From sequence record KY608965.1: DNA of 64,000 nucleotides; one strand, 5' to 3'. Both the position numbers and the translations under genes were made by a program. Positions within the stretch are counted from its first letter, which is position 1. Every line of letters starts with the position of its first letter. The DNA is from Escherichia phage phiEC1. Of this stretch, positions 1 to 64,000 are shown piece after piece. The notes beneath the pieces are model-generated. The model had not been told where the DNA came from. It searched no databases and was given only the letters and a program-made list of their open reading frames with translations.

Positions 1-1
1 A

Positions 2-454
2 AAAAAACCTTTAGACCCTAAAGAAGGCTATGCTGTTATATTTGACGAACGCGAGCAAGAATGGGTATATGTTGAAGACCATCGCGGAAAAACAGTATGG
101 ACATATGATAAGCAAAAAATTGTTATTGACACTCCAGGTGCTCTTCAAAATGTTACTACAGAAGAACCTGGTGAATTTGACATTTGGACAGATGACGGGT
201 GGAAGGAAGATGAAGCATATAAACGTGTAGTTCAACGTGATAAGAAAATTCATGAACTCTATAAATTATTCAGTGTTTTAAGTTCTCTTATTGACGCAGA
301 GGTTGCTAATAGAGAAGAAAAACGAAAATTTAAAGAGCTCAAAAAATTCTTTGCCCTTTTAGAAAAACATGAACATCTTGGCGGCGAATTCCCTAAATTC
401 CCTGACCTTGAAAACAAATCTATTATCAAAGCGATTATAAATATCTTTAAGTAA
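2..454 (+). CDS. 38: tail fibre assembly chaperone (Tfa-like, gp38), 5'-truncated at window edge
   Basis: Open frame from window start to TAA at 452-454; contains VEDHRGKTVW, matching the lambda Tfa/T4-type gp38 family; directly precedes holin t as in T-even genomes. Confidence 0.6.
   Translation, partial: KKPLDPKEGYAVIFDEREQEWVYVEDHRGKTVWTYDKQKIVIDTPGALQNVTTEEPGEFDIWTDDGWKEDEAYKRVVQRDKKIHELYKLFSVLSSLIDAEVANREEKRKFKELKKFFALLEKHEHLGGEFPKFPDLENKSIIKAIINIFK
436..443 (+). promoter_or_regulatory. late promoter box TATAAATA upstream of holin t
   Basis: Exact TATAAATA about 20 nt upstream of the t start, inside the 3' end of gene 38; T4 late promoters use this -10 element. Confidence 0.5.
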
Positions 455-463
455 GGAGGTATT

Positions 464-1123
464 ATGGCAACACCAAAAGTGTCATTTTCACCTAGTGATA
501 TTCTATTTGGGTTGCTAGATCGTATTTTCAAAGATAACGCTACTGGAAAGGTTTTAATGTCCCGAGTAGCGGTAATTATTCTTTTGTTCCTAATGGCACT
601 AATATGGTACAAAGGAAGTATTTTGCTGGATTATTATGTAAGATCTAAGTATGATACTTATACTGAAATAATCCAAAAAGAACGAGCTTTACGTTTTGAA
701 TCTGCGGCTCTAGAACAACTGCAAATAGTTCATATCTCATCTGGTGCAGATTTTAGTGCTGTGTATTCTTTCAGACCTAAAAACTTAAATTATTTTGTCG
801 ACCTTATAGCTTATGAAGGCAAACTACCTAGCACAATTTCTGAAAAGTCCCTTGGTGGATTCCCGGTGGATAAAACGGCCGATGAATATATAATTCATTT
901 AAGCGGCCGTCATTTCTCATCTAAATCAGAATTTGCATTTTTGCCTACAAAATCTAAGACTGCTGAACTTTCTTATATGTATAGTTGTCCATACTTTAAT
1001 TTGGATAACATCTATGCTGGAACTGTGACGATGTATTGGTATAAGGGGAGTAATATACTTGAGGAAGATCGCTTAGCAGCTATATGCAACCAAGCGGTCC
1101 GAATACTAGGAAGGGCTAAATAA
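464..1123 (+). CDS. t: holin T
   Basis: 219 aa; N-terminus MATPKVSFSPSDILFG and overall sequence closely match T4 holin as recalled; AAGGAGG Shine-Dalgarno 5-11 nt upstream. Confidence 0.9.
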   Translation: MATPKVSFSPSDILFGLLDRIFKDNATGKVLMSRVAVIILLFLMALIWYKGSILLDYYVRSKYDTYTEIIQKERALRFESAALEQLQIVHISSGADFSAVYSFRPKNLNYFVDLIAYEGKLPSTISEKSLGGFPVDKTADEYIIHLSGRHFSSKSEFAFLPTKSKTAELSYMYSCPYFNLDNIYAGTVTMYWYKGSNILEEDRLAAICNQAVRILGRAK

Positions 1124-1396
1124 TTAGTTGTTAGAATACATCGCTAAATGACGATAAATATTTTCAAAACCTTCATTGAATTCACTAATCAGTGTTTTCT
1201 TTTCTTCGGCAGTTAAATTTGTAATTAGTTTTCTGAACGAATTCTGATTTAGCTGCCGACCATCTTTTTTAATTCCAATCTCATTCAAGAATCCGATGAA
1301 ACTTGCTCGGTCTTCAACAATATCTTCCCTAGAGAATTTAATCAAAATAGAAGCAATAGTAATAATTTCGCGTACGATTTCAATGTCTTTATTCAT
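1124..1396 (-). CDS. asiA: anti-sigma70 factor AsiA
   Basis: 90 aa, MNKDIEIVREIITIASILIKFSREDIV... near-identical in pattern to T4 AsiA; ATG start; convergent with t. Confidence 0.9.
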   Translation of the reverse strand: MNKDIEIVREIITIASILIKFSREDIVEDRASFIGFLNEIGIKKDGRQLNQNSFRKLITNLTAEEKKTLISEFNEGFENIYRHLAMYSNN

Positions 1397-1430
1397 AACG
1401 TTTTATTCATTCCACTTAGTTGATATGGAT

Positions 1431-1460
1431 ATAGTACCATTATCAGTGTTGATTGTAAAC
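1431..1460 (-). promoter_or_regulatory. early-type promoter (GTTTAC N18 TACTAT) for asiA
   Basis: Minus-strand GTTTAC at 1460-1455 and TACTAT -10 about 18 nt downstream, inside the 3' end of the upstream ORF. Confidence 0.4.
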
Positions 1461-1604
1461 GGCTTTTTCTACGCTTTTAACGTAATCAATGTAGTCTTCC
1501 TGTTCATACGAGTGTAAGGCCAAGAATGGAACTAATAGTTCATTATAGACTAAAGCCTCACGCTCACGTTCGGCCTCTACTACGTTCTGAAGATTATGAC
1601 TCAT
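1443..1604 (-). CDS. hypothetical small protein (53 aa from internal ATG)
   Basis: Track ORF 1443-1658 overlaps the upstream gene; first ATG clear of most of that overlap is at 1604 (MSHNLQ...). Confidence 0.35.
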   Translation of the reverse strand: MSHNLQNVVEAEREREALVYNELLVPFLALHSYEQEDYIDYVKSVEKAVYNQH

Positions 1605-1893
1605 ATCGTTCCTTATAACTATCGATGTAATCCTGTATGTCAAAGAATGACATTTCATATTCTAGGACATTAAGAGCCCGTTCTTCAGTATAGTCAGAAC
1701 CAAAGACGATAGTAATTTCACCAGGCTTCATATGATTGAAATCGACACTAAAAGGAATACGAGAACATACTTCGTCTGCCATATCTACGATAACACTACG
1801 ACACACTTCTCGGTTAACCTGATAAAGCTCTGCAAGTTCTTCACATCGAATAACAAGTTCAGTGGCAGGATTTTCTTTGATTTTAGTAAGCAT
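1594..1893 (-). CDS. hypothetical acidic protein (99 aa)
   Basis: ATG start; lies in the arn/asiA-proximal region of the T4 map; no recognisable motif. Confidence 0.5.
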   Translation of the reverse strand: MLTKIKENPATELVIRCEELAELYQVNREVCRSVIVDMADEVCSRIPFSVDFNHMKPGEITIVFGSDYTEERALNVLEYEMSFFDIQDYIDSYKERYES

Positions 1894-1967
1894 AGTCTTT
1901 ACCCTTATGTTTTTGTTTGCGTTTAGATTGAAGTTCTGATTTCTTCTTGTCCTTATGGACAGAAGCC

Positions 1968-2195
1968 TTATTGAAATCGTGTTTTGCTACAAGATTGTTC
2001 ATAATGATTTATAACCTCATTTAAACATTTGTCTGTGAAAGAAAACTTTTTAGCCACAGAACATTCGATAATGTGCTCTTTCAAATCTTTAGAGTCAGTA
2101 TAACCCATCTCAGTAATAAAGTGGCGAATTAAAGCTTTATTCTTATCATTAACAGAATTAAAATAATCTGCTTTAGAATCAATTATTCTCATCAT
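1968..2195 (-). CDS. hypothetical protein (75 aa)
   Basis: ATG start overlapping the stop of the upstream ORF by about 17 nt. Confidence 0.45.
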   Translation of the reverse strand: MMRIIDSKADYFNSVNDKNKALIRHFITEMGYTDSKDLKEHIIECSVAKKFSFTDKCLNEVINHYEQSCSKTRFQ

Positions 2196-2460
2196 CTAAT
2201 TTCCTTAATTGATATTGCAACGAGCTAATAATTTCTTCGTTAATTTTAATATACATGTCACGCAAGAAAGGTTTTAACCCATCACGAATAATTGCTAACG
2301 TATCACCTTTACATAAATTAACCAAATAAGGATGATCTAAAGCATCCCAACCAGGCTGATTAGCATACATACCATAATTTTCTTCCATCATAGCATTCAG
2401 GCGTTTGATATGATTAATGTGGGCTTCAATAGCATCAATCTGGAGTTGTTTAAGATTCAT
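2179..2460 (-). CDS. hypothetical protein (93 aa)
   Basis: ATG start; ATGA overlap with upstream ORF. Confidence 0.5.
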   Translation of the reverse strand: MNLKQLQIDAIEAHINHIKRLNAMMEENYGMYANQPGWDALDHPYLVNLCKGDTLAIIRDGLKPFLRDMYIKINEEIISSLQYQLRKLDDENN

Positions 2461-2921
2461 TAGTAAAGGTCCTCAGAGTAAAGTTCTTTTTCATTACCAC
2501 CACGTTCAATACGTACTTGTCCAGCGTAAGTTGCAATAATCATTGCTTCTTCACGTGTCCAATAATTACTATATTGGTCAATAAACCCTTGGTCATCATC
2601 ACAAACTTGTTGAGTAACTAATTGAGGTTTAACTACATCTAAAACTTCTGCCATATCTTTAGAATAATGACGAGCACCTGGAATAATAAGAGTTCGTCCA
2701 TCTTTTAATTTAAAACGGTTGGCTGCGCAGACAATTCGTCGTTGATACTTTTGGTTTTCATCCCAATACAGAGTCTGCCAACAGATTTCAGGAACTTCGT
2801 CTAAAACATTTTGTTCTGTATATTCACCACCGTAAGAAGCTAATTTAGCAGCCAGACTTTCCGGAGTCTCACGCGACAAAGCTTTATCTAACAGAGCTAA
2901 ACGTTCTTTAAAAGTTTTCAT
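2460..2921 (-). CDS. hypothetical protein (153 aa)
   Basis: ATG start; ATGA coupling with the ORF at 2918-3247. Confidence 0.55.
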
Positions 2922-3247
2922 TTAAACCATCCTTTAATACGTTGCCAAATAGATTTTTGTGATTGTTTATTTACACCAATCGAACGAATAACCGGTTGTG
3001 ACTGCTGATATTCTTTATAATCTTCTTTATAGATTTCGTAAGCTGCATCAACAAATGAACTGATCGCTGCCATGTAGTTTTTACGAAGGCCAAATGGCGC
3101 GTCATTATTTTCACGAATAACCGTATATTGGCCTGCTTTAATCTTTACAATTGTCCCTAAATAAGCCCCGTGGTACCAAATATCCCATCCTTCCTGAGTA
3201 GGTTCTGCACATTTACGAAGTTCGTTAATAATATTCAGCTTATTCAT
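2918..3247 (-). CDS. hypothetical protein (109 aa)
   Basis: ATG start immediately downstream of motA. Confidence 0.55.
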
Positions 3248-3257
3248 TATGTATTCC

Positions 3258-3890
3258 TCACAGTACGTTAGTTACAAGGGTAATGATTTCTTTGGACACA
3301 TTAGGGAAGTCAATGTAAGTATATTTACCACCGATCTTAATCTTAACATCATTTTCAAGAGAAGTAAACAGCTTTGATTCAGTTTCTGACATGTTGTATG
3401 CAAAGATTCTAAGAGCGCCATCTCGTCGAATTTCGATCTGACGAATACCTAGAACTCGTTTAGCGAATCGAACTTCTAAGTTACTACGGTTTTCACCAAT
3501 TTCTTTAACTTCAACTTTATCTTTAATATTTTCAAAAACAAAGTTTGCTAATTCATGCATTTCAGGAGTAACTCCACGTGCTTTTCTGGTGTTACGTTTC
3601 TGAAGAAGTTCTGGAGCATTTTCTTGGGCAAAGAGGTCTGCAGCTTTTTGGATAATATCCATTGCTTCGCCTGTTGCTACAAGTCCATCACCGGATTTTT
3701 CGACTAAACCTTTCTTAATCAATACACCAATGTTAGAGTTAACAACTGATGCATTGTATTCTGCTTCCAGAGCTTCACGGACATTGGCAGCAGTGGTGAA
3801 GTTGTTCTTAATGATATAAACCATTATTGCAGCAGTTTTTTCATTCAGAGCGTTTTCAGAAGCTTTGATGATGTAAGTAACTTTAGACAT
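3258..3890 (-). CDS. motA: middle-transcription activator MotA
   Basis: 210 aa; N-terminus MSKVTYIIKAS... and central NSNIGVLIKKGLVEKSGDGL segment match T4 MotA as recalled; GGAG SD. Confidence 0.9.
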   Translation of the reverse strand: MSKVTYIIKASENALNEKTAAIMVYIIKNNFTTAANVREALEAEYNASVVNSNIGVLIKKGLVEKSGDGLVATGEAMDIIQKAADLFAQENAPELLQKRNTRKARGVTPEMHELANFVFENIKDKVEVKEIGENRSNLEVRFAKRVLGIRQIEIRRDGALRIFAYNMSETESKLFTSLENDVKIKIGGKYTYIDFPNVSKEIITLVTNVL

Positions 3891-3946
3891 TTTATTTCTC
3901 CAAATTAGTATTTGTTTTGATAGGTCTATAATATCATGTTTGAAGC
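3882..3946. repeat. 65-bp direct repeat, copy A (promoter + leader + start codon of motA)
   Basis: Identical to 4201-4265 on visual alignment. Confidence 0.8.
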
Positions 3947-3956
3947 AAAAGTAAAC
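3928..3956 (-). promoter_or_regulatory. early promoter (GTTTAC N17 TATTAT) for motA
   Basis: Minus-strand GTTTAC (3956-3951), 17-nt spacer, TATTAT; part of the dispersed taggtctataatatcat module. Confidence 0.6.
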
Positions 3957-3993
3957 TTTATTTTGGGCTCTTTTTCAAAAGCCCTGGTAAAAT

Positions 3994-4209
3994 TTACAAA
4001 CTCATTTCTTTAATAAGGCCAATAAGTTTTGCCTTTTTAGAACGAAGCTTTTCTAAATGATATCCGTTTGAACCGCGAACCACTAAAGAATTGATTTCAA
4101 CTTCTAAGAAATTTAATTCTTCAACAAGTGCTTTACGAGGAGCATTCATACCAGGTTTAACTTTACCGAAACGAGTAGTTGTGTTTTGGGTTAATTTCAT
4201 TTTAGACAT
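3994..4209 (-). CDS. hypothetical protein (71 aa; motA.1-position)
   Basis: Start set to ATG at 4209 (MSKMKL...), preceded by the same GGAG leader as motA; the longer track ORF to 4269 would read through the promoter. Confidence 0.55.
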   Translation of the reverse strand: MSKMKLTQNTTTRFGKVKPGMNAPRKALVEELNFLEVEINSLVVRGSNGYHLEKLRSKKAKLIGLIKEMSL

Positions 4210-4265
4210 TTTATTTCTCCAAATTAGTATTTGTTTTGATAGGTCTATAATATCATGTTTGAAGC
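4201..4265. repeat. 65-bp direct repeat, copy B
   Basis: Identical to 3882-3946. Confidence 0.8.
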
Positions 4266-4275
4266 GCATGTAAAC
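4247..4275 (-). promoter_or_regulatory. early promoter (GTTTAC N17 TATTAT) for the 3994-4209 gene
   Basis: Same module as at 3928-3956; -35 GTTTAC at 4275-4270. Confidence 0.6.
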
Positions 4276-4284
4276 TGTTTTGTG

Positions 4285-4318
4285 AGAAAAAAATGCACAA
4301 AAGGGAGCCGAAGCTCCC
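4285..4318 (-). terminator. intrinsic terminator downstream of gene 52
   Basis: GGGAGC-UUCG-GCUCCC hairpin (4303-4318) followed on the minus strand by UUUUGUGCAUUUUUUU. Confidence 0.6.
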
Positions 4319-4393
4319 TAATCATGTTTGTCCAACCAATACAGCCAAATCACTAGTGCAGTTATTGCACCGAGAAATCCTAAGGCTAGGCAC

Positions 4394-5719
4394 TCAAAGT
4401 GCCTCCAAGTCTTTAGTGTACTCTGTCACAACATCAGTAGACTTCCAATACTCATTTTCTTCTTTCTTAGCTTTAGCTTCTTCTGCTAGTTTACGTGCTT
4501 CATCGGAAGTGATATGGAAGATGTTAAGACCTACCAGTTTATCGACATGTTCTTTGTACATTTCGATTTGTGCTAGCTCTTCAGTCAAAGCTTTACGGGT
4601 CTTGCCTTGAATCACAATTTCGCCACTGATAACTTTTTTGATGAAGTGTGCCTTAGCAAAAGCAAGTTTAAATGCTTTTTCAGATTCAATGATTTTGTTG
4701 TCAATACGTTTCTGAACGTAAGTCTTACGGACTTCAACAAAATCTTTGATTAAGTCTACTACATTATCGTAGACCGCTAATTTACCCTTTTCATTAATCA
4801 CTGTGATGTTTTGTGAACGACGTTCGATGAGACTAAAATCTTTCATGATTTTTTCATGACGTAGCTCTTCGTCATCTGGAAGCGAGTACTCTTTACGGAA
4901 CTTCACCTTAAACCCAAAGCCGTGTTCACCACAATCATCTTCCCATGAGATTAGACCTTTGTCTTCCAACGGGTCAAGAACCTTACTCACATACGTTTCA
5001 CGGTCGAATTTATATGGGATTTCAGTTATCTGCATTTGAGTACGAGATGTGAACTTGTACGTTCCGTGAATCTCATAACGCCCATCAACTTCATGCACTT
5101 CACCACGGAATTCTGGAAATTCAACTTTTGGCTTAGTGACATTTTTACCTTGAAGAGCTTGTAATACGGCCTTTTTGACTGATTTAAAACTATGAGGCAG
5201 AATATTTGTTGCGTAACCGGTTGCAATACCAGAGACGCCATTCAAAAGAACGGTCGGAATAATAGGAAGATAGAATTTTGGTGGAACGTGTTCTTTATCT
5301 TCATGAGCTGGAGCATATTCAGTATCTTTATATACGTTATAGAAATTTTTACTTACACGAGCAAAAATATAACGAGATGCTGCAGCTTTTTGGACTGTTC
5401 TAGAACCAAAGTTGCCTTGGCCATCTAACAGTGGATAGTTGTTGTTCCATGTGTTAGCCATTAATGCACCTGCATCTTGTGCAGAAGATTCACCATGGTG
5501 ATAACCTAAATCTGCAACACCGCCTGCAATTGACGCAAGTTTATGAAATTTTTCTTTATTACCACGAGCCAAATCTAACGCACGATGGACCACAAAACGT
5601 TGAACCGGCTTAAATCCATCAATCATGTTTGGGATTGCACGGTTTTCAACGGTGTACATAGCATATGCTAAGGCTTCATTATCAATAATACTTTTTAGAT
5701 TACGAGAATTCAATTGCAT
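4394..5719 (-). CDS. 52: DNA topoisomerase II medium subunit (GyrA-like)
   Basis: 441 aa; MQLNSRNLKSIIDNEALAYAMYTVENRAIP... with catalytic-tyrosine context SRYIFAR; closely matches T4 gp52 as recalled. Confidence 0.95.
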   Translation of the reverse strand: MQLNSRNLKSIIDNEALAYAMYTVENRAIPNMIDGFKPVQRFVVHRALDLARGNKEKFHKLASIAGGVADLGYHHGESSAQDAGALMANTWNNNYPLLDGQGNFGSRTVQKAAASRYIFARVSKNFYNVYKDTEYAPAHEDKEHVPPKFYLPIIPTVLLNGVSGIATGYATNILPHSFKSVKKAVLQALQGKNVTKPKVEFPEFRGEVHEVDGRYEIHGTYKFTSRTQMQITEIPYKFDRETYVSKVLDPLEDKGLISWEDDCGEHGFGFKVKFRKEYSLPDDEELRHEKIMKDFSLIERRSQNITVINEKGKLAVYDNVVDLIKDFVEVRKTYVQKRIDNKIIESEKAFKLAFAKAHFIKKVISGEIVIQGKTRKALTEELAQIEMYKEHVDKLVGLNIFHITSDEARKLAEEAKAKKEENEYWKSTDVVTEYTKDLEAL

Positions 5720-5723
5720 ATTT

Positions 5724-5864
5724 TCACCATATTAATGAACGAATATCCATTATAACATCTGAAATGAAAAGCACTACTTGGATTAGTCCAAACATCACAC
5801 CGTAGTACAGAACAGTAAGCAACAACAAGAGCCCTAAGGCTCCTGCTAAGATTTTCTTAATCAT
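5724..5864 (-). CDS. small hydrophobic membrane peptide (46 aa)
   Basis: ATG start sharing TAATG with the upstream small ORF; occupies the ac/52.1 position of the T4 map; below the track's 60-aa cutoff. Confidence 0.4.
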   Translation of the reverse strand: MIKKILAGALGLLLLLTVLYYGVMFGLIQVVLFISDVIMDIRSLIW

Positions 5865-6010
5865 TACTCGCCTTTTAATACGTTAAGAAGAGCTAAGACC
5901 GCTAAGGTACCTTGTGATACGGCCTGTTGAAATACTGTTGTTTCGCCTGTAACTAAAGTGTTAACTAATAAAAACGACCAACACAGCAATGCAATAATCC
6001 ATGCTACCAT
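5864..6010 (-). CDS. small hydrophobic membrane peptide (48 aa)
   Basis: ATG start; single predicted transmembrane stretch; between ndd and gene 52. Confidence 0.4.
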   Translation of the reverse strand: MVAWIIALLCWSFLLVNTLVTGETTVFQQAVSQGTLAVLALLNVLKGE

Positions 6011-6062
6011 TTTAATTACCTCAAAAATAAATTAAAGGCCTAACTTAATAGGCCTGTATAAA

Positions 6063-6509
6063 TTAGTAACTCTGCAGAATAAATTTGAAATTATCGGCCA
6101 GAAGACGGTTCATTTCAGTGAGTGTTTGATATTCTGATGTATGGTTGCGAGTGAACGCTAGAGCCAATTGTCCTTTACCATAACCAGTAGTCAGGGGTTT
6201 CATGTTCTTGGCTGAAACAAAGATTACGTCATATTCAATATTATTAGTGCCCATGGTACGGGCGAGTTGCGAACGGCCTTGACGAATGTGAGAAAGAATT
6301 GCATCCAACCCTTGTTTAGAACGTTGACGTCCTACAAAGAACCGTGCTGCTACTTGTCGCCAATCAGATGAACCTTTAACAAAGAAGTAAAAACCTTCAC
6401 GAGAACGAAACTCTTTAGAAACTTCAGAACCGTATTCGCCATTACGAACTACTGCAACAACTTCACCGCCAACTGCCAGAAGGTCTTTACGAGTTAAATA
6501 TTTGGACAT
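6063..6509 (-). CDS. ndd: nucleoid disruption protein Ndd
   Basis: 148 aa; ...FYVGNQRSKQG...LSHIRQ.RSQLART...[37 protein letters not shown] pattern matches T4 Ndd as recalled. Confidence 0.85.
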
Positions 6510-6553
6510 GCTAATTTCCTCAATTGATTAATGTTTTTGTAATCCATGAGAGC

Positions 6554-6582
6554 ATTATACTCTGCTCTCAAGAGTTTGTACA
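6554..6582 (-). promoter_or_regulatory. early promoter (TGTACA N17 TATAAT) for ndd, with -10 inside a GAGAGC/GCTCTC hairpin
   Basis: Minus-strand TATAAT in the loop of the inverted repeat at 6548-6569; -35-like TGTACA. Confidence 0.5.
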
Positions 6583-6585
6583 ATT

Positions 6586-6786
6586 TTATTCGGCTATATC
6601 AGAACGTTCAAAAAGCTCTTCAACAGTTAAACATTCAGTGTCATCTTCAATAAAGAATCGAGTCCAACACGTTGGGGCGATGCAGTTATGAGTTTGTCCG
6701 GCTATAGAAGCTACACGAATAAGCTGCTGTCCGTTATTCAGAACAAATTTTTCACCAATTTCAACATCTTTAAAAAGCTTAGCCAT
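6586..6786 (-). CDS. hypothetical protein (66 aa)
   Basis: ATG start with GAGGA SD; ndd.x position. Confidence 0.5.
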   Translation of the reverse strand: MAKLFKDVEIGEKFVLNNGQQLIRVASIAGQTHNCIAPTCWTRFFIEDDTECLTVEELFERSDIAE

Positions 6787-6815
6787 TTTGTGTTCCTCAT
6801 GTTTCAGTAGGACTA

Positions 6816-6844
6816 CTATACCATAATCCTACTGTGTTGTAAAC
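6816..6844 (-). promoter_or_regulatory. early promoter (GTTTAC N18 TATAGT)
   Basis: GTTTAC at 6844-6839; -10 TATAGT inside the TAGGACT...ATCCTA inverted repeat. Confidence 0.45.
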
Positions 6845-7036
6845 AATTAAATTACATTAAAATATGTTAAAGCCAACCATGTTCCAGTGAACGAACATGC
6901 AATGTAAAAACCCGTATCACAAATTGTTCTTAGTACAATAAGAAGTGCATTTTTCATAAGTACCTCAACACAATTGAAAATATTATACAAATCATTGGGA
7001 TACTAAGCAACCATATTCCGATCCACATTTTAGAGC

Positions 7037-7300
7037 TCATATCTCAACTTCCGCGAGTTCCATATATCCTTTGTTGATAACCTCTTTAAGGTCTTTAGAA
7101 AGAATAACACCAAAATGGTCGTTCATATGTCCGTTAACTAAACGAGTTATTTCAGCTTCAGATGACATATAAGGCACGTCTGAGTCCCAATGAGATAGAC
7201 TTAAATGAGTATAAATCATCCCTTCGTCATCTGCGGTGTTGTACATTGAAACAAATTCGCCTGTTACTTTATGTTTTGCGTAGAAAAATTTAAATTTCAT
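7037..7300 (-). CDS. hypothetical protein (87 aa)
   Basis: ATG start, SD AGAGGA. Confidence 0.5.
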   Translation of the reverse strand: MKFKFFYAKHKVTGEFVSMYNTADDEGMIYTHLSLSHWDSDVPYMSSEAEITRLVNGHMNDHFGVILSKDLKEVINKGYMELAEVEI

Positions 7301-7326
7301 GATGTTATCCTCTTTTAGATAGGACT

Positions 7327-7356
7327 ACTATATCATAGTCCTACTTAGTTGTAAAC
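7327..7356 (-). promoter_or_regulatory. early promoter (GTTTAC N18 TATAGT) within AGGACTA/TAGTCCT hairpin
   Basis: GTTTAC at 7356-7351; inverted repeat 7321-7342 encloses the -10. Confidence 0.5.
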
Positions 7357-7368
7357 ACTTTTATGAAA

Positions 7369-7926
7369 TTAAAGATGAAGATACCAGCCGTTGTAGTTGC
7401 TCTTGCGGACGGTTTTCTTTAGGTCTTCATGGTCTCCCACGAACTTTATAGAATAAGAGAAGACGTCAGGTGAGGTTTCTTTGACATCTAATATAATAAT
7501 GCAATCTGCGACTCGATGGTTCAAGAAGGGCCCTATATTGATTCCATTACCACCCGGATAATCACCACTGTATCCTGTGGTAACCGAAATCCATTTCGAA
7601 TCCATCTGATGGGTCTTTACTTCTACGCGTAGACCACAGTACTTAGGATGAGCTAAAACGTCCCATGCATACGTGTACGGGTCTTCTACGTCTTCAATAC
7701 CTTTATTAACATATCCGTCTAGCCAATTTGCTACTACATACTCGGCAAAGACTGCAACCTTACAACGTCGAACTACGTCTTCTTTTATTTGACCTGGATC
7801 TTGTTTCAACGAGTACCGAGCGGTATCAGCGATCTTCACCTTCATTTCGCTAGTCAAAAACTCATTCGACAGGATAAATGTCGGAAGATTCTTCAGTCTC
7901 AACAGCCCCAAGTTCGTCTTTACCAT
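7369..7926 (-). CDS. denB: probable endonuclease IV (DenB)
   Basis: Start set to internal ATG at 7926 (AGAGGT SD), giving 185 aa, the size of T4 DenB at the same map position; the longer track ORF starts at 7989. Confidence 0.45.
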   Translation of the reverse strand: MVKTNLGLLRLKNLPTFILSNEFLTSEMKVKIADTARYSLKQDPGQIKEDVVRRCKVAVFAEYVVANWLDGYVNKGIEDVEDPYTYAWDVLAHPKYCGLRVEVKTHQMDSKWISVTTGYSGDYPGGNGINIGPFLNHRVADCIIILDVKETSPDVFSYSIKFVGDHEDLKKTVRKSNYNGWYLHL

Positions 7927-8149
7927 AGATACCTCTGATGTGTAGTTCGCCAAAATAAATGCGGTCTCCTTCTTCAAGATATTCTGCATCTACAGGCGGG
8001 ATTTCAATAACAACTTCGTCGCATTCTAACCAGCCGTAGTGTGCATCACCAGGATGTTTTACCAATTTAGCACAATAAACTGATTTACACTTATGATGAC
8101 CACGAAGATTAGCAATTTTGGATTCTGATACGTCAAATGGATGAATCAT
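7862..8149 (-). CDS. hypothetical Cys/His-rich protein (95 aa)
   Basis: Track ORF begins with TTG inside the rIIB terminator; first ATG with AGGGG SD is at 8149; contains HHKCKSVYCAKLVKH; overlaps denB start by 65 nt. Confidence 0.35.
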   Translation of the reverse strand: MIHPFDVSESKIANLRGHHKCKSVYCAKLVKHPGDAHYGWLECDEVVIEIPPVDAEYLEEGDRIYFGELHIRGIYGKDELGAVETEESSDIYPVE

Positions 8150-8161
8150 AATTACCCCTAA

Positions 8162-8186
8162 AGAAAAAAAGGGGACCGAAGTCCCC
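8162..8186 (-). terminator. intrinsic terminator downstream of rIIB
   Basis: GGGGAC-UUCG-GUCCCC hairpin followed by UUUUUUUCUU on the minus strand. Confidence 0.65.
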
Positions 8187-8191
8187 AATTA

Positions 8192-9127
8192 TTATTCTGC
8201 AAATAATTCAGTAACGTCTGAAATTACTTCATAACGACAAGTACGCATCTTAGCATCACCATAGTCAACCGGGATGGATACAACATCACGTGGATGAACT
8301 TTAACTTTCACAACTTTATCTGAGCTTGAACCAAAGTGGCGAATATAAGATTTAGCACAAACGTGGAGACCGCGAGAACAGGTTTGAGTATCATCGTCGT
8401 TAACTCGAGTACGAGGCATTGAAACAACTTTACCTGGGGAGTTATCAAATGTACCACTATAGCAGTCTAAATAGTCCTTACGAACTACTTTCCACGCATA
8501 GAAATACCCATCTTCAGTGATTTCAATATCGTTTGCAACCAAGAAGTCGAATAAACGTTGTACAGCTTTTTCGCTTGGGTTTTCTAACAGGTTTTCAAGG
8601 AATGGCAGATAGAATTTAAAGTCTTCACCTTTTTCCATGGAATCAATAATACGGTTAACCAGTCCTGAACGAATCTCTATACCTTGATAAAATAAACTAC
8701 CACCTTCAATAGTAACATTACCATCAACAAACTTAGTAATAGCTTTCTTGATGTTAATAAGTTCGACAGCTTTACTAAGGTTTCCTGCGACCAGATTAGC
8801 TTTAATTTCTTCAAAATTTGCATGACTTGATGGGGTCGCATTGTATGCTACGCGTCCTTCAATAATTGAAATAAATTTAGATGACGCGTTCCATACGATT
8901 TCAGGACGATGTCCGCCGATAATAGGTTCATTATTTTCTTGGACCTGTTCTTCGTCTTCAAATTCAGCTGCTTTCTCTTCAGCTTTAAAGTTCTTAACAA
9001 TCTTACGAAGAGTGTCAGTGGAAATATTGAAGTAATCAGCAATTTCCCGACGGGTCCATTGGCCTGATTTAACCAGACCGTAAGCTTCTAACTGTTCTTC
9101 TTGAGACAAGCATTTAATATTGTACAT
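8192..9127 (-). CDS. rIIB: rIIB protein
   Basis: 311 aa immediately downstream of rIIA in the conserved rIIA-rIIB arrangement; ATG start. Confidence 0.85.
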   Translation of the reverse strand: MYNIKCLSQEEQLEAYGLVKSGQWTRREIADYFNISTDTLRKIVKNFKAEEKAAEFEDEEQVQENNEPIIGGHRPEIVWNASSKFISIIEGRVAYNATPSSHANFEEIKANLVAGNLSKAVELINIKKAITKFVDGNVTIEGGSLFYQGIEIRSGLVNRIIDSMEKGEDFKFYLPFLENLLENPSEKAVQRLFDFLVANDIEITEDGYFYAWKVVRKDYLDCYSGTFDNSPGKVVSMPRTRVNDDDTQTCSRGLHVCAKSYIRHFGSSSDKVVKVKVHPRDVVSIPVDYGDAKMRTCRYEVISDVTELFAE

Positions 9128-9136
9128 AATGTTTCC

Positions 9137-11350
9137 TTATTTGGCTGCTTCCACAGCCTTCATGAATTTAACGATTTGAGCGACTTGTTCTTTAGAAAGA
9201 GTACCACGTCGTCCCATGTAGTCTGACACAATATGATAATTGGTTTCGAATTCAATAACCATTTTATCATCATTATCGTAAGCATTATCTTTAAGCTTAT
9301 CGAAAATTTTAGCACACAATTCTAACTTCTTATTCAGGTCTGTATTAGTAGCACCTGCGAATCGATTCCATCCCCAACGATTATTTACTGTTGAGAGTTT
9401 TGCAAAGTCTTTACTGATTTCTTTGTTTTTAGAGCTAAAATACTTACTAAGGAAGTTAAGCTCTTCATTACGAGTAATATGATTCAAATAAGGCTGTGCT
9501 CTACGACTTGGTGATACATACTCATCATAATCCACTTTATCGATTAGCGTAATATAGTCATTAATTGATTTTTCGAACAAGCATTCTACTTCACCAAGTT
9601 TACGAACTTTCTTAGCAATCTGTGGACGAACTACAGTGAACTCTTTAATACCTGACAAATCAGCAATACGGGTCAAGAAATTGGAGTCATAGTTCAACCA
9701 ACCTTTATCTGCGTCAAGACATTCAGCATTAGAACGATTACGAACTATAGCATAACCTTGGATTTCATCTGCTTCACTTGCCGGAATAAAGAGATCTTCT
9801 GATACCCAAACGTCGTTTTCATTCTTAAAGAATCGATGAGCACTTGGCGATTTAGGACGAGGCTCATTAGTCCGTTTCCTGACTTCAATCCATGGCTTAA
9901 CGATTTGTAAAAGCTCTGAAGTCTTGTACATGTTAATGTTGTCGCCATCAAAGATAACTTTAAGGCGTTCCAGAAGTTTCATTGCATCTTCGTCTGTAGG
10001 GTCAACGAATAGTACACTTTTACCAAAACCGCGTGGAACTTTACCAGTTAATTTAACCTCGTCTTTAGACATTTCAATTGAATTAAGAGCTCGCATTAAT
10101 GGAACGCGTCCCTTAACGTCGTCAATAACGATTTCAACATTTTTAATGTTAATGCCAATCAGGCTGTTAATTGAAATGGTCGATGATGAGCTACCACTTT
10201 CACGAATACGACGAAGACGAGGGGATTCAACGATATCATATACGACGCCAAGATTACACCACTCAGGCCCCATTTTAAAACGTTTGTACAACTCAGAATA
10301 AGTTAGTTGTTCTTTAGAGTATTTCAGTGATTCAATATTAGACCCAGCCTTTTCCATGTATTTACGAGCGGTATAACCAAGAGAATCAATTTCACGGAAC
10401 ACATGACGTGGGTATTTACAATCAATCCATTTCTTAGAATCTTCAGCGAACAATTTAGCATCAATTTCTGCAACGCGTTTATGGATATTTGCTACCGTAC
10501 GTTTATCAAATGACAATGCTTCACGAGACGGAGCTACATCTAGTTCACCCATAGGGAATTTAATATAAGCTGTAGTGCATCGTGTCATCATCCATGTTTG
10601 TTCTTTAATAACACTTCCGATTGGATATACAATACCACCGTAAACAGCCATGATATTACCGCGTTCACCCCATGGAGCTTCCTTGGCCAAATATACATCG
10701 TCAAATTCAGGGAAGTATTTGATATCTTTAACACCACGAACTTCTGCAATATCGCCGAGAGGACGCATAACATAAGCAATTTCGGATGCAAACTTTTCAA
10801 AATCTTCCGGGTTAACCGGTACGACTACTTCTACACCAGTACGGTCATCAGGACCCATCTTATCTACAAAGGTCGGCTTAATTTGTGGACCTGTGTCATC
10901 TTGGTAGATTACGTAACCACGAACTTCACCATTGTGATAAGATGTAAGGTTAAACGTATCGGTATATGCTAGTGGAGCTTTAGAGCCGAGTCCAAATCCA
11001 CCAATGAAATCGTTACTCGATGTTTTAGTTGAAGCAAAATATGAGTTATAGATTCCTGGCTCTTCGTCATTACCTCGAATGGTGAAATCGCTCATACCAG
11101 GACCAAAGTCTCGAACTACAAAACGTGGGTCTAAACGACCTGGAGCCTGAACAATAAACTTATCAGTGCAACCATTAAGAATTTGTCCATCAATACAGTT
11201 TGTGATTAATTCACGTACACAAGCCAATTCTTTGTTTGTATAAAGGTCATTAGACAAAATCTTATAAACTTTGCTATTGCCTTGAATAGTGAATGCTGTG
11301 CTCTTACCACCAGAACCAATAATCGTTTCTTTAGCCGTTTCAATAATCAT
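9137..11350 (-). CDS. rIIA: rIIA protein (GHKL ATPase-like N-terminal domain)
   Basis: 737 aa; size and position match T4 rIIA; N-terminal ELITNCIDG...DFGPGM resembles a GHKL ATPase fold. Confidence 0.9.
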   Translation of the reverse strand: MIIETAKETIIGSGGKSTAFTIQGNSKVYKILSNDLYTNKELACVRELITNCIDGQILNGCTDKFIVQAPGRLDPRFVVRDFGPGMSDFTIRGNDEEPGIYNSYFASTKTSSNDFIGGFGLGSKAPLAYTDTFNLTSYHNGEVRGYVIYQDDTGPQIKPTFVDKMGPDDRTGVEVVVPVNPEDFEKFASEIAYVMRPLGDIAEVRGVKDIKYFPEFDDVYLAKEAPWGERGNIMAVYGGIVYPIGSVIKEQTWMMTRCTTAYIKFPMGELDVAPSREALSFDKRTVANIHKRVAEIDAKLFAEDSKKWIDCKYPRHVFREIDSLGYTARKYMEKAGSNIESLKYSKEQLTYSELYKRFKMGPEWCNLGVVYDIVESPRLRRIRESGSSSSTISINSLIGINIKNVEIVIDDVKGRVPLMRALNSIEMSKDEVKLTGKVPRGFGKSVLFVDPTDEDAMKLLERLKVIFDGDNINMYKTSELLQIVKPWIEVRKRTNEPRPKSPSAHRFFKNENDVWVSEDLFIPASEADEIQGYAIVRNRSNAECLDADKGWLNYDSNFLTRIADLSGIKEFTVVRPQIAKKVRKLGEVECLFEKSINDYITLIDKVDYDEYVSPSRRAQPYLNHITRNEELNFLSKYFSSKNKEISKDFAKLSTVNNRWGWNRFAGATNTDLNKKLELCAKIFDKLKDNAYDNDDKMVIEFETNYHIVSDYMGRRGTLSKEQVAQIVKFMKAVEAAK

Positions 11351-11362
11351 ATTTTTCTCTCA

Positions 11363-11563
11363 TCACAAGTTACGTTTAAAAATTTCTGCTACTTCAAGAA
11401 GTTCTTCTTTAGTAGCTGTATCGGTTTGTATTTTATATCGAATTTCTTTAAAGCGTTCTTTAAAGGACTCTGCTGATTCGATATCAAAAAATCTTTGGAT
11501 AAGCCGGAATTCCCGGAGCACTGCTTTATCAAAAAGTTCCAAGTCCACGTTATATGTTCTCAT
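11363..11563 (-). CDS. hypothetical protein (66 aa; rIIA.1 position)
   Basis: ATG start; immediately upstream of rIIA. Confidence 0.5.
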   Translation of the reverse strand: MRTYNVDLELFDKAVLREFRLIQRFFDIESAESFKERFKEIRYKIQTDTATKEELLEVAEIFKRNL

Positions 11564-11586
11564 AATATTCTCTTCAGTAGATTCCT

Positions 11587-11641
11587 AGGGCACTATTACT
11601 AAAGACCATATAATCTATCATCTTATGTGTAATAGTGCCTC
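11587..11641. other. long inverted repeat (11-bp perfect arms GGCACTATTAC/GTAATAGTGCC, 29-nt loop)
   Basis: Arms at 11589-11599 and 11629-11639; loop carries a TATAAT-like hexamer; sits between the glycosyltransferase gene and the rIIA.1-like gene. Confidence 0.5.
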
Positions 11642-11655
11642 AGGCTATTCAGGAT

Positions 11656-12756
11656 TTACGCTGTGAAGATTTTATCCCACATCGCAACAACTGCATCTCG
11701 GTTATACTTCTTCCATACTGCTTCAGCACGTTTAACTCGAGCTTCGTATGTGTCAGTGAATTCTAATACAGCTTTTGTGTAAAGCGCAACTACTTCTTTC
11801 TTAGGAGTAGAGGAATCAATTTCTACACGCACAGTATCTGGGTCATATTCGAATGTCGCGTGCGGATAATCCTTAAAAACTAACTGAATCACAGGGACAC
11901 CTTTAGAGATGGCTTCAATAGAACTATTCTCTACCGTACCCGTGTCAGGACACGTATTGATAAGTGCTTTAGCTGTTTTAAGACGTTCCATGATTTCACT
12001 GTGTGGAGCATCAATAATAACAGGATATTTAGCTGGTGGTGCCCATTTACTAGGACAGTATCCTGCGCCATTTTCGCCTAGTGCTTTAATCGCTTCAAGA
12101 GCAACATCAGTACGACGCATTTTAGTGTCATAACGTTGTGCACTAATAATCAGATCAGTCGCCGGAAGAACTTCAGGTTTCTCATTCAAACAAATAACCG
12201 GATAATCTTCGGCTTCAAACAACGGATTTGCTCGCCAATAATCATAATCAATTTTGTCAGTCAGACCTGAAGTCATATAACAATATTTACGTTCAAATTC
12301 ACGGAAGGCTTTAGTAGGAGCATAGCTCTTACCACCATTCTTATGAATTTGAATAGTCTGGTCCCAAATTTGAACAATGCCACGAGATACCGGTTCAAAT
12401 GGTGTTGCCATAAAATTCTTATGAACTTTAGAGAGACCTGCGTCTTTAATTGCCTGAACGGTTAGTTTAGTCGGTTCCATAGTAACAACAAAATCGTATT
12501 CATGGATGCCGGCTAGTTCAACAATCTTACGAGCCATAGTATAACTCATACCTAGACTGAATTTAGTCAGATGACCAACAGGATGATGATTAACCTTCCA
12601 ATCACCAAATGTGTCATTATCAAAACCGATATAATCAATATCAGCACCGATGGACACAAGATATTTCAACACATTTAAATGTACTGCTTCAAGACCACCT
12701 TGTACACGTTCTGGGTTAAATGGGACCGCACGAGATGGGATAAACATAACTTTCAT
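11656..12756 (-). CDS. GT-B fold glycosyltransferase (GT4-like); candidate DNA hydroxymethylcytosine glycosyl(arabinosyl)transferase
   Basis: 366 aa; N-terminal MKVMFIPS...GGLEAVHLNVLKYL and C-terminal E.SSIEAISKGVPVIQ resemble the GT4 donor-binding region; located between rIIA and gene 39 where T4 has 60/mobA. Confidence 0.6.
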   Translation of the reverse strand: MKVMFIPSRAVPFNPERVQGGLEAVHLNVLKYLVSIGADIDYIGFDNDTFGDWKVNHHPVGHLTKFSLGMSYTMARKIVELAGIHEYDFVVTMEPTKLTVQAIKDAGLSKVHKNFMATPFEPVSRGIVQIWDQTIQIHKNGGKSYAPTKAFREFERKYCYMTSGLTDKIDYDYWRANPLFEAEDYPVICLNEKPEVLPATDLIISAQRYDTKMRRTDVALEAIKALGENGAGYCPSKWAPPAKYPVIIDAPHSEIMERLKTAKALINTCPDTGTVENSSIEAISKGVPVIQLVFKDYPHATFEYDPDTVRVEIDSSTPKKEVVALYTKAVLEFTDTYEARVKRAEAVWKKYNRDAVVAMWDKIFTA

Positions 12757-12761
12757 AATTA

Positions 12762-12800
12762 AGCCTTATTAAAATTAAAATGAAGCTCCTGAAGGAGCTT
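12762..12800 (-). terminator. intrinsic terminator downstream of gene 39
   Basis: AAGCUCCU-UC-AGGAGCUU hairpin (12783-12800) followed on the minus strand by CAUUUUAAUUUUAAU. Confidence 0.5.
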
Positions 12801-12814
12801 AGGACATCTATCAA

Positions 12815-14635
12815 TTAACCAAGCATCCAGTCTTTACGGAGTTCAGGGTCGTTACCCATGAGCATTTCAAATAGTTCTTTCCAATTTTCAGGAAGTTTAA
12901 CTACGTCGTACACAGGGTTTTGAATCATTTCTTTATATTCATCCCGCTGAAGTGAGCCCAATCCCTTGATGTATCGAATACTATGCTTAGGCAGCGTATC
13001 TTTAGCTTCTTCATACTCAGCTACAGTATAAAACCATTTTTGAGTTTTGCCAATTTGTGCAATAATTACAGGTGTTTTAACAAAGCGAATACGTCCTTGT
13101 TCAAACAATTCAGGCCAATTACTAAAGAAAGCAAGCAAAGCAGGATAAATACTTCCAAGGCCGTCATGATCGGCATCGGTCATAATTGCAATATTACGAT
13201 AGTTCGTATTCTCTGCCTTTTCACCAAGAATAAGACCTGTGATAGCACAGATATCAAAGAGCTCTTTGTTCTTCATCATATCAGCATATGACATACCCCA
13301 GCTATTCATCACCTTACCACGTAATGGGAATCCACCGTGTAGTTCACGGTCACGAACATCAATGAGATAACCAATTGCCGAATCACCTTCTGTTAAAAAC
13401 AATGTCGTATCTGCATCTTTACCACATTGGTTAGCTTTAATATGCTTATGAACCTTAGCTTTAGTTGCCTTTTTAGCTGCTTTAGTTTCTGCAGCCTTTT
13501 CTGCTGCCAATTTACGAGCTAATGCTGCTTCAACAATAGGCATAATCAAGGCTTCGTTTTTAAGAAGCGCCTGAGCAATTTTCTTAGCATCTAATTGGAT
13601 ATGATTACGAATATCACCATACGTTGACGTTAAACGTTCTTTAGTCTGAGAATCAAAACGCATGTTGCTCATGTCTCTAATAAACATCAACATTGTGAGA
13701 CATTCTTTAACACGAGCTTTAGTGACTTCAATACCCTTATATTTCTTTTTAATACCGGGCAAAAGATGTTCGCAGATATCATCCATTACACATTCAACAT
13801 GATGACCACCATTTTTAGTATGGATGTTATTCACATAAGTTAAATGACGGAAGCCATCTGGTGATGTTGTGAATGCTATAGAGACTTTATCATTTTCTTG
13901 AATGATGTTATCTTCGCCAAATTGTTTAGCAAATCGTTTAAAATTACCATCAACCTTTTTACCATTAAATGTGAACTTGATATCAGGATAAACGACTGCC
14001 AATGTTTGAAGCCGGTCTAAAGTAATATCTAAATAAATTTGAGATAAATTATGTTCTTCAAATGAAGAGAAATCAGGAGTGAAGATTACTTTAGTGCCTT
14101 TACCTTTAGATTTCTTAGAAGACCATGATTTGTTTTCCATTCCGTTTGAACAGTTAACAGTGATTTCATTTTCGCCATCTGACGTGATGCCTGTAAACAA
14201 CGTAGAGAAGATATTAGTTAAACTACTCCCGACGCCGTTCATACCACCAGTCTTGCGTTCAGAATCATCGCCAAAGTTACCACCAGCCTTTGGAATAGTC
14301 CAGGCTGCTACAGGCCCAGGAATTTGTTCACCTGTTTGGTCGGTAACTAAACCTTGAGGAATACCACGTCCGTTATCTTCCACCGAAACTTGATTATTTT
14401 TAATTTGCACATCAATTTTATTTGCAAACTTAAATGATGTACGAATAGCTTCATCAACCGAGTTGTCAATAATCTCATCGATTAATTTAACCAGACCAGG
14501 AACATATTCAACTTGTTGATATTTACCAAACAAAAAACGCTCATGTGCTTCTTTAGCCGAAGAACCAATATACATACCACTGCGTTTCTTAATATGTTCT
14601 ACATCTGACAATACCTTAATTTCATTTTTAATCAT
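12815..14635 (-). CDS. 39: DNA topoisomerase II large subunit (GyrB-like), fused gene 39 (no separate gene 60)
   Basis: 606 aa continuous ORF; MIKNEIKVLSDVEHIKKRSGMYIGSS... with GHKL ATPase and Toprim signatures; T4 splits this into 39 plus 60. Confidence 0.95.
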   Translation of the reverse strand: MIKNEIKVLSDVEHIKKRSGMYIGSSAKEAHERFLFGKYQQVEYVPGLVKLIDEIIDNSVDEAIRTSFKFANKIDVQIKNNQVSVEDNGRGIPQGLVTDQTGEQIPGPVAAWTIPKAGGNFGDDSERKTGGMNGVGSSLTNIFSTLFTGITSDGENEITVNCSNGMENKSWSSKKSKGKGTKVIFTPDFSSFEEHNLSQIYLDITLDRLQTLAVVYPDIKFTFNGKKVDGNFKRFAKQFGEDNIIQENDKVSIAFTTSPDGFRHLTYVNNIHTKNGGHHVECVMDDICEHLLPGIKKKYKGIEVTKARVKECLTMLMFIRDMSNMRFDSQTKERLTSTYGDIRNHIQLDAKKIAQALLKNEALIMPIVEAALARKLAAEKAAETKAAKKATKAKVHKHIKANQCGKDADTTLFLTEGDSAIGYLIDVRDRELHGGFPLRGKVMNSWGMSYADMMKNKELFDICAITGLILGEKAENTNYRNIAIMTDADHDGLGSIYPALLAFFSNWPELFEQGRIRFVKTPVIIAQIGKTQKWFYTVAEYEEAKDTLPKHSIRYIKGLGSLQRDEYKEMIQNPVYDVVKLPENWKELFEMLMGNDPELRKDWMLG

Positions 14636-14680
14636 GTTGTCTCCTCGTTATGAAGGTATTCTATCATCCGAAATCTAAAG

Positions 14681-14698
14681 CAAAAAGGGCCGAAGCCC
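14681..14698 (-). terminator. intrinsic terminator (GGGC-UUCG-GCCC) downstream of the 14699-15142 gene
   Basis: Short GC hairpin with UUCG loop directly after the stop codon, followed by a U-rich tract. Confidence 0.5.
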
Positions 14699-15142
14699 TT
14701 ATTTAAATTTAATTTTCTGAAGTGCATCAATTGCAGCTAAACGCCCTTGTTCACTTTTAACTGTAATGACCACATCGCCTGATACGATCACCGAACCATC
14801 AACAAATTCTATAGAGCCTTTTTTGAAATCAACAGCTGTATCTGGTTCCGGAACTTCTTCAAAGAATTTAAATTCTGCACCATAAATCAGAATATCACCT
14901 TGCATACTAATGATTGTACGTCCAGGTCCATCGGTTTCGGCGGCAATCATTGAAACACCGTAACCAATCATCTCTTCTACAATAAAATCTCTTGATAATA
15001 AAACTGTATGCAGAGTAGTGTTAAGACGTTTACCAGTTGTATTAAGAATTCTCAAGAAATTATCTTCCTGACCTTTGATAATACGGTATTTCTTACCAAC
15101 TTCAAAACCTTTAAAACCTTTAAAAGCCGTATTAAAAGCCAT
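14699..15142 (-). CDS. hypothetical protein (147 aa)
   Basis: ATG start; 39.1/39.2 position. Confidence 0.55.
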   Translation of the reverse strand: MAFNTAFKGFKGFEVGKKYRIIKGQEDNFLRILNTTGKRLNTTLHTVLLSRDFIVEEMIGYGVSMIAAETDGPGRTIISMQGDILIYGAEFKFFEEVPEPDTAVDFKKGSIEFVDGSVIVSGDVVITVKSEQGRLAAIDALQKIKFK

Positions 15143-15144
15143 AA

Positions 15145-15324
15145 TTAACCCTTCTTAAGTAAGTCGTAAAAACCACCATTCACATGTTTAGGAGCAGAAA
15201 CCCGACGAGTAGACAGACGATGACATTCAGGGCAAACATCGTTTTCTCGTTCAGAAATCCTTTTAATTTTTTCATATTCATGACCACAATCTTCAGATTG
15301 GCATTTATAGTCGTATAATGGCAT
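15145..15324 (-). CDS. zinc-ribbon protein (59 aa, two CxxC pairs)
   Basis: [15 protein letters not shown]...CPECHRL; ATG overlaps upstream stop as TAATG; below track cutoff. Confidence 0.5.
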   Translation of the reverse strand: MPLYDYKCQSEDCGHEYEKIKRISERENDVCPECHRLSTRRVSAPKHVNGGFYDLLKKG

Positions 15325-15737
15325 TATTGTTCCTTAAAGTGAGCTTTCAACATTTGATACAAAGACCATGCCTGGTCGTTATTTTTGATAGTAATCGTCA
15401 TCGCAGGAAATTCAGACAATTCGTCAAGTTCGCCAGAATCTTGCTCTTCAGACTCTTGATATGGATTTCCAACTTCGTCAAAGAACTCTGCTTCATTCGT
15501 GGAGAGCCAGATAAAGTTTTCATCAAGGATATCACCGCCTGTTGCGTATCCAACCATGCCAGTAGATGTCACAATTTTAGTAGGACGTCCAAGATGGTCA
15601 ACATCTAATACTTTAAATGGTTCCATGCCAAGACGTCGTGCATAAATCCCATTATCAGTGTGGTCTTTAATAAACTCTTCTTGGGCACGTTTATCTTTAA
15701 ATTGGTACCATGAGTTAACGCGGAATTTATTAGCCAT
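15324..15737 (-). CDS. hypothetical protein (137 aa)
   Basis: Track start is TTG; first ATG (MANKFRV...) at 15737 has AAGGAA SD and TAATG coupling. Confidence 0.55.
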
Positions 15738-15964
15738 TAGTAAGTTTCCTTCCAATAAGTTGTACCATTTTCAGTGATTTCACGGAAGATACCATAGATA
15801 GGCATTTCATCACCGAGTTTTTCGTAAACGTAAACCACTTCGGTGTAGCATAAAAATTCGGTCCAGCTTTTCTGTACAACAACTAAATCAGGATTAAACA
15901 GAACATCTTCAAACTCATCGATGTTTGAATCAGTAGTTACGTTTTTAATGATTTGACGTTTCAT
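15737..15964 (-). CDS. hypothetical protein (75 aa)
   Basis: Start set to ATG at 15964 (MKRQII...) with AGAGGAG SD; the longer track ORF would run through the promoter hairpin. Confidence 0.5.
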
Positions 15965-15992
15965 AATATTCTCCTCTTGTTTTGATAGGTCT

Positions 15993-16022
15993 ATAGTATC
16001 ATAGACCATAGTTGTTGTACAT
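15993..16022 (-). promoter_or_regulatory. early-type promoter (-10 TACTAT in loop of GGTCTAT/ATAGACC hairpin)
   Basis: Inverted repeat 15988-16007; -35-like ATGTAC. Confidence 0.4.
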
Positions 16023-16546
16023 CATTTTAGCAAAATAAAATCAACTTGTTCTGCCAATGAACGTCTAAACATTAATTGACAACTTCCGAGGATGAAATCA
16101 GGTGCTTCATAGACCGCGATGTAGTATCCTTTAGCTTTCAAGAGTTCAACATCCACCTGGTCATCAAACCATGCATAAACCGCGTCAACGCTTTCAAATC
16201 CAAAATAGAACCCTTGAGCCCAATCTTTGTTCAATTCAAATGTGTGCTCAATTCTATGGTATCTTAAGATATTTTGTTCAAGGAGTTTGTCTTCATTTAC
16301 TGTAGGACGATTAGGGACATTATAGTTGTCGCCGTGATGGTAGAAGTTACCTGAGATTATTCCATGTTTATCAAGGAACTCCCATGTTTCTTCAGAGTTG
16401 TCAGTGCCAGACCAACCGTAAGGTGAGCGAGGTTCTTTATTCCAAGAGGTTTCCCAAATTCTGACGGCTTTACCGTCTTCGATAACAATTCCTGGTAATG
16501 ATTCACGTTGAGTACAAAAACTACGTTCTACGCGATAAACTAACAT
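16022..16546 (-). CDS. hypothetical protein (174 aa)
   Basis: ATG start with AGAGGAG SD. Confidence 0.55.
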   Translation of the reverse strand: MLVYRVERSFCTQRESLPGIVIEDGKAVRIWETSWNKEPRSPYGWSGTDNSEETWEFLDKHGIISGNFYHHGDNYNVPNRPTVNEDKLLEQNILRYHRIEHTFELNKDWAQGFYFGFESVDAVYAWFDDQVDVELLKAKGYYIAVYEAPDFILGSCQLMFRRSLAEQVDFILLK

Positions 16547-16572
16547 ATTATTCTCCTCTGGTTGATATGGTT

Positions 16573-16601
16573 ATAATATCAAAACCAGAGGAGAAGTAAA
16601 C
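16573..16601 (-). promoter_or_regulatory. early promoter (GTTTAC N17 TATTAT) with -10 in loop of SD-sequestering inverted repeat
   Basis: Arms CTCCTCTGGTT/AACCAGAGGAG (16556-16592); the 3' arm contains the GAGGAG SD of the 16022-16546 gene. Confidence 0.55.
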
Positions 16602-16605
16602 AACT

Positions 16606-17025
16606 TTATGCGAAAGCAGCTGGGCTATATTTTTTAATTTGGAATTCAGGAACTACCATGAACTGCCCGGCAAAAACAATGTTATAAAGCTTGACACCAT
16701 CTTCTACCCAACGGTCGCTAATAAATCCAGCGATTTGCTTAGTTTTCCATGGCGTTCCATCAGTTGCCGCAGCAATAGTGAATTCATGGTCTTTTTCAAC
16801 AGAAACTGATCTGCATAGTCCCCATTTGAACGCTTTTTCTTCTGGCTCAATGAACTGGCTTTTAACGTAACCAATGTTGCCATCAGCATCACGAACTTTA
16901 ACTTCATTACGACCAAAAACCGGATCACTCACAGAAAGAACTTCAACCAACTTCCCGGCAACTTTAGAGCGAGAAGCAACAGATACATATACGTAATCAC
17001 CTGTAGAGAGATTTACAATATTCAT
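16606..17025 (-). CDS. hypothetical protein, member 1 of a tandem paralogue triplet (139 aa)
   Basis: Shares N-terminal ASRSK.AG.LVEV and C-terminal GFISD.WVEDG.KLYNIVF.G.F.VV motifs with 17035-17490. Confidence 0.55.
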   Translation of the reverse strand: MNIVNLSTGDYVYVSVASRSKVAGKLVEVLSVSDPVFGRNEVKVRDADGNIGYVKSQFIEPEEKAFKWGLCRSVSVEKDHEFTIAAATDGTPWKTKQIAGFISDRWVEDGVKLYNIVFAGQFMVVPEFQIKKYSPAAFA

Positions 17026-17034
17026 AATAATTCC

Positions 17035-17490
17035 TTAAGCTTTACGAGGAGACACATAGCGAGTGATTTCAGATTCTTTAACAACTCGGAAGTCACCTAA
17101 GAATACGATATTGTATAACTTTTCACCATCTTCAACCCATTGGTCACTGATGAAGCCGCACATAATATCAGTTTTGTTTGGATAACCATATTCGTCGATG
17201 AAATCAAATTCTTTATCAGTCCGGAATTCAACGCCTTTGCAAAGGGCCCATTTGAACTGTACATTAGGTTCAGTAGAAGCAAAATGAGCGCTCACATGAG
17301 TTTCCAAGAATTTAGGACTTACGTAAGCGTACTGAGTTTCAGTTTTTCCAGAACTAGGAATGATTCGAACTTTAACTTCTTTAACACGTCCGGTACCATT
17401 AGTACGAAGTCCTACCACTTCAACTAGACGACCTGCAGCTTTAGAACGAGATGCAGACGATACACGCTTAATTTCACCAATAGTAATCAT
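17035..17490 (-). CDS. hypothetical protein, member 2 of the paralogue triplet (151 aa)
   Basis: Conserved C-terminal GFISDQWVEDGEKLYNIVFLGDF motif; ATG start. Confidence 0.55.
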   Translation of the reverse strand: MITIGEIKRVSSASRSKAAGRLVEVVGLRTNGTGRVKEVKVRIIPSSGKTETQYAYVSPKFLETHVSAHFASTEPNVQFKWALCKGVEFRTDKEFDFIDEYGYPNKTDIMCGFISDQWVEDGEKLYNIVFLGDFRVVKESEITRYVSPRKA

Positions 17491-17522
17491 AATTTCTCTC
17501 TCTCTTTGTTTAAATTGAATTC

Positions 17523-17551
17523 ATTATACTCCATCCATCCTTGGATGTACA
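17523..17551 (-). promoter_or_regulatory. early promoter (TGTACA N17 TATAAT), repeat family 2
   Basis: Within the ttatactccatccatccttggatgtaca module. Confidence 0.5.
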
Positions 17552-17554
17552 ACA

Positions 17555-18049
17555 TTAATTAAGGATATTAACCACAGCACTACGTGGAACCACACTAAAA
17601 TCACCGGCATGAACAACGTTCAGAAGTTCAACACCGTCTTCAATCCACTGATCAGTTACCCATCCATTTACTGGACCTGCGAACGGACGTCGAATTGAAA
17701 CATATTTACACAACAAATCAGTAGGCTCAATAGGCTTAATCAGAGTACCGTACATACAAGCGATATCCATATCAATACAGATATCTTTAACGGGTTCTAC
17801 TTCTTCAATCAACAGTTCAAAGTCGGTGCTTGGAAGGGCGGTAGTAGAAATTGTACCATATGAATTTTTAATTTCTAAGAATAACCAAGGGCCTTCAACT
17901 TGTTTGATGAAGTTAACAATAGTGAAACTATTACCTTGAGTGGCACCTAAAATTTCACAAAACTTTTCATAAGCTCGCACTGAAGCACCATACCAGTTGA
18001 TTTGGTTTTCATCTTTCAGGATGTAAGTAGCCGTAGTATTGATATTCAT
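17555..18049 (-). CDS. hypothetical protein, member 3 of the paralogue triplet (164 aa; MotB-position)
   Basis: Track start is TTG; ATG at 18049 (MNINTT...) with AGGAAA SD; C-terminal GWVTDQWIEDGVELLNVVHAGDFSVVP motif; sits where T4 has motB. Confidence 0.5.
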   Translation of the reverse strand: MNINTTATYILKDENQINWYGASVRAYEKFCEILGATQGNSFTIVNFIKQVEGPWLFLEIKNSYGTISTTALPSTDFELLIEEVEPVKDICIDMDIACMYGTLIKPIEPTDLLCKYVSIRRPFAGPVNGWVTDQWIEDGVELLNVVHAGDFSVVPRSAVVNILN

Positions 18050-18079
18050 AATGTTTTCCTGTTTGGTTAAGATAGAAAG

Positions 18080-18109
18080 ATTATACTCCAACCATCCTTG
18101 GTTGTAAAC
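18080..18109 (-). promoter_or_regulatory. early promoter (GTTTAC N18 TATAAT), repeat family 2
   Basis: Module gttaagatag...ttatactccaaccatccttggttgtaaac at 18066-18109. Confidence 0.5.
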
Positions 18110-18113
18110 TGGT

Positions 18114-18791
18114 TTATCGCTGTTTTACACTTAACGGGTCAGGATTCTCAGGGACATCTTCAAGGCCAAGCGCATAACGCTGAGCATATTTTAACATCAA
18201 AATATCTTTAGCACAATCATGAATACTATCATGGGCAACGAATCCTTTTAGCGTACCCATCGGTAATGGACACATACTTAATCCTCGTGTCAACGAGTAA
18301 GCTTCGATTGCCGTACGAATATCACGTTGAGCCCAGAATTTAACCGGTTCTAATTTATCAGTATCAATATCTGGTTCAAGAACACCTTCATCACGATAGA
18401 GGTCACGAATCAAATCGACCAATATCGGGAAGTCAAAGCTCATACCACGGCACCACATCTGTGATTTCCATTGGTCAACTTTATTAGCTCGACAATAATC
18501 TAAAAAGATTTTAATGCCTTCAAGCGTAGTGACATCGTCTTCAGACGGGGCCAAGTTTTTACGTGCTTCAGCCGATTGTTCTTTCCACCATTTCATAGTG
18601 GATTTAGCGAAAACTCGCTTCCCTTTCTGAGAAGCTAAATTAAATTTAATTCGCTTACCTCGTTGAACAAGTTCTTCAAATGATTCAACAACTTCAGGGT
18701 CGGAATTATATGCAATAACCGCAAGGTCAATAACAGCCGCTTTTGATGTATTGCCGAATGTTTCAAAATCTATAATAACATCAGTGCTCAT
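18114..18791 (-). CDS. dexA: exonuclease A (DnaQ-like 3'-5' exonuclease)
   Basis: 225 aa; IIDFETFG...AVIDLAVIA and C-terminal HDSIHDCAKDILM motifs match T4 DexA as recalled. Confidence 0.9.
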   Translation of the reverse strand: MSTDVIIDFETFGNTSKAAVIDLAVIAYNSDPEVVESFEELVQRGKRIKFNLASQKGKRVFAKSTMKWWKEQSAEARKNLAPSEDDVTTLEGIKIFLDYCRANKVDQWKSQMWCRGMSFDFPILVDLIRDLYRDEGVLEPDIDTDKLEPVKFWAQRDIRTAIEAYSLTRGLSMCPLPMGTLKGFVAHDSIHDCAKDILMLKYAQRYALGLEDVPENPDPLSVKQR

Positions 18792-18800
18792 AATTTTCTC

Positions 18801-20114
18801 TCAAATAAAATGGACGTCAAAACGACCACGAGTTGTGCCGACATATAATAACTGTTTAGCTAATTCTGAATCGGCATAATGGATACACGGTGTATAAACA
18901 AAGGCCGTGTCAACAGACATACCCTGGGCCTTATGGAAGGTTGATACTGGTAGTGCCTTCACCTTAGTGAACATACGTTTAGCATCCCAGAATTCGCTCC
19001 ATGGAGCTTTACCACCTTTATTCCAAAATTTGTATGTTTCTGCGGTCTTAGCCAAAAACAAATTGAATTTATAAAGCTCTTCTTCGGAAGAAATAACCTT
19101 TATATCTTCGCGGATGTATTCTTCATCATCCCCATATGTTTCTACTGTAAGATTCCAGTATCGTATCATATATTCGCCTGAAACACCGCGTGCTTTAACG
19201 AATGTAGACGTTTCTACAGCGTCTCGAATACGAACGAATTGCCCGTTATTGAAAAGCATTTCGGTCATATTTTTGCCATCTAGCTTATATGTCTTAGTAA
19301 GTGGCTCTTGTAGAACAATGACTTCGTCTTTAATAAATGGCTTTTCTGTTTCAAGAAGTTTTCGGCGAATAATTGAATTCAACTTATCTACTGACTTATT
19401 TGTGAATGCCATCATTCGATTTTCGAAAAGGTCTTCAGGAGTTTTAACGACATTAAAATAGTTCATCATATACGATTTAAGGTCTGTATATCCATGAACA
19501 CCATGCCCATCAACTACTTTATCATAAATCCATTTGCCATTACGAATATCAGTCGCAACATCAATAATTGGTGCATTGCTACGTTTAACTTCTGTAAGGT
19601 TGCATTGCACGAAGTCTTTGTGAGTGAAGAAAGGACTTAGATACGCAGTTGATTCGCCTGGGTCTACCGGTCGAATCTGACATCGGTCACCAATTCCAAT
19701 TACTGTGCACCATTTAGGGATACTAGCTAACATTATTTTAAACAGAGAACGGTCGCACATTGACGCTTCATCAAATAACAGTACACGGCACAAGGCTAAG
19801 TCGGGAACCTTTTTCTGTTCAAATAATACGTTTTCTTCGTATGTAGTTGGGTTGATTTTAAGAATGCTATGAATAGTCGATGCTTCTTGACCTGCAAGTT
19901 TGCTTAGAACCTTTTTAGCAGCATGTGTAGGGGCTGCTAAAATAATACCTGATTCTCCAGAAGAAATAAGGGCTTCAACGATGAATCTAGTAAGGGTTGT
20001 TTTACCTGTACCAGCAGGCCCGTTAATAGTTACGTGATGTTTCTTTTCTTTAATAGCTTTCATAACAACGTTGAAGGCGTTTTTCTGGCCTTCGGTCAAA
20101 TCATCAAATGTCAT
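18801..20114 (-). CDS. dda: Dda DNA helicase (SF1)
   Basis: 437 aa; MTFDDLTEGQKNAFNVVMKAIKEKKHHVTINGPAGTGKTT Walker A; closely matches T4 Dda as recalled. Confidence 0.95.
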   Translation of the reverse strand: MTFDDLTEGQKNAFNVVMKAIKEKKHHVTINGPAGTGKTTLTRFIVEALISSGESGIILAAPTHAAKKVLSKLAGQEASTIHSILKINPTTYEENVLFEQKKVPDLALCRVLLFDEASMCDRSLFKIMLASIPKWCTVIGIGDRCQIRPVDPGESTAYLSPFFTHKDFVQCNLTEVKRSNAPIIDVATDIRNGKWIYDKVVDGHGVHGYTDLKSYMMNYFNVVKTPEDLFENRMMAFTNKSVDKLNSIIRRKLLETEKPFIKDEVIVLQEPLTKTYKLDGKNMTEMLFNNGQFVRIRDAVETSTFVKARGVSGEYMIRYWNLTVETYGDDEEYIREDIKVISSEEELYKFNLFLAKTAETYKFWNKGGKAPWSEFWDAKRMFTKVKALPVSTFHKAQGMSVDTAFVYTPCIHYADSELAKQLLYVGTTRGRFDVHFI

Positions 20115-20422
20115 CGTAAAGTCCCTGCAATTGGAATACTAACAATACGGCCAGTATCTAGAATTCGTTGATACAATCTTTGCGTCTCTGCATCCAGTTT
20201 AACGTGTTTCATTTCAAGCTTATTAAACCAGAACTTACGCGGAGTTTCGACCATTCTTAGAACTCCCATTTTTAAATCTGTTTTATACTGTGTTTTCAAA
20301 GTATCGAAAACTTTATCTGCAATATCCTTTCTAAAAAATACTGCAGGACGATGCTCATCAAGTGGAACCGGGACAGTAAATCCTTCCATATCTCGATAAA
20401 CTATTGCATATACATAAACCAT
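20111..20422 (-). CDS. hypothetical protein (103 aa; dda.1 position)
   Basis: ATG start; ATGA coupling to dda. Confidence 0.55.
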   Translation of the reverse strand: MVYVYAIVYRDMEGFTVPVPLDEHRPAVFFRKDIADKVFDTLKTQYKTDLKMGVLRMVETPRKFWFNKLEMKHVKLDAETQRLYQRILDTGRIVSIPIAGTLR

Positions 20423-20424
20423 AA

Positions 20425-21171
20425 TTAACCTTTAATAAGTTGGAATAATGATGCGCTAAGTGGTAAGCCACGTTTCAATTTTAATTTACCAATGAAACCA
20501 ATCTTTTCAAAACGTCGCAGACCTTGGATAACTTTATCATATGTATCGAAAAGCGATTCAGCATCAGTTAATTTAGTTTTAGTTTTCCAGTCAGAGCCTT
20601 TAAGAAGAACGTTGAGTTTAGTAAGTTCATGGCCTTCTGCTTGATGTGAGCCATTAATGCGTGCTTTCAAAGCAACAATTCTAAGTTTAGATTCGTTAGA
20701 TAAAGGTTGATTTTTCATCATGTTCGCCATATGCTTAACACGATTTTCACGTTTTGCTCGGATTTTTAAAATAGTACCATAAACCTTTTTAATTTGGGCC
20801 CATTTCTTCTCGTCGAGATTAAGTTTCTCTACTTTACGGACAGAAGGATTAGCGATACGTCTTGCAATGGCATCGCGTTTCCCAATAAGTTCTTCTAATG
20901 TTAAATCAGAACGAGCAGTGTTATATTTTTTCTTAACCGGGATAACATTACCTTTAATGTAGCCTATATCATTATTAAAACGTTCTAAGGATAATTTCTC
21001 ACCTTCAACAGAGTTATTGAAAGATTCACCTGAGTAAGCGCAGACCTTTTGATCAAGAATGTTTTTAAGGTAATTAAAGTCTAAGTTAAAATCCTTAGAG
21101 CGTCTCTTCGCAGAAGCTCTGGTGTGGTCAAGACGACGATTGATTTTGTTAATTTTATTATTTGATAACAT
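20425..21171 (-). CDS. srd: basic protein, probable Srd homologue
   Basis: 248 aa, highly basic; between dda.1 and modA as T4 srd is; assignment by position and size only. Confidence 0.45.
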   Translation of the reverse strand: MLSNNKINKINRRLDHTRASAKRRSKDFNLDFNYLKNILDQKVCAYSGESFNNSVEGEKLSLERFNNDIGYIKGNVIPVKKKYNTARSDLTLEELIGKRDAIARRIANPSVRKVEKLNLDEKKWAQIKKVYGTILKIRAKRENRVKHMANMMKNQPLSNESKLRIVALKARINGSHQAEGHELTKLNVLLKGSDWKTKTKLTDAESLFDTYDKVIQGLRRFEKIGFIGKLKLKRGLPLSASLFQLIKG

Positions 21172-21221
21172 AATATTTTCCTCTGTCTTACGGACGTTAA
21201 GGTCATTTAGCTGATAGGTCT

Positions 21222-21250
21222 ATAATATCATGCCCTCAGGTAGTGTACAC
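21222..21250 (-). promoter_or_regulatory. early promoter (GTGTAC N17 TATTAT) for srd
   Basis: taggtctataatatcat module copy. Confidence 0.5.
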
Positions 21251-21324
21251 TCTTTTTTCATAAAATGCTTTAATTTTTTATGTGTTATAATGGTTCTGAG
21301 TTCCATCCGGTTATTCCAATTCAG

Positions 21325-21933
21325 TCAGTAACTGACAATAGACAGATTCCAGATTGTATAACGTCCATCTTGAATAATAGAATCTACACGTAGTGTAGTC
21401 CCTATAGGGAGCATAAATTCGCATTCGTCAGATATAAGTCTAGCATTAGACCGTCTTGTCGCTTCAGGGAAAGCTCCATTGAACTCACAAGATGGCGCAG
21501 CCAGAATCATGTTAAGCATATGTTCACGGAAGTTGAAAGCAAATGGTGCATCTTTGATGCAGAACATATTAAATGTTCCGTAAAAATTATACGAAGCAAA
21601 GTTACGTGCTACACCGAACACTGGACTAAAGCTCATTACTCTGTCAAATTTAATAATACTACCAATGCTTTTATCATCGAGTGTGGCCATAGTTTTCTTA
21701 GAGATTCCACGATACATTGTCTCAGGAACTGAAGACGTCCAATTTCTACGAACGATTGAACTTAACTCCTGTTGAATACAGTCTGGCTTGTTTTCCATAC
21801 ACTGCCAAAGGATGCTTTGTTCATTATCGTTGAATTGACTATCAATTTCGTACTGCAATTCATCTTGATATTCGGGGCATTGAGCACGGCGAACCATTTC
21901 CTCAATTTCACATTCATTATACGGCATAAACAT
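21325..21933 (-). CDS. modA: ADP-ribosyltransferase ModA-like
   Basis: 202 aa with Arg (MYRGIS), Ser-x-Ser (MSFSP) and Glu-x-Glu (DECEFM) ADP-ribosyltransferase motifs; map position of modA. Confidence 0.6.
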   Translation of the reverse strand: MFMPYNECEIEEMVRRAQCPEYQDELQYEIDSQFNDNEQSILWQCMENKPDCIQQELSSIVRRNWTSSVPETMYRGISKKTMATLDDKSIGSIIKFDRVMSFSPVFGVARNFASYNFYGTFNMFCIKDAPFAFNFREHMLNMILAAPSCEFNGAFPEATRRSNARLISDECEFMLPIGTTLRVDSIIQDGRYTIWNLSIVSY

Positions 21934-21990
21934 TTAGGTTTCTCCTGTGGTTGATAAAGGTATAGTATCATCGTCGGTAGAGTTTGTACA

Positions 21991-22572
21991 CTAAAAATTC
22001 AACATTTTTAAATGAATGATTTTGTATAGTCGAGATAAAGGGTCATATTCTAAGTCTTCAATTTCCACAATCTCAAATCTAGAGATACCTGAGACCATGT
22101 ACTCTTGTTCAGATTCAATCATATCTAGGACATCAACACGCGTTTCTTCCATAACATGCTTAGGATTCTTTCCGGCAAGTACAATGTTAACCATGTTTTG
22201 GTAGTAATCAAAAATGAATGGAGCATTCCTGAGACTAAGAATAGTGTACGTCTGATATTCCCATCTCCCAGAGAATTGACGAGCTGTACCGAAATCAGTT
22301 GTGAACGATGTTACTCGTCCGGGAGACCAATGACATCCAACAGAAAGAAGGGAAAGACGTTCTACTTCTTCTGGAGTTACACCACGGTAGAGTTCTACTG
22401 GTACTGTAGAAGTCATATGCTTACGAACAAGACGGTCTAATTCATAGTGGAAATCCGGGTCTTCCTTAGAATCGGTGCAAGCCCAGAGAATGTTTTGTTC
22501 TTGGCGGGTGAATTTGCTATCAATAAGATTTGTTAGGTATTCGCGTTCTTGAAGTTCAGATTGACATGTCAT
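21991..22572 (-). CDS. modB: ADP-ribosyltransferase ModB-like
   Basis: 193 aa with YRGV, TSFTT and EQEYMV motifs; paralogue of the preceding gene. Confidence 0.6.
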   Translation of the reverse strand: MTCQSELQEREYLTNLIDSKFTRQEQNILWACTDSKEDPDFHYELDRLVRKHMTSTVPVELYRGVTPEEVERLSLLSVGCHWSPGRVTSFTTDFGTARQFSGRWEYQTYTILSLRNAPFIFDYYQNMVNIVLAGKNPKHVMEETRVDVLDMIESEQEYMVSGISRFEIVEIEDLEYDPLSRLYKIIHLKMLNF

Positions 22573-22599
22573 GATAGACCTCCATTTAAAGATAAGCCT

Positions 22600-22628
22600 A
22601 TCATAACACGAGAGGAGGGAATGTAAAC
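22600..22628 (-). promoter_or_regulatory. early promoter (GTTTAC N17 TATGAT) for modB
   Basis: Spacer carries CCCTCCTC, complementary to the downstream GGAGG SD. Confidence 0.5.
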
Positions 22629-22780
22629 TACTTTTTAAGCTTTCCTACTAAAGGACCATCTGGGCCAGGTTGTTCTAACATGAATAAGGACGCTTTAAAA
22701 AGCAATGTCAACCCTTTCACCATTCGATACCATGTCTCAAAGTCTTTTTCCTTGATTTCTAGTAAGAATTTCTCTTTCAT
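22628..22780 (-). CDS. hypothetical small protein (50 aa)
   Basis: ATG overlapping upstream stop (ATGA); below track cutoff. Confidence 0.3.
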   Translation of the reverse strand: MKEKFLLEIKEKDFETWYRMVKGLTLLFKASLFMLEQPGPDGPLVGKLKK

Positions 22781-22956
22781 TTCCAAGGACTCCATGGTGG
22801 AGGGTCGTCATAATAAGAGGCAAGGTCTTTCAGGGCTTCGACAGGTAAACTAAAGCCGTGTCGTTGTATAATACTATCTAGTTCATCAACAAGTTCACTA
22901 CGATGCACTTTAGGAGCCTCAACTTCAGGCTCGTCAAACATACTCATAAGGTCCAT
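22777..22956 (-). CDS. hypothetical acidic protein (59 aa)
   Basis: Track start is GTG; first ATG (MDLMSMF...) has AGGTGA SD. Confidence 0.4.
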   Translation of the reverse strand: MDLMSMFDEPEVEAPKVHRSELVDELDSIIQRHGFSLPVEALKDLASYYDDPPPWSPWK

Positions 22957-22957
22957 A

Positions 22958-23422
22958 TTATTCACCTAAATAAAAACTAGGCTGCTCGGAGAATGTTTCT
23001 AGCGCTACACCTTTTGTCTTAAAAAATTTCCAAATAGCTCGTTGCAAATGGACTAAATCTGCTAATGATGTAATAAAGTATTTTTTGGCAAAATACTTAT
23101 GGTCCCGCTTTTCAAACAGGTCTAAACGCTTTTCAGGATTCACATAAACAGCATTTTCTGTAGATTCGTACCCTAAATCCTTTATGCCTTCTTCAAGACT
23201 AAACGGAGAATTTTTAGAACGAGTAATAGCTCCAACTCGCTCTACACGAATTTTGTAACCTTTAGGAATCTGCAATTTGCAGAATTCTTCTACGATATAT
23301 TGCGGATTATTTAGACTTTTGTTAATGAGAATAGCTATTTCTAGTGGAGTCTTATCTTCTACTGGTATATGTTTAAACGACTTGGCTTCAAGCAAATACA
23401 TTTTAAATAACATAGCATCCAT
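22958..23422 (-). CDS. hypothetical protein (154 aa)
   Basis: ATG start. Confidence 0.5.
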   Translation of the reverse strand: MDAMLFKMYLLEAKSFKHIPVEDKTPLEIAILINKSLNNPQYIVEEFCKLQIPKGYKIRVERVGAITRSKNSPFSLEEGIKDLGYESTENAVYVNPEKRLDLFEKRDHKYFAKKYFITSLADLVHLQRAIWKFFKTKGVALETFSEQPSFYLGE

Positions 23423-23601
23423 TATAATTTCCTCGATGGTTCACCCATATAAAGTTTTACAATACGTTCGCCTTCATCTTCGACGAGCTTTTCTTCATGT
23501 TTCTGGAATTCTTTAGCCATATTCTCTTCAAGAACATCCAGCCAATCTTCTGGACCGACACCATCGTCCCAGCTTTTAAACCATTTAACTATCTTGTTCA
23601 T
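23422..23601 (-). CDS. hypothetical protein (59 aa)
   Basis: Track start is TTG; ATG at 23601 with AGGGAG SD; ATGA coupling. Confidence 0.4.
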   Translation of the reverse strand: MNKIVKWFKSWDDGVGPEDWLDVLEENMAKEFQKHEEKLVEDEGERIVKLYMGEPSRKL

Positions 23602-23801
23602 TCGCAGCTCCCTGAGCTTGAACCACAATCAGAATAACTTGACCCAGAATCACCTGACCCAGAATCACCAGGCCAAGACGATACGTATGAATGATTATAA
23701 CTTGAAGAGTTTGAAGCAGACTTAGGACGAATAACTTCTTCCATCATGCCGTCGCCAATGTATTCCCAACTTTTTTCGTGTGTATCAGGAATAGGCATCA
23801 T
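23598..23801 (-). CDS. hypothetical protein with Ser/Gly-rich C-terminus (67 aa)
   Basis: Start set to the tandem ATG at 23801 after the upstream stop; C-terminus DSGSGDSGSSYSDCGSSSGSCE. Confidence 0.35.
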   Translation of the reverse strand: MMPIPDTHEKSWEYIGDGMMEEVIRPKSASNSSSYNHSYVSSWPGDSGSGDSGSSYSDCGSSSGSCE

Positions 23802-23814
23802 ACCTTCGCCTGGT

Positions 23815-24042
23815 TTAACAGCAAATAACTTCTTCAGTATCGTAAGCATTAATTGTTCCTCGAACAAAACGAACACCACCATCATCCCAACGGATTTCGG
23901 CATTAAATTTGACGTCTTCACCATCCATCATGAATGAGTGTACGACTACATCATCGTAATATCCAAGACCGTATTTCAACGAAACTTCTTGAGCAATCAA
24001 AGCACCTAATGTGTTATTAGGTTTAATCCAACGATTTAACAT
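23815..24042 (-). CDS. hypothetical protein (75 aa)
   Basis: ATG with AGAGGAG SD. Confidence 0.5.
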   Translation of the reverse strand: MLNRWIKPNNTLGALIAQEVSLKYGLGYYDDVVVHSFMMDGEDVKFNAEIRWDDGGVRFVRGTINAYDTEEVICC

Positions 24043-24070
24043 ATTGTTCTCCTCTTGAGTAAGTAAGAAT

Positions 24071-24100
24071 ATCTTAACACAGTTTTTAGTGGATGTAAAC
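24071..24100 (-). promoter_or_regulatory. promoter-like module (GTTTAC N18 TAAGAT)
   Basis: Shares atcttaacaca...ggatgtaaac with the module at 53458-53487. Confidence 0.35.
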
Positions 24101-24104
24101 TCTA

Positions 24105-24136
24105 GAAACGAAAAAAGGAATCCCGAAGGATTCCTT
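24105..24136 (-). terminator. intrinsic terminator downstream of soc
   Basis: AAGGAAUCC-UUCG-GGAUUCCUU hairpin followed by UUUUUUCGUUU on the minus strand. Confidence 0.65.
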
Positions 24137-24143
24137 AAATTAT

Positions 24144-24380
24144 TTAACCACTTACTGGTGTAGGGGTAAACATTGCAGCGTTCTTAGTTTTCCAAGTTGC
24201 TGCATCAGAAACGACATCAGAATAAGCTGCCTTTTCTGATGGAAAGATTTGGTAATGAGAATCTGCAATCCGATGTTCGTTTGAATAAATCTCAAACGGA
24301 ACAGAAACTTCCATACCTTTAACTTCTTTGCCTTCACCAGCAGGATGCGTAAAGGTTTTGATGTTTACATAACCACCCAT
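24144..24380 (-). CDS. soc: small outer capsid protein Soc
   Basis: 78 aa; GYVNIKTF...HYQIFPSEKAAYS matches T4 Soc as recalled; AAGGAG SD. Confidence 0.75.
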   Translation of the reverse strand: MGGYVNIKTFTHPAGEGKEVKGMEVSVPFEIYSNEHRIADSHYQIFPSEKAAYSDVVSDAATWKTKNAAMFTPTPVSG

Positions 24381-24382
24381 AA

Positions 24383-24604
24383 TTAACTCCTTTGTTGTTT
24401 AATTACAGGTTTATTTATAATGAATTCCTGTGGAACAGTAAAATATCCGAATTTAGCTAATACAACAACATCATTAATGATTACTGGAGAATAATCATCT
24501 GAGTTATTAAATTTCCAATGAAGCCTGTCATCATATCCATCAGAACCAAATGCTCGAGTAGCCGGTCTCCCGGCTTTTTGCCATGCGTAGAAATCAAATT
24601 TCAC
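24383..24604 (-). CDS. questionable ORF (73 aa, GTG start only)
   Basis: No ATG in frame and no clear SD; contains the soc late promoter. Confidence 0.25.
   Translation of the reverse strand: MKFDFYAWQKAGRPATRAFGSDGYDDRLHWKFNNSDDYSPVIINDVVVLAKFGYFTVPQEFIINKPVIKQQRS
24412..24419 (-). promoter_or_regulatory. late promoter box TATAAATA for soc
   Basis: Plus-strand tatttata gives minus-strand TATAAATA about 30 nt upstream of the soc ATG. Confidence 0.55.
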
Positions 24605-24626
24605 TTTGAATGCTCTATAATTAATT

Positions 24627-24794
24627 TTAAAGCTTCTTCACTGACAAAATTTCGTCAGGACCTTCTATAACTTCAACCATACGAAGTTGATTAGTTAAGA
24701 GCTCACACACGAGCTCTTTGTTATAATCTTTAAATAGCTGGTCAATACGTTTCTTATGGGCTTTCTTGAGCTGGCGTTTATTTAAACGAGCCAT
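24627..24794 (-). CDS. hypothetical basic protein (55 aa)
   Basis: ATG overlapping the gene 56 stop as TAATG; below track cutoff. Confidence 0.35.
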   Translation of the reverse strand: MARLNKRQLKKAHKKRIDQLFKDYNKELVCELLTNQLRMVEVIEGPDEILSVKKL

Positions 24795-25315
24795 TAATAA
24801 CCTCGGTCTTGACGTGCGAAATTTTCAGCATTTTTCAAGTAGTAAAGTTTAAAGATTTCTTCTGCTGTAAGACCAAGACCTTGGAACATGTTCAGAACGA
24901 AATGGAGAATATCAATCATCTCAAATTTAATTTCAAGCTGGTCTTCAGGAGACAGTTCATCGATACGACGATTTCGATATTCAACATGTTGTGCTTTCCA
25001 TGGCTTCCATACAGAGCTAGCGGCTTTTTCACCATTGCTCATACCACCAAGTGAAGTCAGCAGTTCACGGAATTCATCATCAATATAATCTTTCTGATTA
25101 CGCAGCCAATCAACAACATCACCAGCAGTAGCCAATTCATCAGGATGTTTGTTATGTTCAGGCTTGTCATTTGCCAGACGAACCTGTAAAGATTTCTGCA
25201 TATCAAGCATTACCTGCAGTGGGTCTTTATCTTCGTGAATCAGAGCATTAAAATAAGCTTCTTCTGCTTTATCAACACCAGAAATAAGTTGTGAACATTC
25301 GTTAAAGTGTGCCAT
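24794..25315 (-). CDS. 56: dCTP pyrophosphatase (dCTPase/dUTPase)
   Basis: Track start is TTG; ATG at 25315 gives MAHFNECSQLISGVDKA..., matching the T4 gp56 N-terminus as recalled; AAGGAAA SD. Confidence 0.9.
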   Translation of the reverse strand: MAHFNECSQLISGVDKAEEAYFNALIHEDKDPLQVMLDMQKSLQVRLANDKPEHNKHPDELATAGDVVDWLRNQKDYIDDEFRELLTSLGGMSNGEKAASSVWKPWKAQHVEYRNRRIDELSPEDQLEIKFEMIDILHFVLNMFQGLGLTAEEIFKLYYLKNAENFARQDRGY

Positions 25316-25403
25316 TATTTTTCCTTTCAATTCAGTATAAGAAAGTTAATTCTACCATTAATTTTATAAAGCGTAATAAATAATAGGTAACTAAGGAGAT
25401 ATT

Positions 25404-25601
25404 ATGTTTAAACTTCCATCGTTAATCAACGCTATTAAAGGCAATAAAAAGAAAACTGCTATCGCTGCAATAGTTGTAGGTGGCATTATTTCATGGAACT
25501 TCGGGATTGCACCATTGTTAGTTGCCCATGGTGTTATGGTTCCTTCTGTTCCATTGGATACTGTAGTTGATTTGGCCTTTGCTATTATAGGGCTTGTTTA
25601 A
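25404..25601 (+). CDS. small membrane protein (65 aa), opposite strand to neighbours
   Basis: ATG preceded by TAAGGAG SD; two hydrophobic segments; fills the 56-61 intergenic gap where T4 encodes dam. Confidence 0.5.
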   Translation: MFKLPSLINAIKGNKKKTAIAAIVVGGIISWNFGIAPLLVAHGVMVPSVPLDTVVDLAFAIIGLV

Positions 25602-26620
25602 ATCTTCGAATAACGAGATAATCTCATTTTAGCATGCAACCCACTTGAAATATTCTGTTTCATATATTCTAAAATTTCTTGTGGTGTTGCATTTTCTTTC
25701 ATTACAATATCATTCACATCCTTTGATCTCCATGGAGCTCGGTCCCAGAACATGACACGTTCGCCTGCATCAACTAATCGCTTCATGCGAGCTATAGTAT
25801 CCGGATGCCTAGGTTCATTATCCATTACCCATACCCGACGTTCTTTAAATGGTACCACATCTAAATCTATCGAGCCGCCTGTAATAGCGATTGCATTGGG
25901 TATGAATAAACTATCAATAGGGCCTTCCATTACCCAGACGTCTCCTTCCTTAACACGTTCAACACCATAAATTTTTGTTGCAGACTCAAACGCTTTAATA
26001 GTGATATATTTCTGAGGAGCATCTTTACGAAGTGCACGTCCTTGGAATGACTCGGCCTTCCCATCTTTATTAAAAATAGGAATCACTAAACGCGGTTCAG
26101 GAATCTCTTTCTTATACGTACCAGGTTGAATCTTGTTGACCAATTTGGGCCATTCTAATGTGAACCATAATCTGTTCCACGATTCTTTAGGAATACACCG
26201 AGACTTAACATATTTCACAATAGGATGCTCTTCAGGCAGCTTGTCCAGACGAGAACAAGACGGCAAAGAATTTATAGTCTTTTTCTCCGGTTCTGGTTTA
26301 TGTTCAGGAACCTTTTCAATCTTTGGTTCCATTCTAGCTTTTTCTTTACGAACTTCCATTAGATATTCACGGTAAAGCTCTTCGTCATACTCTTTTAAGT
26401 ATCCAGAAATTGTATTATGATATTGACAGTTATAGCAATGCACATTACCTGGAGTACCGCCATAATACCATCCGCGAGCTTTCATTGCATCCGTCTGAGA
26501 GTCGCCACAAACTGGGCATCGAAATGTTAATTTAAATGTGCTTGAATTATTGATTTGTCTAAAACGAGGTAGGTGAGAAAACGCACGATAAGCAAATTCA
26601 TTATCTATCCATTCAGCCAT
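25598..26620 (-). CDS. 61: DNA primase
   Basis: 340 aa; N-terminal zinc ribbon CPVCGDS...CYNC and Toprim region match T4 gp61 as recalled. Confidence 0.95.
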   Translation of the reverse strand: MAEWIDNEFAYRAFSHLPRFRQINNSSTFKLTFRCPVCGDSQTDAMKARGWYYGGTPGNVHCYNCQYHNTISGYLKEYDEELYREYLMEVRKEKARMEPKIEKVPEHKPEPEKKTINSLPSCSRLDKLPEEHPIVKYVKSRCIPKESWNRLWFTLEWPKLVNKIQPGTYKKEIPEPRLVIPIFNKDGKAESFQGRALRKDAPQKYITIKAFESATKIYGVERVKEGDVWVMEGPIDSLFIPNAIAITGGSIDLDVVPFKERRVWVMDNEPRHPDTIARMKRLVDAGERVMFWDRAPWRSKDVNDIVMKENATPQEILEYMKQNISSGLHAKMRLSRYSKI

Positions 26621-26659
26621 AGTATTCTCCAGAGGCCTTAAATTAATAAGGCCATCATA

Positions 26660-27127
26660 TCACAACTTATTAATATTTACTTTAATTCGCTTTCTTTTCT
26701 TGGAAGGAATTTGTTCTGGACCTTTATTTACGACTGCACCTGTAGTTGTTCCTGATGCAATAGCTTGAGGGCTGCCACCTGAATCACCAGCAACCATATC
26801 CTCAAATAAAGGGAGTTCTTTAAATATTTCTTTCTGTTGTTCTTCAGTAATGTTATAGCGTGAAGCTACAGCACTCCAAGCAGACATCATTGAGGCCATT
26901 CCATTAAGACCCGGAACAGTGCTCATCATTCGCTTCATTGAACGAACTGAAGCATGAAAAGGTGTATAAGCCGCTTTCTCTTCGGGAGTAGAAGGACGTT
27001 TAAGAACACTTCCACGTTCGTCGATGATTTTGGCTTCGTATGCTTTCCATTCTGTAAAAGGTTTTTGCATTAGTCGAATAAACTTATATGCATAAACTGA
27101 ATCTATTGCAGTGTTAATAATACCCAT
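26660..27127 (-). CDS. hypothetical protein (155 aa; 61.1 position)
   Basis: Track start is TTG; ATG at 27127 with AGGAGG SD. Confidence 0.5.
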   Translation of the reverse strand: MGIINTAIDSVYAYKFIRLMQKPFTEWKAYEAKIIDERGSVLKRPSTPEEKAAYTPFHASVRSMKRMMSTVPGLNGMASMMSAWSAVASRYNITEEQQKEIFKELPLFEDMVAGDSGGSPQAIASGTTTGAVVNKGPEQIPSKKRKRIKVNINKL

Positions 27128-27146
27128 AGGTACCTCCTGAGTATAT

Positions 27147-27344
27147 TTAATCAATCACAAAGATCGCTTTATCACCGTTCGCATCTGTGACTTCATATGT
27201 AGTGTCTTCATAGTGTGGAATATTCCAAATTACGCCATCATTAGCTTTTACGCTAATATGGCATTGGTGTTTTGAAACAACTTCATAATCTTCAAAACTT
27301 GTAAAAACACTAATTTTAGAACCAGTGCAAATTGCAGTAGTCAT
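27147..27344 (-). CDS. hypothetical protein (65 aa)
   Basis: ATG start. Confidence 0.45.
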   Translation of the reverse strand: MTTAICTGSKISVFTSFEDYEVVSKHQCHISVKANDGVIWNIPHYEDTTYEVTDANGDKAIFVID

Positions 27345-27345
27345 T

Positions 27346-27996
27346 TTAACCTCGATTCATAAATGCATTAAATATTTGGTCATCAACAGAAATTTCTAAT
27401 TCGACTTCAATTGCTTCAACCTTTTCTTCAGGTGGTAATTCGTATCCACACACTACAATTTTTTCATCGATATCAAAATATACAGAAGCAATACGATTAA
27501 TGTTACTTTCAGTTAAGTCTAAATCAACATCAACATCTTTTTGACCTACACTTAAAGGATAACTAATACGGGTTATTTTATTATCTTTAACAAAGAGTCC
27601 ACCAACATACTCTGTACTACGTTTAAAGTTTACACGTTTCCGAATTGAAAGATATGATACATCTTTACCGTGAGCTCGGCTCATAGGACATAATGAATAG
27701 CTAGAATAAGAGATGTCAAATCCTACACCTTCAATATGAGCCAGAGTATCATGAGTAAACCAATTATAGTCGTATGCCAAATCCATTAAATTATAATATG
27801 TGAACGGAACAGGATTAACATCATATGTTGTACCTTTAAAATCTGCCCAGGCAACGATTTCGTTATCTTTAACAATTACAAAAATTACACCAATATGGTA
27901 TCCGTTATTATTTTCATTCGGCGTTATATTATAACATTGTGCATTAGGAAATTTACCATATTTAAATGGCGCGTTTTTGTGCATATAATAAATCAT
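27346..27996 (-). CDS. hypothetical protein (216 aa)
   Basis: Track start is GTG; ATG at 27996 with AGGTGA SD. Confidence 0.5.
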   Translation of the reverse strand: MIYYMHKNAPFKYGKFPNAQCYNITPNENNNGYHIGVIFVIVKDNEIVAWADFKGTTYDVNPVPFTYYNLMDLAYDYNWFTHDTLAHIEGVGFDISYSSYSLCPMSRAHGKDVSYLSIRKRVNFKRSTEYVGGLFVKDNKITRISYPLSVGQKDVDVDLDLTESNINRIASVYFDIDEKIVVCGYELPPEEKVEAIEVELEISVDDQIFNAFMNRG

Positions 27997-27997
27997 A

Positions 27998-28291
27998 TTA
28001 TTCACCTGTGATTTCGGTTACGATATCTTTGTTATCGAAATTAGGGTCACAATACAAAACATAGTTGTACTGCATGATACCACCAGACTTAAGTTGTTCA
28101 ACAACTTTATTAACCATATTAGGACGGTCTCGTTTAGTAATGTTCATGATATCAGCGAAGATTTGATGTTCAACATCTTCTTGATTTGCAGTCATTGACC
28201 ACTCACAGAGGTCTTTATCATAACCTGCCGTAACTGGAGCCGGTGCACATGATACTGCAAGTAAGATTGCTGCCAATGATAACTTTTTCAT
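27998..28291 (-). CDS. sp: periplasmic protein Spackle-like (superinfection exclusion / lysozyme inhibitor)
   Basis: 97 aa with signal peptide MKKLSLAAILLAVSCAP and ...GYDKDLCEWSM...SGGIMQYNYVLYCD resembling T4 Sp as recalled; 61.3 position. Confidence 0.6.
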   Translation of the reverse strand: MKKLSLAAILLAVSCAPAPVTAGYDKDLCEWSMTANQEDVEHQIFADIMNITKRDRPNMVNKVVEQLKSGGIMQYNYVLYCDPNFDNKDIVTEITGE

Positions 28292-28320
28292 TTTAACTCC
28301 TTAGTTGATTTGATAGGACT

Positions 28321-28350
28321 ACTATACTATAGTCCATCTATAATGTAAAC
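28321..28350 (-). promoter_or_regulatory. early promoter (GTTTAC N18 TATAGT) for sp within AGGACTA/TAGTCC hairpin
   Basis: Same aggactactata module type as at 7321 and 6809. Confidence 0.5.
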
Positions 28351-28354
28351 AAGT

Positions 28355-28603
28355 TTATTCTTTTTCGCGAATAATAATTACTTGTTGAGGCTGCTGAGCA
28401 GATTTCTTTTCGGCAACGATAGACCAAATTAAAGTTCCAATCCAACCAACCATCGTCCAGTTAAAGAGTAAAGATACAAAGAAGATTGCTGTTGGGCTTT
28501 TTGTGCCACGAATAAGTGCGATTACCCAAGGCAACATGTAAATGATGATTGAACCAATACCTGCGATTAAAACTGCTACCGAACTAGCTACGAATAATTC
28601 CAT
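28355..28603 (-). CDS. small membrane protein (82 aa)
   Basis: Two predicted transmembrane segments; ATG start. Confidence 0.5.
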   Translation of the reverse strand: MELFVASSVAVLIAGIGSIIIYMLPWVIALIRGTKSPTAIFFVSLLFNWTMVGWIGTLIWSIVAEKKSAQQPQQVIIIREKE

Positions 28604-28664
28604 GTTAATTTCCTCTTGATTTGTTATGTTTATAGTATCTTGTTTTAACTTTGACGTAAACCAA

Positions 28665-29033
28665 TTAATTAAATTTGTTTAAACGTTCAACACACTGGAC
28701 GTAGTTATTCGCGATTTGTTTCTGGGTAGGCTCTTTACCAGTTGTTTCAACATAGCGAATGAATGCGATTTCAGTAGCCTGTAAGCAATGTTCTTTAACG
28801 CGTTGTTCTTTTGACAATGCTACAGTATCAGAGTCACGATAACGTTGAGCATGGGCATCAGCTTGAATCATTCGATTACCTACAGTAACCGGGTCTTCTA
28901 CTTCAACTTTAGGTTGTTCATATTGTTTAACATTAGGATTGTAAATCAATTGGCCGACATTATTAGGGATAAAGCCGTGAGCACCACATCCGGTTAATCC
29001 AAATACCATTGCTAAAGCGATTAATTTTTTCAT
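28665..29033 (-). CDS. putative lipoprotein (122 aa)
   Basis: Signal peptide with lipobox LTGC (MKKLIALAMVFGLTGCG). Confidence 0.55.
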   Translation of the reverse strand: MKKLIALAMVFGLTGCGAHGFIPNNVGQLIYNPNVKQYEQPKVEVEDPVTVGNRMIQADAHAQRYRDSDTVALSKEQRVKEHCLQATEIAFIRYVETTGKEPTQKQIANNYVQCVERLNKFN

Positions 29034-29104
29034 TTCAATTTCCTCTGTAGTTGATAGAAAGATAGTAACACAGTATGTGGTGCTTGTAAACAGTTATTTT
29101 AAAA

Positions 29105-29293
29105 TTATCGAAAATCAGCTTCAAAAACTTTCTCGTCATTAATAAATGCTTTAACTAATGCATTGTTCACTTCAGCAAGTTGTACTGCAACCCACTCGAT
29201 TTCTTCACGATCACCTGATAACATGATATCTTTAGTGAACATCTCACCGCTTTTAAACCAGCCAATAAAAGTAACTTTAGTTAATTTGCTCAT
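29105..29293 (-). CDS. dmd: possible Dmd-like antitoxin (62 aa from second ATG)
   Basis: Position just upstream of the helicase-proximal genes as for T4 dmd (61.5) and similar size; ATGA-coupled ATG with GAGGAAA SD; sequence similarity is a weak recollection. Confidence 0.35.
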   Translation of the reverse strand: MSKLTKVTFIGWFKSGEMFTKDIMLSGDREEIEWVAVQLAEVNNALVKAFINDEKVFEADFR

Positions 29294-29607
29294 ATTTCCT
29301 CGCAAAATGCCCATTCAGCGTGATAAACTGTAGCACCTTTAGTATCATTCATTTGAACTACGTCTACCGGAGAAATTACTCGATAGAGACGTGGTTCACC
29401 TCCATAAGAGCGTGCTGCTCGTCCTGCATAAATCTTTGCTAAACCGATATCTTCAGTAAAGAATACACGATTCAAGTTTTTCTTACGTCCAGTTTCAGAC
29501 AGAACTCCTGTTTCCTCAGGAGGACAAAGCATGTTTTCGATGTTAGCTGAACTACTTGAACCGTGATAAAAAATCTTAAATTCTTCTTTACAATCGATGG
29601 TTTTCAT
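29290..29607 (-). CDS. hypothetical protein (105 aa)
   Basis: ATG start with GGAGAA SD. Confidence 0.5.
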   Translation of the reverse strand: MKTIDCKEEFKIFYHGSSSSANIENMLCPPEETGVLSETGRKKNLNRVFFTEDIGLAKIYAGRAARSYGGEPRLYRVISPVDVVQMNDTKGATVYHAEWAFCEEI

Positions 29608-29633
29608 TTTGTTCTCCAGTAGTTGATAGGTCT

Positions 29634-29662
29634 ATAATAACACAACTACTGGAGAAGTAAAC
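29634..29662 (-). promoter_or_regulatory. early promoter (GTTTAC N17 TATTAT) with -10 in loop of 10-bp SD-sequestering inverted repeat
   Basis: Arms CCAGTAGTTG/CAACTACTGG (29617-29652); the 3' arm overlaps the SD of the 29290-29607 gene. Confidence 0.55.
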
Positions 29663-30037
29663 TTAAAAACGTAATTTAGATATATCTGCGTTGATTTCGT
29701 TTTGGTTTGCGTCGTATGCAATTAAACGAACCGCTTTAGATGGGTCATTCAATGCATAGAAATGATGGAACATTGCTCGAACGATATCGCCATTTACGAG
29801 TTCTACCTGGATAGGAGAACCTTTTTCGAGTTGGAAATGTTCATAAGCTTTGATGGTTCGCAGATAATCAAGTTTTTGATTTCCGGCTCCAACGATTTGT
29901 ACGATACGTTTGCCCATGTTTTCCATACGAGATACAATAGATTTAGGAGCAAGAATAACGTAGGTTGCCAGCGGAGAAACTACTTCAACAGTTGTGTTTT
30001 CGGTGATTGCAGTAAAAATTGCTTGAGACATATTCAT
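29663..30037 (-). CDS. hypothetical protein (124 aa)
   Basis: ATG with AGAGGAAAA SD. Confidence 0.5.
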   Translation of the reverse strand: MNMSQAIFTAITENTTVEVVSPLATYVILAPKSIVSRMENMGKRIVQIVGAGNQKLDYLRTIKAYEHFQLEKGSPIQVELVNGDIVRAMFHHFYALNDPSKAVRLIAYDANQNEINADISKLRF

Positions 30038-30103
30038 AATGTTTTCCTCTTGGTTGGTGTAAGTACATCATATCATGCCTAGAGGAAGATGTAAACCCCG
30101 AAA

Positions 30104-30127
30104 GGAGACCGAAGTCTCCTTTTTATT
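30104..30127. terminator. terminator-like hairpin GGAGAC-CGAA-GUCUCC directly after gene 41
   Basis: Perfect 6-bp stem; the U-run (TTTTTATT) is on the plus side, only UUUCGGGG on the minus side, so direction is ambiguous. Confidence 0.45.
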
Positions 30128-31568
30128 AAAATTTTAACTCATTGGCTAAGCTATCTAGGTCAGCACGTGTTGCTTTGGCTTTACCTACGCGTTCCGTACG
30201 ATTCACCTCTGCCTGACGCATCTGAGCACCTGCGTTTTCATTTACCGTGTTAGGTGTGTTCATGCCTTCTTGCTCAATCTCAACCCATTTCTGATTGCCT
30301 TTACGTACACCCATCAAGAACTTGTTCCACTTATTCTTATCGCCATATCGTGATTTGATTTGTTTGATAAGTTGTTGTTCAGCTTGTGCAAGTTCTTCGG
30401 TTTCAATTACAGCCAACATGAAATCTGCCGTTGCTGGTAAACCTGCTGATTCTGCAATATCGCTCATGTTCATGTCTGAAGCATCCCATGCTGCACGTCC
30501 TACTTGAGCTGCAGTCCATAGAACTGTTTCAGATTCTACTGCTAATGCACGAAGTTCTTCTGCGATAGCTTTAACTAATGTGTAACTATTTTCAGTGTAA
30601 ACTCTGATACGACAAGACCCACAAATACCTAAGTAATCGACTATAATTACAGACGGCACAAAGTTCTTCTTGAGTTTCAATTCATTAAGCAATGCACGGA
30701 ATGTATTAGCATTAGCTCCGCCAGTAGGATACTGTTTGACTACTAAACGTCCTAATGTGGATTTTGAACGCCATTTTTCCATCTTGGCTTTATATTCAGC
30801 ATAAGATACGTTACCATCATCGATATCATCAAGTGATACGTCAAGCATGTTTGCATCTATACGCTTAGCACAAACTTCTTCAGCCATTTCCATGGAAATA
30901 TAAAGAACATTATGTCCTGTTTGAAGATAATCTGCAGCAAGTGAACAAAGGCCTAAAGATTTACCAACGTTAACACCGGCCATTAAAACATTCAGTGTAC
31001 CGGTTTCAGCACCACCTTTAGTGATTTTATTCAGAATGTTTAATTTGAACGGGACCTTACGTGCTTTATTTAGATAAGAAAGCCAGCGTGCTTCATAGTC
31101 TTCCATCCAGTCATGACCAACATAACTATCAAACGAAATTGAAAGTGCTTGACGCATAATATCAGGAATAGCTCCTACGTCAGGCATTTTCTTGTTACGT
31201 TGTTCTGGAGGTAGTTCAGCATTAGACTGAATCTCAATGATTTTGGATGTAGCATTATACATCGCTTTTTGCTGGACATATTTCTCAGTTTCTTTAACCA
31301 ACCATTCATGGTCTTCAGGAGTATCAGCCAATTTTTCAATTAGGTCTGAAGTTCCTTTATATTCGGCTTCAGTTAAAGAACTGTTATCTAAAGCCACCTT
31401 TAATGCATTAATGGATGGCATTGCGTTATATTCGTTAACGTGGTTCTTTATAATTTTAAAGACATTTTTTGCCGGTCCACGCTCAAAGTAATCAGAATCC
31501 ATATAAGGCCAGACCTTAGAAAAATAAGCCTGGTCATATACGAGATGAGACAAAATAATTTCTACCAC
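30126..31568 (-). CDS. 41: replicative DNA helicase (DnaB-like)
   Basis: 480 aa; MVEIILSHLVYDQAYFSKVWPYMDS... matches T4 gp41 as recalled; the start codon reads GTG, preceded by AAGGAG. Confidence 0.95.
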   Translation of the reverse strand: MVEIILSHLVYDQAYFSKVWPYMDSDYFERGPAKNVFKIIKNHVNEYNAMPSINALKVALDNSSLTEAEYKGTSDLIEKLADTPEDHEWLVKETEKYVQQKAMYNATSKIIEIQSNAELPPEQRNKKMPDVGAIPDIMRQALSISFDSYVGHDWMEDYEARWLSYLNKARKVPFKLNILNKITKGGAETGTLNVLMAGVNVGKSLGLCSLAADYLQTGHNVLYISMEMAEEVCAKRIDANMLDVSLDDIDDGNVSYAEYKAKMEKWRSKSTLGRLVVKQYPTGGANANTFRALLNELKLKKNFVPSVIIVDYLGICGSCRIRVYTENSYTLVKAIAEELRALAVESETVLWTAAQVGRAAWDASDMNMSDIAESAGLPATADFMLAVIETEELAQAEQQLIKQIKSRYGDKNKWNKFLMGVRKGNQKWVEIEQEGMNTPNTVNENAGAQMRQAEVNRTERVGKAKATRADLDSLANELKF

Positions 31569-31577
31569 GATAACTCC

Positions 31578-31919
31578 TTAAAAGAATTTAAATTTTTTCT
31601 TGGTTCGTTCATTAAAAGCTTGTTGTACCTGCATTGTAACACATTTTTCAACATGTGGTGCAAGTTCTGCTTTTCTGTCCTGGTCAAGAACTGCAAAGTC
31701 CATTACGATTTTACCATCAACCCAGTCTAGTTTTGTAATATAGACTATATGATGAGAACCATCTTCAAGTGTAATCAGAATCTCTTGAATGACATTTTCC
31801 ATTGCTGAACGGATAATTTTAAGAGATTCATTAAACACTCGTTCTTTGCGAATGTCTTCCCCTTCCGAAGAAGGGGATTCATCAACGATTTCTAGATTTA
31901 AATCATCGAGATTATTCAT
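31578..31919 (-). CDS. 40: gp40-like protein (113 aa; head vertex assembly chaperone position)
   Basis: Start set to ATG at 31919, overlapping the uvsX stop; the longer track ORF would overlap uvsX by about 150 nt. Confidence 0.5.
   Translation of the reverse strand: MNNLDDLNLEIVDESPSSEGEDIRKERVFNESLKIIRSAMENVIQEILITLEDGSHHIVYITKLDWVDGKIVMDFAVLDQDRKAELAPHVEKCVTMQVQQAFNERTKKKFKFF
31859..31876 (-). other. stable hairpin CCCCUUC-UUCG-GAAGGGG inside the 5' end of gene 40
   Basis: Perfect 7-bp GC-rich stem with UUCG tetraloop about 40 nt downstream of the gene 40 start; no U-run follows. Confidence 0.5.
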
Positions 31920-33084
31920 CGAAATCTTCCATTTCGTCAAGGTCGTTTTCAATATCTGCTGCAGACGGAGCATCAGAAGCTTTAACCGGAACTTTAGTTG
32001 TTGCTTTGCAATTAATAAGGTCGTTAACAGCGTCATCAACTTCTTTAATAGAAGAGATAGCACCTAGTTTATATTTAGTTTCAATTGCATCTCGGAAAGG
32101 TTTGTGTTTAAACAAAGGTCCCCAGAATTCTACGCAATCAGTAGCTTTAGCACGCCATGATTTCTCTTCACGAATCATTTCGCCTGTTTCTTCGTCAAGG
32201 AATTCGCGAGCATACCACCCGGCTTTAGGCTTAACTACAAAACCAATTTCAGTTGCCATTTCTAGCAAGCCACTGAATGGGTCGATACCGCCATCAAAAT
32301 TAACTGTGATCGGGAAAGTAGATTTCTCTTTAACTGTACGAGATTTTTCTGCTTTCAACGTGAAGTCATAACCGGTCAATTCTGTACCTTCTTTAACCTG
32401 ACGTTTAGAGATAAAGAATACAGTGTTAGCAGAGTAAAGAATACCTGTACCACCGCCCATAATCTCTTTAGGATATAGTCCGCCGATTTCCATTGCTGTA
32501 TGGTTGATTGCAACACATGGAATATCTTTAATAGTCAGATACGGGGTTACAATACGGAAAAGAGATTTAAGTGCCTTAGCACGAGACATATCACCTACGA
32601 CTTTCTCGTTCAATGCATCTTCGGTTTCTTTCTTAGATGCAGTATTACCGATTGAATCGATAAAGATAATAACTTTATCACCGCGTTCAATTGCATCAAG
32701 CTGATTAGTCATATCAACTTTAAGTTGTTCGACGGACTGAATTGGTGTATGAACTACACGGTCTAAATCAACACCCATTGAACGGAAGTAAGATTCTGAA
32801 GCACCGAATTCTGAGTCATAGAACAAACAGATTGCATCTTTATATTTCTTCATATACGCTGCAACCATAGTTAGTCCAAACAATGTTTTAAAATGTTTAG
32901 AAGGTGCAGCAAAAATAGTCAAGCCTGATTGCAATCCTGCATTCAGAGCACCACCTAGTGCAATATTCAACATCGGAATACGAGTAGGGACTTCATCACG
33001 ATTATTAAACAGCTTAGACTTAGTCAAGTCTGCAGTCATTTTAGAAGTAGAAGCTTTAATCAGACGAGATTTTAAATCAGACAT
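31912..33084 (-). CDS. uvsX: recombinase UvsX (RecA-like)
   Basis: 390 aa; MSDLKSRLIKASTSK... and Walker motifs match T4 UvsX as recalled. Confidence 0.95.
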   Translation of the reverse strand: MSDLKSRLIKASTSKMTADLTKSKLFNNRDEVPTRIPMLNIALGGALNAGLQSGLTIFAAPSKHFKTLFGLTMVAAYMKKYKDAICLFYDSEFGASESYFRSMGVDLDRVVHTPIQSVEQLKVDMTNQLDAIERGDKVIIFIDSIGNTASKKETEDALNEKVVGDMSRAKALKSLFRIVTPYLTIKDIPCVAINHTAMEIGGLYPKEIMGGGTGILYSANTVFFISKRQVKEGTELTGYDFTLKAEKSRTVKEKSTFPITVNFDGGIDPFSGLLEMATEIGFVVKPKAGWYAREFLDEETGEMIREEKSWRAKATDCVEFWGPLFKHKPFRDAIETKYKLGAISSIKEVDDAVNDLINCKATTKVPVKASDAPSAADIENDLDEMEDFDE

Positions 33085-33183
33085 TGTATTTTTCCATAGG
33101 CATCATTATATTTTACTCATGTTTAAAAGATAAGATGATTATATACTAAGAGTTATACAGCATTTAAAACTTTAAACAGGCTC

Positions 33184-33732
33184 TTAACGAGCCCATTTGA
33201 TAATTTCTGTAATCAAATTATTACGTTCGCTTGCATTAAATCCTATAACTTTGTTAGCACCATCATGATTAAGTAATTGATACGTTTGGATTTTGTTATG
33301 AATTGCAAACTCTTCAAAATGTGAAATGACTGTATTAAAACCGAATGAAGACAAAGTAATAAGGTCGTCTTCAAAACTTTCAGTCATTTCATTACGTGTT
33401 AAAATAATTGTGAACACATCATGGTTTTGGCAAAGACGAACATAATCCTGTTCATAAACATCAAGAACCGAGTCCGCATCTTGTCGAATACGTCCATAAA
33501 CCCAGTTACTAATATATCCACGGTCTAACAGATAAATCTTAGTAGGGTCTAAATAATTCAACATCGTTTCGAAACAGCCAACTTCATTTCGAGACTTAAC
33601 ATCGAAACGTCCATCAACTGTTCGTTTAGGGAAATCAATCTTTACATATCTTTCACTAATTTCCATTATGTCATTAATGAAAGTTGTTTTACCGGCATTA
33701 TCCGGGCCGTCTACTAAAATAATTTTAGCCAT
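33184..33732 (-). CDS. P-loop kinase (thymidylate kinase-like fold)
   Basis: 182 aa; Walker A VDGPDNAGKTT and LLDRGYIS (DRY-like) motif; occupies the beta-gt interval of the T4 map. Confidence 0.5.
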   Translation of the reverse strand: MAKIILVDGPDNAGKTTFINDIMEISERYVKIDFPKRTVDGRFDVKSRNEVGCFETMLNYLDPTKIYLLDRGYISNWVYGRIRQDADSVLDVYEQDYVRLCQNHDVFTIILTRNEMTESFEDDLITLSSFGFNTVISHFEEFAIHNKIQTYQLLNHDGANKVIGFNASERNNLITEIIKWAR

Positions 33733-33733
33733 T

Positions 33734-34633
33734 TTATTCCTCGATTACGACATCTTCGTATTTAGGTATATTATACGGCGAAGAAATTAAAGCATTAAAG
33801 TAGATGAACTCACCAAGACCTGGATGGAATACTTCTTCAGGATTTTCGAAATATTGAATCTTCGGACGTCCTTTAAGAATTTGATAGTACTCAGTTTTAG
33901 TTGGATTAAAAATTCGAATCAGCGCTTCTTCAGGATACTTATTTCTGTCGAAGCTATTATTTGGATCGGTTATATAAAGCGGTTGACCTAATTGAATTGC
34001 GCATTCAACCACTTGTTCAAAACGATAACACGGGTCACTAATTCGAAATGGATGAAAAATACCATCTAGATGAATAGGAGCCAAATCACCTACAAGACGC
34101 TGCATGACGGAAGGACGTATAACTTTCTGCGTTACGATAATCTTATTACCATCGGCACCTGCGTTAACCAGCACTTCCTTTTGACGTTCATTCAACACAG
34201 TAGTTTGAAGTGAACGATTAACAGACAACATGTCGGTTTTTAAGAATTCATCAATATAAAAACGTGGTTTATTAGGGTCTGCAGTGATATTGAAATTGAA
34301 TTCTACGTCAAAAGCGCCATCATATCCAGTGATATCTGTGATTAGAAAATCACAATCATAATAAGCAATTAATGAATCAACCACAAATTCATTTTCAGAC
34401 CAAAAATATTTACGAGTGTTATATGCGTTATCTTTATACCATAATGGAACAAACTTAAATTCCGGGAAAAGACGTTCACATTCTTTAATATCAGATGCAT
34501 TACGTGGATATGTAATCACATCACCTGGATTAGCACGGTGCAAATGAAGTTGGAAGTTGCCATCCTTAAGGATAGCATACTGTCCAGTTTCATAAGACCG
34601 CATACTCAAGATAGGTACGCGGAAAATAGCCAT
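33734..34633 (-). CDS. hypothetical protein (299 aa) in the beta-gt interval
   Basis: ATG start; TAATG coupling to the gene 42-like ORF; no similarity to T4 beta-glucosyltransferase recognised. Confidence 0.5.
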   Translation of the reverse strand: MAIFRVPILSMRSYETGQYAILKDGNFQLHLHRANPGDVITYPRNASDIKECERLFPEFKFVPLWYKDNAYNTRKYFWSENEFVVDSLIAYYDCDFLITDITGYDGAFDVEFNFNITADPNKPRFYIDEFLKTDMLSVNRSLQTTVLNERQKEVLVNAGADGNKIIVTQKVIRPSVMQRLVGDLAPIHLDGIFHPFRISDPCYRFEQVVECAIQLGQPLYITDPNNSFDRNKYPEEALIRIFNPTKTEYYQILKGRPKIQYFENPEEVFHPGLGEFIYFNALISSPYNIPKYEDVVIEE

Positions 34634-35349
34634 TAGTCAAGGAATCCTTTAACATAATCAAAATCACGTTCAAACACATGGGCACTTACCATGGTATGAG
34701 TATAATCACCAACTTCTACACCGCATTCGTTAGCGATATAATGAAGTAATTTTCCTTGGAGATAAAAATCCAACTGCATAACAACAGCACAGTTCTGAGA
34801 ACGCATATGGCAGTGGGTATAAAGCTTACCATCACGAATATAATAAGTCACTGAGTCAGTACATGGATATTCAAGTGTTTCGTCCGAATCAAGCAAAGCC
34901 TGATCAGAACTTTCTAGAATTTGGAACACAACTCTTCGAGAGTTAGGTTTCTCTTTAAGTTCTTTTAGAAGAGCTGGTAATTGGGCCACAATGCGAGGAC
35001 CATAGAAAGTGTTGAAGTTCGCAGGCAAAGCATCTGATTTTGGTTTAGAAATGAATTTAGCGACATTAGGATATGCCTTAAACGCTTCTTCTGCATCAGT
35101 ACCACCAGAAATCATAAACTTCCAGAAGTCTTCGGCATATTCATAAGAGATGCGGTTAATACGTGGGTCGGTCATTTTGAACGATGATGGATTGTCAACA
35201 ACTACTGTCATGGACCCGATTTCATTACAACGTCCAATACGAGAATCAGTTACGAATTCCGGGTTTTCTAAAATTTCACGATTGACTGCTTTAAATGCGG
35301 TTTGAAAATCTGCGGCTTTGATATATTTCATTGTGTTATGTTTTCCCAT
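34633..35349 (-). CDS. 42: thymidylate synthase-family pyrimidine C5-modifying enzyme, probable dCMP hydroxymethylase
   Basis: 238 aa; NSRR, YPCT (Pro-Cys nucleophile), HMRSQ and IANECGVEVGDYTHT motifs of the ThyA/dCMP hydroxymethylase fold; Asp (not Asn) in the MQLDFY region suggests cytosine specificity. Confidence 0.55.
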   Translation of the reverse strand: MGKHNTMKYIKAADFQTAFKAVNREILENPEFVTDSRIGRCNEIGSMTVVVDNPSSFKMTDPRINRISYEYAEDFWKFMISGGTDAEEAFKAYPNVAKFISKPKSDALPANFNTFYGPRIVAQLPALLKELKEKPNSRRVVFQILESSDQALLDSDETLEYPCTDSVTYYIRDGKLYTHCHMRSQNCAVVMQLDFYLQGKLLHYIANECGVEVGDYTHTMVSAHVFERDFDYVKGFLD

Positions 35350-35391
35350 GTTTACCTCAATACAATTTATTATATACTCAATTCATAAAGC

Positions 35392-35631
35392 TTATTTGAA
35401 TTTCTTGGCAATGTTGATATAACGTAAAGCTTCAGAATCTATACTTCCAAGAACACTATGAAGAAATGCATCAGCGTAGTATTCCAATTGAACAGGTTCT
35501 TTAATCACTTTAGCCGCTTTGGTTTCAAACAGGCCCATCAGGGCCTTTTTAAGAATTTGTTCATTAGTGTTCAGTTTTATAGTCAAAATCTCTTCATTAA
35601 GTTGGTGGTTAAAAGTTTTTCTAGAAATCAT
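35392..35631 (-). CDS. hypothetical protein (79 aa)
   Basis: ATG start; ATGA coupling to the upstream ORF. Confidence 0.45.
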   Translation of the reverse strand: MISRKTFNHQLNEEILTIKLNTNEQILKKALMGLFETKAAKVIKEPVQLEYYADAFLHSVLGSIDSEALRYINIAKKFK

Positions 35632-36797
35632 TCCGGGTACCTCAAAGCGTCATCAGAGTTAGTTATATCAATAATAGATATAGAGTTTTCTGATAACCCA
35701 TTTTTAGATAACTGACGTTTATAATATCTTTCACAATATGTACACGTCGTCCCGCAGATTTCATTAGCACAATCGAAATCTGGATGTCTGAACCACCTTT
35801 TTTCTAAAAAGCCATCTAACAAAGAGGTTTCAATATTTACTGTATGTGAAAACTCAGTTTCGTTTTCAAGAGTGAAAATAGTCTCTAAAGGCTTCCACAG
35901 TTCTAACAAATTACCTTCAAACTTTTCAGAAGCGTATGCTTCAAGAACTTTCAAAATGTAGTCTGTGCTACCTGTACGTCCTGAAACTTTGAATTGAGTG
36001 ATACCAATATCATTATAAAGTTTCAAATCTTGAGGACGAACAAAACGAGTTCTCAACCAGTTAAATGGGTCTGTATCACGAGCTTTAATACAGTGCTGCA
36101 TAGGATATCCGTTTAAGGATTTAGCATCATCAGCTGTAACATCAGTACTATGGAAAATATAGCAAGAGTCACGATAGCTACAATGTGTTGTATACCCTTT
36201 ACCAGCATTAGAACAGAACTCATTTACAAGAACTTCAAATATTATATTGTTCTTATTGCAAAACTCTGCTGCACGCTTCAGGAAAGAAACTGAACGGTTC
36301 TTATGAATTCCGCAACAGACTTTTTTGATGTTATATTGGTCGTGCAAGTATTTGATTTGAGTTACGGCATCAACATGTAGAATTGTTGAAACTTCAATCT
36401 CAATATCTTTATTGACTTCACGAACAATTTCCATAACAACAGGGTTAGCGATAGTAATACGCCATACGCCTATTGACCAAAGATACTGAACATAATCCTG
36501 AATAGCTTTCTTCTTCCACTCAACTAGTTCTCTTTTTGAACCAGGATTTATCGTGTTGAGTGTATAGTTAAAGCAAATACCTAATTCGTTACAACGTTTA
36601 ACGTAGTCTTCTAACATCTTTTTGTCAACGTCAGGAAGCCTAAAATCAGGTCTGGCTGCTACAAAAGCCATTTCTCTTGTAGAGCCATATACTTCGTTTA
36701 TCAAGCTATTAGGATAGGTTTTATTGAGCTCTACGATTTTATCAAGAAGAGCTAAATCAAAATTCGTTCCGATTTTAAAAGTATTCATTTTTTGCAT
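35628..36797 (-). CDS. Cys-rich enzyme of unknown family (389 aa; possible TIM-barrel sugar isomerase/epimerase-like or U32-like Fe-S protein)
   Basis: N-terminal FKIGTNFD...; C-terminal cluster DFDCANEICGTTCTYCERYY; family assignment is tentative. Confidence 0.35.
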   Translation of the reverse strand: MQKMNTFKIGTNFDLALLDKIVELNKTYPNSLINEVYGSTREMAFVAARPDFRLPDVDKKMLEDYVKRCNELGICFNYTLNTINPGSKRELVEWKKKAIQDYVQYLWSIGVWRITIANPVVMEIVREVNKDIEIEVSTILHVDAVTQIKYLHDQYNIKKVCCGIHKNRSVSFLKRAAEFCNKNNIIFEVLVNEFCSNAGKGYTTHCSYRDSCYIFHSTDVTADDAKSLNGYPMQHCIKARDTDPFNWLRTRFVRPQDLKLYNDIGITQFKVSGRTGSTDYILKVLEAYASEKFEGNLLELWKPLETIFTLENETEFSHTVNIETSLLDGFLEKRWFRHPDFDCANEICGTTCTYCERYYKRQLSKNGLSENSISIIDITNSDDALRYPE

Positions 36798-36844
36798 CTC
36801 GCGTTAATTGATGCGATGGTTTTTTGCAGGTCTTACTTAAATTA

Positions 36845-37231
36845 TTATAGATTCGGTTTATATGATTTAAATGTTTCGAATTCGCCTTTATTCATAAGAG
36901 CTTTGAATTCGTCAGGACGCATAGCTTTGTCGTCGATAATCCAATCATATACTGGTTTATGTGTTAGCAAATTATGATACTTCAAACCAATGTTTTCCAA
37001 GTTCTGAATCAGACTTGGGAGAATGTCAATTGCTATACGTCCAGGACCTACTGACTTCATACCGCGTGCAGTATAAAGCGTTATAGTATGCCCTGCATCA
37101 TACAGGGCATTAATGGCGGTCACCATTTCGACGTCTGGTTTGAAGTTCACATAATCACGATTGTTATTCCACTCTGTTATACAATCATCGACATCAAAAC
37201 AAAGATTAAGCATGTTTTCTACACGGTGCAT
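36845..37231 (-). CDS. HAD-superfamily phosphatase
   Basis: Start set to ATG at 37231 (TAATG coupling); HAD motif I FDVDDCI near the N-terminus and a C-terminal DD pair. Confidence 0.55.
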   Translation of the reverse strand: MHRVENMLNLCFDVDDCITEWNNNRDYVNFKPDVEMVTAINALYDAGHTITLYTARGMKSVGPGRIAIDILPSLIQNLENIGLKYHNLLTHKPVYDWIIDDKAMRPDEFKALMNKGEFETFKSYKPNL

Positions 37232-38916
37232 TAGATTCGTTCCCATTGATGAGTGATATCGCCACCGATTGGACGATAGGAAACACCAGTTTCTTTATCA
37301 GTTAGTACCCATTTACCAGGATTTTTTGTAATCAGAGTAGCCGTTACAGGTTCTGCTACGTCATAACTAATAGAGCCGTCTTGAAGTACACGGCCCATGT
37401 TACGTAATTGCTTAGTCAGAAGTTCCATACCTTTATAATATGCGGCAACCGCTTTAAGTGGATTATTCTTGAAATAACCACCTAATGCAATCCAAATAAT
37501 TGCTACAGCCAAATGATGATACTCGTTAAACGAACTCATCTTTCCATATTTGTAAACTAATGGATTGATGTTAATAGTCACATTACAAGTTGTTTCATCA
37601 ATAGTAAACTGTCCCCAGGTCGGATTAGCATTGAATTCATCATAACCTGAAACAGCATAAAGCACTTTAGCTTCATCATACAATTTTGGCCCGTAAATCT
37701 TGGTTTCACCAAAATATCCACGAGGGTCGATAAACTTGACTTCGCCGTTATCAGTAATCATAGTATTACTGAAGTTTGGGTCACCGTGAATAACAGAGTA
37801 CTGTCCCTGAGAACGGTTATGATAACGAATAAGATGTTCTAAAGCTTGTTTCAACATTGGCTTCAGACGTCCAATCTTAGTGTAGTTCACGTGTGTGATT
37901 TTACCAAATGAATCAATCAATGGCTGAATGCTTTCACAACGATCAATAACTTTCGTATAGAACTCTTTAGTGAAATCACGGCGAACAGTTTCAGGACTTA
38001 CAAAATAAGTGTCTGTGCTGAATTTCAGTGCATCTAAAATTGCATCAACAATTTGTGGACGAGCAAGACTTGATTTGGATTTAATATATTCAAATGCCGG
38101 CTTACCTTTAATACGTTCCATTTCAAAATTATTTTCATTTACCGAAACTAACTGAGGAACTGAATCTGATTTCACTTTCAAATACCATGAAATCTCATCT
38201 TTTTGAAGAGCTCGACCTTGTTCGGTTAACGCGAATTTAGTTACAGTTTCTTCGCCAATTTCAACTGCATTAAAACTACGATTAAGTTCACGAACTTCAT
38301 GAGCTTTTTCAAGTTTAGGCATATCACCTAAATCAATTAGATTCATAAGCTCTGATTTATTGAATGCACTGCCGTAAAGGAATTCTACGAAATCACGTCC
38401 TTTGCAGTATTCGTGAATTTCCTCGTCAGTAGAACCCATGTAGAATTCCCAGTCTTTGAACTGATAAATTCCTACAACATTACCGCCTGTTGAACCTACG
38501 TTAGTGATATTTTCACCATCGAAATTATATCGACATTCATCACCCTTAACATAGATTGCGTTAACATTCCAAGACCATGAACCAAAATCAGGAATAATAT
38601 CACACCAGTTAACAATTACATTATGGCCATCTAAATCTTTGTATAATTTAGCAAGAGCATAAGCAGAACCATACGCTTCATCAACTGTACGAATAGTCAC
38701 ATTGAACCCTTCTTGCTCACAATAAGCTCGAACAGTTTCAGCAAATTTTGAATGAACTACTACAATAATTTCATCTGCGCCAAGGTCAGAATAAATTGTA
38801 TACAAATTGCTCAGAATAGTGTCTTGCTTATAGTTCACAAGAACTTTTGGAATATGGTGAGTAATTGGATATAAACGAGTTGCCAATCCAGCACCAAGAA
38901 TAACAGCTTTTTTCAT
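37231..38916 (-). CDS. bifunctional sugar-1-phosphate nucleotidyltransferase (RmlA/MurU-like, N-terminal) / anomeric sugar kinase (APH/AmgK-like, C-terminal)
   Basis: 561 aa; N-terminal KAVILGAGLATRLYPIT (G-x-G-T-R-x-x-P-x-T nucleotidyltransferase signature); C-terminal HGDPNFSN and FIDPRG kinase catalytic-loop motifs. Confidence 0.65.
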   Translation of the reverse strand: MKKAVILGAGLATRLYPITHHIPKVLVNYKQDTILSNLYTIYSDLGADEIIVVVHSKFAETVRAYCEQEGFNVTIRTVDEAYGSAYALAKLYKDLDGHNVIVNWCDIIPDFGSWSWNVNAIYVKGDECRYNFDGENITNVGSTGGNVVGIYQFKDWEFYMGSTDEEIHEYCKGRDFVEFLYGSAFNKSELMNLIDLGDMPKLEKAHEVRELNRSFNAVEIGEETVTKFALTEQGRALQKDEISWYLKVKSDSVPQLVSVNENNFEMERIKGKPAFEYIKSKSSLARPQIVDAILDALKFSTDTYFVSPETVRRDFTKEFYTKVIDRCESIQPLIDSFGKITHVNYTKIGRLKPMLKQALEHLIRYHNRSQGQYSVIHGDPNFSNTMITDNGEVKFIDPRGYFGETKIYGPKLYDEAKVLYAVSGYDEFNANPTWGQFTIDETTCNVTININPLVYKYGKMSSFNEYHHLAVAIIWIALGGYFKNNPLKAVAAYYKGMELLTKQLRNMGRVLQDGSISYDVAEPVTATLITKNPGKWVLTDKETGVSYRPIGGDITHQWERI

Positions 38917-38957
38917 GTTGAAGTCCTCATTGGTAAGTAGGTGTATTGTACACTATT

Positions 38958-39101
38958 CTAGTTAAAGCATTCATACTTTGCTTGTAGTCCAATCATAATC
39001 CATCCAATTACAAGTGTTGGAATCATTACTGGAGCCGTTAAGCTCCAGTAGATAGTCATGACAAGCATCAATAGTAAAAGTCCTATTGTTATTGCTTTCA
39101 T
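38958..39101 (-). CDS. small membrane peptide (47 aa)
   Basis: ATGA-coupled to the SIS gene stop; single hydrophobic helix; below track cutoff. Confidence 0.35.
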   Translation of the reverse strand: MKAITIGLLLLMLVMTIYWSLTAPVMIPTLVIGWIMIGLQAKYECFN

Positions 39102-39733
39102 TGTTCGCCTCGTAACATGGCACCTAGTGCACCGCCTGGATGGAACTTAAGGAAGTCATTAGAGGTAAATCCACGTTCAGACGAAAGGTTGATAGCAAAC
39201 GTATCGATAAGCGCTAACAACAATGTAGTGGACATGGTCGGAGCCAGAGAATTCTCGTCAACCTCTACCGCGATACCGGTACAGAACGTATAATCAAAAA
39301 GAGCTTCGTATTCTTGCGGAATGTCAGGGTTACAATGTAACAGAATCTGTTTAACCTGAGGACGAATCATACGAAGATGTTTAGCAACACCTATCATTTC
39401 TTCAGTCTTACCAGAACGACTGATGTGAACTAATACATCATTGGGTGCAATAAATCCTGCATCCCCATGAGAATAATGCCCAGTGTTCAAGTACATACTC
39501 GGGATACCGAGTGAAGCAAAAGTCTCTGAAGCTTTAGTTGCGATATTAGCGTTCTTACCAACACCTGTAATAATTACACGACTTTCATAATTACTCAGTC
39601 CAGGGCGACGAAGAGTTTCAAGAATAACATTATATCGGGCAGAGTTTTGACTAATTACTTTAGCCATAGTGGCAAGAGATGAAGCTTGTTTTACGATTGC
39701 GTCAATAGCGATAGTGATTGGTGTAGTTTTCAT
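39098..39733 (-). CDS. SIS-domain sugar-phosphate isomerase (arabinose-5-phosphate isomerase KdsD/GutQ-like catalytic domain, no CBS domains)
   Basis: 211 aa; ITGVGKNANIA, HGDAGFIAP, ISRSGKTEE, LAPTMSTT and HPGGALG motifs characteristic of KdsD-type SIS domains. Confidence 0.7.
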   Translation of the reverse strand: MKTTPITIAIDAIVKQASSLATMAKVISQNSARYNVILETLRRPGLSNYESRVIITGVGKNANIATKASETFASLGIPSMYLNTGHYSHGDAGFIAPNDVLVHISRSGKTEEMIGVAKHLRMIRPQVKQILLHCNPDIPQEYEALFDYTFCTGIAVEVDENSLAPTMSTTLLLALIDTFAINLSSERGFTSNDFLKFHPGGALGAMLRGEQ

Positions 39734-39773
39734 ATTTCTCTCATTTAATTAGTTGGCCGTCCTTGGCATTATA

Positions 39774-42485
39774 TCAAAAATCGAACATATCGAACAGAGA
39801 TGCTTTCTTCTCGTAATCGAGTTTCGCTGCTGATGTGAATCCTTCAAGTGGTTTAATAAATGTCTTCTCAAGGAGAACAGTGTAGTCCATCCAATGAAGT
39901 ACGTCGTCTTTAATTAAATCTGTGATTTCAGTACCAGAAGGCCATGCGATACATTTATCACCGAACGGGTTTCCATCACGTAAAGGCAGAACGTATACCT
40001 TTTCGCCTTCTACAACTTGTGGAGCATCAATATTACCTTTGATAGCCCGGTTATATGTCAGAATTCCACGAATATGGAACGGACATTTAGGACCAGGGAA
40101 TCCACCAACGTCATATTTAGCAATGTTATTCGCAGAAGATACCGACGCGATGCTAATATAATTCAATTGACGGAATTCTTTTTCAAACTCTTTAAAATAT
40201 TCTTGTAATGATTCTTCACCTTCTTGAAGCATACGACGAATACATTCTTTAAGAGCTTTCTGTACTGCTTTAGGGGTCGAAGATTTCTGAGTCTCTAGAC
40301 CCATGATTTTGAGTTTAGGCTCAGCGTAACGAGTACCTTCCATATCCCACACGTTTAATGCGTAACGTTTCTTACCAGTCCAGAATCCACCAATACCTTT
40401 AGAACCGAGCGGAGGACCAGCGATAGCTTCTCGGTCCATGAACATTAAGTGTTGTTTATTGTTCATGTATTCACACATTTCACGGAAACCTCTATCAATA
40501 GCTGGTTCCATACGTTCACGTGCAAACTTATCTAAGAAGTCTACCCAATGGTTGGTATCACGGAATTTAGATTCACCAACCTTATCAATAATTTTATCTG
40601 CAGATACATAAATGGAGTCTGTATCACCATATAGAACGAAAGCTTCACCTTCTGTACCACAAACTTCATTCAGATATTCATTAACTTTACGTTCAATCCA
40701 CTGTAAAGCCATTTGTCCAAATGTTGTGATTGCAGTAGCATTACGCAAATCATAATAACGGAACCAAACGTTGCCAAGTGCACCATAAAGTGAGTTGATA
40801 AGCAATTTACGGTTAATTTGTGCAGTCATACCTGCAACTTCAGTACGTTGAGCTCTAAACAACATTTCATTAAGAGATTTAGCAGACAACTTTTTAATCT
40901 TTTCTTTAATCTCGTCAGTGAAGTCGAAACGATAATCAACATCTAATGGTTCGTCAACAGAAAGATTAGGATTATGCAATGCCTCTTTAATTATTTCACC
41001 ATTACGTTGAGCCGCAAGCATGTAACCTTTATGTTCTTTACGTTGATTAAAGACCTTAGTGATTTCAGTTGGAACTACACCGTCACGGTCTTTATAATAC
41101 ATCATGCCGTTAGGAGAGCAACTGTACACATCTGAAGGACGTTCAGCGATTGCGTTAATATAATCATGCAGTGGAGCTACTTTAAACGTTCCTGCTATTG
41201 TTTCTGGGCTAATATTCACTTGGCGAATAATACTTGGATACAGAGATGTAAGGTCGAAACTCATTACATATTTGTATCGATTTGGAATAGGTTCCTTAAC
41301 AAAAGCGCCAGGATAAGGTTGAACCGGGTGAGAACGACCTTGTGGAATCACCTTGTTTTGTTCTTTAAGGCTATTAAAAATAATAGCATCCCATGTTTTA
41401 ATTGGGCTAAACACAGATTGAATCTGTATCTTAGCATAATAACCCATGTCCAAACTCAAGTTGATGAACTGACGCTTAGCATCAATTTGCAATACACGAT
41501 ACACGTCGATAATGTTATAAGAAATATATCGTTGGTGATTGCTTTCACGAAGCTTAGAAATAGGACCGTCATATTTCAGTTTACCGACATTCAATTCAAA
41601 TTCTGAAATGTAATCCAGAGAATACGACGGTTGATTGGTAAAAGAGAATTTTTTGTAAAGGTCAATGTAATCAAGAACAGAGATACCGAACAATGTAATG
41701 ATTTCACGAGAACCATACATGTTTTCGATAACTTTAACACGAGTTTTACGATGTGGTGATAAACGTTTCGCAGTAGATTCGCCAAAAATATTCTTGATTC
41801 GGTTATACACATATGGAATATCAAATGACTCAACGTTCCATCCAGTCAAAATGACAGGAGTTTTCTGTTGCCAGAAGTTGAGATATTCCATCAACAATTC
41901 TTTTTCGTTATCGAACGGCATATAAATGATTTTATCAATAATTTCGGATGGAACTTCATCACCACCTTGTTCTTGAAGCTTAGCTGCAATTTCGATAGAC
42001 CATTCTTCTACATTACCATATGGAGAATTCAATAGATCAAATACGTAGAACCTGTCGTCAATTGAGTCATAATGGGTGATAGCATCAATCGGATGTTTTG
42101 CTTGTGACGGCTCAGGAAACCCATCCGGAGATGTTACTTCGATGTCGAAGTTAGCCACACGAATTTTTGTATGGTCGTATTTGATTTCATAGTTATAAGT
42201 GTCAGACAAATACGCTAATTTGAAATCGTCCATGCCAAGTGCTTCAAGACCGATATCTTCCATGCGTTTAATCCATTGAGACGCATCACGCATATTAGCG
42301 AACAACTTACGAGTACACGGCTTACCGTAGATATCGAAATATTTCGTAGCTTGACTTTCCGGACAATGAGCAAACAGTGATGGTTTATATTCTACTTCAC
42401 GAGTACGTTCACGGCCATTAGAATCGATGTAACGTTCAAAAATTGAATCACCAATCTGTTCAACCGTTAAGTAAAATTCTTTCAT
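39774..42485 (-). CDS. 43: DNA polymerase (family B) with 3'-5' exonuclease
   Basis: 903 aa; MKEFYLTVEQIGDSIFERYIDSNGRERTREVEYKPSLFAH..., exo motifs FDIE and YNIIDV, polymerase motifs SLYPSII and YGDTDS; N-terminus is the RB69-type sequence as recalled. Confidence 0.97.
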   Translation of the reverse strand: MKEFYLTVEQIGDSIFERYIDSNGRERTREVEYKPSLFAHCPESQATKYFDIYGKPCTRKLFANMRDASQWIKRMEDIGLEALGMDDFKLAYLSDTYNYEIKYDHTKIRVANFDIEVTSPDGFPEPSQAKHPIDAITHYDSIDDRFYVFDLLNSPYGNVEEWSIEIAAKLQEQGGDEVPSEIIDKIIYMPFDNEKELLMEYLNFWQQKTPVILTGWNVESFDIPYVYNRIKNIFGESTAKRLSPHRKTRVKVIENMYGSREIITLFGISVLDYIDLYKKFSFTNQPSYSLDYISEFELNVGKLKYDGPISKLRESNHQRYISYNIIDVYRVLQIDAKRQFINLSLDMGYYAKIQIQSVFSPIKTWDAIIFNSLKEQNKVIPQGRSHPVQPYPGAFVKEPIPNRYKYVMSFDLTSLYPSIIRQVNISPETIAGTFKVAPLHDYINAIAERPSDVYSCSPNGMMYYKDRDGVVPTEITKVFNQRKEHKGYMLAAQRNGEIIKEALHNPNLSVDEPLDVDYRFDFTDEIKEKIKKLSAKSLNEMLFRAQRTEVAGMTAQINRKLLINSLYGALGNVWFRYYDLRNATAITTFGQMALQWIERKVNEYLNEVCGTEGEAFVLYGDTDSIYVSADKIIDKVGESKFRDTNHWVDFLDKFARERMEPAIDRGFREMCEYMNNKQHLMFMDREAIAGPPLGSKGIGGFWTGKKRYALNVWDMEGTRYAEPKLKIMGLETQKSSTPKAVQKALKECIRRMLQEGEESLQEYFKEFEKEFRQLNYISIASVSSANNIAKYDVGGFPGPKCPFHIRGILTYNRAIKGNIDAPQVVEGEKVYVLPLRDGNPFGDKCIAWPSGTEITDLIKDDVLHWMDYTVLLEKTFIKPLEGFTSAAKLDYEKKASLFDMFDF

Positions 42486-42545
42486 TTAATTTCCTTTAGA
42501 CGAGTTATTGTCTTTTGTTTGTTGATGAACTTATTATACTCCAAA

Positions 42546-42561
42546 TGGGACCGAAGTCCCA
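42546..42561 (-). terminator. terminator-like hairpin (UGGGAC-UUCG-GUCCCA) downstream of regA
   Basis: Perfect stem with UUCG loop; only a short U-run follows. Confidence 0.35.
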
Positions 42562-42566
42562 TTGCT

Positions 42567-42935
42567 TTAATTACCAATTGTATATTTTGCTTTCAAAGTC
42601 CAGTCATCTTTCTGTTTAAAAGAGATAACACGGAAGTTATTAGTCAGGCTAAATAGATCTTCACGAGCAGAGTCTTCAATAACAATCAATCCCCAGTCTT
42701 CAAGCAACTGAGCAATCGAATCACGTCGCTGATAGTCTTCACCATCGATATCAACTTGACGTCCGTCCATACGCAGCATTTCTTTAAAGTGGACGATGTA
42801 GTATTTACCTTGCTTTTGGAGGATATGACAGGACTGATAAAGGATTTTATCCTTGTTATTAGCGATGCCCATACGGGTCAAAGTCTCTTTGACTTTCAGA
42901 AAATCTTCAGGGTTCTTCAATTTAATTTCAATCAT
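42567..42935 (-). CDS. regA: translational repressor RegA
   Basis: Start set to ATG at 42935 (MIEIKLKNPEDFLKVKETLTRMGIANNKDK...), giving 122 aa as in T4 RegA. Confidence 0.9.
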   Translation of the reverse strand: MIEIKLKNPEDFLKVKETLTRMGIANNKDKILYQSCHILQKQGKYYIVHFKEMLRMDGRQVDIDGEDYQRRDSIAQLLEDWGLIVIEDSAREDLFSLTNNFRVISFKQKDDWTLKAKYTIGN

Positions 42936-42937
42936 TT

Positions 42938-43501
42938 TTACCATTCCAATGCTAATTTTTTAAATTGTTTTTGTTCTTTTACGTTTTTAGTAACTTCTTT
43001 GAGAAATTCATCAGTGACCATGGCCTTCAGTTCTTTAAGGACTATTGGCAGCTTGTTATTTTTTTCAAGGAGCCGCTTATACTCGGTAGCATCATTCATG
43101 TTGATTGTGTAATGTTTCATCAACAGTTTGATAACTAGTAACTCTGAAGTGTCTTCGACTAGTTTAGCCCATTTAGAGAATCGACGACCACGCGGAATTG
43201 CCGCCATCATATAGTTGAAGTGTGCTTCATCGCTTAATTCAGAACCGACTAAGTTCATCATGTAAACGGCTGGCATACATTCTGGAAACTGGGATAATGA
43301 GTTCTCAACCATAAATTTTGAGTAGTCGACCTGAGCAATTGACATAGATTTCTTTTCATTAATAGCATTAATGATTTTAAAGAATTCATTCTCAGGTTTT
43401 TCTTTAAACATATCAGCACATTTTTGAATCGCATCAGCGTCATTAGACTTCCATGCAATTTGGTGCTCGTTAAGCTGGACGTCATCATCGAATAAGTTCA
43501 T
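42938..43501 (-). CDS. 62: clamp-loader subunit
   Basis: 187 aa, same size and position as T4 gp62. Confidence 0.9.
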
Positions 43502-43502
43502 A

Positions 43503-44465
43503 TTATTTCCAAGTCAGTTCACAGGTCAGTTGAAGAAGCATATACATAACATGTAATTCAATATTACTTGCTAATCCGTGAAACTTATTATTTTCGCCTG
43601 CAATTTCATAAAGCGAAATAATACTTTTACCAGGTGCAACTTGGTCATAACATTCTGAAACTAATTTATCGATGAACCATGAATAATCTGCGGCATATTT
43701 TGGAGCTAATGCACGAAGCTGTTTTATATCTTTGTTCTTCATTGCTTCGATAACGTCAGAGACTGTGCCACGGTCATTAGTTACGATAGACAAAATACCA
43801 GCATCAAGAACACCTTTAGACGAGTACTGGTCTAATTGACCAATTGTACGACGAAAGTCCGGGAAGTTCTTTTTAACCAGAGCTGCAACAACTTTCATAT
43901 CAGCGATTTCGATATTTTCGTTCTTACAGATTTCAACCATACGATGAATCATTTTCTTCATCATCGAGATTTTATCTTCTTCGGTTGGACGTCCGAATTC
44001 GATAACTCGACAACGACTACGTAATGGTTCAATAATTCCATCGATGTTGTTAGCAGTAATAACAATAGAGCAGTTACTAGAGAATTCTTCCATAAACGTA
44101 CGAAGGTGACGTTGTGATTCGGCGAGGCCACTACGGTCAAATTCATCAATAACAATAACTTTCGGCTTGCCTTCCATTGAGACTGAACGAGCGAATGCAG
44201 TTAACGGACCACGCACAAAATCAATCTTACAATCAGAACCATTGACAAACATCATTTCGGCATTGATATCATTACATAATGCTTTTGCTACGGTTGTTTT
44301 ACCTGTACCAGGAGAAGGAGAGTGCAAAATAATATGAGGAAGTTTTCCTTTAGATACTAAAGACTTGAATGTTTCATGGTCATACGCAGGCAGAATACAT
44401 TCGTCAATGGAAGAAGGACGATATTTCTGTTCTAGAATGTGTTCTTTGGAATTGATAGTAATCAT
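43503..44465 (-). CDS. 44: clamp-loader ATPase subunit (AAA+)
   Basis: 320 aa; Walker [11 protein letters not shown], Walker [12 protein letters not shown] motif. Confidence 0.95.
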
Positions 44466-44540
44466 GTAATTTTCCTCATTATCATTAAACTGGAGGATTT
44501 CTCCTCCATAATCGTACTACATTAAACGTAAAGCTTTGAC

Positions 44541-45227
44541 TTAGAAGTCGTGAGTAGAATCGGCTTCCATTGCAATAACATAACTTACTTGAGAGCTTTC
44601 AAACTTGGCTGCAACTTTATCACCAGCTCCCCACAACATTACTTTATAGTTACCTGGCTGGATTTTCATATTAGCCATATTGATTACAAAGTTAAAGTTA
44701 TTAGAACCATCATAATCGGTAAGAGTCAAAGAATACTTAGGACGAGTTAGTCCAGAATCTTCAACTTTATTATAACCATTGATAACAATTTTACCATCTT
44801 TATTTGTAATAGCAATTGTATCAATCTGGAGACCACGTGAAACTCGAAGCAATTGTTGAAGGTCTTCAGCTTTAATTTCAGTAATCACAGAAGCCACTGG
44901 GAATTGAATTGGCTTATTAGGAAAAACAATGGTGCTCTTGTCGGCAGCAGGCCAATAAACTGTGGAACGTGTATCTGCAATTTTAATATTGCCATCAGTG
45001 TGCATTGAAATTTCAGCATCATCAGACACTAGACTCAAAATGCTTAAGAAGCTATTCAAATCATAAAGTGCTACGTCAAAATCAATTTCATCAGAGATAT
45101 TTGCTTCCGCATAAGTGGTGCCATTAACTGCACGGGTCATAATAAATTTACCTTGACTCAGCAGAATACCGGAGTTAATAGAGGCAAAGTTTTTCAGAAT
45201 AGCGATAGTATCTTTAGACAGTTTCAT
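44541..45227 (-). CDS. 45: sliding clamp
   Basis: Start set to ATG at 45227 (MKLSKDTIAILKNFASINSG...), 228 aa as in T4 gp45; AAGGAAA SD. Confidence 0.9.
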   Translation of the reverse strand: MKLSKDTIAILKNFASINSGILLSQGKFIMTRAVNGTTYAEANISDEIDFDVALYDLNSFLSILSLVSDDAEISMHTDGNIKIADTRSTVYWPAADKSTIVFPNKPIQFPVASVITEIKAEDLQQLLRVSRGLQIDTIAITNKDGKIVINGYNKVEDSGLTRPKYSLTLTDYDGSNNFNFVINMANMKIQPGNYKVMLWGAGDKVAAKFESSQVSYVIAMEADSTHDF

Positions 45228-45267
45228 TTTATTTCCTTTCAAGACAATTCAAAGTTTAACAAATTTA

Positions 45268-45684
45268 TTATGCAGCAACCATCTGCTTTTTAATAGCTTC
45301 AGGCAGTGATTCAATATATTCTGGAATTTTAGAAGCAACAATTTCGCCAGCTGCAATTAATTGTTCGTCGGCATCAACACAGTAGAAATCTTCCAGACGC
45401 TCAGAACCATCTTTATCAAGAACGATTTTTCCACCAGCTTCAATAGAATCTTTATAGTGCTTACGCATCAGATGAATCCACATATCAGATACATCATTAT
45501 CAATAAAACCATAAATCATAAAACGAGTTTCTTGTGGCAAAGATTGAAGCTTTTTAGCACTTGCGTCATCACAATGCAGGACCCATGCTTTACGAACACG
45601 ATTATGGTTATGTGGGTTAGCGTCAGTACGGATAGAAGTAACTTTCAGATCAGCAGCAGTGAAACCTTTAGCAGTAGTAAACAT
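45268..45684 (-). CDS. rpbA: RNA polymerase-binding protein RpbA-like
   Basis: 138 aa between 45 and 46 as in T4; assignment by position. Confidence 0.5.
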   Translation of the reverse strand: MFTTAKGFTAADLKVTSIRTDANPHNHNRVRKAWVLHCDDASAKKLQSLPQETRFMIYGFIDNDVSDMWIHLMRKHYKDSIEAGGKIVLDKDGSERLEDFYCVDADEQLIAAGEIVASKIPEYIESLPEAIKKQMVAA

Positions 45685-45696
45685 ATTATTTCTCTC

Positions 45697-45885
45697 TTAT
45701 TCGTAGAAGTCAGTAACTGTCCATGCGGAATTGCGATTAGACATTATTTTATTATACTCATCTTTAAAAGCAGATTTGAGCATTTGTTCAGTAACAATAT
45801 GTTCTTCACCTGAAAACGTATTGGTCAAAACATATTTTTTAATTTCAGGGACAACAAGAAGATGTTGTCCGGTTGAATACTCCAT
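45697..45885 (-). CDS. hypothetical protein (62 aa; 45.2 position)
   Basis: Start set to ATG with GGAGAA SD. Confidence 0.45.
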   Translation of the reverse strand: MEYSTGQHLLVVPEIKKYVLTNTFSGEEHIVTEQMLKSAFKDEYNKIMSNRNSAWTVTDFYE

Positions 45886-45939
45886 GTTGTTCTCCATTTA
45901 ATTTGATGTGGTCATTATAACCACATCGTGTTAAAGCGT

Positions 45940-47628
45940 TTATGAAACAGTCATCACAGTAAATCGTCCAACTTTGCTCATTTGAAGATGTTGTCCATAA
46001 GCTTGTGGGTCATGGTCTCTGTGACTAATTATAAACACGTTTGCATCGGTTAGAGAGTTAAGAATTGTTGAAATAGCTTTAATACCTTCAGAATCAGTCG
46101 CGGAATCCATGACTTCGTCCATAATTAATGTATTGATTCTAACACCAGAGATCTTTTCAGCAATATCTCGCCATGTAAACAACAATGCGATATCGATACG
46201 TGCCTTTTCACCTTGACTAAATGAAGCATAACTAAAATCTTCACGACCACGTGATTTTATAGATTCATTGAATTCTTCGTCAATAGAAAACACATAATCA
46301 GCTTCCATGATTTTAAGGTAATGGTTAATCTGCTTGTTGAACAGAGGCACATATTTTTTAATGATAGCACCTTTAATACCAGAATCTTTTAACATATCTG
46401 TTATAATACCACGATGGTATTTTTCAAGAACGATATCTGATTTTGTTTTAATGATTTTATCAAGTTCTTTTTGAAGCAAAGCTATCTCATCGGCATGGTC
46501 GATAAATTCCGCCGAGGCTTGTTCTATTGCAGCTTTAACTTTCTTAGCTTTATCAATAGTGGCAATCATTGCTTGTTTCTTAGTACGAATATCAGATGCA
46601 AGGTCCTGCTTAGTCTTAACATTAGCTCTATATTCGTCCACTAGGACACTCAGATTATCTCTGTGGCAGGTAAGTTGCTCGAATGAGTGATTACATTCAT
46701 GAAGCTTATCGGTAATCTTAGAGACAATAGGATCACCCTGGTGCAACTGTGATGCACAAGTAGGACATGTACCGCCATCATGATACATCTTAATAACTTT
46801 GTTATATGAGTCAATTTTAGATTTAATCAAGAATGCTTCTTGTCCTATCTTGTTGAATGCCTCAGTAGGGTCTTCGTCAAGAACGATATTAAGTAGACGC
46901 TCGTTAGCTTCTTCGATTTCTGCTTTTAATGAACGAGCTTCTTTAGCCAGGTCGTCATACATATTCTGTAGACGCGCTACATTATCACCAGATAATTTCT
47001 TTTGACGTTCGATATTCTCGTTATAAATCTTAATTTGTTGGATAATACCATCTTTCTTGGCATCGAGAACTTGCCCCTGGGAATTAAGTTCTCGAACTTG
47101 AGACTTATTGATTTTATCCATTTCAGCGAGTGTGCCAACTTCTAAAAGGTCTTCGACAAGTTTTCTACGAGCAGGGGTGCTAAGAGCCATGAAAGGGGTA
47201 TACCCTGCCGTCCCAAGCACAACGATTTGTTTAAAAGACGCGTATGACATTCCGATGCTACGTTCAAATTCTTCTTGGAAGTCACGACTGCTGGCAGATT
47301 CATCAAGACGAACACCGTCAACGGAGATTTCGAAAATATTGGGCTTTTGGCCACGTTTAATGAAGTATTTTTTACCATCGAATTCCATCCAAAGCTCAAC
47401 TAAGAGCTCTTTCTTGTTCGTGCTATTAATGATTTGTCCTTTCTTAACATCACGAAATGGTTTACCGAAAAGTCCGAAAGTAATGGCTTCTAACATCGTA
47501 GATTTACCACCGCCATTTTTACCTGTGATTAAGGTCTTTTGGACTTTATCTAATTGGATATCGATAAAATTTTGCCCAACAGACATTATATTTTTATAAC
47601 GAACACGATTTAATTTAAATGTTTTCAC
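45940..47628 (-). CDS. 46: recombination endonuclease subunit (SbcC/Rad50-like)
   Basis: 562 aa; Walker A GKNGGGKST, coiled-coil middle, CPTC zinc hook, signature/D-loop LIMDEV; start codon reads GTG preceded by GAGGAAAA. Confidence 0.9.
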   Translation of the reverse strand: MKTFKLNRVRYKNIMSVGQNFIDIQLDKVQKTLITGKNGGGKSTMLEAITFGLFGKPFRDVKKGQIINSTNKKELLVELWMEFDGKKYFIKRGQKPNIFEISVDGVRLDESASSRDFQEEFERSIGMSYASFKQIVVLGTAGYTPFMALSTPARRKLVEDLLEVGTLAEMDKINKSQVRELNSQGQVLDAKKDGIIQQIKIYNENIERQKKLSGDNVARLQNMYDDLAKEARSLKAEIEEANERLLNIVLDEDPTEAFNKIGQEAFLIKSKIDSYNKVIKMYHDGGTCPTCASQLHQGDPIVSKITDKLHECNHSFEQLTCHRDNLSVLVDEYRANVKTKQDLASDIRTKKQAMIATIDKAKKVKAAIEQASAEFIDHADEIALLQKELDKIIKTKSDIVLEKYHRGIITDMLKDSGIKGAIIKKYVPLFNKQINHYLKIMEADYVFSIDEEFNESIKSRGREDFSYASFSQGEKARIDIALLFTWRDIAEKISGVRINTLIMDEVMDSATDSEGIKAISTILNSLTDANVFIISHRDHDPQAYGQHLQMSKVGRFTVMTVS

Positions 47629-48475
47629 TTAAATTTTTCCTCATGAATTCAGAAACTAAAGCCTGTAAAGAACTTTGTATAGGATATCCTAAATTGACTA
47701 AATTTTTAGAAAAAGTCACATATTTAGGTTTGTTCATTTTAACCCATTCAACGTAAAGCATATCAAAATTTTCCCAATGATATCCTTTTCTTCTAGATTT
47801 CAAATGAGTGTCTCTAACTTTAGGATTTTTCCAACTGCGTGAAACTCCAGCCGATAATGATTCTCTATATTCGGCTGTTTTAGATATTTTACGACAAGCA
47901 TCCAAATGTTTTTGTTTATTAATAGGGTCACTAAACCACTTTTGGGTCATAATAGAGACGGTTTCTTTAAATTCCTTTGAACTTGTCATAATTCTGTGTT
48001 TCTTTAAATTTTCCGGATTTTTAAACCATGCTTTTAAAGCTTGACTAATCTTAATTCTATTATCCTGATTGGAATAGTATAATGTCATTTTTATAGAATT
48101 AACTTTACAAACATTTTCGAATTCTAAAGAATACGCCTCGGCTATATTATTTAGTTCATGCGTTGTACAATTTAAATTAAATCGCCCGGTATACATTCTT
48201 TGAAGCGCGTTAATCATCTTGTGGTTGCCAGTTTTTGCCAAAATGCTATGTGCAATAAAATGGTTATAATGACTTAAATGACACAAGTTCCATTTACATG
48301 TTTTAAAATCTGGAAAAATAGATTTTGGTAGTATATGGTGAACCTGAGTCAGTCCTTTTACTTTATTAGTGGAATTAGTTTTTATAAAGTTTAAATACTC
48401 ATCAAGTCCTTCCCACGAAGGGAAGGAGGTTTTAAGAATTTTATAAATTTGAGTTTCATAATCAGTCTTCGTCAT
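47615..48475 (-). CDS. free-standing HNH homing endonuclease with C-terminal repeated DNA-binding motifs (mobile element)
   Basis: Track start is TTG; ATG at 48475; HNH core VHHILPKSIFPDF...NLCHLSHYNHFIAH; three S...W.NP....KH repeats; overlaps gene 46 start and the upstream ORF by 14 nt each. Confidence 0.6.
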   Translation of the reverse strand: MTKTDYETQIYKILKTSFPSWEGLDEYLNFIKTNSTNKVKGLTQVHHILPKSIFPDFKTCKWNLCHLSHYNHFIAHSILAKTGNHKMINALQRMYTGRFNLNCTTHELNNIAEAYSLEFENVCKVNSIKMTLYYSNQDNRIKISQALKAWFKNPENLKKHRIMTSSKEFKETVSIMTQKWFSDPINKQKHLDACRKISKTAEYRESLSAGVSRSWKNPKVRDTHLKSRRKGYHWENFDMLYVEWVKMNKPKYVTFSKNLVNLGYPIQSSLQALVSEFMRKNLSENI

Positions 48476-48719
48476 TATACGCGTCCTCAATACATGCTTC
48501 AGCCATTTTAAGAATAGAACCAGGAGTATCGTTGTCCATTATATTAAAGCTAAATTCAATAGCCCAGTCTGTGCAGACATGAACTGCTTTAACTTCATTG
48601 CCTTCAACGCGTAATGGCTCGATCCAATACTTGATAGTGTTCTCGAATCCATCATCATCTTTAACGTCCATTTCGACTTCAAGCCTGAGTCCAGCATTGT
48701 TAAATTCATCTAAAGTCAT
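48462..48719 (-). CDS. hypothetical acidic protein (85 aa; 46.1 position)
   Basis: ATG start; ATGA coupling to gene 47. Confidence 0.5.
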   Translation of the reverse strand: MTLDEFNNAGLRLEVEMDVKDDDGFENTIKYWIEPLRVEGNEVKAVHVCTDWAIEFSFNIMDNDTPGSILKMAEACIEDAYNDED

Positions 48720-49735
48720 TGTGTTGCCTCAATATAAAGTTCGTTGGAATATTTGACCAGCGCTTCTCTGTCTTCATCTGAGATATCTGGAATCGCGTCA
48801 ATATATTCTTTAATGATATCTTGAAGTGATTTAATCTCGATTTCCTGGTCGTCATCAGATTCAACACTGTTATCAACTTTAGAAACCATACGAAGAGAGT
48901 GAACTACTTTTTCAAGTTCAGATTCAAACTTAGTCAACTCTGAATCAATTTCTGATACTATAACACGTAAGGCTAGATTAGTATAATCAGAATAATTGAT
49001 TTTGCCTTTAAACGGATAAGTGATTCGTCGATGCCATGTTGTTTCATTAGGAATAAATTCCATACGTTCAACATCAGTGTCAAATACCCAGAATCCGCGC
49101 GGGTCGTTCTCATCACCTGCAGTAAGTGTCCATGGTGTCCCAATATATTTGACGTTAGCAGCTTCAGAGATTGTGTGGAAGTGGCCGGACCAGACTTGTT
49201 TATAGGTCTTTAAGAAATCAGGTTCAAGCCCATGAGACTTCATTCCTTTATAGAAATAAAAGCCATTCAGTTCCCAGTGCCCAACACAATACGCGGCAGA
49301 AGAAGTCTTGATGTGCTCTAAGATTTCACCTGTATTTTCTTCACACATCCATGGAACGATATCAATTAGACATCCGTCAAAATCTACAGTAGTTGGATGT
49401 TCGTAAATAGTAAAGTTTTCAAATTGAGTTAACAATTCAGAAACAGTGTTAGGTGTTATTGTATTCTTAAACGCCATGTCATGGTTTCCTATCGTGACAT
49501 GAACGTGAATGCCTGCTTTAGAAATCATATCAACTATTTCACGATTGAATTCCATTGTACGATGTGTAATTGCTTTACGGACGTCGAACCAATCACCGTA
49601 CTGAATCCAAGTTTTAATCCCGTGTTTCTTAGAGTATTCAATTGCTTGACGAATACCATCACGTTGAATATCTTGAACCCATGGGTCATCTTGTTTGACT
49701 CCGATATGGAAGTCGCCTAAGTGCAAAATTTTCAT
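48716..49735 (-). CDS. 47: recombination nuclease subunit (SbcD/Mre11-like)
   Basis: 339 aa; phosphoesterase motifs LHLGDFH, GDWFD, GNHD, GHFH. Confidence 0.9.
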   Translation of the reverse strand: MKILHLGDFHIGVKQDDPWVQDIQRDGIRQAIEYSKKHGIKTWIQYGDWFDVRKAITHRTMEFNREIVDMISKAGIHVHVTIGNHDMAFKNTITPNTVSELLTQFENFTIYEHPTTVDFDGCLIDIVPWMCEENTGEILEHIKTSSAAYCVGHWELNGFYFYKGMKSHGLEPDFLKTYKQVWSGHFHTISEAANVKYIGTPWTLTAGDENDPRGFWVFDTDVERMEFIPNETTWHRRITYPFKGKINYSDYTNLALRVIVSEIDSELTKFESELEKVVHSLRMVSKVDNSVESDDDQEIEIKSLQDIIKEYIDAIPDISDEDREALVKYSNELYIEATQ

Positions 49736-49780
49736 ATTATTTCCTCATTAGTTAATTCATTCTATCATCCGTTTATAAAG

Positions 49781-49807
49781 CAAAAAAAGGAACTCCGAAG
49801 AGTTCCT
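49781..49807 (-). terminator. intrinsic terminator upstream of gene 47
   Basis: AGGAACU-CUUCGG-AGUUCCU hairpin followed by UUUUUUUG on the minus strand. Confidence 0.6.
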
Positions 49808-49979
49808 ATCCACATAGTACACCGTACAGAGGCTCATTTGAACTTTTAAATCGAATGGGCTTGTATGTAATAGTTCCTTCGGCTTTAGCTTTATCATAAG
49901 ACTCTTTAAAACGTCTCATTCTTTCTGCTTTGCCTTTACGGATTTTATCGAAATTTTCAGAAGTCGGGATGTTCGTCAT
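49806..49979 (-). CDS. hypothetical basic protein (57 aa)
   Basis: ATG start; below track cutoff; stop overlaps the terminator stem. Confidence 0.35.
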   Translation of the reverse strand: MTNIPTSENFDKIRKGKAERMRRFKESYDKAKAEGTITYKPIRFKSSNEPLYGVLCG

Positions 49980-50018
49980 GCATAAGCACCTCTCAGAAAA
50001 TGCCTAAATCAATTTCTC

Positions 50019-50225
50019 TCATCGTTTCCACCATTTCTTAACTTGAAATGAATCGACCCACACGAGTTGTTTTGGGTCTGCCTTTACAATAGGCGGACAA
50101 ATTTCTGTAATAGAACCGTCGTGATATTCCTTTTCGGAAATTTTAACACAAAGAGGACCACCCAATTTAATGGTGAACCCTGCGTTCAGCTTCAGACGTT
50201 TAAACTTTGTTTGAACTAGCGCCAT
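50019..50225 (-). CDS. hypothetical protein (68 aa)
   Basis: Track start is TTG; ATG at 50225 with GAGGA SD. Confidence 0.4.
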   Translation of the reverse strand: MALVQTKFKRLKLNAGFTIKLGGPLCVKISEKEYHDGSITEICPPIVKADPKQLVWVDSFQVKKWWKR

Positions 50226-50523
50226 TAATGATGTCCTCAATAGCCTGACGAGTAGTAACCCACTGGATTTTAATTAACTTGTCATTATATGGTTGTCGTA
50301 GAATATCCCGAGATTTCTTAATAGCATATTCGTAAGCTTCGAAGTTGTTTTGAATTGCTGCTTCTTGAGCGTGAGCATAAAGACGGTTTAGTTCAAAACG
50401 ATTCTTTTTAAGAATCTTTTCGGATTTTTTACGTGCTTCAGCTTCATTTTTCTTTTGGATTTCTTGTAGCATTTTAGCTACTGCATCTTCTGCTTCTTTA
50501 TTTTCAATAATCTCGGTAGTCAT
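50200..50523 (-). CDS. hypothetical charged/coiled-coil protein (107 aa)
   Basis: ATG start. Confidence 0.5.
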   Translation of the reverse strand: MTTEIIENKEAEDAVAKMLQEIQKKNEAEARKKSEKILKKNRFELNRLYAHAQEAAIQNNFEAYEYAIKKSRDILRQPYNDKLIKIQWVTTRQAIEDIINGASSNKV

Positions 50524-50524
50524 A

Positions 50525-50740
50525 TTATCTCATTAAATTAAAATAAAAACGTCCATCCTCTTCAATACAGAACTCATACTCAACCGGAGTCCCATTTATC
50601 GAAAATGACACGTCATGTGGGTTCAAAGGGTCGATGTCAAAATTAATTTTAAATTCACGACCCAACAGTTTTACCAAATAAGGGATTGCTTCGTCAAAAG
50701 GTTCTTCTAAGTAGTTAGAGATGTCAATTGTCATCCTCAT
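50525..50740 (-). CDS. hypothetical protein (about 71 aa)
   Basis: Start uncertain; the track ORF begins inside gene 55; ATGs at 50740/50734 follow the gene 55 stop. Confidence 0.3.
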
Positions 50741-51281
50741 ATAAAAAATCCAAACTAGGCGAATCGCTAACAACTTCCTTCTTTTCAGCCCCAGGAGCTT
50801 TATAAGCGGATTCTTCATAATGCGTCATTTTATCGTAGATGTCTTGAATAAACGTTTCATCTACCAACGCTACCATATCATCGTCATGACTGTCGTAGAC
50901 GTTATGAACGAAGTAACTATATTTCTTTGCAACTTCCTTACGTTCTTTTTTGATACGTTGGACAAAAGCATTAAAACAAGCTCGAGTTATGTATGCATGT
51001 GGGTTATTGTACTTAGTTTCGTCGAAATTATGAAGTCCCTTAATAGAAGCTTCAATCCCGTCTGCAATCATCTCCTGCTTCCAAGACTGGGTATATCCTG
51101 AAAAGTTGAAACGTTTGGACAGGCCTTCGGCGATAAGCATAATTGCTAAACCGATGGTATCATTCTGACGAATAATTTTGTTTGGGTCTTTATTATTTAA
51201 GAGCTCCTTTTTCCACTCGATTATAGCGGCGAGAAGCTCTTTATTATTCACATAGTTATTTTTAGGTTTTTGTTCAGTCAT
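50724..51281 (-). CDS. 55: late-transcription sigma factor gp55
   Basis: Start set to ATG at 51281 ([25 protein letters not shown]...), matching the T4 gp55 N-terminus as recalled; AAGAGGT SD. Confidence 0.9.
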
Positions 51282-51318
51282 AAGTACCTCTTGGCTCAAT
51301 TCATAGGTCTATTATATC

Positions 51319-51347
51319 ATAATATTTAGAGACCTATCTTAAAGCAC
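51319..51347 (-). promoter_or_regulatory. possible MotA-dependent middle promoter (TGCTTTA box, N17, TATTAT) upstream of gene 55
   Basis: MotA-box-like TGCTTTA on the minus strand with TATTAT 17 nt downstream, flanked by the ATAGGTCT/AGACCTAT inverted repeat. Confidence 0.35.
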
Positions 51348-51436
51348 GAGATACTATCAAAGATACATAACTTTCATAAAGTTGTCGACGTAAAATTCGC
51401 CCAGCTTTTCTTCAGTTATAGCGATTCGAGATAGTT

Positions 51437-51664
51437 TCATTCTAGTTCCTTTGCTGCTTCAAGAGCAGCATCCAGCGAATCAAATTGGTCAACGAAATCA
51501 ATATTCAACGCATCGTCAACCGTAGCATATAACCACCATTGTTTGAATTCATATTCCAAAATAAATCCAGGACCTTCAATCTGAGGAAGACCTAAACTAT
51601 TTGTACCAACTTCGTAACCAGCTAGACGCAGGTCATTAATCAAAGTTTCTGTTAATACGCTCAT
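51437..51664 (-). CDS. hypothetical acidic protein (75 aa)
   Basis: ATG start; ATGA coupling. Confidence 0.5.
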   Translation of the reverse strand: MSVLTETLINDLRLAGYEVGTNSLGLPQIEGPGFILEYEFKQWWLYATVDDALNIDFVDQFDSLDAALEAAKELE

Positions 51665-51993
51665 TTTACCGCCTTAACAATTTTCAAGTCAGCGAATTTT
51701 TTCTTACGTTGATTTTTCATACGACGGATAGTTTTTTCAGAGATTTCATGTTTCTGATAAGCTTTAGATTCAACACCAAATGCAGCAACGTCAAATTCAG
51801 AAAGAATATATTGTACTAGAATTTCACGAATAGAATTACGTCCAATTTTCTGGTCGTGTTTTTGCATGATTTCATAAAGACGGAATTCCCAGGCGTCAAG
51901 AACTTGAGGAGTAACAATATTGCCAGATTCCAGAAGAGCAACAACTTTATCGAAAGCGAAAGAATTAACTACGTTTTTGATTTTAGTAGACAT
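51661..51993 (-). CDS. hypothetical basic protein (110 aa)
   Basis: Start set to ATG at 51993 with GAGGAAAA SD. Confidence 0.5.
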   Translation of the reverse strand: MSTKIKNVVNSFAFDKVVALLESGNIVTPQVLDAWEFRLYEIMQKHDQKIGRNSIREILVQYILSEFDVAAFGVESKAYQKHEISEKTIRRMKNQRKKKFADLKIVKAVK

Positions 51994-52030
51994 ATTATTT
52001 TCCTCGGTTATTTTATTATCCAACGAGAGA

Positions 52031-52060
52031 ATTATACTCATCTCTCAAGAGTTTGTATAC
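52031..52060 (-). promoter_or_regulatory. early promoter (GTATAC N18 TATAAT) with -10 in loop of GAGAGA/TCTCTC hairpin
   Basis: Same architecture and shared aagagtttgta(t)ac segment as the ndd promoter. Confidence 0.5.
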
Positions 52061-52299
52061 TATTTTTTAAGCATGAAAAGTAAGTAATTTGTATCACGCG
52101 GAGTAATATCAACACCCATATCAAAGATGCCTTTATAGATTGGGTATTTGTTTTCGGTTGTATCGAAGCTGAAACTATTTCCATCACAACTAACAGTAAT
52201 AGCATCTGTTAAAATGTCATACTCAATCCTAACGGTTGAATCGCCAATTTTAACGTCGAGGTGTTTTTTGAATTTGATAAAATCTAATTCTTGGGCCAC
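52060..52299 (-). CDS. hypothetical protein (79 aa)
   Basis: Only a GTG start is available, preceded by GAGGAAAA. Confidence 0.4.
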   Translation of the reverse strand: MAQELDFIKFKKHLDVKIGDSTVRIEYDILTDAITVSCDGNSFSFDTTENKYPIYKGIFDMGVDITPRDTNYLLFMLKK

Positions 52300-52362
52300 G
52301 ATATTTTCCTCATTTTAAGACGATAGGAAGACATGTTATTATCTTCCTACCATTGTAAACTA

Positions 52363-52563
52363 TTAACCGAACTTTTTAGCGCCTTTCCAGCCTTCGTACA
52401 TAGCTGCACAAGTCAATAGCACAGCATGTTGACATTCTTTGTATTTGTAAATCCAGAACCAGCGTAAAAAGTCTTCATCCTCAACACCGTTGAGTTTCAT
52501 ATTGGCAAAGAATTCGGCACGTTCTTCACGAAGTTGCCATGACACAATATTTTCAGGATTCAT
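52363..52563 (-). CDS. hypothetical protein (66 aa)
   Basis: Start set to ATGA-coupled ATG at 52563. Confidence 0.45.
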   Translation of the reverse strand: MNPENIVSWQLREERAEFFANMKLNGVEDEDFLRWFWIYKYKECQHAVLLTCAAMYEGWKGAKKFG

Positions 52564-52694
52564 TTTGTGTTCCACGCCCCATTTTCATCGATGAACTTAA
52601 TCCAGTCATTTACAGACCATTTAGTTGTATCACCCTTTGGATTAACATTTAAAGTATATAATCCCTGCTTAAAAAGCATTCGTTTGATATTCAT
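52560..52694 (-). CDS. hypothetical small protein (44 aa from SD-preceded ATG)
   Basis: Track ORF extends to 52787 but overlaps the upstream gene; ATG at 52694 has GAGGAAA SD. Confidence 0.3.
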   Translation of the reverse strand: MNIKRMLFKQGLYTLNVNPKGDTTKWSVNDWIKFIDENGAWNTK

Positions 52695-52701
52695 AATTTC
52701 C

Positions 52702-52995
52702 TCAACTGTAACGATAACATTCGTTAGCTTTACGTTTGGCTTCAGTATGAGAAGTATTATAATCATACTCTTCTTTACTGTAAACATCTTTTTTCAACTT
52801 ACGAACTTCTTTGCGGAGTTGTCGATTCATTTCGTTCTTGACTTCAGAATCAACACCTTTCATACGTTTCCATTTATCTGAGCGGAAGATGTTTTCAACC
52901 ATGTCTTTGTGGCTAACACCATCAGGAGCTTTACGCTTACCAAAATAGTCGTAATCGCGAACTTTCAAATCTTTACGACGATATGTTTTACCCAT
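52702..52995 (-). CDS. hypothetical basic protein (97 aa)
   Basis: Track start is GTG; ATG at 52995 with GAGGT SD. Confidence 0.45.
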   Translation of the reverse strand: MGKTYRRKDLKVRDYDYFGKRKAPDGVSHKDMVENIFRSDKWKRMKGVDSEVKNEMNRQLRKEVRKLKKDVYSKEEYDYNTSHTEAKRKANECYRYS

Positions 52996-53002
52996 AAGTA
53001 CC

Positions 53003-53251
53003 TCAGAGGTTGATTGATACGACACGTTTGATAAAATTCACTTCACTTACTGAAAGGTCTTTAAGACCGATTGATTCTAAACGCTGAGTAAGCGTCAACA
53101 TCGGGATATAATCCCATTGTGTTTTAGTCGTTTGATAAGTACGGACGCCATTAGCAATTTCAACATGTAAATCGGAAATGGTAATGAATACCAGTCGCTC
53201 GTCATTAACTTTAAGGGTTAGAACAACTTTCTTTGAGTCTAAACTAATCAT
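53003..53251 (-). CDS. hypothetical protein (82 aa)
   Basis: ATG start; ATGA coupling. Confidence 0.5.
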   Translation of the reverse strand: MISLDSKKVVLTLKVNDERLVFITISDLHVEIANGVRTYQTTKTQWDYIPMLTLTQRLESIGLKDLSVSEVNFIKRVVSINL

Positions 53252-53430
53252 GGCTTAATTTCCTTCGCAATTGAACAGAAGATACCACGGTCACAAAGCA
53301 TTTCACCAATTTCTGGATATTTGATTGAACGGTACCAAACATCCAGGCTTGAAACTCTGGTTATCTGTACTGCATTACCGTTGACAGAATAGTACTGGTC
53401 GACCTTAATTTCTTTATCTTCAATTGTCAT
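53248..53430 (-). CDS. hypothetical protein (60 aa)
   Basis: Start set to ATG at 53430 with AGAGGAAAA SD; SD lies in the 3' arm of the CCTCTATAG/CTATTGAGG inverted repeat. Confidence 0.4.
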   Translation of the reverse strand: MTIEDKEIKVDQYYSVNGNAVQITRVSSLDVWYRSIKYPEIGEMLCDRGIFCSIAKEIKP

Positions 53431-53595
53431 TTTATTTTCCTCTATAGTAGATGGTTTAATCTTAACACATCTATTGAGGATGTAAACTGTTTTATGAAAA
53501 TATTTTTGATTTGAGAGGGGCACAAGGAGATAGTGAAGTGAGGGTTCCAATAGATTATATTAGAAATGGGATAAAGAAGACCAGGCGGCACCTGG

Positions 53596-53919
53596 TCAAT
53601 CTTCTATGATATCAGAGTCGTATCCTAATGAAATCAAGGACTTTTTAAACTCTGCAATATTCTTTTGTTTCTTACCATTTAAAAATATGACAGGATAACG
53701 AATATTAAGTGAAGTGAATCCTGCACGTTTAGCAAGAGATACGATTAAAGGACGGTCATATTCAATCTTACCATTATTAGTGAGGACTTTATAAAATGTA
53801 TAAGGAGCATTGAGCTCCTTTAAAAGTTTTGTAACAGTATAACATCCTGGACAACGTCCAACTTCTTCAGGGATGCCATAGATTTCAATCTTGTTCTTTA
53901 AGTTCGAGTTTTGTTCCAC
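53596..53919 (-). CDS. nrdH: glutaredoxin-like protein NrdH
   Basis: CPGC redox motif 12 residues after KIEIYG; start uncertain (GTG at 53919 chosen); the track ORF is extended by non-ATG starts. Confidence 0.55.
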   Translation of the reverse strand: MEQNSNLKNKIEIYGIPEEVGRCPGCYTVTKLLKELNAPYTFYKVLTNNGKIEYDRPLIVSLAKRAGFTSLNIRYPVIFLNGKKQKNIAEFKKSLISLGYDSDIIED

Positions 53920-54202
53920 GAGAAATAATTCCTTGATAAGCCCAATAAGGAGGATTAACAGAATCCTCACCAGAGTTTTCTTCAGGAAAATAAACCTGGA
54001 TAACAAATCCAGATGCATCAAAGGTAAAATAAACCATAGGCAGTTCACCTAACAATTCGGCACGAGCATTAATTACTTCGAGATCTCGTTCACGTCCAGC
54101 CCAAAAACTAGGATTTAGACTACATTCGTAAAAATAATAGTCATTACCGAACATATCAAACCCCTTCCAACTCTCTACCACATACCGCTCAAAACTAATC
54201 AT
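53885..54202 (-). CDS. hypothetical protein (105 aa)
   Basis: ATG start. Confidence 0.5.
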   Translation of the reverse strand: MISFERYVVESWKGFDMFGNDYYFYECSLNPSFWAGRERDLEVINARAELLGELPMVYFTFDASGFVIQVYFPEENSGEDSVNPPYWAYQGIISRGTKLELKEQD

Positions 54203-54204
54203 AA

Positions 54205-54420
54205 TTAAGCCTTTTTATCAAGAACAGAATTCAGTTTATTAGTAATTTTGTCCAAACGTTCATTGAATTCGCTGGAGGATAAACCCTTTTCCGGAGAAAT
54301 TAAACTAATCAAGAAAAATACAACAGTAAAAGGAATAAGAAAAATAGCTCCAACTGCCATAAACAAAAAGAACGTTACAGTTGTAAGAAAATCAGCTAAA
54401 CCTTTACGAAATTTATACAT
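54205..54420 (-). CDS. small membrane protein (71 aa)
   Basis: Track start is TTG; ATG at 54420 with AAGGGT SD; hydrophobic core. Confidence 0.45.
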   Translation of the reverse strand: MYKFRKGLADFLTTVTFFLFMAVGAIFLIPFTVVFFLISLISPEKGLSSSEFNERLDKITNKLNSVLDKKA

Positions 54421-54534
54421 ATTTACCCTTAATTGGTTAACCAAGCATTGATAAGCACTAAACTACACTGTGAATAAAATTCTGGACCAAAATGAAAAAT
54501 CATATCATTTATAGTATCCATAATATAATTCAAT

Positions 54535-55005
54535 TTAATCATGTTTCCACACCCCGTTGGTATTTGACCAAAGTCGCTGATTATCTGATCCTCGCCACAA
54601 CTTTTTGGTCGGAAGATTTTTCTCATACTTACCATCAATAATAACATCAACATATTTAAGCATTTCTAGTTGTTTAATATCTTCAAACTTATATCCTGTC
54701 CACAACCAAATGCTTTTATTGGGATAAAGATTTTTAATAGTTTGTACCACAGAGTGAATCACGTCTCTGTTATCAGGATAAAGAGGGTCACCTCCAGTTA
54801 TAGTTAATCCTTCTATATAATCATTATTCAAACATTCAATTAATTGTTCTAGTGTTTCACCAGTGAATTGAATACCATTTCTAGCATTCCATGTTGATTT
54901 ATTATAACACCCTTCGCATTTATGCAAACAACCTGTAACGAAAAGAACGACCCTGCAACCAGGGCCATTCACAAAATCGCAAGGATAAAATCTATCATAA
55001 TTCAT
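54535..55005 (-). CDS. nrdG: anaerobic ribonucleotide reductase activating protein (radical SAM)
   Basis: 156 aa; CxxxCxxC cluster CLHKCEGCYN; matches T4 NrdG size and sequence pattern. Confidence 0.9.
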   Translation of the reverse strand: MNYDRFYPCDFVNGPGCRVVLFVTGCLHKCEGCYNKSTWNARNGIQFTGETLEQLIECLNNDYIEGLTITGGDPLYPDNRDVIHSVVQTIKNLYPNKSIWLWTGYKFEDIKQLEMLKYVDVIIDGKYEKNLPTKKLWRGSDNQRLWSNTNGVWKHD

Positions 55006-56819
55006 TGGTGTTTAACCCTATGCATTATTTCTTTATTTTTACCGAGATTAAATCCGCGTTCGTTCGGATTTCCCAGGTAGCCGCATGTTCTTCTTATTGT
55101 GTTCATCTTTTTAGGATCAGTTTCTCCACAAACTGAACAAACAAATCCGTTTTCAGTCGGAGTCATTTCATGGGTACTTCCACATGTAAAACATTTATCT
55201 ACTGGCATATTAACACCAAAATAATCTAAATGTTGTGCAGCATAATCCCATACAGCCTCAAGACCTTTTAGGTTATTTTTCATATCAGGAAGTTCAACAT
55301 AAGAAATGTGACCACCTGTCGCAATGAAATGATACGGCGCTTCACGAGAAATCTTTTCAAACGGAGTAATATTTTCTTCTACTGAAACATGGAAACTATT
55401 AGTGTACCAGCCTTTATCGGTAACATCTTTTACGCTTCCATATTTTTCAGTATCAAGTTTACAGAAGCGATAACAAAGGTTTTCAGCAGGAGTAGAATAT
55501 AAACTAAAAGCAAATCCAGTTCTTTCGGTCCACTGTTTAAGATGAGCATTCATTTTAGTTAAAATTTCTTGTCCAATATCACGACCAACAAGAATATTCA
55601 ATTCATGAATACCAATGTATCCTAAAGACACTGAACTTCTACCGTTTTTAAATAACTCAATTATATCGTCGTCAGGTTTAAGACGAACCCCGAATGCACC
55701 TTCTTGGTAAAGAATAGGAGCTACAGTTGCTTTAACACCCTTTAAAGAACTAATTCTACACATCAAGGCTTCAAAACACAGATCCATTCGTTCATTAAAT
55801 AGCTCAACAAATTTCTGTTCATTGAACTGTGTTCCAATATAAGAATCTAATGCAATGCGAGGAAGATTCAATGTTACAACACCGAGATTATTACGTCCAT
55901 CAAGAATTTCATTACCAGTCGAATCTTTCCATACGCTCAAGAAACTACGGCAACCCATTGGAGAAACTGGAACTGAAGAACCGGTAATAGCTTTATTATT
56001 CTTAACAGAAATAATGTCAGGATACATTCTTTTGCTTGCACACTCTAGAGCGAGTTGCTTAATATCATAGTTCGGATCGTCTTTATAAAGATTAACACCC
56101 TCTTCAACAAACATAACAAGTTTAGGAAAAATAGGAGTTATTCCATCACGACCAAGTCCTTTAATGCGGTTTTTAAGAATTGCCTTCTGAATCATTCGTT
56201 CGGTCCAATCGGTTCCTGTTCCAAATGTTATAGTAACAAAAGGAGTTTGACCGTTTGAACTAAAAAGAGTATTTACTTCATATTCATAAGCTTGGAATGC
56301 ATCGTATACGTCTTTTTCTGTTTTAGATTGAGCATAATTCAACGCATCAGCGATTTGCCATTTTTCTGCATCCTCAATATGTTTTGCATAGGTGCGTTTA
56401 ACATAAGGAGAAAGAACTTTATCGACATTAGCAAATGTAGTTCCGCCGTATTGATGGGAAGCAACTTGTGCAGTAATTTGTGCCATAATTGCAGTAGCAA
56501 CACCAATCGATTTAGGCGTTTCGATTTGAGCATTGCCTAATTTAAAACCATTCTCAAGCATCCCCTTTAAATCGACTAAACAGCAATTAGTAAATGGAAG
56601 AGCAGGAGAATAATCAATATCATGCATGTGAATGATTCCACTTTCATGCGCATTCATAATAAAAGACGGGACCATATTTTTGGCAATGTGCTTAGACACA
56701 ATACCAGCCATAAGGTCCCGTTGAGTTGGAAAAACACGAGAATCTTTATTAGCATTCTCGTTCAAAAGATCTTTATTAGTTTTATAAATTAATCCTTCAA
56801 TTTCTTTTTCAATTTTCAT
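55002..56819 (-). CDS. nrdD: anaerobic ribonucleoside-triphosphate reductase (glycyl radical enzyme), uninterrupted
   Basis: 605 aa continuous ORF with C-terminal zinc ribbon and glycyl-radical region (RRTCGYLG); no intron. Confidence 0.95.
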   Translation of the reverse strand: MKIEKEIEGLIYKTNKDLLNENANKDSRVFPTQRDLMAGIVSKHIAKNMVPSFIMNAHESGIIHMHDIDYSPALPFTNCCLVDLKGMLENGFKLGNAQIETPKSIGVATAIMAQITAQVASHQYGGTTFANVDKVLSPYVKRTYAKHIEDAEKWQIADALNYAQSKTEKDVYDAFQAYEYEVNTLFSSNGQTPFVTITFGTGTDWTERMIQKAILKNRIKGLGRDGITPIFPKLVMFVEEGVNLYKDDPNYDIKQLALECASKRMYPDIISVKNNKAITGSSVPVSPMGCRSFLSVWKDSTGNEILDGRNNLGVVTLNLPRIALDSYIGTQFNEQKFVELFNERMDLCFEALMCRISSLKGVKATVAPILYQEGAFGVRLKPDDDIIELFKNGRSSVSLGYIGIHELNILVGRDIGQEILTKMNAHLKQWTERTGFAFSLYSTPAENLCYRFCKLDTEKYGSVKDVTDKGWYTNSFHVSVEENITPFEKISREAPYHFIATGGHISYVELPDMKNNLKGLEAVWDYAAQHLDYFGVNMPVDKCFTCGSTHEMTPTENGFVCSVCGETDPKKMNTIRRTCGYLGNPNERGFNLGKNKEIMHRVKHQ

Positions 56820-57289
56820 TTTAAACTCTTTCTAAGCTGCTTTTTGAATGAAGCTATTAATTGTGTTTTAGTATCAGATTCATTATATTCAAATCCTCTT
56901 TGAAGCATCTCGGTCATCATTTCCTCTTTACCTAGTCTTGAGAACTCTTTAGTTTTGTCTGGAACAAAATTAGGATGGATATTATTATCAGAATAATCTT
57001 GTTTCAAATAAGCAAGAAGAGCTTCAAGCCATTCGAGGTAATCAACGTTTTGACCTTTAAGACCAGAACGGTTGAACTTATGCTTCATTTGACCTTCTGC
57101 TGCATTGCACAGGTTACATAGTAAACCACGAACCTTACCAGCTTTTGGCCCGTTTAATTCGTGGTCGTGGTCAAGATGGTTACCTTGAACATCAGGGTCT
57201 AATTCACGGTGGCAAATAGGACACTTACCATTCTGTGCGTCATAAAATTTTTGTTTTTCTTCTTTGTATTTTGCGCCTGATAATAACAT
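56816..57289 (-). CDS. 49: endonuclease VII (Holliday junction resolvase)
   Basis: 157 aa; MLLSGAKYKEEKQKFYDAQNGKCPIC...HLDHDHELNGPKAGKVRGLLCNLCN matches T4 gp49 as recalled. Confidence 0.9.
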   Translation of the reverse strand: MLLSGAKYKEEKQKFYDAQNGKCPICHRELDPDVQGNHLDHDHELNGPKAGKVRGLLCNLCNAAEGQMKHKFNRSGLKGQNVDYLEWLEALLAYLKQDYSDNNIHPNFVPDKTKEFSRLGKEEMMTEMLQRGFEYNESDTKTQLIASFKKQLRKSLK

Positions 57290-57293
57290 GATA

Positions 57294-57317
57294 TACCCTT
57301 ACCTTAAATAGATAAGG
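57294..57317 (-). promoter_or_regulatory. SD-sequestering hairpin upstream of gene 49
   Basis: ACCCTTA/TAAGGGT inverted repeat; the 3' arm contains the AAGGG SD of gene 49. Confidence 0.35.
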
Positions 57318-57324
57318 GTATTTA

Positions 57325-57738
57325 TTAACTTAAACGTCTTTCTAAATATTCAATGTATTCTGCGGCTGCTTGCATCAGATTACCTTCATAGCCGTCGTTA
57401 TTTTCTTGTCCGGCTAATTTAGCTAATGCATAAGAAATTCGTTCACCTTCGAATTCGCCAAGTCCACCATCACAAACTACTTGGTCAATTTCTTCGAGTT
57501 CATCTATTGAATGGGATTCCCAGAAGCACCAAAGACAAGTATCACGGTCATAGATGCAAAGTTTCTCACCTGTGTTCAACATCACTTCGATAATGCCATG
57601 GTCGCCATAACCATCTTCGGTAGTAGTACCAATTACCTTGATGATTGTTCCTTTCTTTAATTCAGGAAACTTGTCTTGTAGTTCTTCGTCTTCTTTAACA
57701 ATCTTGAACCATTTACCGCGAGTTTCAGAAATATTCAT
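57325..57738 (-). CDS. hypothetical acidic protein (137 aa from internal ATG)
   Basis: Track ORF extends to 57876 but overlaps the upstream small gene; ATG at 57738 follows its stop. Confidence 0.4.
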   Translation of the reverse strand: MNISETRGKWFKIVKEDEELQDKFPELKKGTIIKVIGTTTEDGYGDHGIIEVMLNTGEKLCIYDRDTCLWCFWESHSIDELEEIDQVVCDGGLGEFEGERISYALAKLAGQENNDGYEGNLMQAAAEYIEYLERRLS

Positions 57739-57739
57739 A

Positions 57740-57910
57740 TCAATATTCTCTATAAAAGTTACGATGAGAACGTTTAGCTTTGCGAAGCTGACGTTTAGTA
57801 GGACGAACTGTAAATGGTTGTCCAGAGAAAAAATTCGGATCGGTTTTAATAAGCAAATACCAATCATGCTTGCCATTTTTTAATAAACGGTACAATAATT
57901 TAACTTGCAT
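57740..57910 (-). CDS. hypothetical basic protein (56 aa)
   Basis: Track start is TTG; ATG at 57910 with GGAAGAGA SD. Confidence 0.35.
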   Translation of the reverse strand: MQVKLLYRLLKNGKHDWYLLIKTDPNFFSGQPFTVRPTKRQLRKAKRSHRNFYREY

Positions 57911-58038
57911 AATAATCTCTTCCCATTTCCATATCAATTAATTCATTTATTGAAGGTTCATCATAACATGGTTCTTCGTCGTTGTAAACAGTTTCGACGT
58001 CTGGCTCGACAGTCTCCCATCGAGCAGAATACCACGGT

Positions 58039-58395
58039 TTAACCCCGGAGTTTATTGAGCTCTTCATAATCAATCCAGGATTCTAGTCCGGATGGCAGGT
58101 CACATTCAATGTTCCACAGAAGCTCTTCAATGGCTTGCAGGCGATTATATTCTTCAACGGTAATGGTAACCATTGGTGCAACCGGTTCTGCCTTTTTAAC
58201 CATTATATCGTTCATCAGGACGTAAAGGTCATCACGAACGACGGTGTCGTTCCAACCCCATGATTTGGCTTCGTAAGCTAATGATGAAGGGAGCACATTT
58301 AAAACTTCAATAATAGTTGGAGCATCAGGACCAAGTTCATTGGCACAAACTTCGTATACATCTTGGAAATCTTTAAGATTTAATGAATATGTCAT
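58039..58395 (-). CDS. hypothetical acidic protein (118 aa)
   Basis: ATG start; ATGA coupling to nrdC. Confidence 0.5.
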   Translation of the reverse strand: MTYSLNLKDFQDVYEVCANELGPDAPTIIEVLNVLPSSLAYEAKSWGWNDTVVRDDLYVLMNDIMVKKAEPVAPMVTITVEEYNRLQAIEELLWNIECDLPSGLESWIDYEELNKLRG

Positions 58396-58655
58396 TTAAA
58401 ATATTCTCGTAGTTGGTCAAAGCCACCAATCGAAGTTCCATCAGGAGCAAACACTTGGGGCATAGTCAATCCGACTTGTGATTCACGTCCAAGCTTAACC
58501 AGAAGCTCAGCAATTTTCTCATCATCAAAAACACCTTTTTCTGGCATAACATTAATGAATTCAAATGGCTGTTTCTTAACAGTCAGCAATCGTTTCGCAT
58601 TATCACAATAAATGCATTTATGAATAGTAGAGTCGTACCCGTACACTTTAAACAT
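58392..58655 (-). CDS. nrdC: thioredoxin/glutaredoxin NrdC
   Basis: Start set to ATG at 58655 (MFKVYGYDSTIHKCIYCDNAKRLL...), 87 aa as in T4 NrdC; CIYC active site. Confidence 0.85.
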   Translation of the reverse strand: MFKVYGYDSTIHKCIYCDNAKRLLTVKKQPFEFINVMPEKGVFDDEKIAELLVKLGRESQVGLTMPQVFAPDGTSIGGFDQLREYFK

Positions 58656-59061
58656 TATTTTTCCTTTCATCGATTAAATATGCAATGCCAAATACAATAC
58701 ATGTAATAAAACCTGTGATACAGATAGAAACCAACAACACTGTACCAAAGAACCAAATCAAGTTATCTTTAGTAGTTTGTTTGATATCCATCTCACGAAT
58801 TTCTATAGCTATCGTATCACCTTTATTCAGAAGCGTATAAAACGATGGTGATACATGCCTGTCAAAAACTCGTCCTTGCTCATCTTTATAGACTGCAATA
58901 AATTCTAATTTAGAATATTTTCCTGTAGATTGACCTGAAATTAATTCCACTACCTCCACAGGAATTACTTTAGTTTCCATGTAAGTATTCTGGCTGTTCC
59001 AAATGAATGGAATAATAGCAAAAACTAAAGCTGCGATAAAACAACGAAGGCTATATCTCAT
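58648..59061 (-). CDS. membrane protein (137 aa, N- and C-terminal transmembrane helices)
   Basis: ATG start; TAATG coupling. Confidence 0.5.
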   Translation of the reverse strand: MRYSLRCFIAALVFAIIPFIWNSQNTYMETKVIPVEVVELISGQSTGKYSKLEFIAVYKDEQGRVFDRHVSPSFYTLLNKGDTIAIEIREMDIKQTTKDNLIWFFGTVLLVSICITGFITCIVFGIAYLIDERKNNV

Positions 59062-59366
59062 TATAATGTTCTCTCAAATTTGTGGAAGCATTTACGGCAT
59101 TTCAATTTCAAGTTATCAGTGGTCCAGTTAACCAGTTGGACTTGGATAGTTCCACATTCCGGGCATGGATGTTTTGCTGCCGATTTGGCAGCATTTTCAC
59201 GTCGTTCAACCATTTTCATTATTTCGTTCCATGCCGGAGGAACGAACTCTTCTTCACCATGAATTTTATCTCGCTGAACAAATTCAATCTTTGAACTATC
59301 ATCAATAAACTTAACTAAGCCATGATTAGTGCTCATATCAATATCCTCTAGAAGACGTAGGTTCAT
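59061..59366 (-). CDS. zinc-ribbon protein (101 aa)
   Basis: CPECG...CRKC motif; ATG start. Confidence 0.5.
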   Translation of the reverse strand: MNLRLLEDIDMSTNHGLVKFIDDSSKIEFVQRDKIHGEEEFVPPAWNEIMKMVERRENAAKSAAKHPCPECGTIQVQLVNWTTDNLKLKCRKCFHKFERTL

Positions 59367-60316
59367 TATAACACCTCAATGGCATTTCGTAAACCGTCCG
59401 CTTTCGCATTCAGAGCTTTTAACGATTTAGTTTGTTCTGCAATCTGGGCTTCGACTTCTTTCAGACGAGATTTGAGGTACTCACGTTCTTCGCTCAAGTT
59501 GTCAACTTTTTCTACTTTAGGTTCTTTAATAGTCTTAAGTTTATACTCGTTAGGGTTCTTCAACTTAATTCGGGTACGAGAACTATATAACATTGATCCG
59601 TTATCTTCGGATTCGTCGAACGTTTCAACAACATCCATAGTCTCTAACAATGTAATAAGTTTATAAGACAACGAACGAATAGTTTTGTTGTGCTTATTAA
59701 TTTCTTCGGCTTTCATGGTACCGAGATTACGTGAGTAGTAATAAGGAACCTGGATATCAATTGATAATGATGCGTTACCATTACCAGTTGGTTTGAATAC
59801 TGCAGTAACCCAATCTTTAACATGAACTTTATTTGTACGGCCATCACCGCCAGTGAATAATTTACGAGAATGTTTAAAAAGCATATTCACTTGTTTATTG
59901 AATTCACAAGCAAATTTATCAGCAAATTTAGTTTCAGGAATGGTAGATAACCAATCAGCCAAATGAGTCTTTTTAACATCATTAACAATAGTGAATTCAA
60001 CCAAATCGGTTTTAGATGTCACAGATTTAATAAAGCTCGGCTTCATAAAGTTTTTGATGTTATCACGAGCTACAGTAGAAGATAATAAACGAGAACGTTT
60101 GAACCATTGAAGCAGGGTCCCTAATGAATGAGAATACGCATTCTGAGTATCTTTACAGATATGATTTTCTTGGCCTGTGTATGTACCAAAATCGCGAAGA
60201 ATACCACTTACTACATCTCGGTGTGGAACATCAAATCCTAGTGCACCAACAGCGCGCTGGGCATGAACGTTAGCGATAAGACCGGCAAAGTATTCAATGT
60301 AATGTGAACGTGTCAT
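59366..60316 (-). CDS. hypothetical protein with C-terminal coiled coil (316 aa)
   Basis: ATG start; C-terminal heptad-rich segment; family-2 promoter module upstream. Confidence 0.5.
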   Translation of the reverse strand: MTRSHYIEYFAGLIANVHAQRAVGALGFDVPHRDVVSGILRDFGTYTGQENHICKDTQNAYSHSLGTLLQWFKRSRLLSSTVARDNIKNFMKPSFIKSVTSKTDLVEFTIVNDVKKTHLADWLSTIPETKFADKFACEFNKQVNMLFKHSRKLFTGGDGRTNKVHVKDWVTAVFKPTGNGNASLSIDIQVPYYYSRNLGTMKAEEINKHNKTIRSLSYKLITLLETMDVVETFDESEDNGSMLYSSRTRIKLKNPNEYKLKTIKEPKVEKVDNLSEEREYLKSRLKEVEAQIAEQTKSLKALNAKADGLRNAIEVL

Positions 60317-60344
60317 AATATTTTCCTCTCGTTAAGATAGATTC

Positions 60345-60374
60345 ATTATACTCAAACCATCCTTGGTTGTAAAC
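60345..60374 (-). promoter_or_regulatory. early promoter (GTTTAC N18 TATAAT), repeat family 2
   Basis: Module gttaagatag...ttatactcaaaccatccttggttgtaaac at 60331-60374. Confidence 0.5.
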
Positions 60375-60378
60375 TGAT

Positions 60379-61335
60379 TTATGATTTTAATGCATTCATT
60401 GCGTTAAAAAGTTTAGAGTACTGCAACTGGAGATTGGTCACCACCTGTTGAGCATCACGAAGCTTAGCTTGTGCCTTATCAAGTTCAGCAGACAGTTGGT
60501 CTACAGTAGCCTTGATTTGATTGTAATGATAATCTTCAGCCGGAAGAAGGTCATTAGAAACATTTAGTTTTACTGCCGACAGTTTGCACACATTTGGCGA
60601 ACCTTTAAACATACCAGATTGTGCTGGAGAATATGCGCCTAGAACCTCTGCATTACCGACTGGTGTTGCTGTAATATTGCCTTCAAACAATGCATTTTCC
60701 TTTTTAAGATTTTGATAGTATTCAGAGTCTTTGTGCCACCATGGTGCAGGAACCTTTTTACCAATAGATACACGAGCCTGGATAGCGATATGGCCCTTAT
60801 TCTTGATAACGTCGATAATATTAAGCTCACGAGAATAAATTGCTTTAATCTCGTGGATATTATCACCTAAAACTTCCAACGCTTGATGGAATACACGAGC
60901 AACGTTATCATTCTTAGGTTTATACGTAAGAGTAAACTCATTCTCACTGATAACCATGATTTCTAACTTATCGTAAGTATATTTCAAATGTTTCATGTTA
61001 ATTGCTTGAGGACGAATACGAGAAGCAATGGCCATCAAATTGTTAAGGTTATTTCTGAACTGTTTAGCAAAATATTGTCCATAACCGCCAATACAAAAAT
61101 TACGAAGTTTCTGTTTGGCCAGTAAACGGCTGAACTCACCATTTTTAATGAACTCTTTAACGGGTGTGTTAGTAACACATTCAAATTGAGTAAACTTACG
61201 AGAATTAATCCCATAATACGAACAGATTTCCTCAATCTCTTCAGGAGTCTTTACAGGCATACGGATAGGATTAGGTCCTGGAGTATATGCGTTCGAGGTA
61301 AATTCTTTGATAAGTTCTCTACGTGTAATAGCCAT
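60379..61335 (-). CDS. hypothetical protein with C-terminal coiled coil (318 aa)
   Basis: ATG start; C-terminal coiled coil. Confidence 0.5.
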   Translation of the reverse strand: MAITRRELIKEFTSNAYTPGPNPIRMPVKTPEEIEEICSYYGINSRKFTQFECVTNTPVKEFIKNGEFSRLLAKQKLRNFCIGGYGQYFAKQFRNNLNNLMAIASRIRPQAINMKHLKYTYDKLEIMVISENEFTLTYKPKNDNVARVFHQALEVLGDNIHEIKAIYSRELNIIDVIKNKGHIAIQARVSIGKKVPAPWWHKDSEYYQNLKKENALFEGNITATPVGNAEVLGAYSPAQSGMFKGSPNVCKLSAVKLNVSNDLLPAEDYHYNQIKATVDQLSAELDKAQAKLRDAQQVVTNLQLQYSKLFNAMNALKS

Positions 61336-61362
61336 TTTATATTCCTCATGTTGAAAAATTTA

Positions 61363-61391
61363 TTATACTCCAACCATCCTTGGTTGTACAT
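61363..61391 (-). promoter_or_regulatory. early promoter (-10 TATAAT), repeat family 2
   Basis: Module ttatactccaaccatccttggttgtaca. Confidence 0.45.
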
Positions 61392-62386
61392 CATTCCTTA
61401 AGAAGTTTTACTACTTGAATAAGATTAGCTCGTTCTGTTTTATTTTTACCGTTTAAGCCTGCTAATCGTGAGATTTCATCGTCAGTCTGTTGAATAGTTA
61501 CATTAAGTTCGTTAATCAAAGCTTCAAAGTATTTGATTTGCTCAGCATGTTTTGATTCAAATTTCTGAACCGGAATAACGTCTTGGTTTAGTTCGTCAAT
61601 AAGGTCTTTAAGAGCATCTTCTTGGTTGATATCGTATTCAACTTCTTTTATTTCTTCAACGAGCTCGTCTTTATATCTAACGTCTTTTAGTCCTGGAGCT
61701 GGTCCTGAAATCTCTTCTTTAAGAGTACAAACATACCCAATACGGTATCCAATGCCGTCTCGCTTGATATCAACTTCGTCGATAAATCCACAATGTTTAA
61801 GACCAGAGCCGATTATGTCAAAATATCCTTGACGTCGTCCTTCAAACGTTACACGAACTACTAAGACAGTTTTGCCACCGACCTTTTGAAGCTCACATTT
61901 ATAAAAGTTTGTTGAACCTGAATAACGTGGATGAGTTTTAAAGTTCATCTGACGATCTAAGCCCATTTGTAAACGTGCTGTTACAGCCATAAAACGTGTT
62001 TGGTTCTCGTTAAGATGAGCAACGATCCATTTCAAAGGCATTTTACACTGTTCACGTCCGAACAAATCAGTACGTCCTAGATTACGCAGGATGTTGTTAG
62101 AGTTAATCATCGACAGAACGTTAAGTTTATTCAGCGCGCTGAAGATTCCATCAGCCATTGATTTTCCATAACCTTTACACGCTTTAATAAGCGCTCGCGG
62201 CAGATTAGTATAGATTTCAGACGGCATATGAAAATCAAATTTACTAGTCAGTAATTGATGAACTTGGATAGCAATTTGCTCATAATTAAGTGCTCTGCGA
62301 TCGTTATGGTCTTTAAACCACACTTTAATCTGTGAAGCACATAAACCGTTAATTTCATGTTTTACCGCATCAGATGTAATGCTCAT
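61391..62386 (-). CDS. hypothetical protein with C-terminal coiled coil (331 aa)
   Basis: ATG start; C-terminal coiled coil. Confidence 0.5.
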   Translation of the reverse strand: MSITSDAVKHEINGLCASQIKVWFKDHNDRRALNYEQIAIQVHQLLTSKFDFHMPSEIYTNLPRALIKACKGYGKSMADGIFSALNKLNVLSMINSNNILRNLGRTDLFGREQCKMPLKWIVAHLNENQTRFMAVTARLQMGLDRQMNFKTHPRYSGSTNFYKCELQKVGGKTVLVVRVTFEGRRQGYFDIIGSGLKHCGFIDEVDIKRDGIGYRIGYVCTLKEEISGPAPGLKDVRYKDELVEEIKEVEYDINQEDALKDLIDELNQDVIPVQKFESKHAEQIKYFEALINELNVTIQQTDDEISRLAGLNGKNKTERANLIQVVKLLKE

Positions 62387-62448
62387 AACTATTTCCTCAG
62401 ATTGAATTGGAACTCAAAACCATTATAACCCGTCCTTGGGTAAAGCGT

Positions 62449-62976
62449 TTATGCGTGAACCGTCTTTAAACGTTCTTCAAATTTCCTAAGAGTACTAATA
62501 CGTTCTGCTTTCTGTTTTGTGTAGTTTGCAATACGTTCTGAAGTGAGAGCGTATCGTTCGTTTACTGTTTCTTTCATGAAGTCAGGGATTTCACGAGAAG
62601 CTTTAATTTCATCAAACTTATCAAGTACTGCCTGATCTTCAGCGATTAAATTTTCGTACATCTCGATATCTTTCTTGATGAAGTCGATATCTTCCTGGGT
62701 TACTTTGGATAAACGAGATGCTTTATCCTTTTTGTACTGCTCGTTAGTTTCACGAGACCAGAATAATGTACGTTTTTTGTTAGTGTTTTTGTAGACTTCC
62801 ACAATTCCAACTGAATCGATGATAACAATCCAATTCCAGCGAGATTTGAAAATCTGACCTCCATCCACGGTAATCTCGTTACCATAAGCAACATCGTTAA
62901 AGAACTTGCTTTGTGCTTCAGATTTAAATTTACCGTCGTTATAATTTACCAGGTTGAAAATATCTTTAGCGTTCAT
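62449..62976 (-). CDS. hypothetical protein (175 aa)
   Basis: ATG start with GGAGG SD. Confidence 0.5.
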   Translation of the reverse strand: MNAKDIFNLVNYNDGKFKSEAQSKFFNDVAYGNEITVDGGQIFKSRWNWIVIIDSVGIVEVYKNTNKKRTLFWSRETNEQYKKDKASRLSKVTQEDIDFIKKDIEMYENLIAEDQAVLDKFDEIKASREIPDFMKETVNERYALTSERIANYTKQKAERISTLRKFEERLKTVHA

Positions 62977-63003
62977 GTTTTACCTCCAGTAGTTGATAGG
63001 TCT

Positions 63004-63032
63004 ATAATAACATAACCATAGACCTTGTAAAC
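63004..63032 (-). promoter_or_regulatory. early promoter (GTTTAC N17 TATTAT)
   Basis: Shares the 27-mer ccagtagttgataggtctataataaca with the promoter at 29617-29643. Confidence 0.55.
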
Positions 63033-63034
63033 AA

Positions 63035-63322
63035 CTAAAAGAAACTTTTTTCGGTATTTTTTCCACTGAACCAAACAGACTTCGGGATTTTTTGTAATTT
63101 TTCAGATTTAAGTTTCTCTTCCTGTTCTTTCTTATATACACTCTTGTCGTACTGGAGCATCTCTATGGCATTCTTTTGCAAACGATCTAAGGTAATTAAG
63201 GCTTTAGTTTTTCCTTTCAAGGAAGAGTCCTGGCGAACCTCCTCGCTATATTGCATTGTAGAACTAACCATACGATGAGCATAGAGTTCGACTGCAGCTT
63301 TAATTTTTTGCATAAAATCCAT
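63035..63322 (-). CDS. hypothetical protein (95 aa)
   Basis: ATG with AAGAGGA SD. Confidence 0.45.
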   Translation of the reverse strand: MDFMQKIKAAVELYAHRMVSSTMQYSEEVRQDSSLKGKTKALITLDRLQKNAIEMLQYDKSVYKKEQEEKLKSEKLQKIPKSVWFSGKNTEKSFF

Positions 63323-63460
63323 AACATATCCTCTTTGATTTGTACATCATTATTTTTAAATATTTCTATGCCCTCAGTAGGTTCCTGGTGTCCTTCTTTG
63401 AGGTAAGCCATATGATTATTCATCTTTATGGCTTTTGTTACCTCAGAACTTCCTATAAGC

Positions 63461-63928
63461 TTATTTCAGTAAAGTTACTTCGGAGATTTCCTCCCAACCA
63501 TCTTTATCAGTTGAAATAAAATCTGCTACATAAAGAGCCGTACGTAATGATACATTGCGAAGACGAGATACGTTAGCCTTCATCCAGGACAATGCTTTGT
63601 ACGTTTCAGCATCAGTCAGACCACGTTTCTGCATCATGTCAGTAGATAATATTACGTCTTCAACTCGAACCATAATCTCTTCATTAGAGTGTACTCCAAG
63701 GTCGAGATACACTGAACGAGATACTAAAGCTTGAAGGTGTGGGGCAAGTTTCGAACCACGTTCTAACTCTTTATCGATATCAACGTTTGTAATGAAAACG
63801 ATAGTACCTTCAAACTCAAATTCTTTATCGATACCCTTATCATCAAGATAAGATGATGCAGTGCTCCAGCAAACTTTGCGTTTATCACCGGTATCTAATG
63901 CTGCTTTAAGAAGGTTCAAGATGTCCAT
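63461..63928 (-). CDS. hypothetical protein (155 aa)
   Basis: ATG start with an in-frame stop upstream at 63953-63955, so the gene is complete; the 3' end of a further upstream gene probably occupies 63956-64000. Confidence 0.5.
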   Translation of the reverse strand: MDILNLLKAALDTGDKRKVCWSTASSYLDDKGIDKEFEFEGTIVFITNVDIDKELERGSKLAPHLQALVSRSVYLDLGVHSNEEIMVRVEDVILSTDMMQKRGLTDAETYKALSWMKANVSRLRNVSLRTALYVADFISTDKDGWEEISEVTLLK

Positions 63929-64000
63929 ATCCGAGAATACGTCAACGTCGTCGATTAAGAGAACGCTGTCTGCATCACGGTTGAGCCAAAGTTGTTCGTA

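Follow-up and report, generated by a model that had tools for sequence, protein, structure and literature searches.

The question raised by positions 35,392 to 39,733 of the phiEC1 sequence is what the genes between a gene 42-like enzyme and the DNA polymerase gene make for the phage, and what a cysteine-rich 389-residue protein encoded among them does. The window (the whole 64,000-nucleotide stretch analysed, record KY608965.1) shows 97.9% nucleotide identity to genomes of Mosigvirus, the RB69-like T-even phages, and 'UDP-arabinose biosynthesis' is already annotated for this region in the record of a BASEL-collection phage. An earlier note on this DNA had described five co-directional, translationally coupled genes where T4 has only imm. 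The open reading frames that it listed are all present where it placed them, on the minus strand, and with their long frames and strong homologues they lie far beyond chance. There are six of them, however, rather than five, and coupling is confined to three junctions, where SIS isomerase and 47-residue frames overlap by 4 nt (ATGA), those of a fused nucleotidyltransferase-kinase and a HAD phosphatase by 16 nt or 1 nt, and those of the 389-residue protein and a 79-residue frame by 4 nt (ATGA); at the remaining three junctions the frames are 41-47 nt apart. The T4 interval does hold imm, together with imm.1. Profile and structure searches uphold the domain calls of the note (SIS, nucleotidyltransferase plus putative kinase fusion, HAD, Cys-rich 389-residue protein). 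Taken jointly, the data make it very probable that this is a cassette for arabinosyl-5-hydroxycytosine in which the 389-residue protein, a U32-family member, serves the acceptor-base step, most probably as an O2-independent hydroxylase.

The isomerase, a 211-residue SIS arabinose-5-phosphate isomerase homologous to RB69 gp55 (39098..39733, minus strand), matches Pfam SIS (8e-10, 39.1 bits, cut-off 25), the NCBIfam models KpsF/GutQ (8.5e-32) and KdsD (3.7e-30), and PDB entries 3etn (9.5e-25) and 2xhz (2e-18). Its sequence contains GVGKN, SRSGKTEE and FHPGGALG, corresponding to GxGK, SxSGxT and a C-terminal HPGGALG with the catalytic His, which we take to be the motifs of the KdsD family. Of the 328 positions in the KdsD model only 47-202 are covered by the alignment, and the score falls below the equivalog cut-offs (105 vs 505), the protein resembling the single-domain 3etn type; the tandem CBS domains that follow the SIS domain in KdsD are absent from the 211 residues, as seen in the same alignment. 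Fold, motifs and the conversion of ribulose-5-phosphate to arabinose-5-phosphate are common to this enzyme, E. coli KdsD/GutQ and the single-domain isomerase of Bacteroides fragilis (2xhz, 3etn), whereas the product goes to Kdo in the case of KdsD and to a nucleotide sugar for DNA in the phage.

The 561-residue fused protein (37231..38916, minus strand; RB69 gp52:53, analogue of HY126 AfhE) is assigned as a bifunctional uridylyltransferase and arabinose-5-phosphate 1-kinase. Residues 3-99 match Pfam NTP_transferase (1.3e-9, 38.4 bits, cut-off 21.2), the nucleotidyltransferase loop G-x-G-x-x-x-R-L reads GAGLATRL, and there are matches to the MurU, GlmU and RmlA families and to PDB 1jyk (2.4e-5). 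Toward the C-terminus, residues 308-409 give sub-threshold Pfam matches only (Fructosamin_kin 16.9 and EcKL 16.2 bits), with weak kinase-family matches at 354-409, the motifs HGDPNFSN (of the HxDxxxxN type) and IDPRG can be read in the kinase part, and a fold match of this domain to 3ham has been published (PMC13326640). Judged by domains and motifs, the chain is predicted to consist of an N-terminal sugar-1-phosphate uridylyltransferase and a C-terminal APH/choline-kinase-like kinase, and both kinase and pyrophosphorylase activities are reported for HY126 AfhE, as PMC13326640 summarises. The next gene encodes a HAD-type Mg-dependent phosphatase (36845..37246, minus strand; RB69 gp51, HY126 AfhF), whose true start is likely Met6 at 37231. 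It matches TIGR01689, a capsule biosynthesis phosphatase model (2e-13), as well as PDB 9iqw (1e-86), to which it is near-identical over residues 5-133 with two visible mismatches, and its DxD motif reads FDVDDC. The combination of an APH/choline-kinase-type kinase with a minimal sugar-1-phosphate nucleotidyltransferase is also that of the MurU/AmgK pair, and trimming of a sugar bisphosphate by a HAD phosphatase is known from GmhB-type heptose activation; the phage, unlike the MurU/AmgK pair, carries both activities on one chain, nucleotidyltransferase then kinase, and, unlike either system, works on a pentofuranose.

The cassette is the already published UDP-D-arabinofuranose route (Thomas 2018; Lee et al. 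NAR 2026; He et al. 2026, phage HY126), so that the proposal of the earlier note, ribulose-5-phosphate to arabinose-5-phosphate and from there to NDP-arabinose as the donor in glycosylation of DNA, agrees with the literature (PMC6024577, PMC13326640). Genus and gene order are shared with the RB69 gp45-gp55/HY126 Afh cluster, the proteins are near-identical, with matches to the HY126 structures 9iqw, 9iqc and 9iqz ranging from 1e-86 to 2.8e-249, and we see no material difference in the sugar route. The note had, however, placed the phosphatase ahead of the kinase, while HY126 biochemistry, as summarised in PMC13326640, runs from arabinose-5-phosphate to arabinose-1,5-bisphosphate by the kinase, then to removal of the 5-phosphate by the HAD enzyme and finally to uridylylation. 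By analogy with what has been shown elsewhere for near-identical proteins, the SIS enzyme would divert ribulose-5-phosphate to D-arabinose-5-phosphate, the C-terminal kinase of the 561-residue protein would phosphorylate C1, the HAD phosphatase would take the 5-phosphate off the resulting arabinose-1,5-bisphosphate to leave arabinose-1-phosphate, and the N-terminal nucleotidyltransferase half would form UDP-arabinofuranose.

The acceptor is the work of a thymidylate-synthase homologue (34633..35349, minus strand; RB69 gp48), for which Pfam Thymidylat_synt scores 57.8 bits (1.2e-15) and PDB 9iqc/9ir2 match at 8.8e-161. Enzymes of the gp48 type are flavin- and O2-dependent 5-hydroxy-dCMP synthases (PMC13326640), and the window protein, like the near-identical ones studied elsewhere, would make 5-hydroxy-dCMP with flavin and O2. 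Aligned with E. coli ThyA, it reads RSQN at the position of D169N and LEYPC at L143E, with the catalytic Cys146 kept; the N177D position aligns ambiguously. The hydroxymethylcytosine acceptor of the earlier note thus gives way to 5-hydroxycytosine (PMC13326640), in keeping with the D169N residue and the 9iqc match. The note had also recognised no glucosyltransferase homologue at the beta-gt position, where in fact a 299-residue frame (33734..34633, minus strand; RB69 gp46:47) has the two-Rossmann GT-B glycosyltransferase fold. This frame has no Pfam or PDB sequence match, and its family shows no sequence homology to T4 beta-gt (hhalign probability 0.1%). A thymidylate-kinase-like nucleotide kinase (33184..33732, minus strand; RB69 gp45; PHROG 761 thymidylate kinase, 2.2e-45) always co-occurs with this glycosyltransferase. 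As to the 366-residue protein at 11656..12756 (minus strand; homologue of RB69 ORF003c/gp3), its call as a glycosyltransferase stands, PDB 9iqz/9ir0 ('phage HY126 glycosyltransferase') matching at 2.8e-249, but its proposed acceptor is 5-hydroxycytosine and not hydroxymethylcytosine. The literature proposes that the 299-residue GT-B enzyme and then the 366-residue enzyme arabinosylate 5-hydroxycytosine in DNA, and we likewise propose the former as the first (alpha) arabinosyltransferase and the latter as the second. The arrangement follows that of T4 gene 42 and beta-gt, with the gene 42 homologue, glycosyltransferase and uvsX at the same map positions and with the same logic of changing the base before replication and glycosylating it afterwards. 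The window enzyme, however, hydroxylates where that of T4 hydroxymethylates, the glycosyltransferase lacks detectable sequence similarity to beta-gt, and the sugar donor is phage-made in contrast to the host UDP-glucose used by T4.

There remains the 389-residue protein (35628..36797, minus strand; RB69 gp50), in which we count 13 Cys, as its description as Cys-rich implied. It belongs to the U32 family of Fe-S-type proteins (Pfam Peptidase_U32, PF01136, 7.4e-11, 42.2 bits, cut-off 22.4), and an AF2 model (pLDDT 88.6) is a TIM barrel whose best match among solved structures is the U32 protein 5d88 (E 6.5e-8, TM 0.70 on target). Its cysteines, C195-x10-C206-x5-C212-x23-C236, only partly match CX6CX15CX3/4C, the canonical pattern of the four Cys that bind a 4Fe-4S cluster in this family, from which the spacing in UbiU and UbiV departs as well (PMC6747719). 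C195, C206 and C236 are invariant (100%) across 122 representatives, in which Cys (60%) or His (39%) stands at position 212, and an additional C-terminal CX4CX3CX2C is 94-96% conserved. In hhalign comparisons with the E. coli U32 paralogues the probabilities are 80% for RlhA, 11% for TrhP, 3% for UbiU and 0.4% for UbiV, C206 and C212 aligning with the CX6C of RlhA. The protein falls in none of the characterised U32 subfamilies, the sole NCBIfam match being UbiU at 18.4 bits (cut-off 440), and it defines a distinct clade of about 450 clusters at E<=1e-30. With RlhA (23S rRNA ho5C2501), TrhP (tRNA ho5U34) and UbiU-UbiV (ubiquinone) it has in common the Peptidase_U32 domain, the TIM barrel and conserved cysteines that coincide in part with the family Fe-S motif, and the product of RlhA, a C5-hydroxylated cytosine, is the one that we propose here. 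It differs from them in Cys spacing, in the extra C-terminal motif, in forming a separate subfamily and in its presumed substrate, which would be a deoxynucleotide or DNA.

The arabinose route occurs in the absence of U32 in Acinetobacter phages (DLP1, and 57 records that have the fused enzyme), as well as in Bp7 of Dhakavirus, a genus that lacks U32 in spite of its E. coli host; conversely, there are metagenomic phages with the kinase, a glycosyltransferase of the 299-residue type and U32 that lack SIS, fused enzyme and HAD. Beside the same glycosyltransferase-kinase pair U32 alternates with the O2- and flavin-dependent synthase. Chorismate mutase directly follows U32 in 10 of 13 distinct loci having both U32 and the thymidylate synthase homologue, all but one of these 13 being T4-like, and in five non-T4 loci a DAH7P synthase, alone or fused to chorismate mutase, adjoins U32 or lies within a few hundred bases of it. 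None of the 16 loci lacking U32 has a chorismate mutase, and seven of them have a Flavodoxin_2 gene instead, which abuts the synthase gene or sits a few genes away (four full loci). The window itself contains no chorismate mutase (best match 9 bits, E 0.04). Across these loci U32 tracks chorismate mutase or DAH7P synthase, that is prephenate supply, and not the arabinose genes. This linkage points to use by U32 of prephenate, the oxygen donor of RlhA, TrhP and UbiU-UbiV, and the independence from the arabinose genes makes the epimerase or sugar-tailoring role suggested in the earlier note unlikely, the Pfam and fold assignments to the U32 family bearing in the same direction. U32 would stand outside the sugar-donor route and act in the production of the acceptor base.

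An unlikely alternative makes the protein a reductase of sugars or heterocycles, or an enzyme that tailors the arabinose donor or modified base in some other way. RB69 gp50 is so labelled in Table 1 of PMC13326640, the gene is inside the cassette, and methylenetetrahydrofolate reductases are among the next-best fold matches of the TIM barrel. However, arabinosylating phages devoid of U32 (DLP3) yield mono- to tri-arabinosyl-5-hydroxycytosine, U32 is found where the arabinose genes are absent, and a reductase leaves the neighbouring chorismate mutase and DAH7P synthase unexplained. We attach a similarly low probability to the view that U32, not itself a hydroxylase, is an Fe-S protein giving redox support to the thymidylate-synthase-like hydroxylase, for instance by passing electrons to its flavin. 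The two conserved Cys clusters would suit such a partner, as would the few hundred bases between U32 and synthase genes in T4-like phages and the Flavodoxin_2 gene often found beside the synthase where U32 is missing, as if in the same role. On the other hand, 26 distinct U32 loci lack a homologue of the synthase type within 10 kb and share no contig with the synthase scan, although about 10 kb each side of U32 is covered in these metagenomic phages and a synthase elsewhere on the genome is possible; the chorismate mutase and DAH7P synthase genes linked to U32 point to prephenate use; and gp48 plus kinase yields 5-hydroxy-dC in E. coli without gp50 (PMC13326640). Hydroxylation of RNA (tRNA ho5U34 or rRNA ho5C), tuning translation during infection and unrelated to DNA modification, is quite improbable. 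The known nucleic-acid substrates of U32 proteins are all RNAs (PMC5727448, PMC6599085) and RlhA is the best paralogue match, but in two unrelated phage lineages U32 is embedded among genes for DNA glycosyltransferase, dNMP-kinase-like, dCTPase-like and dCMP deaminase proteins and DNA polymerase, and it alternates with a dCMP hydroxylase.

We thus favor a second, O2-independent hydroxylase that would, most probably, take its oxygen from prephenate, allowing the phage to make 5-hydroxycytosine in an anoxic host. Counting against this reading are the absence of a chorismate mutase from the window, the lack of U32 in the E. coli-infecting Dhakavirus and the incomplete match to the canonical Cys pattern. 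The broader claim, that this protein and its viral family of about 450 clusters hydroxylate deoxypyrimidine nucleotides or DNA at C5 in a manner dependent on prephenate and independent of O2, may hold with roughly even chances; hydroxylation in vitro has so far been shown for no U32 protein (PMC10990095). In E. coli, flavin- or O2-dependent and U32/prephenate enzymes give the same product over the full oxygen range (PMC6599085, PMC6747719), TrhO/TrhP for ho5U and UbiI/H/F versus UbiU/V for ubiquinone, and the pairing proposed here is of this kind; unlike the E. coli pairs, both routes would be virus-encoded and directed at the virus's own DNA, as gene distribution suggests. If this is correct, RB69-like phages have two interchangeable routes to 5-hydroxycytosine, a flavin/O2 synthase and an Fe-S/prephenate U32 enzyme, mirroring TrhO/TrhP and UbiIHF/UbiUV of their host; many uncultured phages depend on the U32 route alone, supplying DAH7P synthase and chorismate mutase for it themselves; and the enzyme would be without precedent among U32 hydroxylases, both in serving DNA modification and in being virus-encoded. 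A link between U32 and DNA 5-hydroxycytosine was not found in the literature searched, which excludes He et al. 2026 and Mahler et al. 2025, and in the RB69/HY126 pathway literature searched the gene for gp50 appears as a table label only (PMC13326640).

The pathway as literally drawn in the earlier note, with dephosphorylation, C1 phosphorylation and nucleotidylation in that order, a hydroxymethylcytosine acceptor and the 389-residue protein as an epimerase, is very improbable as a whole. The domain set fits that order, which Table 1 of PMC13326640 still gives for gp51 and gp52:53, and arabinosyl-hydroxymethylcytosine was reported by Thomas 2018 (PMC6024577), but the sugar was subsequently established, by NMR, mass spectrometry and 18O2 experiments, to be ether-linked to 5-hydroxycytosine, the kinase precedes the phosphatase in HY126, the synthase bears the D169N signature and the U32 protein lacks an epimerase fold. 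That the cassette is instead an auxiliary metabolic module serving capsule or LPS synthesis of the host (KpsF/Kdo type), as the database names KpsF, 'capsule biosynthesis phosphatase' and GlmU might suggest, has a negligible probability; it is contradicted by the published chemistry of virion DNA, which contains arabinose, and by structures and enzymology from near-identical proteins. A Kdo-8-P synthase is also missing here, and neighbours of the DAHP synthase family in other loci are by score DAH7P and not KDO8P synthases.

Two small frames complete the arabinosyl-5-hydroxycytosine cassette. The 79-residue one (35392..35631, minus strand), coupled to U32 by the ATGA overlap, has homologues in a few T4-like genera only and occupies a slot that in most sister genera is filled, or then followed, by chorismate mutase. 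Against CM_2 the same-slot frames reach 38.5 bits in KLB31 and 44.6 bits in Virsaitis27, while the window frame has no match at E<=10, and as a candidate AroQ chorismate mutase it was rejected as unrelated (hhalign probability against phage chorismate mutases 0.2%). The other, hydrophobic and 47 residues long (38958..39101, minus strand), belongs to PHROG 3610 of unknown function (6.8e-27), its start overlapping the SIS stop. Its position is conserved across T4-like loci, and in Dhakavirus Bp7, which has no SIS gene, it adjoins imm.

The interval 35392-39733 is taken up by six ORFs, all on the minus strand, and the operon-like cassette reported in the earlier note is thus found where it was said to be. 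These are an SIS isomerase of 211 residues (39098-39733), a hydrophobic ORF of 47 residues (38958-39101) that lies between the isomerase and fused-enzyme genes, a fused enzyme of 561 residues (37231-38916), a HAD-type phosphatase of 133 residues (36845-37246, or 37231), a Peptidase_U32 family protein of 389 residues (35628-36797), referred to in what follows as U32, and an ORF of 79 residues coupled to it (35392-35631). The note had counted five translationally coupled genes; there are six, co-directional as described, and coupling holds only in part, with an overlap at three of the junctions and a gap of 41-47 nt at three. The equivalent interval of T4, said to hold only imm, contains imm.1 as well. 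In nucleotide comparisons both the DNA polymerase beside the cassette and the whole of 35392-39733 are matched by Mosigvirus (RB69-like T-even) phages, with a top match of 97.9% identity over 100% of the query and at least 80% of the query covered in 152 phage records. Among these records that of phage Bas46, from the BASEL collection, already labels the same genes 'putative enzyme involved in UDP-arabinose biosynthesis', 'putative phosphatase' and 'putative phosphosugar isomerase'. A composition profile of the window showed nothing anomalous.

The enzyme assignments have for the most part stood up. Profile and PDB searches place the isomerase in the KpsF/GutQ/KdsD kind, as a single domain that lacks the CBS pair, the phosphatase is of HAD type, and the protein described as Cys-rich has 13 Cys. 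In the case of the proposed nucleotidyltransferase-kinase fusion the N-terminal sugar-1-phosphate nucleotidyltransferase domain is confirmed, and the C-terminal part contains the motif HGDPNFSN and gives weak matches to kinase families.

The cassette is real and the core of its interpretation, a route to an NDP-arabinose donor for DNA modification, is correct, yet it is already known. That RB69 DNA contains arabinose was discovered by Thomas et al. 2018, who named this module as a likely source of UDP-arabinose (PMC6024577). Lee et al. 2026 established that the modified base is mono- or di-arabinosylated 5-hydroxycytosine and that RB69 gp48, the homologue of the adjacent thymidylate synthase-like enzyme (34633-35349), produces 5-hydroxy-dCMP via flavin with oxygen derived from 18O2 (PMC13326640). 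The acceptor is therefore not hydroxymethylcytosine, as had been supposed; the synthase of the window carries D169N and L143E and retains the catalytic Cys. The supposed order of phosphatase before kinase must also be reversed. In phage HY126, in the study by He et al. 2026 as summarized in PMC13326640, AfhE combines the activities of an arabinose-5-P kinase and a UDP-arabinose pyrophosphorylase, and AfhF, a phosphatase that depends on Mg, turns arabinose-1,5-bisphosphate into arabinose-1-P. It has been proposed further that the first arabinose is added by a glycosyltransferase of the type of the 299-residue enzyme (33734-34633) and the second by one of the type encoded at 11656-12756 (PMC13326640). 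PDB entries 9iqw, 9iqc/9ir2 and 9iqz ('phage HY126 glycosyltransferase') are nearly identical to the HAD phosphatase (1e-86), the synthase (8.8e-161) and the 11656-12756 enzyme (2.8e-249) of the window, respectively. Because published work and structures concern essentially the same proteins, the main function of the cassette is established; it accounts for the arabinosylated cytosine of RB69-like phages, a modification that blocks both restriction enzymes and CRISPR nucleases, and we add nothing new to it here. Profile comparison of the 299-residue glycosyltransferase family with T4 beta-gt and with the 366-residue enzyme at 11656-12756 gave no signal, and the nature of this protein is revealed by its fold alone.

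The interest that remains lies with U32, the homologue of RB69 gp50, for which comparative genomics suggests a specific hypothesis. After cleavage of dCTP to dCMP, hydroxylation at C5 would be carried out by the flavin/O2-dependent synthase or, in anoxia, by U32 acting as an Fe-S enzyme with prephenate; the 5-hydroxylated product would then be phosphorylated and incorporated into DNA, where the base would be arabinosylated with UDP-arabinofuranose from the cassette. U32 matches Pfam Peptidase_U32 above threshold, and its confident AF2 model finds the U32 protein 5d88 as the top solved structure; a sequence search of the PDB gave no match at E<=1. Profile searches delineate a distinct family of 452 clusters (E<=1e-30), typically 340-390 residues in length. 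Among 122 representatives C195, C206 and C236 never vary and Cys or His occupies position 212, a spacing that is non-canonical for U32 proteins; a C-terminal CX4CX3CX2C is 94-96% conserved. In U32 proteins such Cys serve to bind 4Fe-4S clusters (PMC6747719), and the family has been connected with hydroxylation that needs no O2 and draws its oxygen from prephenate (PMC10990095; PMC6599085; PMC5727448), with reconstitution of a U32 enzyme in vitro yet to be achieved (PMC10990095). Compared with single-sequence templates of the four U32 paralogues of E. coli, the profile shows a weak preference for RlhA, the 23S rRNA 5-hydroxycytidine synthase (80% probability over 197 columns), whose CX6C is matched by C206 and C212.

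The published accounts leave U32 unexplained. RB69 gp50 appears in PMC13326640 only as a table row, as a 'sugar or heterocycle reductase', and the discussion there calls the RNA pyrimidine-hydroxylation pathways unrelated, leaving the kinship of gp50 with the RlhA and TrhP family unmentioned. The Thanatos paper says outright that it lacks a hypothesis on where the hydroxyl group comes from, and it passes over the U32 gene of its own phage. Among the papers searched none pairs U32 with these phages; the idea may already have been tested by He et al. 2026 or Mahler et al. 2025.

We have examined the gene context of U32 in loci sampled by three independent routes, through homologues of U32, of the synthase and of the 299-residue glycosyltransferase. 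The set, 90 labelled loci that were reduced to 55 by removal of duplicates, consists of phylogenetically related phages and reaches about 10 kb to each side. The pair formed by the glycosyltransferase and the dNMP-kinase-like ORF (33184-33732 in the window) occurs with the synthase alone in 16 loci, with U32 alone in 26 and with both in 13; no contig of the U32-only group turned up in the synthase scan. Arabinose genes are found without U32 in Acinetobacter phages (isomerase, fused enzyme and phosphatase) and in Dhakavirus (fused enzyme and phosphatase), and in many uncultured phages whose polymerase is of PolIII-alpha type the kinase, glycosyltransferase and U32 occur with no arabinose genes. 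In some U32-only phages a dCMP deaminase gene directly precedes U32, so that the substrate there may be dUMP.

The genes that accompany each hydroxylase would seem to supply its cosubstrate. A stand-alone chorismate mutase directly follows U32 in 10 of the 13 loci with both hydroxylases (Pfam CM_2, 36-47 bits, cut-off 27), and none is present in the 16 loci that lack U32. In five U32-only loci (L029, L040, L042, L045 and L003, where the enzyme of L003 is that of L029) a DAH7P synthase, alone or with a C-terminal chorismate mutase, lies beside U32 or within a few hundred bases. It stands alone immediately downstream of U32 in L003 and L029; fusions with the DAH7P synthase N-terminal and the mutase C-terminal are encoded a few hundred bases upstream in uncultured phages (L040:8411-9433, L042:7302-8357, L045:8332-9387 and L041:3-971). 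This domain order is known from Porphyromonas and Prevotella and would hint at obligately anaerobic hosts for the phages concerned. That these neighbors might instead be Kdo-8-P synthases, which use arabinose-5-P, is rejected by scores of 125-237 bits for DAH7P models against 30-67 for KDO8P models. Of the loci without U32, 7 of 16 contain a Flavodoxin_2 gene, which in the four full loci examined is either contiguous with the gene of the flavin-dependent synthase or a few genes removed from it. It is found immediately upstream of the D169N-type synthase (L095:6739-7293; also L084-L087, L091 and L092) or a few genes away (L094:605-1123), and is consistent with a flavin reductase that the phage brings to serve the O2-dependent hydroxylase.

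By our own estimate, some 6x10^4 cytosines in each genome copy multiplied by the burst size would place a stoichiometric demand on prephenate, and so large a demand would explain why phages encode chorismate mutase and DAH7P synthase, which could then be reread as cosubstrate supply for DNA modification. Nowhere in the window is there a chorismate mutase (top match E 0.04, 9 bits) and its own genus lacks one, so that prephenate would need to come from host PheA and TyrA. The published hydroxylase needs O2; if the hypothesis is true, an O2-independent route would explain how DNA is copied in anoxic gut bacteria despite destruction of dCTP, and phages without U32 would be predicted to have an oxygen-dependent host range. 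A strict rule confining U32-less phages to aerobic hosts fails, since Acinetobacter fits but Dhakavirus, which grows on E. coli without U32, does not. A viral U32, if its substrate is as simple as a mononucleotide, could also provide a tractable model for U32 hydroxylases.

Several smaller features deserve mention. The 79-residue ORF, which holds the slot that chorismate mutase has after U32 in other loci, is not a diverged form of that enzyme (no CM_2 match at E<=10, no pairwise similarity, hhalign 0.2%). Its homologues are restricted to a few T4-like genera, lie between U32 and chorismate mutase in Pectobacterium phage PM2, Yersinia phage TG1 and others, and are cut to about 50 residues in some Mosigvirus copies; it may assist U32 as an accessory factor. 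A sigma-70-like match on the minus strand at 36844-36871 (TTTAAA, 16 nt, TATAAT; 10/12), in the 47-nt gap between the phosphatase and U32 genes and just upstream of U32, is a candidate only that could provide U32 and the 79-residue ORF with a separate promoter, matches of this and other kinds in our promoter and terminator scan being no commoner than expected from shuffled sequence. The 47-residue protein is kept in T4-like loci and adjoins imm in the Dhakavirus Escherichia phage Bp7, where the isomerase gene is absent, and probably has no role in sugar synthesis. Bp7 (L013) encodes the fused enzyme, phosphatase, kinase, synthase, glycosyltransferase and imm, with neither a recognizable SIS isomerase nor U32, and its arabinose-5-P may come from host KdsD or GutQ. 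In Erwinia phage Virsaitis27 the phosphatase and U32 genes are separated by an inserted gene for a Seg-like homing endonuclease (L012:5352-5990), which marks the junction of the sugar route with U32 and chorismate mutase as a recombination seam. A radical SAM gene, often with SPASM, recurs by the kinase, glycosyltransferase and U32 core of phages with a PolIII-alpha-type polymerase (L009:7972-9000, L010:3138-4166, L098:7980-9011 and L002:1314-2249). Finally, in one U32-only locus of this phage group (L007:11098-16179) the arabinose genes give way to genes for a UDP-galactopyranose mutase and two glycosyltransferases of TAGT-like type, which suggests a galactofuranosylated hydroxypyrimidine in the DNA of that phage.

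Follow-up and report, generated by a model that had tools for sequence, protein, structure and literature searches.

We report here that, in a minority of RB69-like phages, gene 46.1 has given way to a gene for a free-standing homing endonuclease, which lies between the recombination genes 47 and 46. The window analysed, a stretch of 64,000 nucleotides from Escherichia phage phiEC1 (KY608965.1), belongs to an RB69-like phage (Mosigvirus) of the T4 type. By sequence comparison the encoded protein is a T4 Mob-type free-standing HNH homing endonuclease, that is, a member of a well-known phage type, and it represents a Mob-type lineage, so far uncharacterised, whose one site in three genera is the 5' end of gene 46. 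We consider it highly probable that this HNH (His-Me finger) enzyme, with its putatively NUMOD3-derived repeats, homes by way of gene 46 through the steps proposed below. The features of the locus are:

48716..49735, minus strand, gene 47 (Mre11/SbcD-like subunit), at the head of the overlapping run 47-46.2-HNH-46
48462..48719, minus strand, gene 46.2 homologue (T4_Y03C family), the upstream neighbour, which was kept (Pfam PF25721, E = 5.6e-44; RB69 annotation)
47615..48475, minus strand, free-standing Mob-type HNH homing endonuclease gene, 286 aa, with a TAA stop at 47615-47617
48454..48475, minus strand, remnant of displaced gene 46.1 at the start of the ORF (22 nt, codons MTKTDYE), forming the left junction of the cassette (RB69 alignment)
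47736..47762, minus strand, candidate T4-type middle promoter in the endonuclease ORF (MotA box TATGCTTTA, then TAAAAT; consensus match only)
47638..47642, minus strand, GAGGA ribosome-binding site of gene 46, in the 3' end of the endonuclease ORF (read from the sequence)
45940..47628, minus strand, gene 46 (Rad50/SbcC-like recombination nuclease subunit), which adjoins the endonuclease gene and is probably its target

The program-made list of open reading frames begins the endonuclease frame at a TTG (47615..48490, minus strand); starting instead at the ATG at 48475 yields the 286-residue protein of the original prediction. This ATG follows a GAGGA 8 nt upstream and is the start codon that RB69 uses for gene 46.1. 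The predicted overlaps of 14 nt with each neighbour are also found, with gene 46 at 47615-47628, where gene 46 starts on a GTG at 47628, and with the 46.2 homologue at 48462-48475. The frame is not a chance one, because it has full-length homologues and its dN/dS between clades is 0.26-0.34. The gene has a GC content of 30.1% as against 37-39% in its flanks, its product is 100% identical to the protein of phage G2469, and a search within the 64-kb window found no paralogue.

Aligned with RB69, whose gp46.1 begins with MTKTDYEIHRHE, the window is identical up to the end of ATGACGAAGACTGATTATGAAA and diverges beyond. Nucleotides 23-240 of gene 46.1 (DUF5487) are gone, and 46.1 alone was displaced, 46.2 being kept. 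The original prediction had taken the T4 ORFs 46.1 and 46.2 to be unrelated to what stands here; this fails for the upstream neighbour, the 46.2 homologue of the Pfam match listed above, and gene 46.1, the one that was displaced, persists in its first 22 nt. A simple insertion between 46.1 and 46, in the manner of T6-type phages, was rejected because the alignment shows 46.1 replaced from codon 8. With no promoter or translation start that can be recognised as its own, the cassette takes its start codon, ribosome-binding site and opening seven codons from 46.1, and it gives gene 46 a new ribosome-binding site and a GTG start where RB69 has ATG. In carriers, this GTG start has already misled annotation.

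The candidate middle promoter lies about 135 nt upstream of gene 46; it is kept at the equivalent spot in the related gene of phage Melville and is absent from RB69 46.1 and 46.2. The nearest MotA-box candidate upstream on the coding strand is at 49784, upstream of gene 47. A sigma-70 promoter scan of the region gave no excess (15 matches, 16.3 expected in shuffled sequence). Co-orientation between conserved phage genes, with reliance on host expression signals, is a trait of Mob-type genes that is seen here. The two parts of the protein map as follows:

48236..48349, minus strand, HNH (beta-beta-alpha-metal) core, residues 43-80, with H46, H47, N63, H72 and H76
47786..48097, minus strand, four helix-turn-helix repeat units, residues 127-230, divergent NUMOD3-like and putatively DNA-binding (motif positions, predicted helices)

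The HNH core of the original prediction rests on the H-N-H pattern of the protein (VHHILPKS...WNL...HYNHFIAH) and on five residues, H46, H47, N63, H72 and H76, that are invariant in an alignment of 115 homologues. In the predicted model these residues fall on a strand (43-47), a second strand (64-68) and a helix (69-80) in beta-beta-alpha topology (pLDDT ~97), for which the top structural match is an HNH endonuclease. The protein matches PHROG 655, 'homing endonuclease' (E = 4.5e-31), and phrog_12434, 'HNH endonuclease' (E = 2.4e-12). Its classification as a free-standing HNH homing endonuclease is supported by homology to the T4 Mob proteins: tblastn aligns it with MobD (29% identity, 82% coverage, E = 6e-13), genes annotated as mobC or mobE also match, and BFVD gives fold matches to Mob-like and NUMOD3 proteins, T4 MobC included.

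The curated families tell a different story. The HNH and NUMOD models of Pfam and NCBIfam matched neither the whole protein, nor either of its halves, nor its two closest relatives, and no HNH family reached E <= 1 with the full-length query or E <= 10 with its first 102 residues. These scans returned sub-threshold noise only, for example GerD and DUF1543. Pfam HNH (PF01844) does match 2 of the 115 aligned homologues, and one that bridges the gap, P0068, clears the cutoff of 21.4 bits with a score of 21.7, the match lying where it aligns with residues 42-66 of the window protein. Against PDB sequences, phmmer and profile hmmsearch gave no meaningful match, and Foldseek against the PDB gave none at E <= 0.001, with teneurin chains and a retron HNH complex at E ~1-7. 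A profile search for the HNH domain, on which the original prediction had staked itself, was therefore formally negative with Pfam and NCBIfam but positive with PHROG. We retain the assignment because of the PHROG profiles, the passing of Pfam HNH by P0068, the invariant residues and the predicted fold.

Three C-terminal S...W.NP....KH repeats had been described as homing-endonuclease DNA-binding modules. They are present but looser than stated: those at residues 144 and 174 fit S-x5-W-x2-[ND]-P-x4-K-H exactly, the one at residue 208 (SAGVSRSWKNPKVRDTH) is one residue short of the motif, and a degenerate fourth begins at residue 127. Two copies of W..[ND]P were attained by 19 of 100,000 shuffles, and the model pairs helices at 137-151/154-164, 167-182/184-198 and 201-216/218-229. 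Pfam does not recognise these units as NUMOD, since NUMOD3 (PF07460) matched neither the protein, nor the repeat region alone, nor the Aplg8 or Melville relatives at E <= 10; yet 32 of the 115 homologues match NUMOD3, and the repeats of the window protein can be aligned, residue for residue, with the segments that Pfam assigns to NUMOD3 in two homologues, P0101 and P0068. The NUMOD3-like helical repeats and the C-terminal region presumably bind DNA.

The distribution of the gene is that of a mobile element. Comparison of the 46-47 interval found it in 9 of about 154 Mosigvirus records, the remainder having 46.1, and all nine copies are intact. Among carriers, it differs at no more than 4 of 861 nt, whereas gene 46 differs at as many as 95 of 1540 nt and 47 plus 46.2 at as many as 153 of 1274 nt (flanks up to 6-12%). 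Near-identical endonuclease copies beside diverged flanking genes point to recent horizontal spread, and the lineage-specific mobile insertion between 47 and 46 that was originally proposed, one not universal among related phages, agrees with these counts. In every carrier the transferred unit is tightly bounded, flanking polymorphism reaching both junctions; these bounds, and recurrence in a second genus, fit repeated short conversion tracts better than random crossovers.

Homologues of 45-56% identity stand directly upstream of gene 46 in Tequatrovirus and Gelderlandvirus. The closest relatives, the T6 type (45%; 71 Tequatrovirus records, the T2 copy being frameshifted) and the Melville type (56%; 5 of 16 Gelderlandvirus records), share with the window gene its length, its repeats and its position directly upstream of gene 46, and like it they are sporadic within their own genera. 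They differ in how they are inserted: the T6 type sits after nt 18 of gene 46, the opening 18 nt of T4 gene 46 forming the start of its ORF, and 46.1 and 46.2 are kept, whereas the window type replaces 46.1 only; the Melville type comes directly after gene 47. The Melville gene is annotated as a 'MobD-like homing endonuclease', and the gene-46-associated HNH genes of T2, T6 and RB51 are entered as 'other HNH' in Table 5 of PMC2993671. A literature search for an endonuclease at the 46/47 interval returned general reviews and that table of Petrov et al. only, with no description of the gene.

Carriers also have a distinctive start of gene 46:

47567..47628, minus strand, foreign 'patch', gene 46 nt 1-62, which departs from the RB69-type allele at 13 sites, 11 of these within nt 34-62
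47524..47566, minus strand, variable end of the co-converted tract, gene 46 nt 63-105 (sites 66, 96, 105)

The fixed differences are at gene 46 nt 1, 7, 34, 39, 42, 48, 51, 54-57, 61 and 62. When five RB69-type and four patch-only genomes were compared base by base, sites 96/105 read C/A in 7 of the 8 HNH-bearing genomes compared and in all four patch-only genomes, and A/T in AV112 and in 4 of the 5 RB69-type genomes. Across nt 37-57, the window matches Melville, an HNH-bearing phage of another genus, at 20 of 21 positions versus 13 of 21 for RB69, the alleles grouping by endonuclease status, not by genus. HNH-bearing Gelderlandviruses have the same sharply bounded patch (gene 46 nt 1-63), and its right boundary at nt 62-63 is common to the HNH-bearing alleles of two genera. 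The position nt 63/64 is also the start of a block conserved across genera, so the boundary may reflect no more than the point at which homeologous recombination was able to resolve, rather than the site of cutting.

Strict linkage of the 13 substitutions to the endonuclease gene was rejected, because five Mosigviruses of diverse backgrounds have the patch together with 46.1 and without the endonuclease. In these genomes one exchange point falls between nt 1 and 34, the other beyond nt 105. On the evidence of these five phages, gene 46 nt ~8-113 probably contains the cut site; the patch is likely the immunity or target region. Alternatively, the patch-only genomes may have arisen by ordinary recombination, or may represent the background in which the insertion first took place.

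Gene 46 encodes a Rad50-like nuclease subunit, and break repair, hence homing itself, depends on its product. We propose that in a mixed infection the enzyme would nick or cut the endonuclease-free (RB69-type) allele, most likely within the interval just given; the break would be repaired by T4-type recombination-dependent repair with the endonuclease-carrying genome as template, and the recipient would become a patch allele, usually gaining the endonuclease gene too. The carrier's own patch allele is presumed to resist cutting. The DNA of these phages contains modified cytosine (hydroxymethyl-C). More tentatively, and with somewhat less than even confidence, one HNH homing endonuclease clade may have settled at the start of gene 46 in three or more T4-like genera, bringing its own resistant, Tequatrovirus-like first ~63 nt. 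It would cut the alternative allele near CAAAACATYATGTCRGTRGGYGG (nt ~34-57) and so drive part-replacement of an essential recombination gene, with or without co-transfer of the endonuclease, the patch-only phages being natural products of the process.

The main competitor accepts an active homing endonuclease but puts its site in 46.1 or at the 46.1/46 junction, where replacement would destroy it, and regards the patch as hitch-hiking donor DNA bounded by cross-genus homology. We find this unlikely, though it deserves real weight: loss of 46.1 nt 23-240 is a classic route to carrier immunity, the T6-type relative, after nt 18 of gene 46, breaks the 46.1/46 junction region, and the end of the patch coincides exactly with the start of the conserved ATTGATAT... 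block. The patch-only genomes, however, have an RB69-type 46.1 and 46.1/46 junction and are converted at nt 34-105 all the same, which counts against a site in 46.1 because break-initiated conversion should include the break site. Moreover, no ORF separates 47 from 46 in STML-198, and the HNH-bearing alleles of Gelderlandvirus nonetheless carry the same patch.

It is improbable that the gene is a mere passenger, inactive or domesticated and under no current nuclease drive, whose near-identity reflects high homologous recombination among co-infecting T4-like phages. Such genomes are highly mosaic (PMC2993671) and decay does occur, as the frameshifted T2 copy in the sister clade attests; but none of the nine Mosigvirus copies is broken, their catalytic residues are invariant, purifying selection acts between the clades, and the transferred unit is tightly bounded in every carrier and again in a second genus. 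We give hardly any credence to a protein that is no nuclease at all and regulates the 47-46 operon by binding DNA through NUMOD-like repeats. The failure of curated HNH profiles and the candidate gene 46 middle promoter inside the ORF would suit it; the invariant H-H...N...H...H residues, the beta-beta-alpha model with its HNH endonuclease match, the homologues that exceed the Pfam HNH threshold and the absence of the gene from most close relatives speak against it.

T4-like phages owe much of their mosaicism, and of the partial exclusion among them, to free-standing homing endonucleases. The gene described here is ordinary in kind and alters no concept in the field. The more tentative reading, of one clade at gene 46 in several genera, would if true mean that nature has documented across genera how an endonuclease drives the replacement of an allele, and it would predict the target sequence directly. 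With the help of natural variants the probable target can be confined to about 100 bp, and they supply the players: RB69-type phages as the presumed susceptible recipients, WFL6982 and G2285 as presumed resistant alleles without the endonuclease, and G2469 and SQ17 as donors. Reference RB69 is free of homing endonuclease genes (PMC2993671), so that phages of its kind used in therapy or typing are not alike in selfish content.

Among known systems, the protein resembles MobD, MobC and MobB of T4 in its sequence homology to MobD, its fold match to MobC and its layout of an N-terminal HNH core followed by a C-terminal DNA-binding region. These putative endonucleases are encoded by free-standing, co-oriented genes that overlap the upstream ORF and depend on upstream signals (PMC2988022), a life style common to the window gene. 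MobD differs in being sited at nrdC.11/mobD.1 instead of upstream of gene 46, and the sequence relation is distant; because MobD is without demonstrated activity or known target (PMC2988022), the comparison transfers no biochemical detail. MobA and MobE, by contrast, nick one strand of a target in a neighbouring essential gene, and the progeny of mixed infections inherit them in excess (PMC2988022). They belong to the same family, and their adjacent-gene target logic would extend to the window protein at gene 46; the MobE-like proteins found are similar to it in the N-terminal ~90 residues only. To our knowledge, MobE and MobA are the only members of the Mob (HNH) group with experimental data. 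Set beside the HNH endonucleases with solved structures, I-HmuI and that of GVE2, the window protein has no Cys4 zinc site, and it had no significant sequence match to any PDB chain.

The behaviour proposed here is closest to that of SegG and SegF, free-standing endonucleases of the unrelated GIY-YIG catalytic family. According to work cited in PMC2988022 and PMC2993671, they bring about marker exclusion and co-convert flanking markers from a cut made in the neighbouring gene, at a distance from their own gene, and some progeny can gain the flanking allele without the endonuclease gene. Such flanking-allele-only progeny match the patch-only genomes, although for the window protein this behaviour is read from natural variation alone.

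The window is from an RB69-like T4-type phage: the 3.9-kb region round the endonuclease gene is 94-98% identical to Mosigvirus genomes, and the minus-strand gene order is 45, rpbA, 45.2, 46, endonuclease ORF, small ORF, 47.

Features of the gene 46-47 interval (genes 46 and 47 from the ORF listing and RB69 comparison).
45940-47628, minus strand: gene 46
47615-48475, minus strand: endonuclease ORF, 286 aa from the ATG at 48475
47736-47762, minus strand: T4 middle-promoter-like element (MotA box TATGCTTTA, 12-nt spacer, TAAAAT) within the endonuclease ORF, ~135 nt upstream of gene 46
48462-48719, minus strand: small ORF, gene 46.2 homologue (Pfam T4_Y03C, E = 5.6e-44)
48716-49735, minus strand: gene 47
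49758-49784, minus strand: candidate MotA-box-like middle promoter directly after the hairpin, upstream of gene 47, conserved in RB69
49788-49807, minus strand: terminator-like hairpin upstream of gene 47

The 14-nt overlaps of the endonuclease ORF with both neighbours, described in the original prediction, were confirmed; the suggestion that T4 carries unrelated small ORFs at this interval was refuted for the upstream neighbour, which is the gene 46.2 homologue. The ATG at 48475, with GAGGA 8 nt upstream, is also the start codon of RB69 gene 46.1 (DUF5487, 79 aa), the gene that fills this position in RB69 and most relatives. The window is identical to RB69 over the initial 22 nt of 46.1 (ATGACGAAGACTGATTATGAAA, 48454-48475) and diverges thereafter, thus the first 7 codons of 46.1, start included, now begin the endonuclease ORF. 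Its far end provides the GAGGA ribosome-binding site for gene 46, which starts with GTG rather than the ATG of RB69. In phage 172859UKE1 (L007 541-2187, MZ234025.1), gene 46 is annotated in GenBank from an internal ATG (codon 15), apparently an annotation artefact of the cassette owing to the GTG start of the carrier allele.

The protein is a Mob-type HNH endonuclease. The expected HNH or NUMOD profile match was only partly obtained: Pfam and NCBIfam models matched neither the protein, its halves nor its nearest relatives, and PDB sequence searches found nothing, but PHROG profiles 655 ("homing endonuclease", E = 4.5e-31) and phrog_12434 ("HNH endonuclease", E = 2.4e-12) did match. More sensitive evidence than the curated profiles concurs. 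A tblastn search matched T4 MobD (29% identity, 82% of the protein covered, E = 6e-13) as well as genes with mobC or mobE annotations. The predicted canonical HNH core is present: the H-N-H pattern is invariant in 115 homologues, where the sole invariant residues (H46, H47, I48, L49, P50, N63, H72 and H76) sit on strand 43-47, strand 64-68 and helix 69-80 of an AlphaFold model built from that alignment (pLDDT ~97, residues 10-200). One homologue, P0068 (E = 6e-19), exceeds the Pfam HNH gathering score (21.7 vs 21.4 bits) precisely where it aligns to window residues 42-66. BFVD fold matches are to phage proteins of the Mob-like, NUMOD3 and "nuclease associated modular domain" kinds, and the His-Me finger superfamily includes the T4 Mob proteins (PMC5714182). 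Some GenBank records already label the gene "MobD-like homing endonuclease", "HNH endonuclease" or "MobE mobile endonuclease". As for the three C-terminal repeats proposed, two units are exact, the third is one residue shorter and a degenerate fourth is also present. Since the model predicts paired helices here, the repeats align with Pfam-recognised NUMOD3 repeats of P0068 and another homologue, P0101, and 32/115 homologues match NUMOD3, these repeats are probably divergent NUMOD3 derivatives unrecognised by Pfam.

The idea of a lineage-specific mobile insertion was borne out. About 154 records share flanks of 90% identity or more, and 9 of them (eight distinct phages, F2 appearing twice) have the gene. 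Among the window and seven carriers it differs by 0-4/861 nt, while gene 46 differs by up to 95/1540 nt and 47+46.2 by up to 153/1274 nt. Its GC content is 30.1%, against 37-39% for its neighbours; no paralogue was found elsewhere in the window. Comparisons between clades give dN/dS values of 0.26-0.34, synonymous sites being nearly saturated. The replacement architecture and the sporadic, near-clonal distribution are directly shown. In pEK20 and PNJ-9 (L010, L011, 3063-4336), 47+46.2 lies ~145/1274 nt from all other Mosigviruses examined, mostly within the first 500 nt of gene 47. Both have practically the same endonuclease gene as the other carriers, and gene 47 shows strong mosaicism on a local scale that is not tied to the cassette boundary.

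The cassette also carries a patch of gene 46 (nt counted from its start codon). At nt 1, 7, 34, 39, 42, 48, 51, 54-57, 61 and 62, all eight HNH+ Mosigvirus genomes in the comparison (seven carriers plus the window) are distinct from five RB69-type genomes; in 47 and 46.2 the same comparison gave no fixed differences. The pattern recurs independently in Gelderlandvirus: between the HNH+ phages Melville and SEA1 and the HNH- phage STML-198 there are 23 differing positions in nt 1-63 and then none before nt 117, and S16 (HNH-) shows a similar cluster against Melville in nt 9-60.

Identity over gene 46 nt 37-57.
HNH+ alleles of two genera, window and Melville: 20/21
HNH+ against HNH- within one genus, window and RB69: 13/21
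HNH+ against HNH- within one genus, Melville and STML-198: 13/21
HNH- alleles of two genera, RB69 and STML-198: 16/21
Window or Melville allele against T4 or Aplg8: 19/21

Clustering here follows endonuclease status, not genus, whereas from nt 64 on gene 46 clusters by genus (97-99% within, 73-80% between genera). Thus, the 5' end of gene 46 that comes with the cassette includes a Tequatrovirus-like segment. Patch and endonuclease gene are linked.

A search with gene 46 nt 1-100 revealed five 46.1-bearing Mosigviruses with the patch: G2285, WFL6982, WFK, ESCO47 and PTE-Eco05. Four of the five, compared base by base, keep the RB69-type 46.1 and ATG start and are patch-type over nt 34-105, G2285 also at nt 7; backgrounds are diverse. 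In AV112 (HNH+), sites 96 and 105 are reverted. From their sequences, the patch-only genomes appear to hold conversion tracts that vary in length around nt ~34-105. If they arose by endonuclease-induced repair, the break would lie within the converted segment, predicting a target at gene 46 nt ~8-113, which would explain the presumed resistance of the patch allele. They could also be ordinary recombinants. The right patch boundary falls at a block that different genera have in common and may thus show no more than a position at which recombination could be resolved.

The 46-47 interval of T-even genomes does not carry the endonuclease gene universally: 46.1 occupies it in RB69 and most relatives, and occurrence is sporadic in Gelderlandvirus. 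Homologues lie directly upstream of gene 46 in two other genera. The Melville-type (56% identity) occurs in 5/16 Gelderlandvirus-like records; between Melville and SEA1 it differs by 2/843 nt and gene 47 by 79/1023 nt. The Tequatrovirus T6-type (45% identity; 71 records, every one at least 95% identical) opens with the first 18 nt of T4 gene 46 (GTGAAGAATTTTAAACTT), indicating insertion after nt 18 with a new gene 46 start 3' of the cassette. The T2 copy (L005 2932-3784), frameshifted after about residue 197 and annotated as two ORFs, is a decaying copy of this sister clade. In STML-198 (L021 1120-1123) gene 46 directly overlaps gene 47 with no small ORF between, and S16 (L022 1204-1326) has a single short 46.1-like ORF; so variable an interval indicates that 46.1 and 46.2 are dispensable in Gelderlandvirus.

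Gene 46 is closely followed, on the opposite strand, by a further putative homing endonuclease gene in F2 (L003 1-493), G2469 (L009 1-493), G2285 (L017 3885-4499), ESCO47 (L019 3885-4499) and Aplg8 (L006 5483-6199, labelled mobB-like); selfish nuclease genes can thus flank gene 46 on both sides. In the first four it takes the place of gene 45.2, which the window retains (comparison region 45697-45897). The element at 47736-47762, kept at the corresponding position of the Melville homologue (L004 3678-3704) and not present in RB69 46.1/46.2, may serve gene 46 as a promoter brought in by the cassette, or may simply result from codon conservation. The candidate promoter upstream of gene 47 is likely the start of a 47-46.2-HNH-46 transcription unit.

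Petrov et al. counted no homing endonuclease genes in RB69 and one "other HNH" each in T2, T6 and RB51 (PMC2993671), and our literature search found no papers on these gene-46-associated genes; what the present analysis contributes is the association with one site in three genera, together with a target prediction that can be tested. By analogy with MobE, MobA and SegG, whose behaviour is known (PMC2988022), we infer that in mixed infection the endonuclease-free allele would be nicked or cut at a specific site, that recombination-dependent repair would then copy from the carrier genome, and that the gene 46 5' end would be co-converted during this repair.
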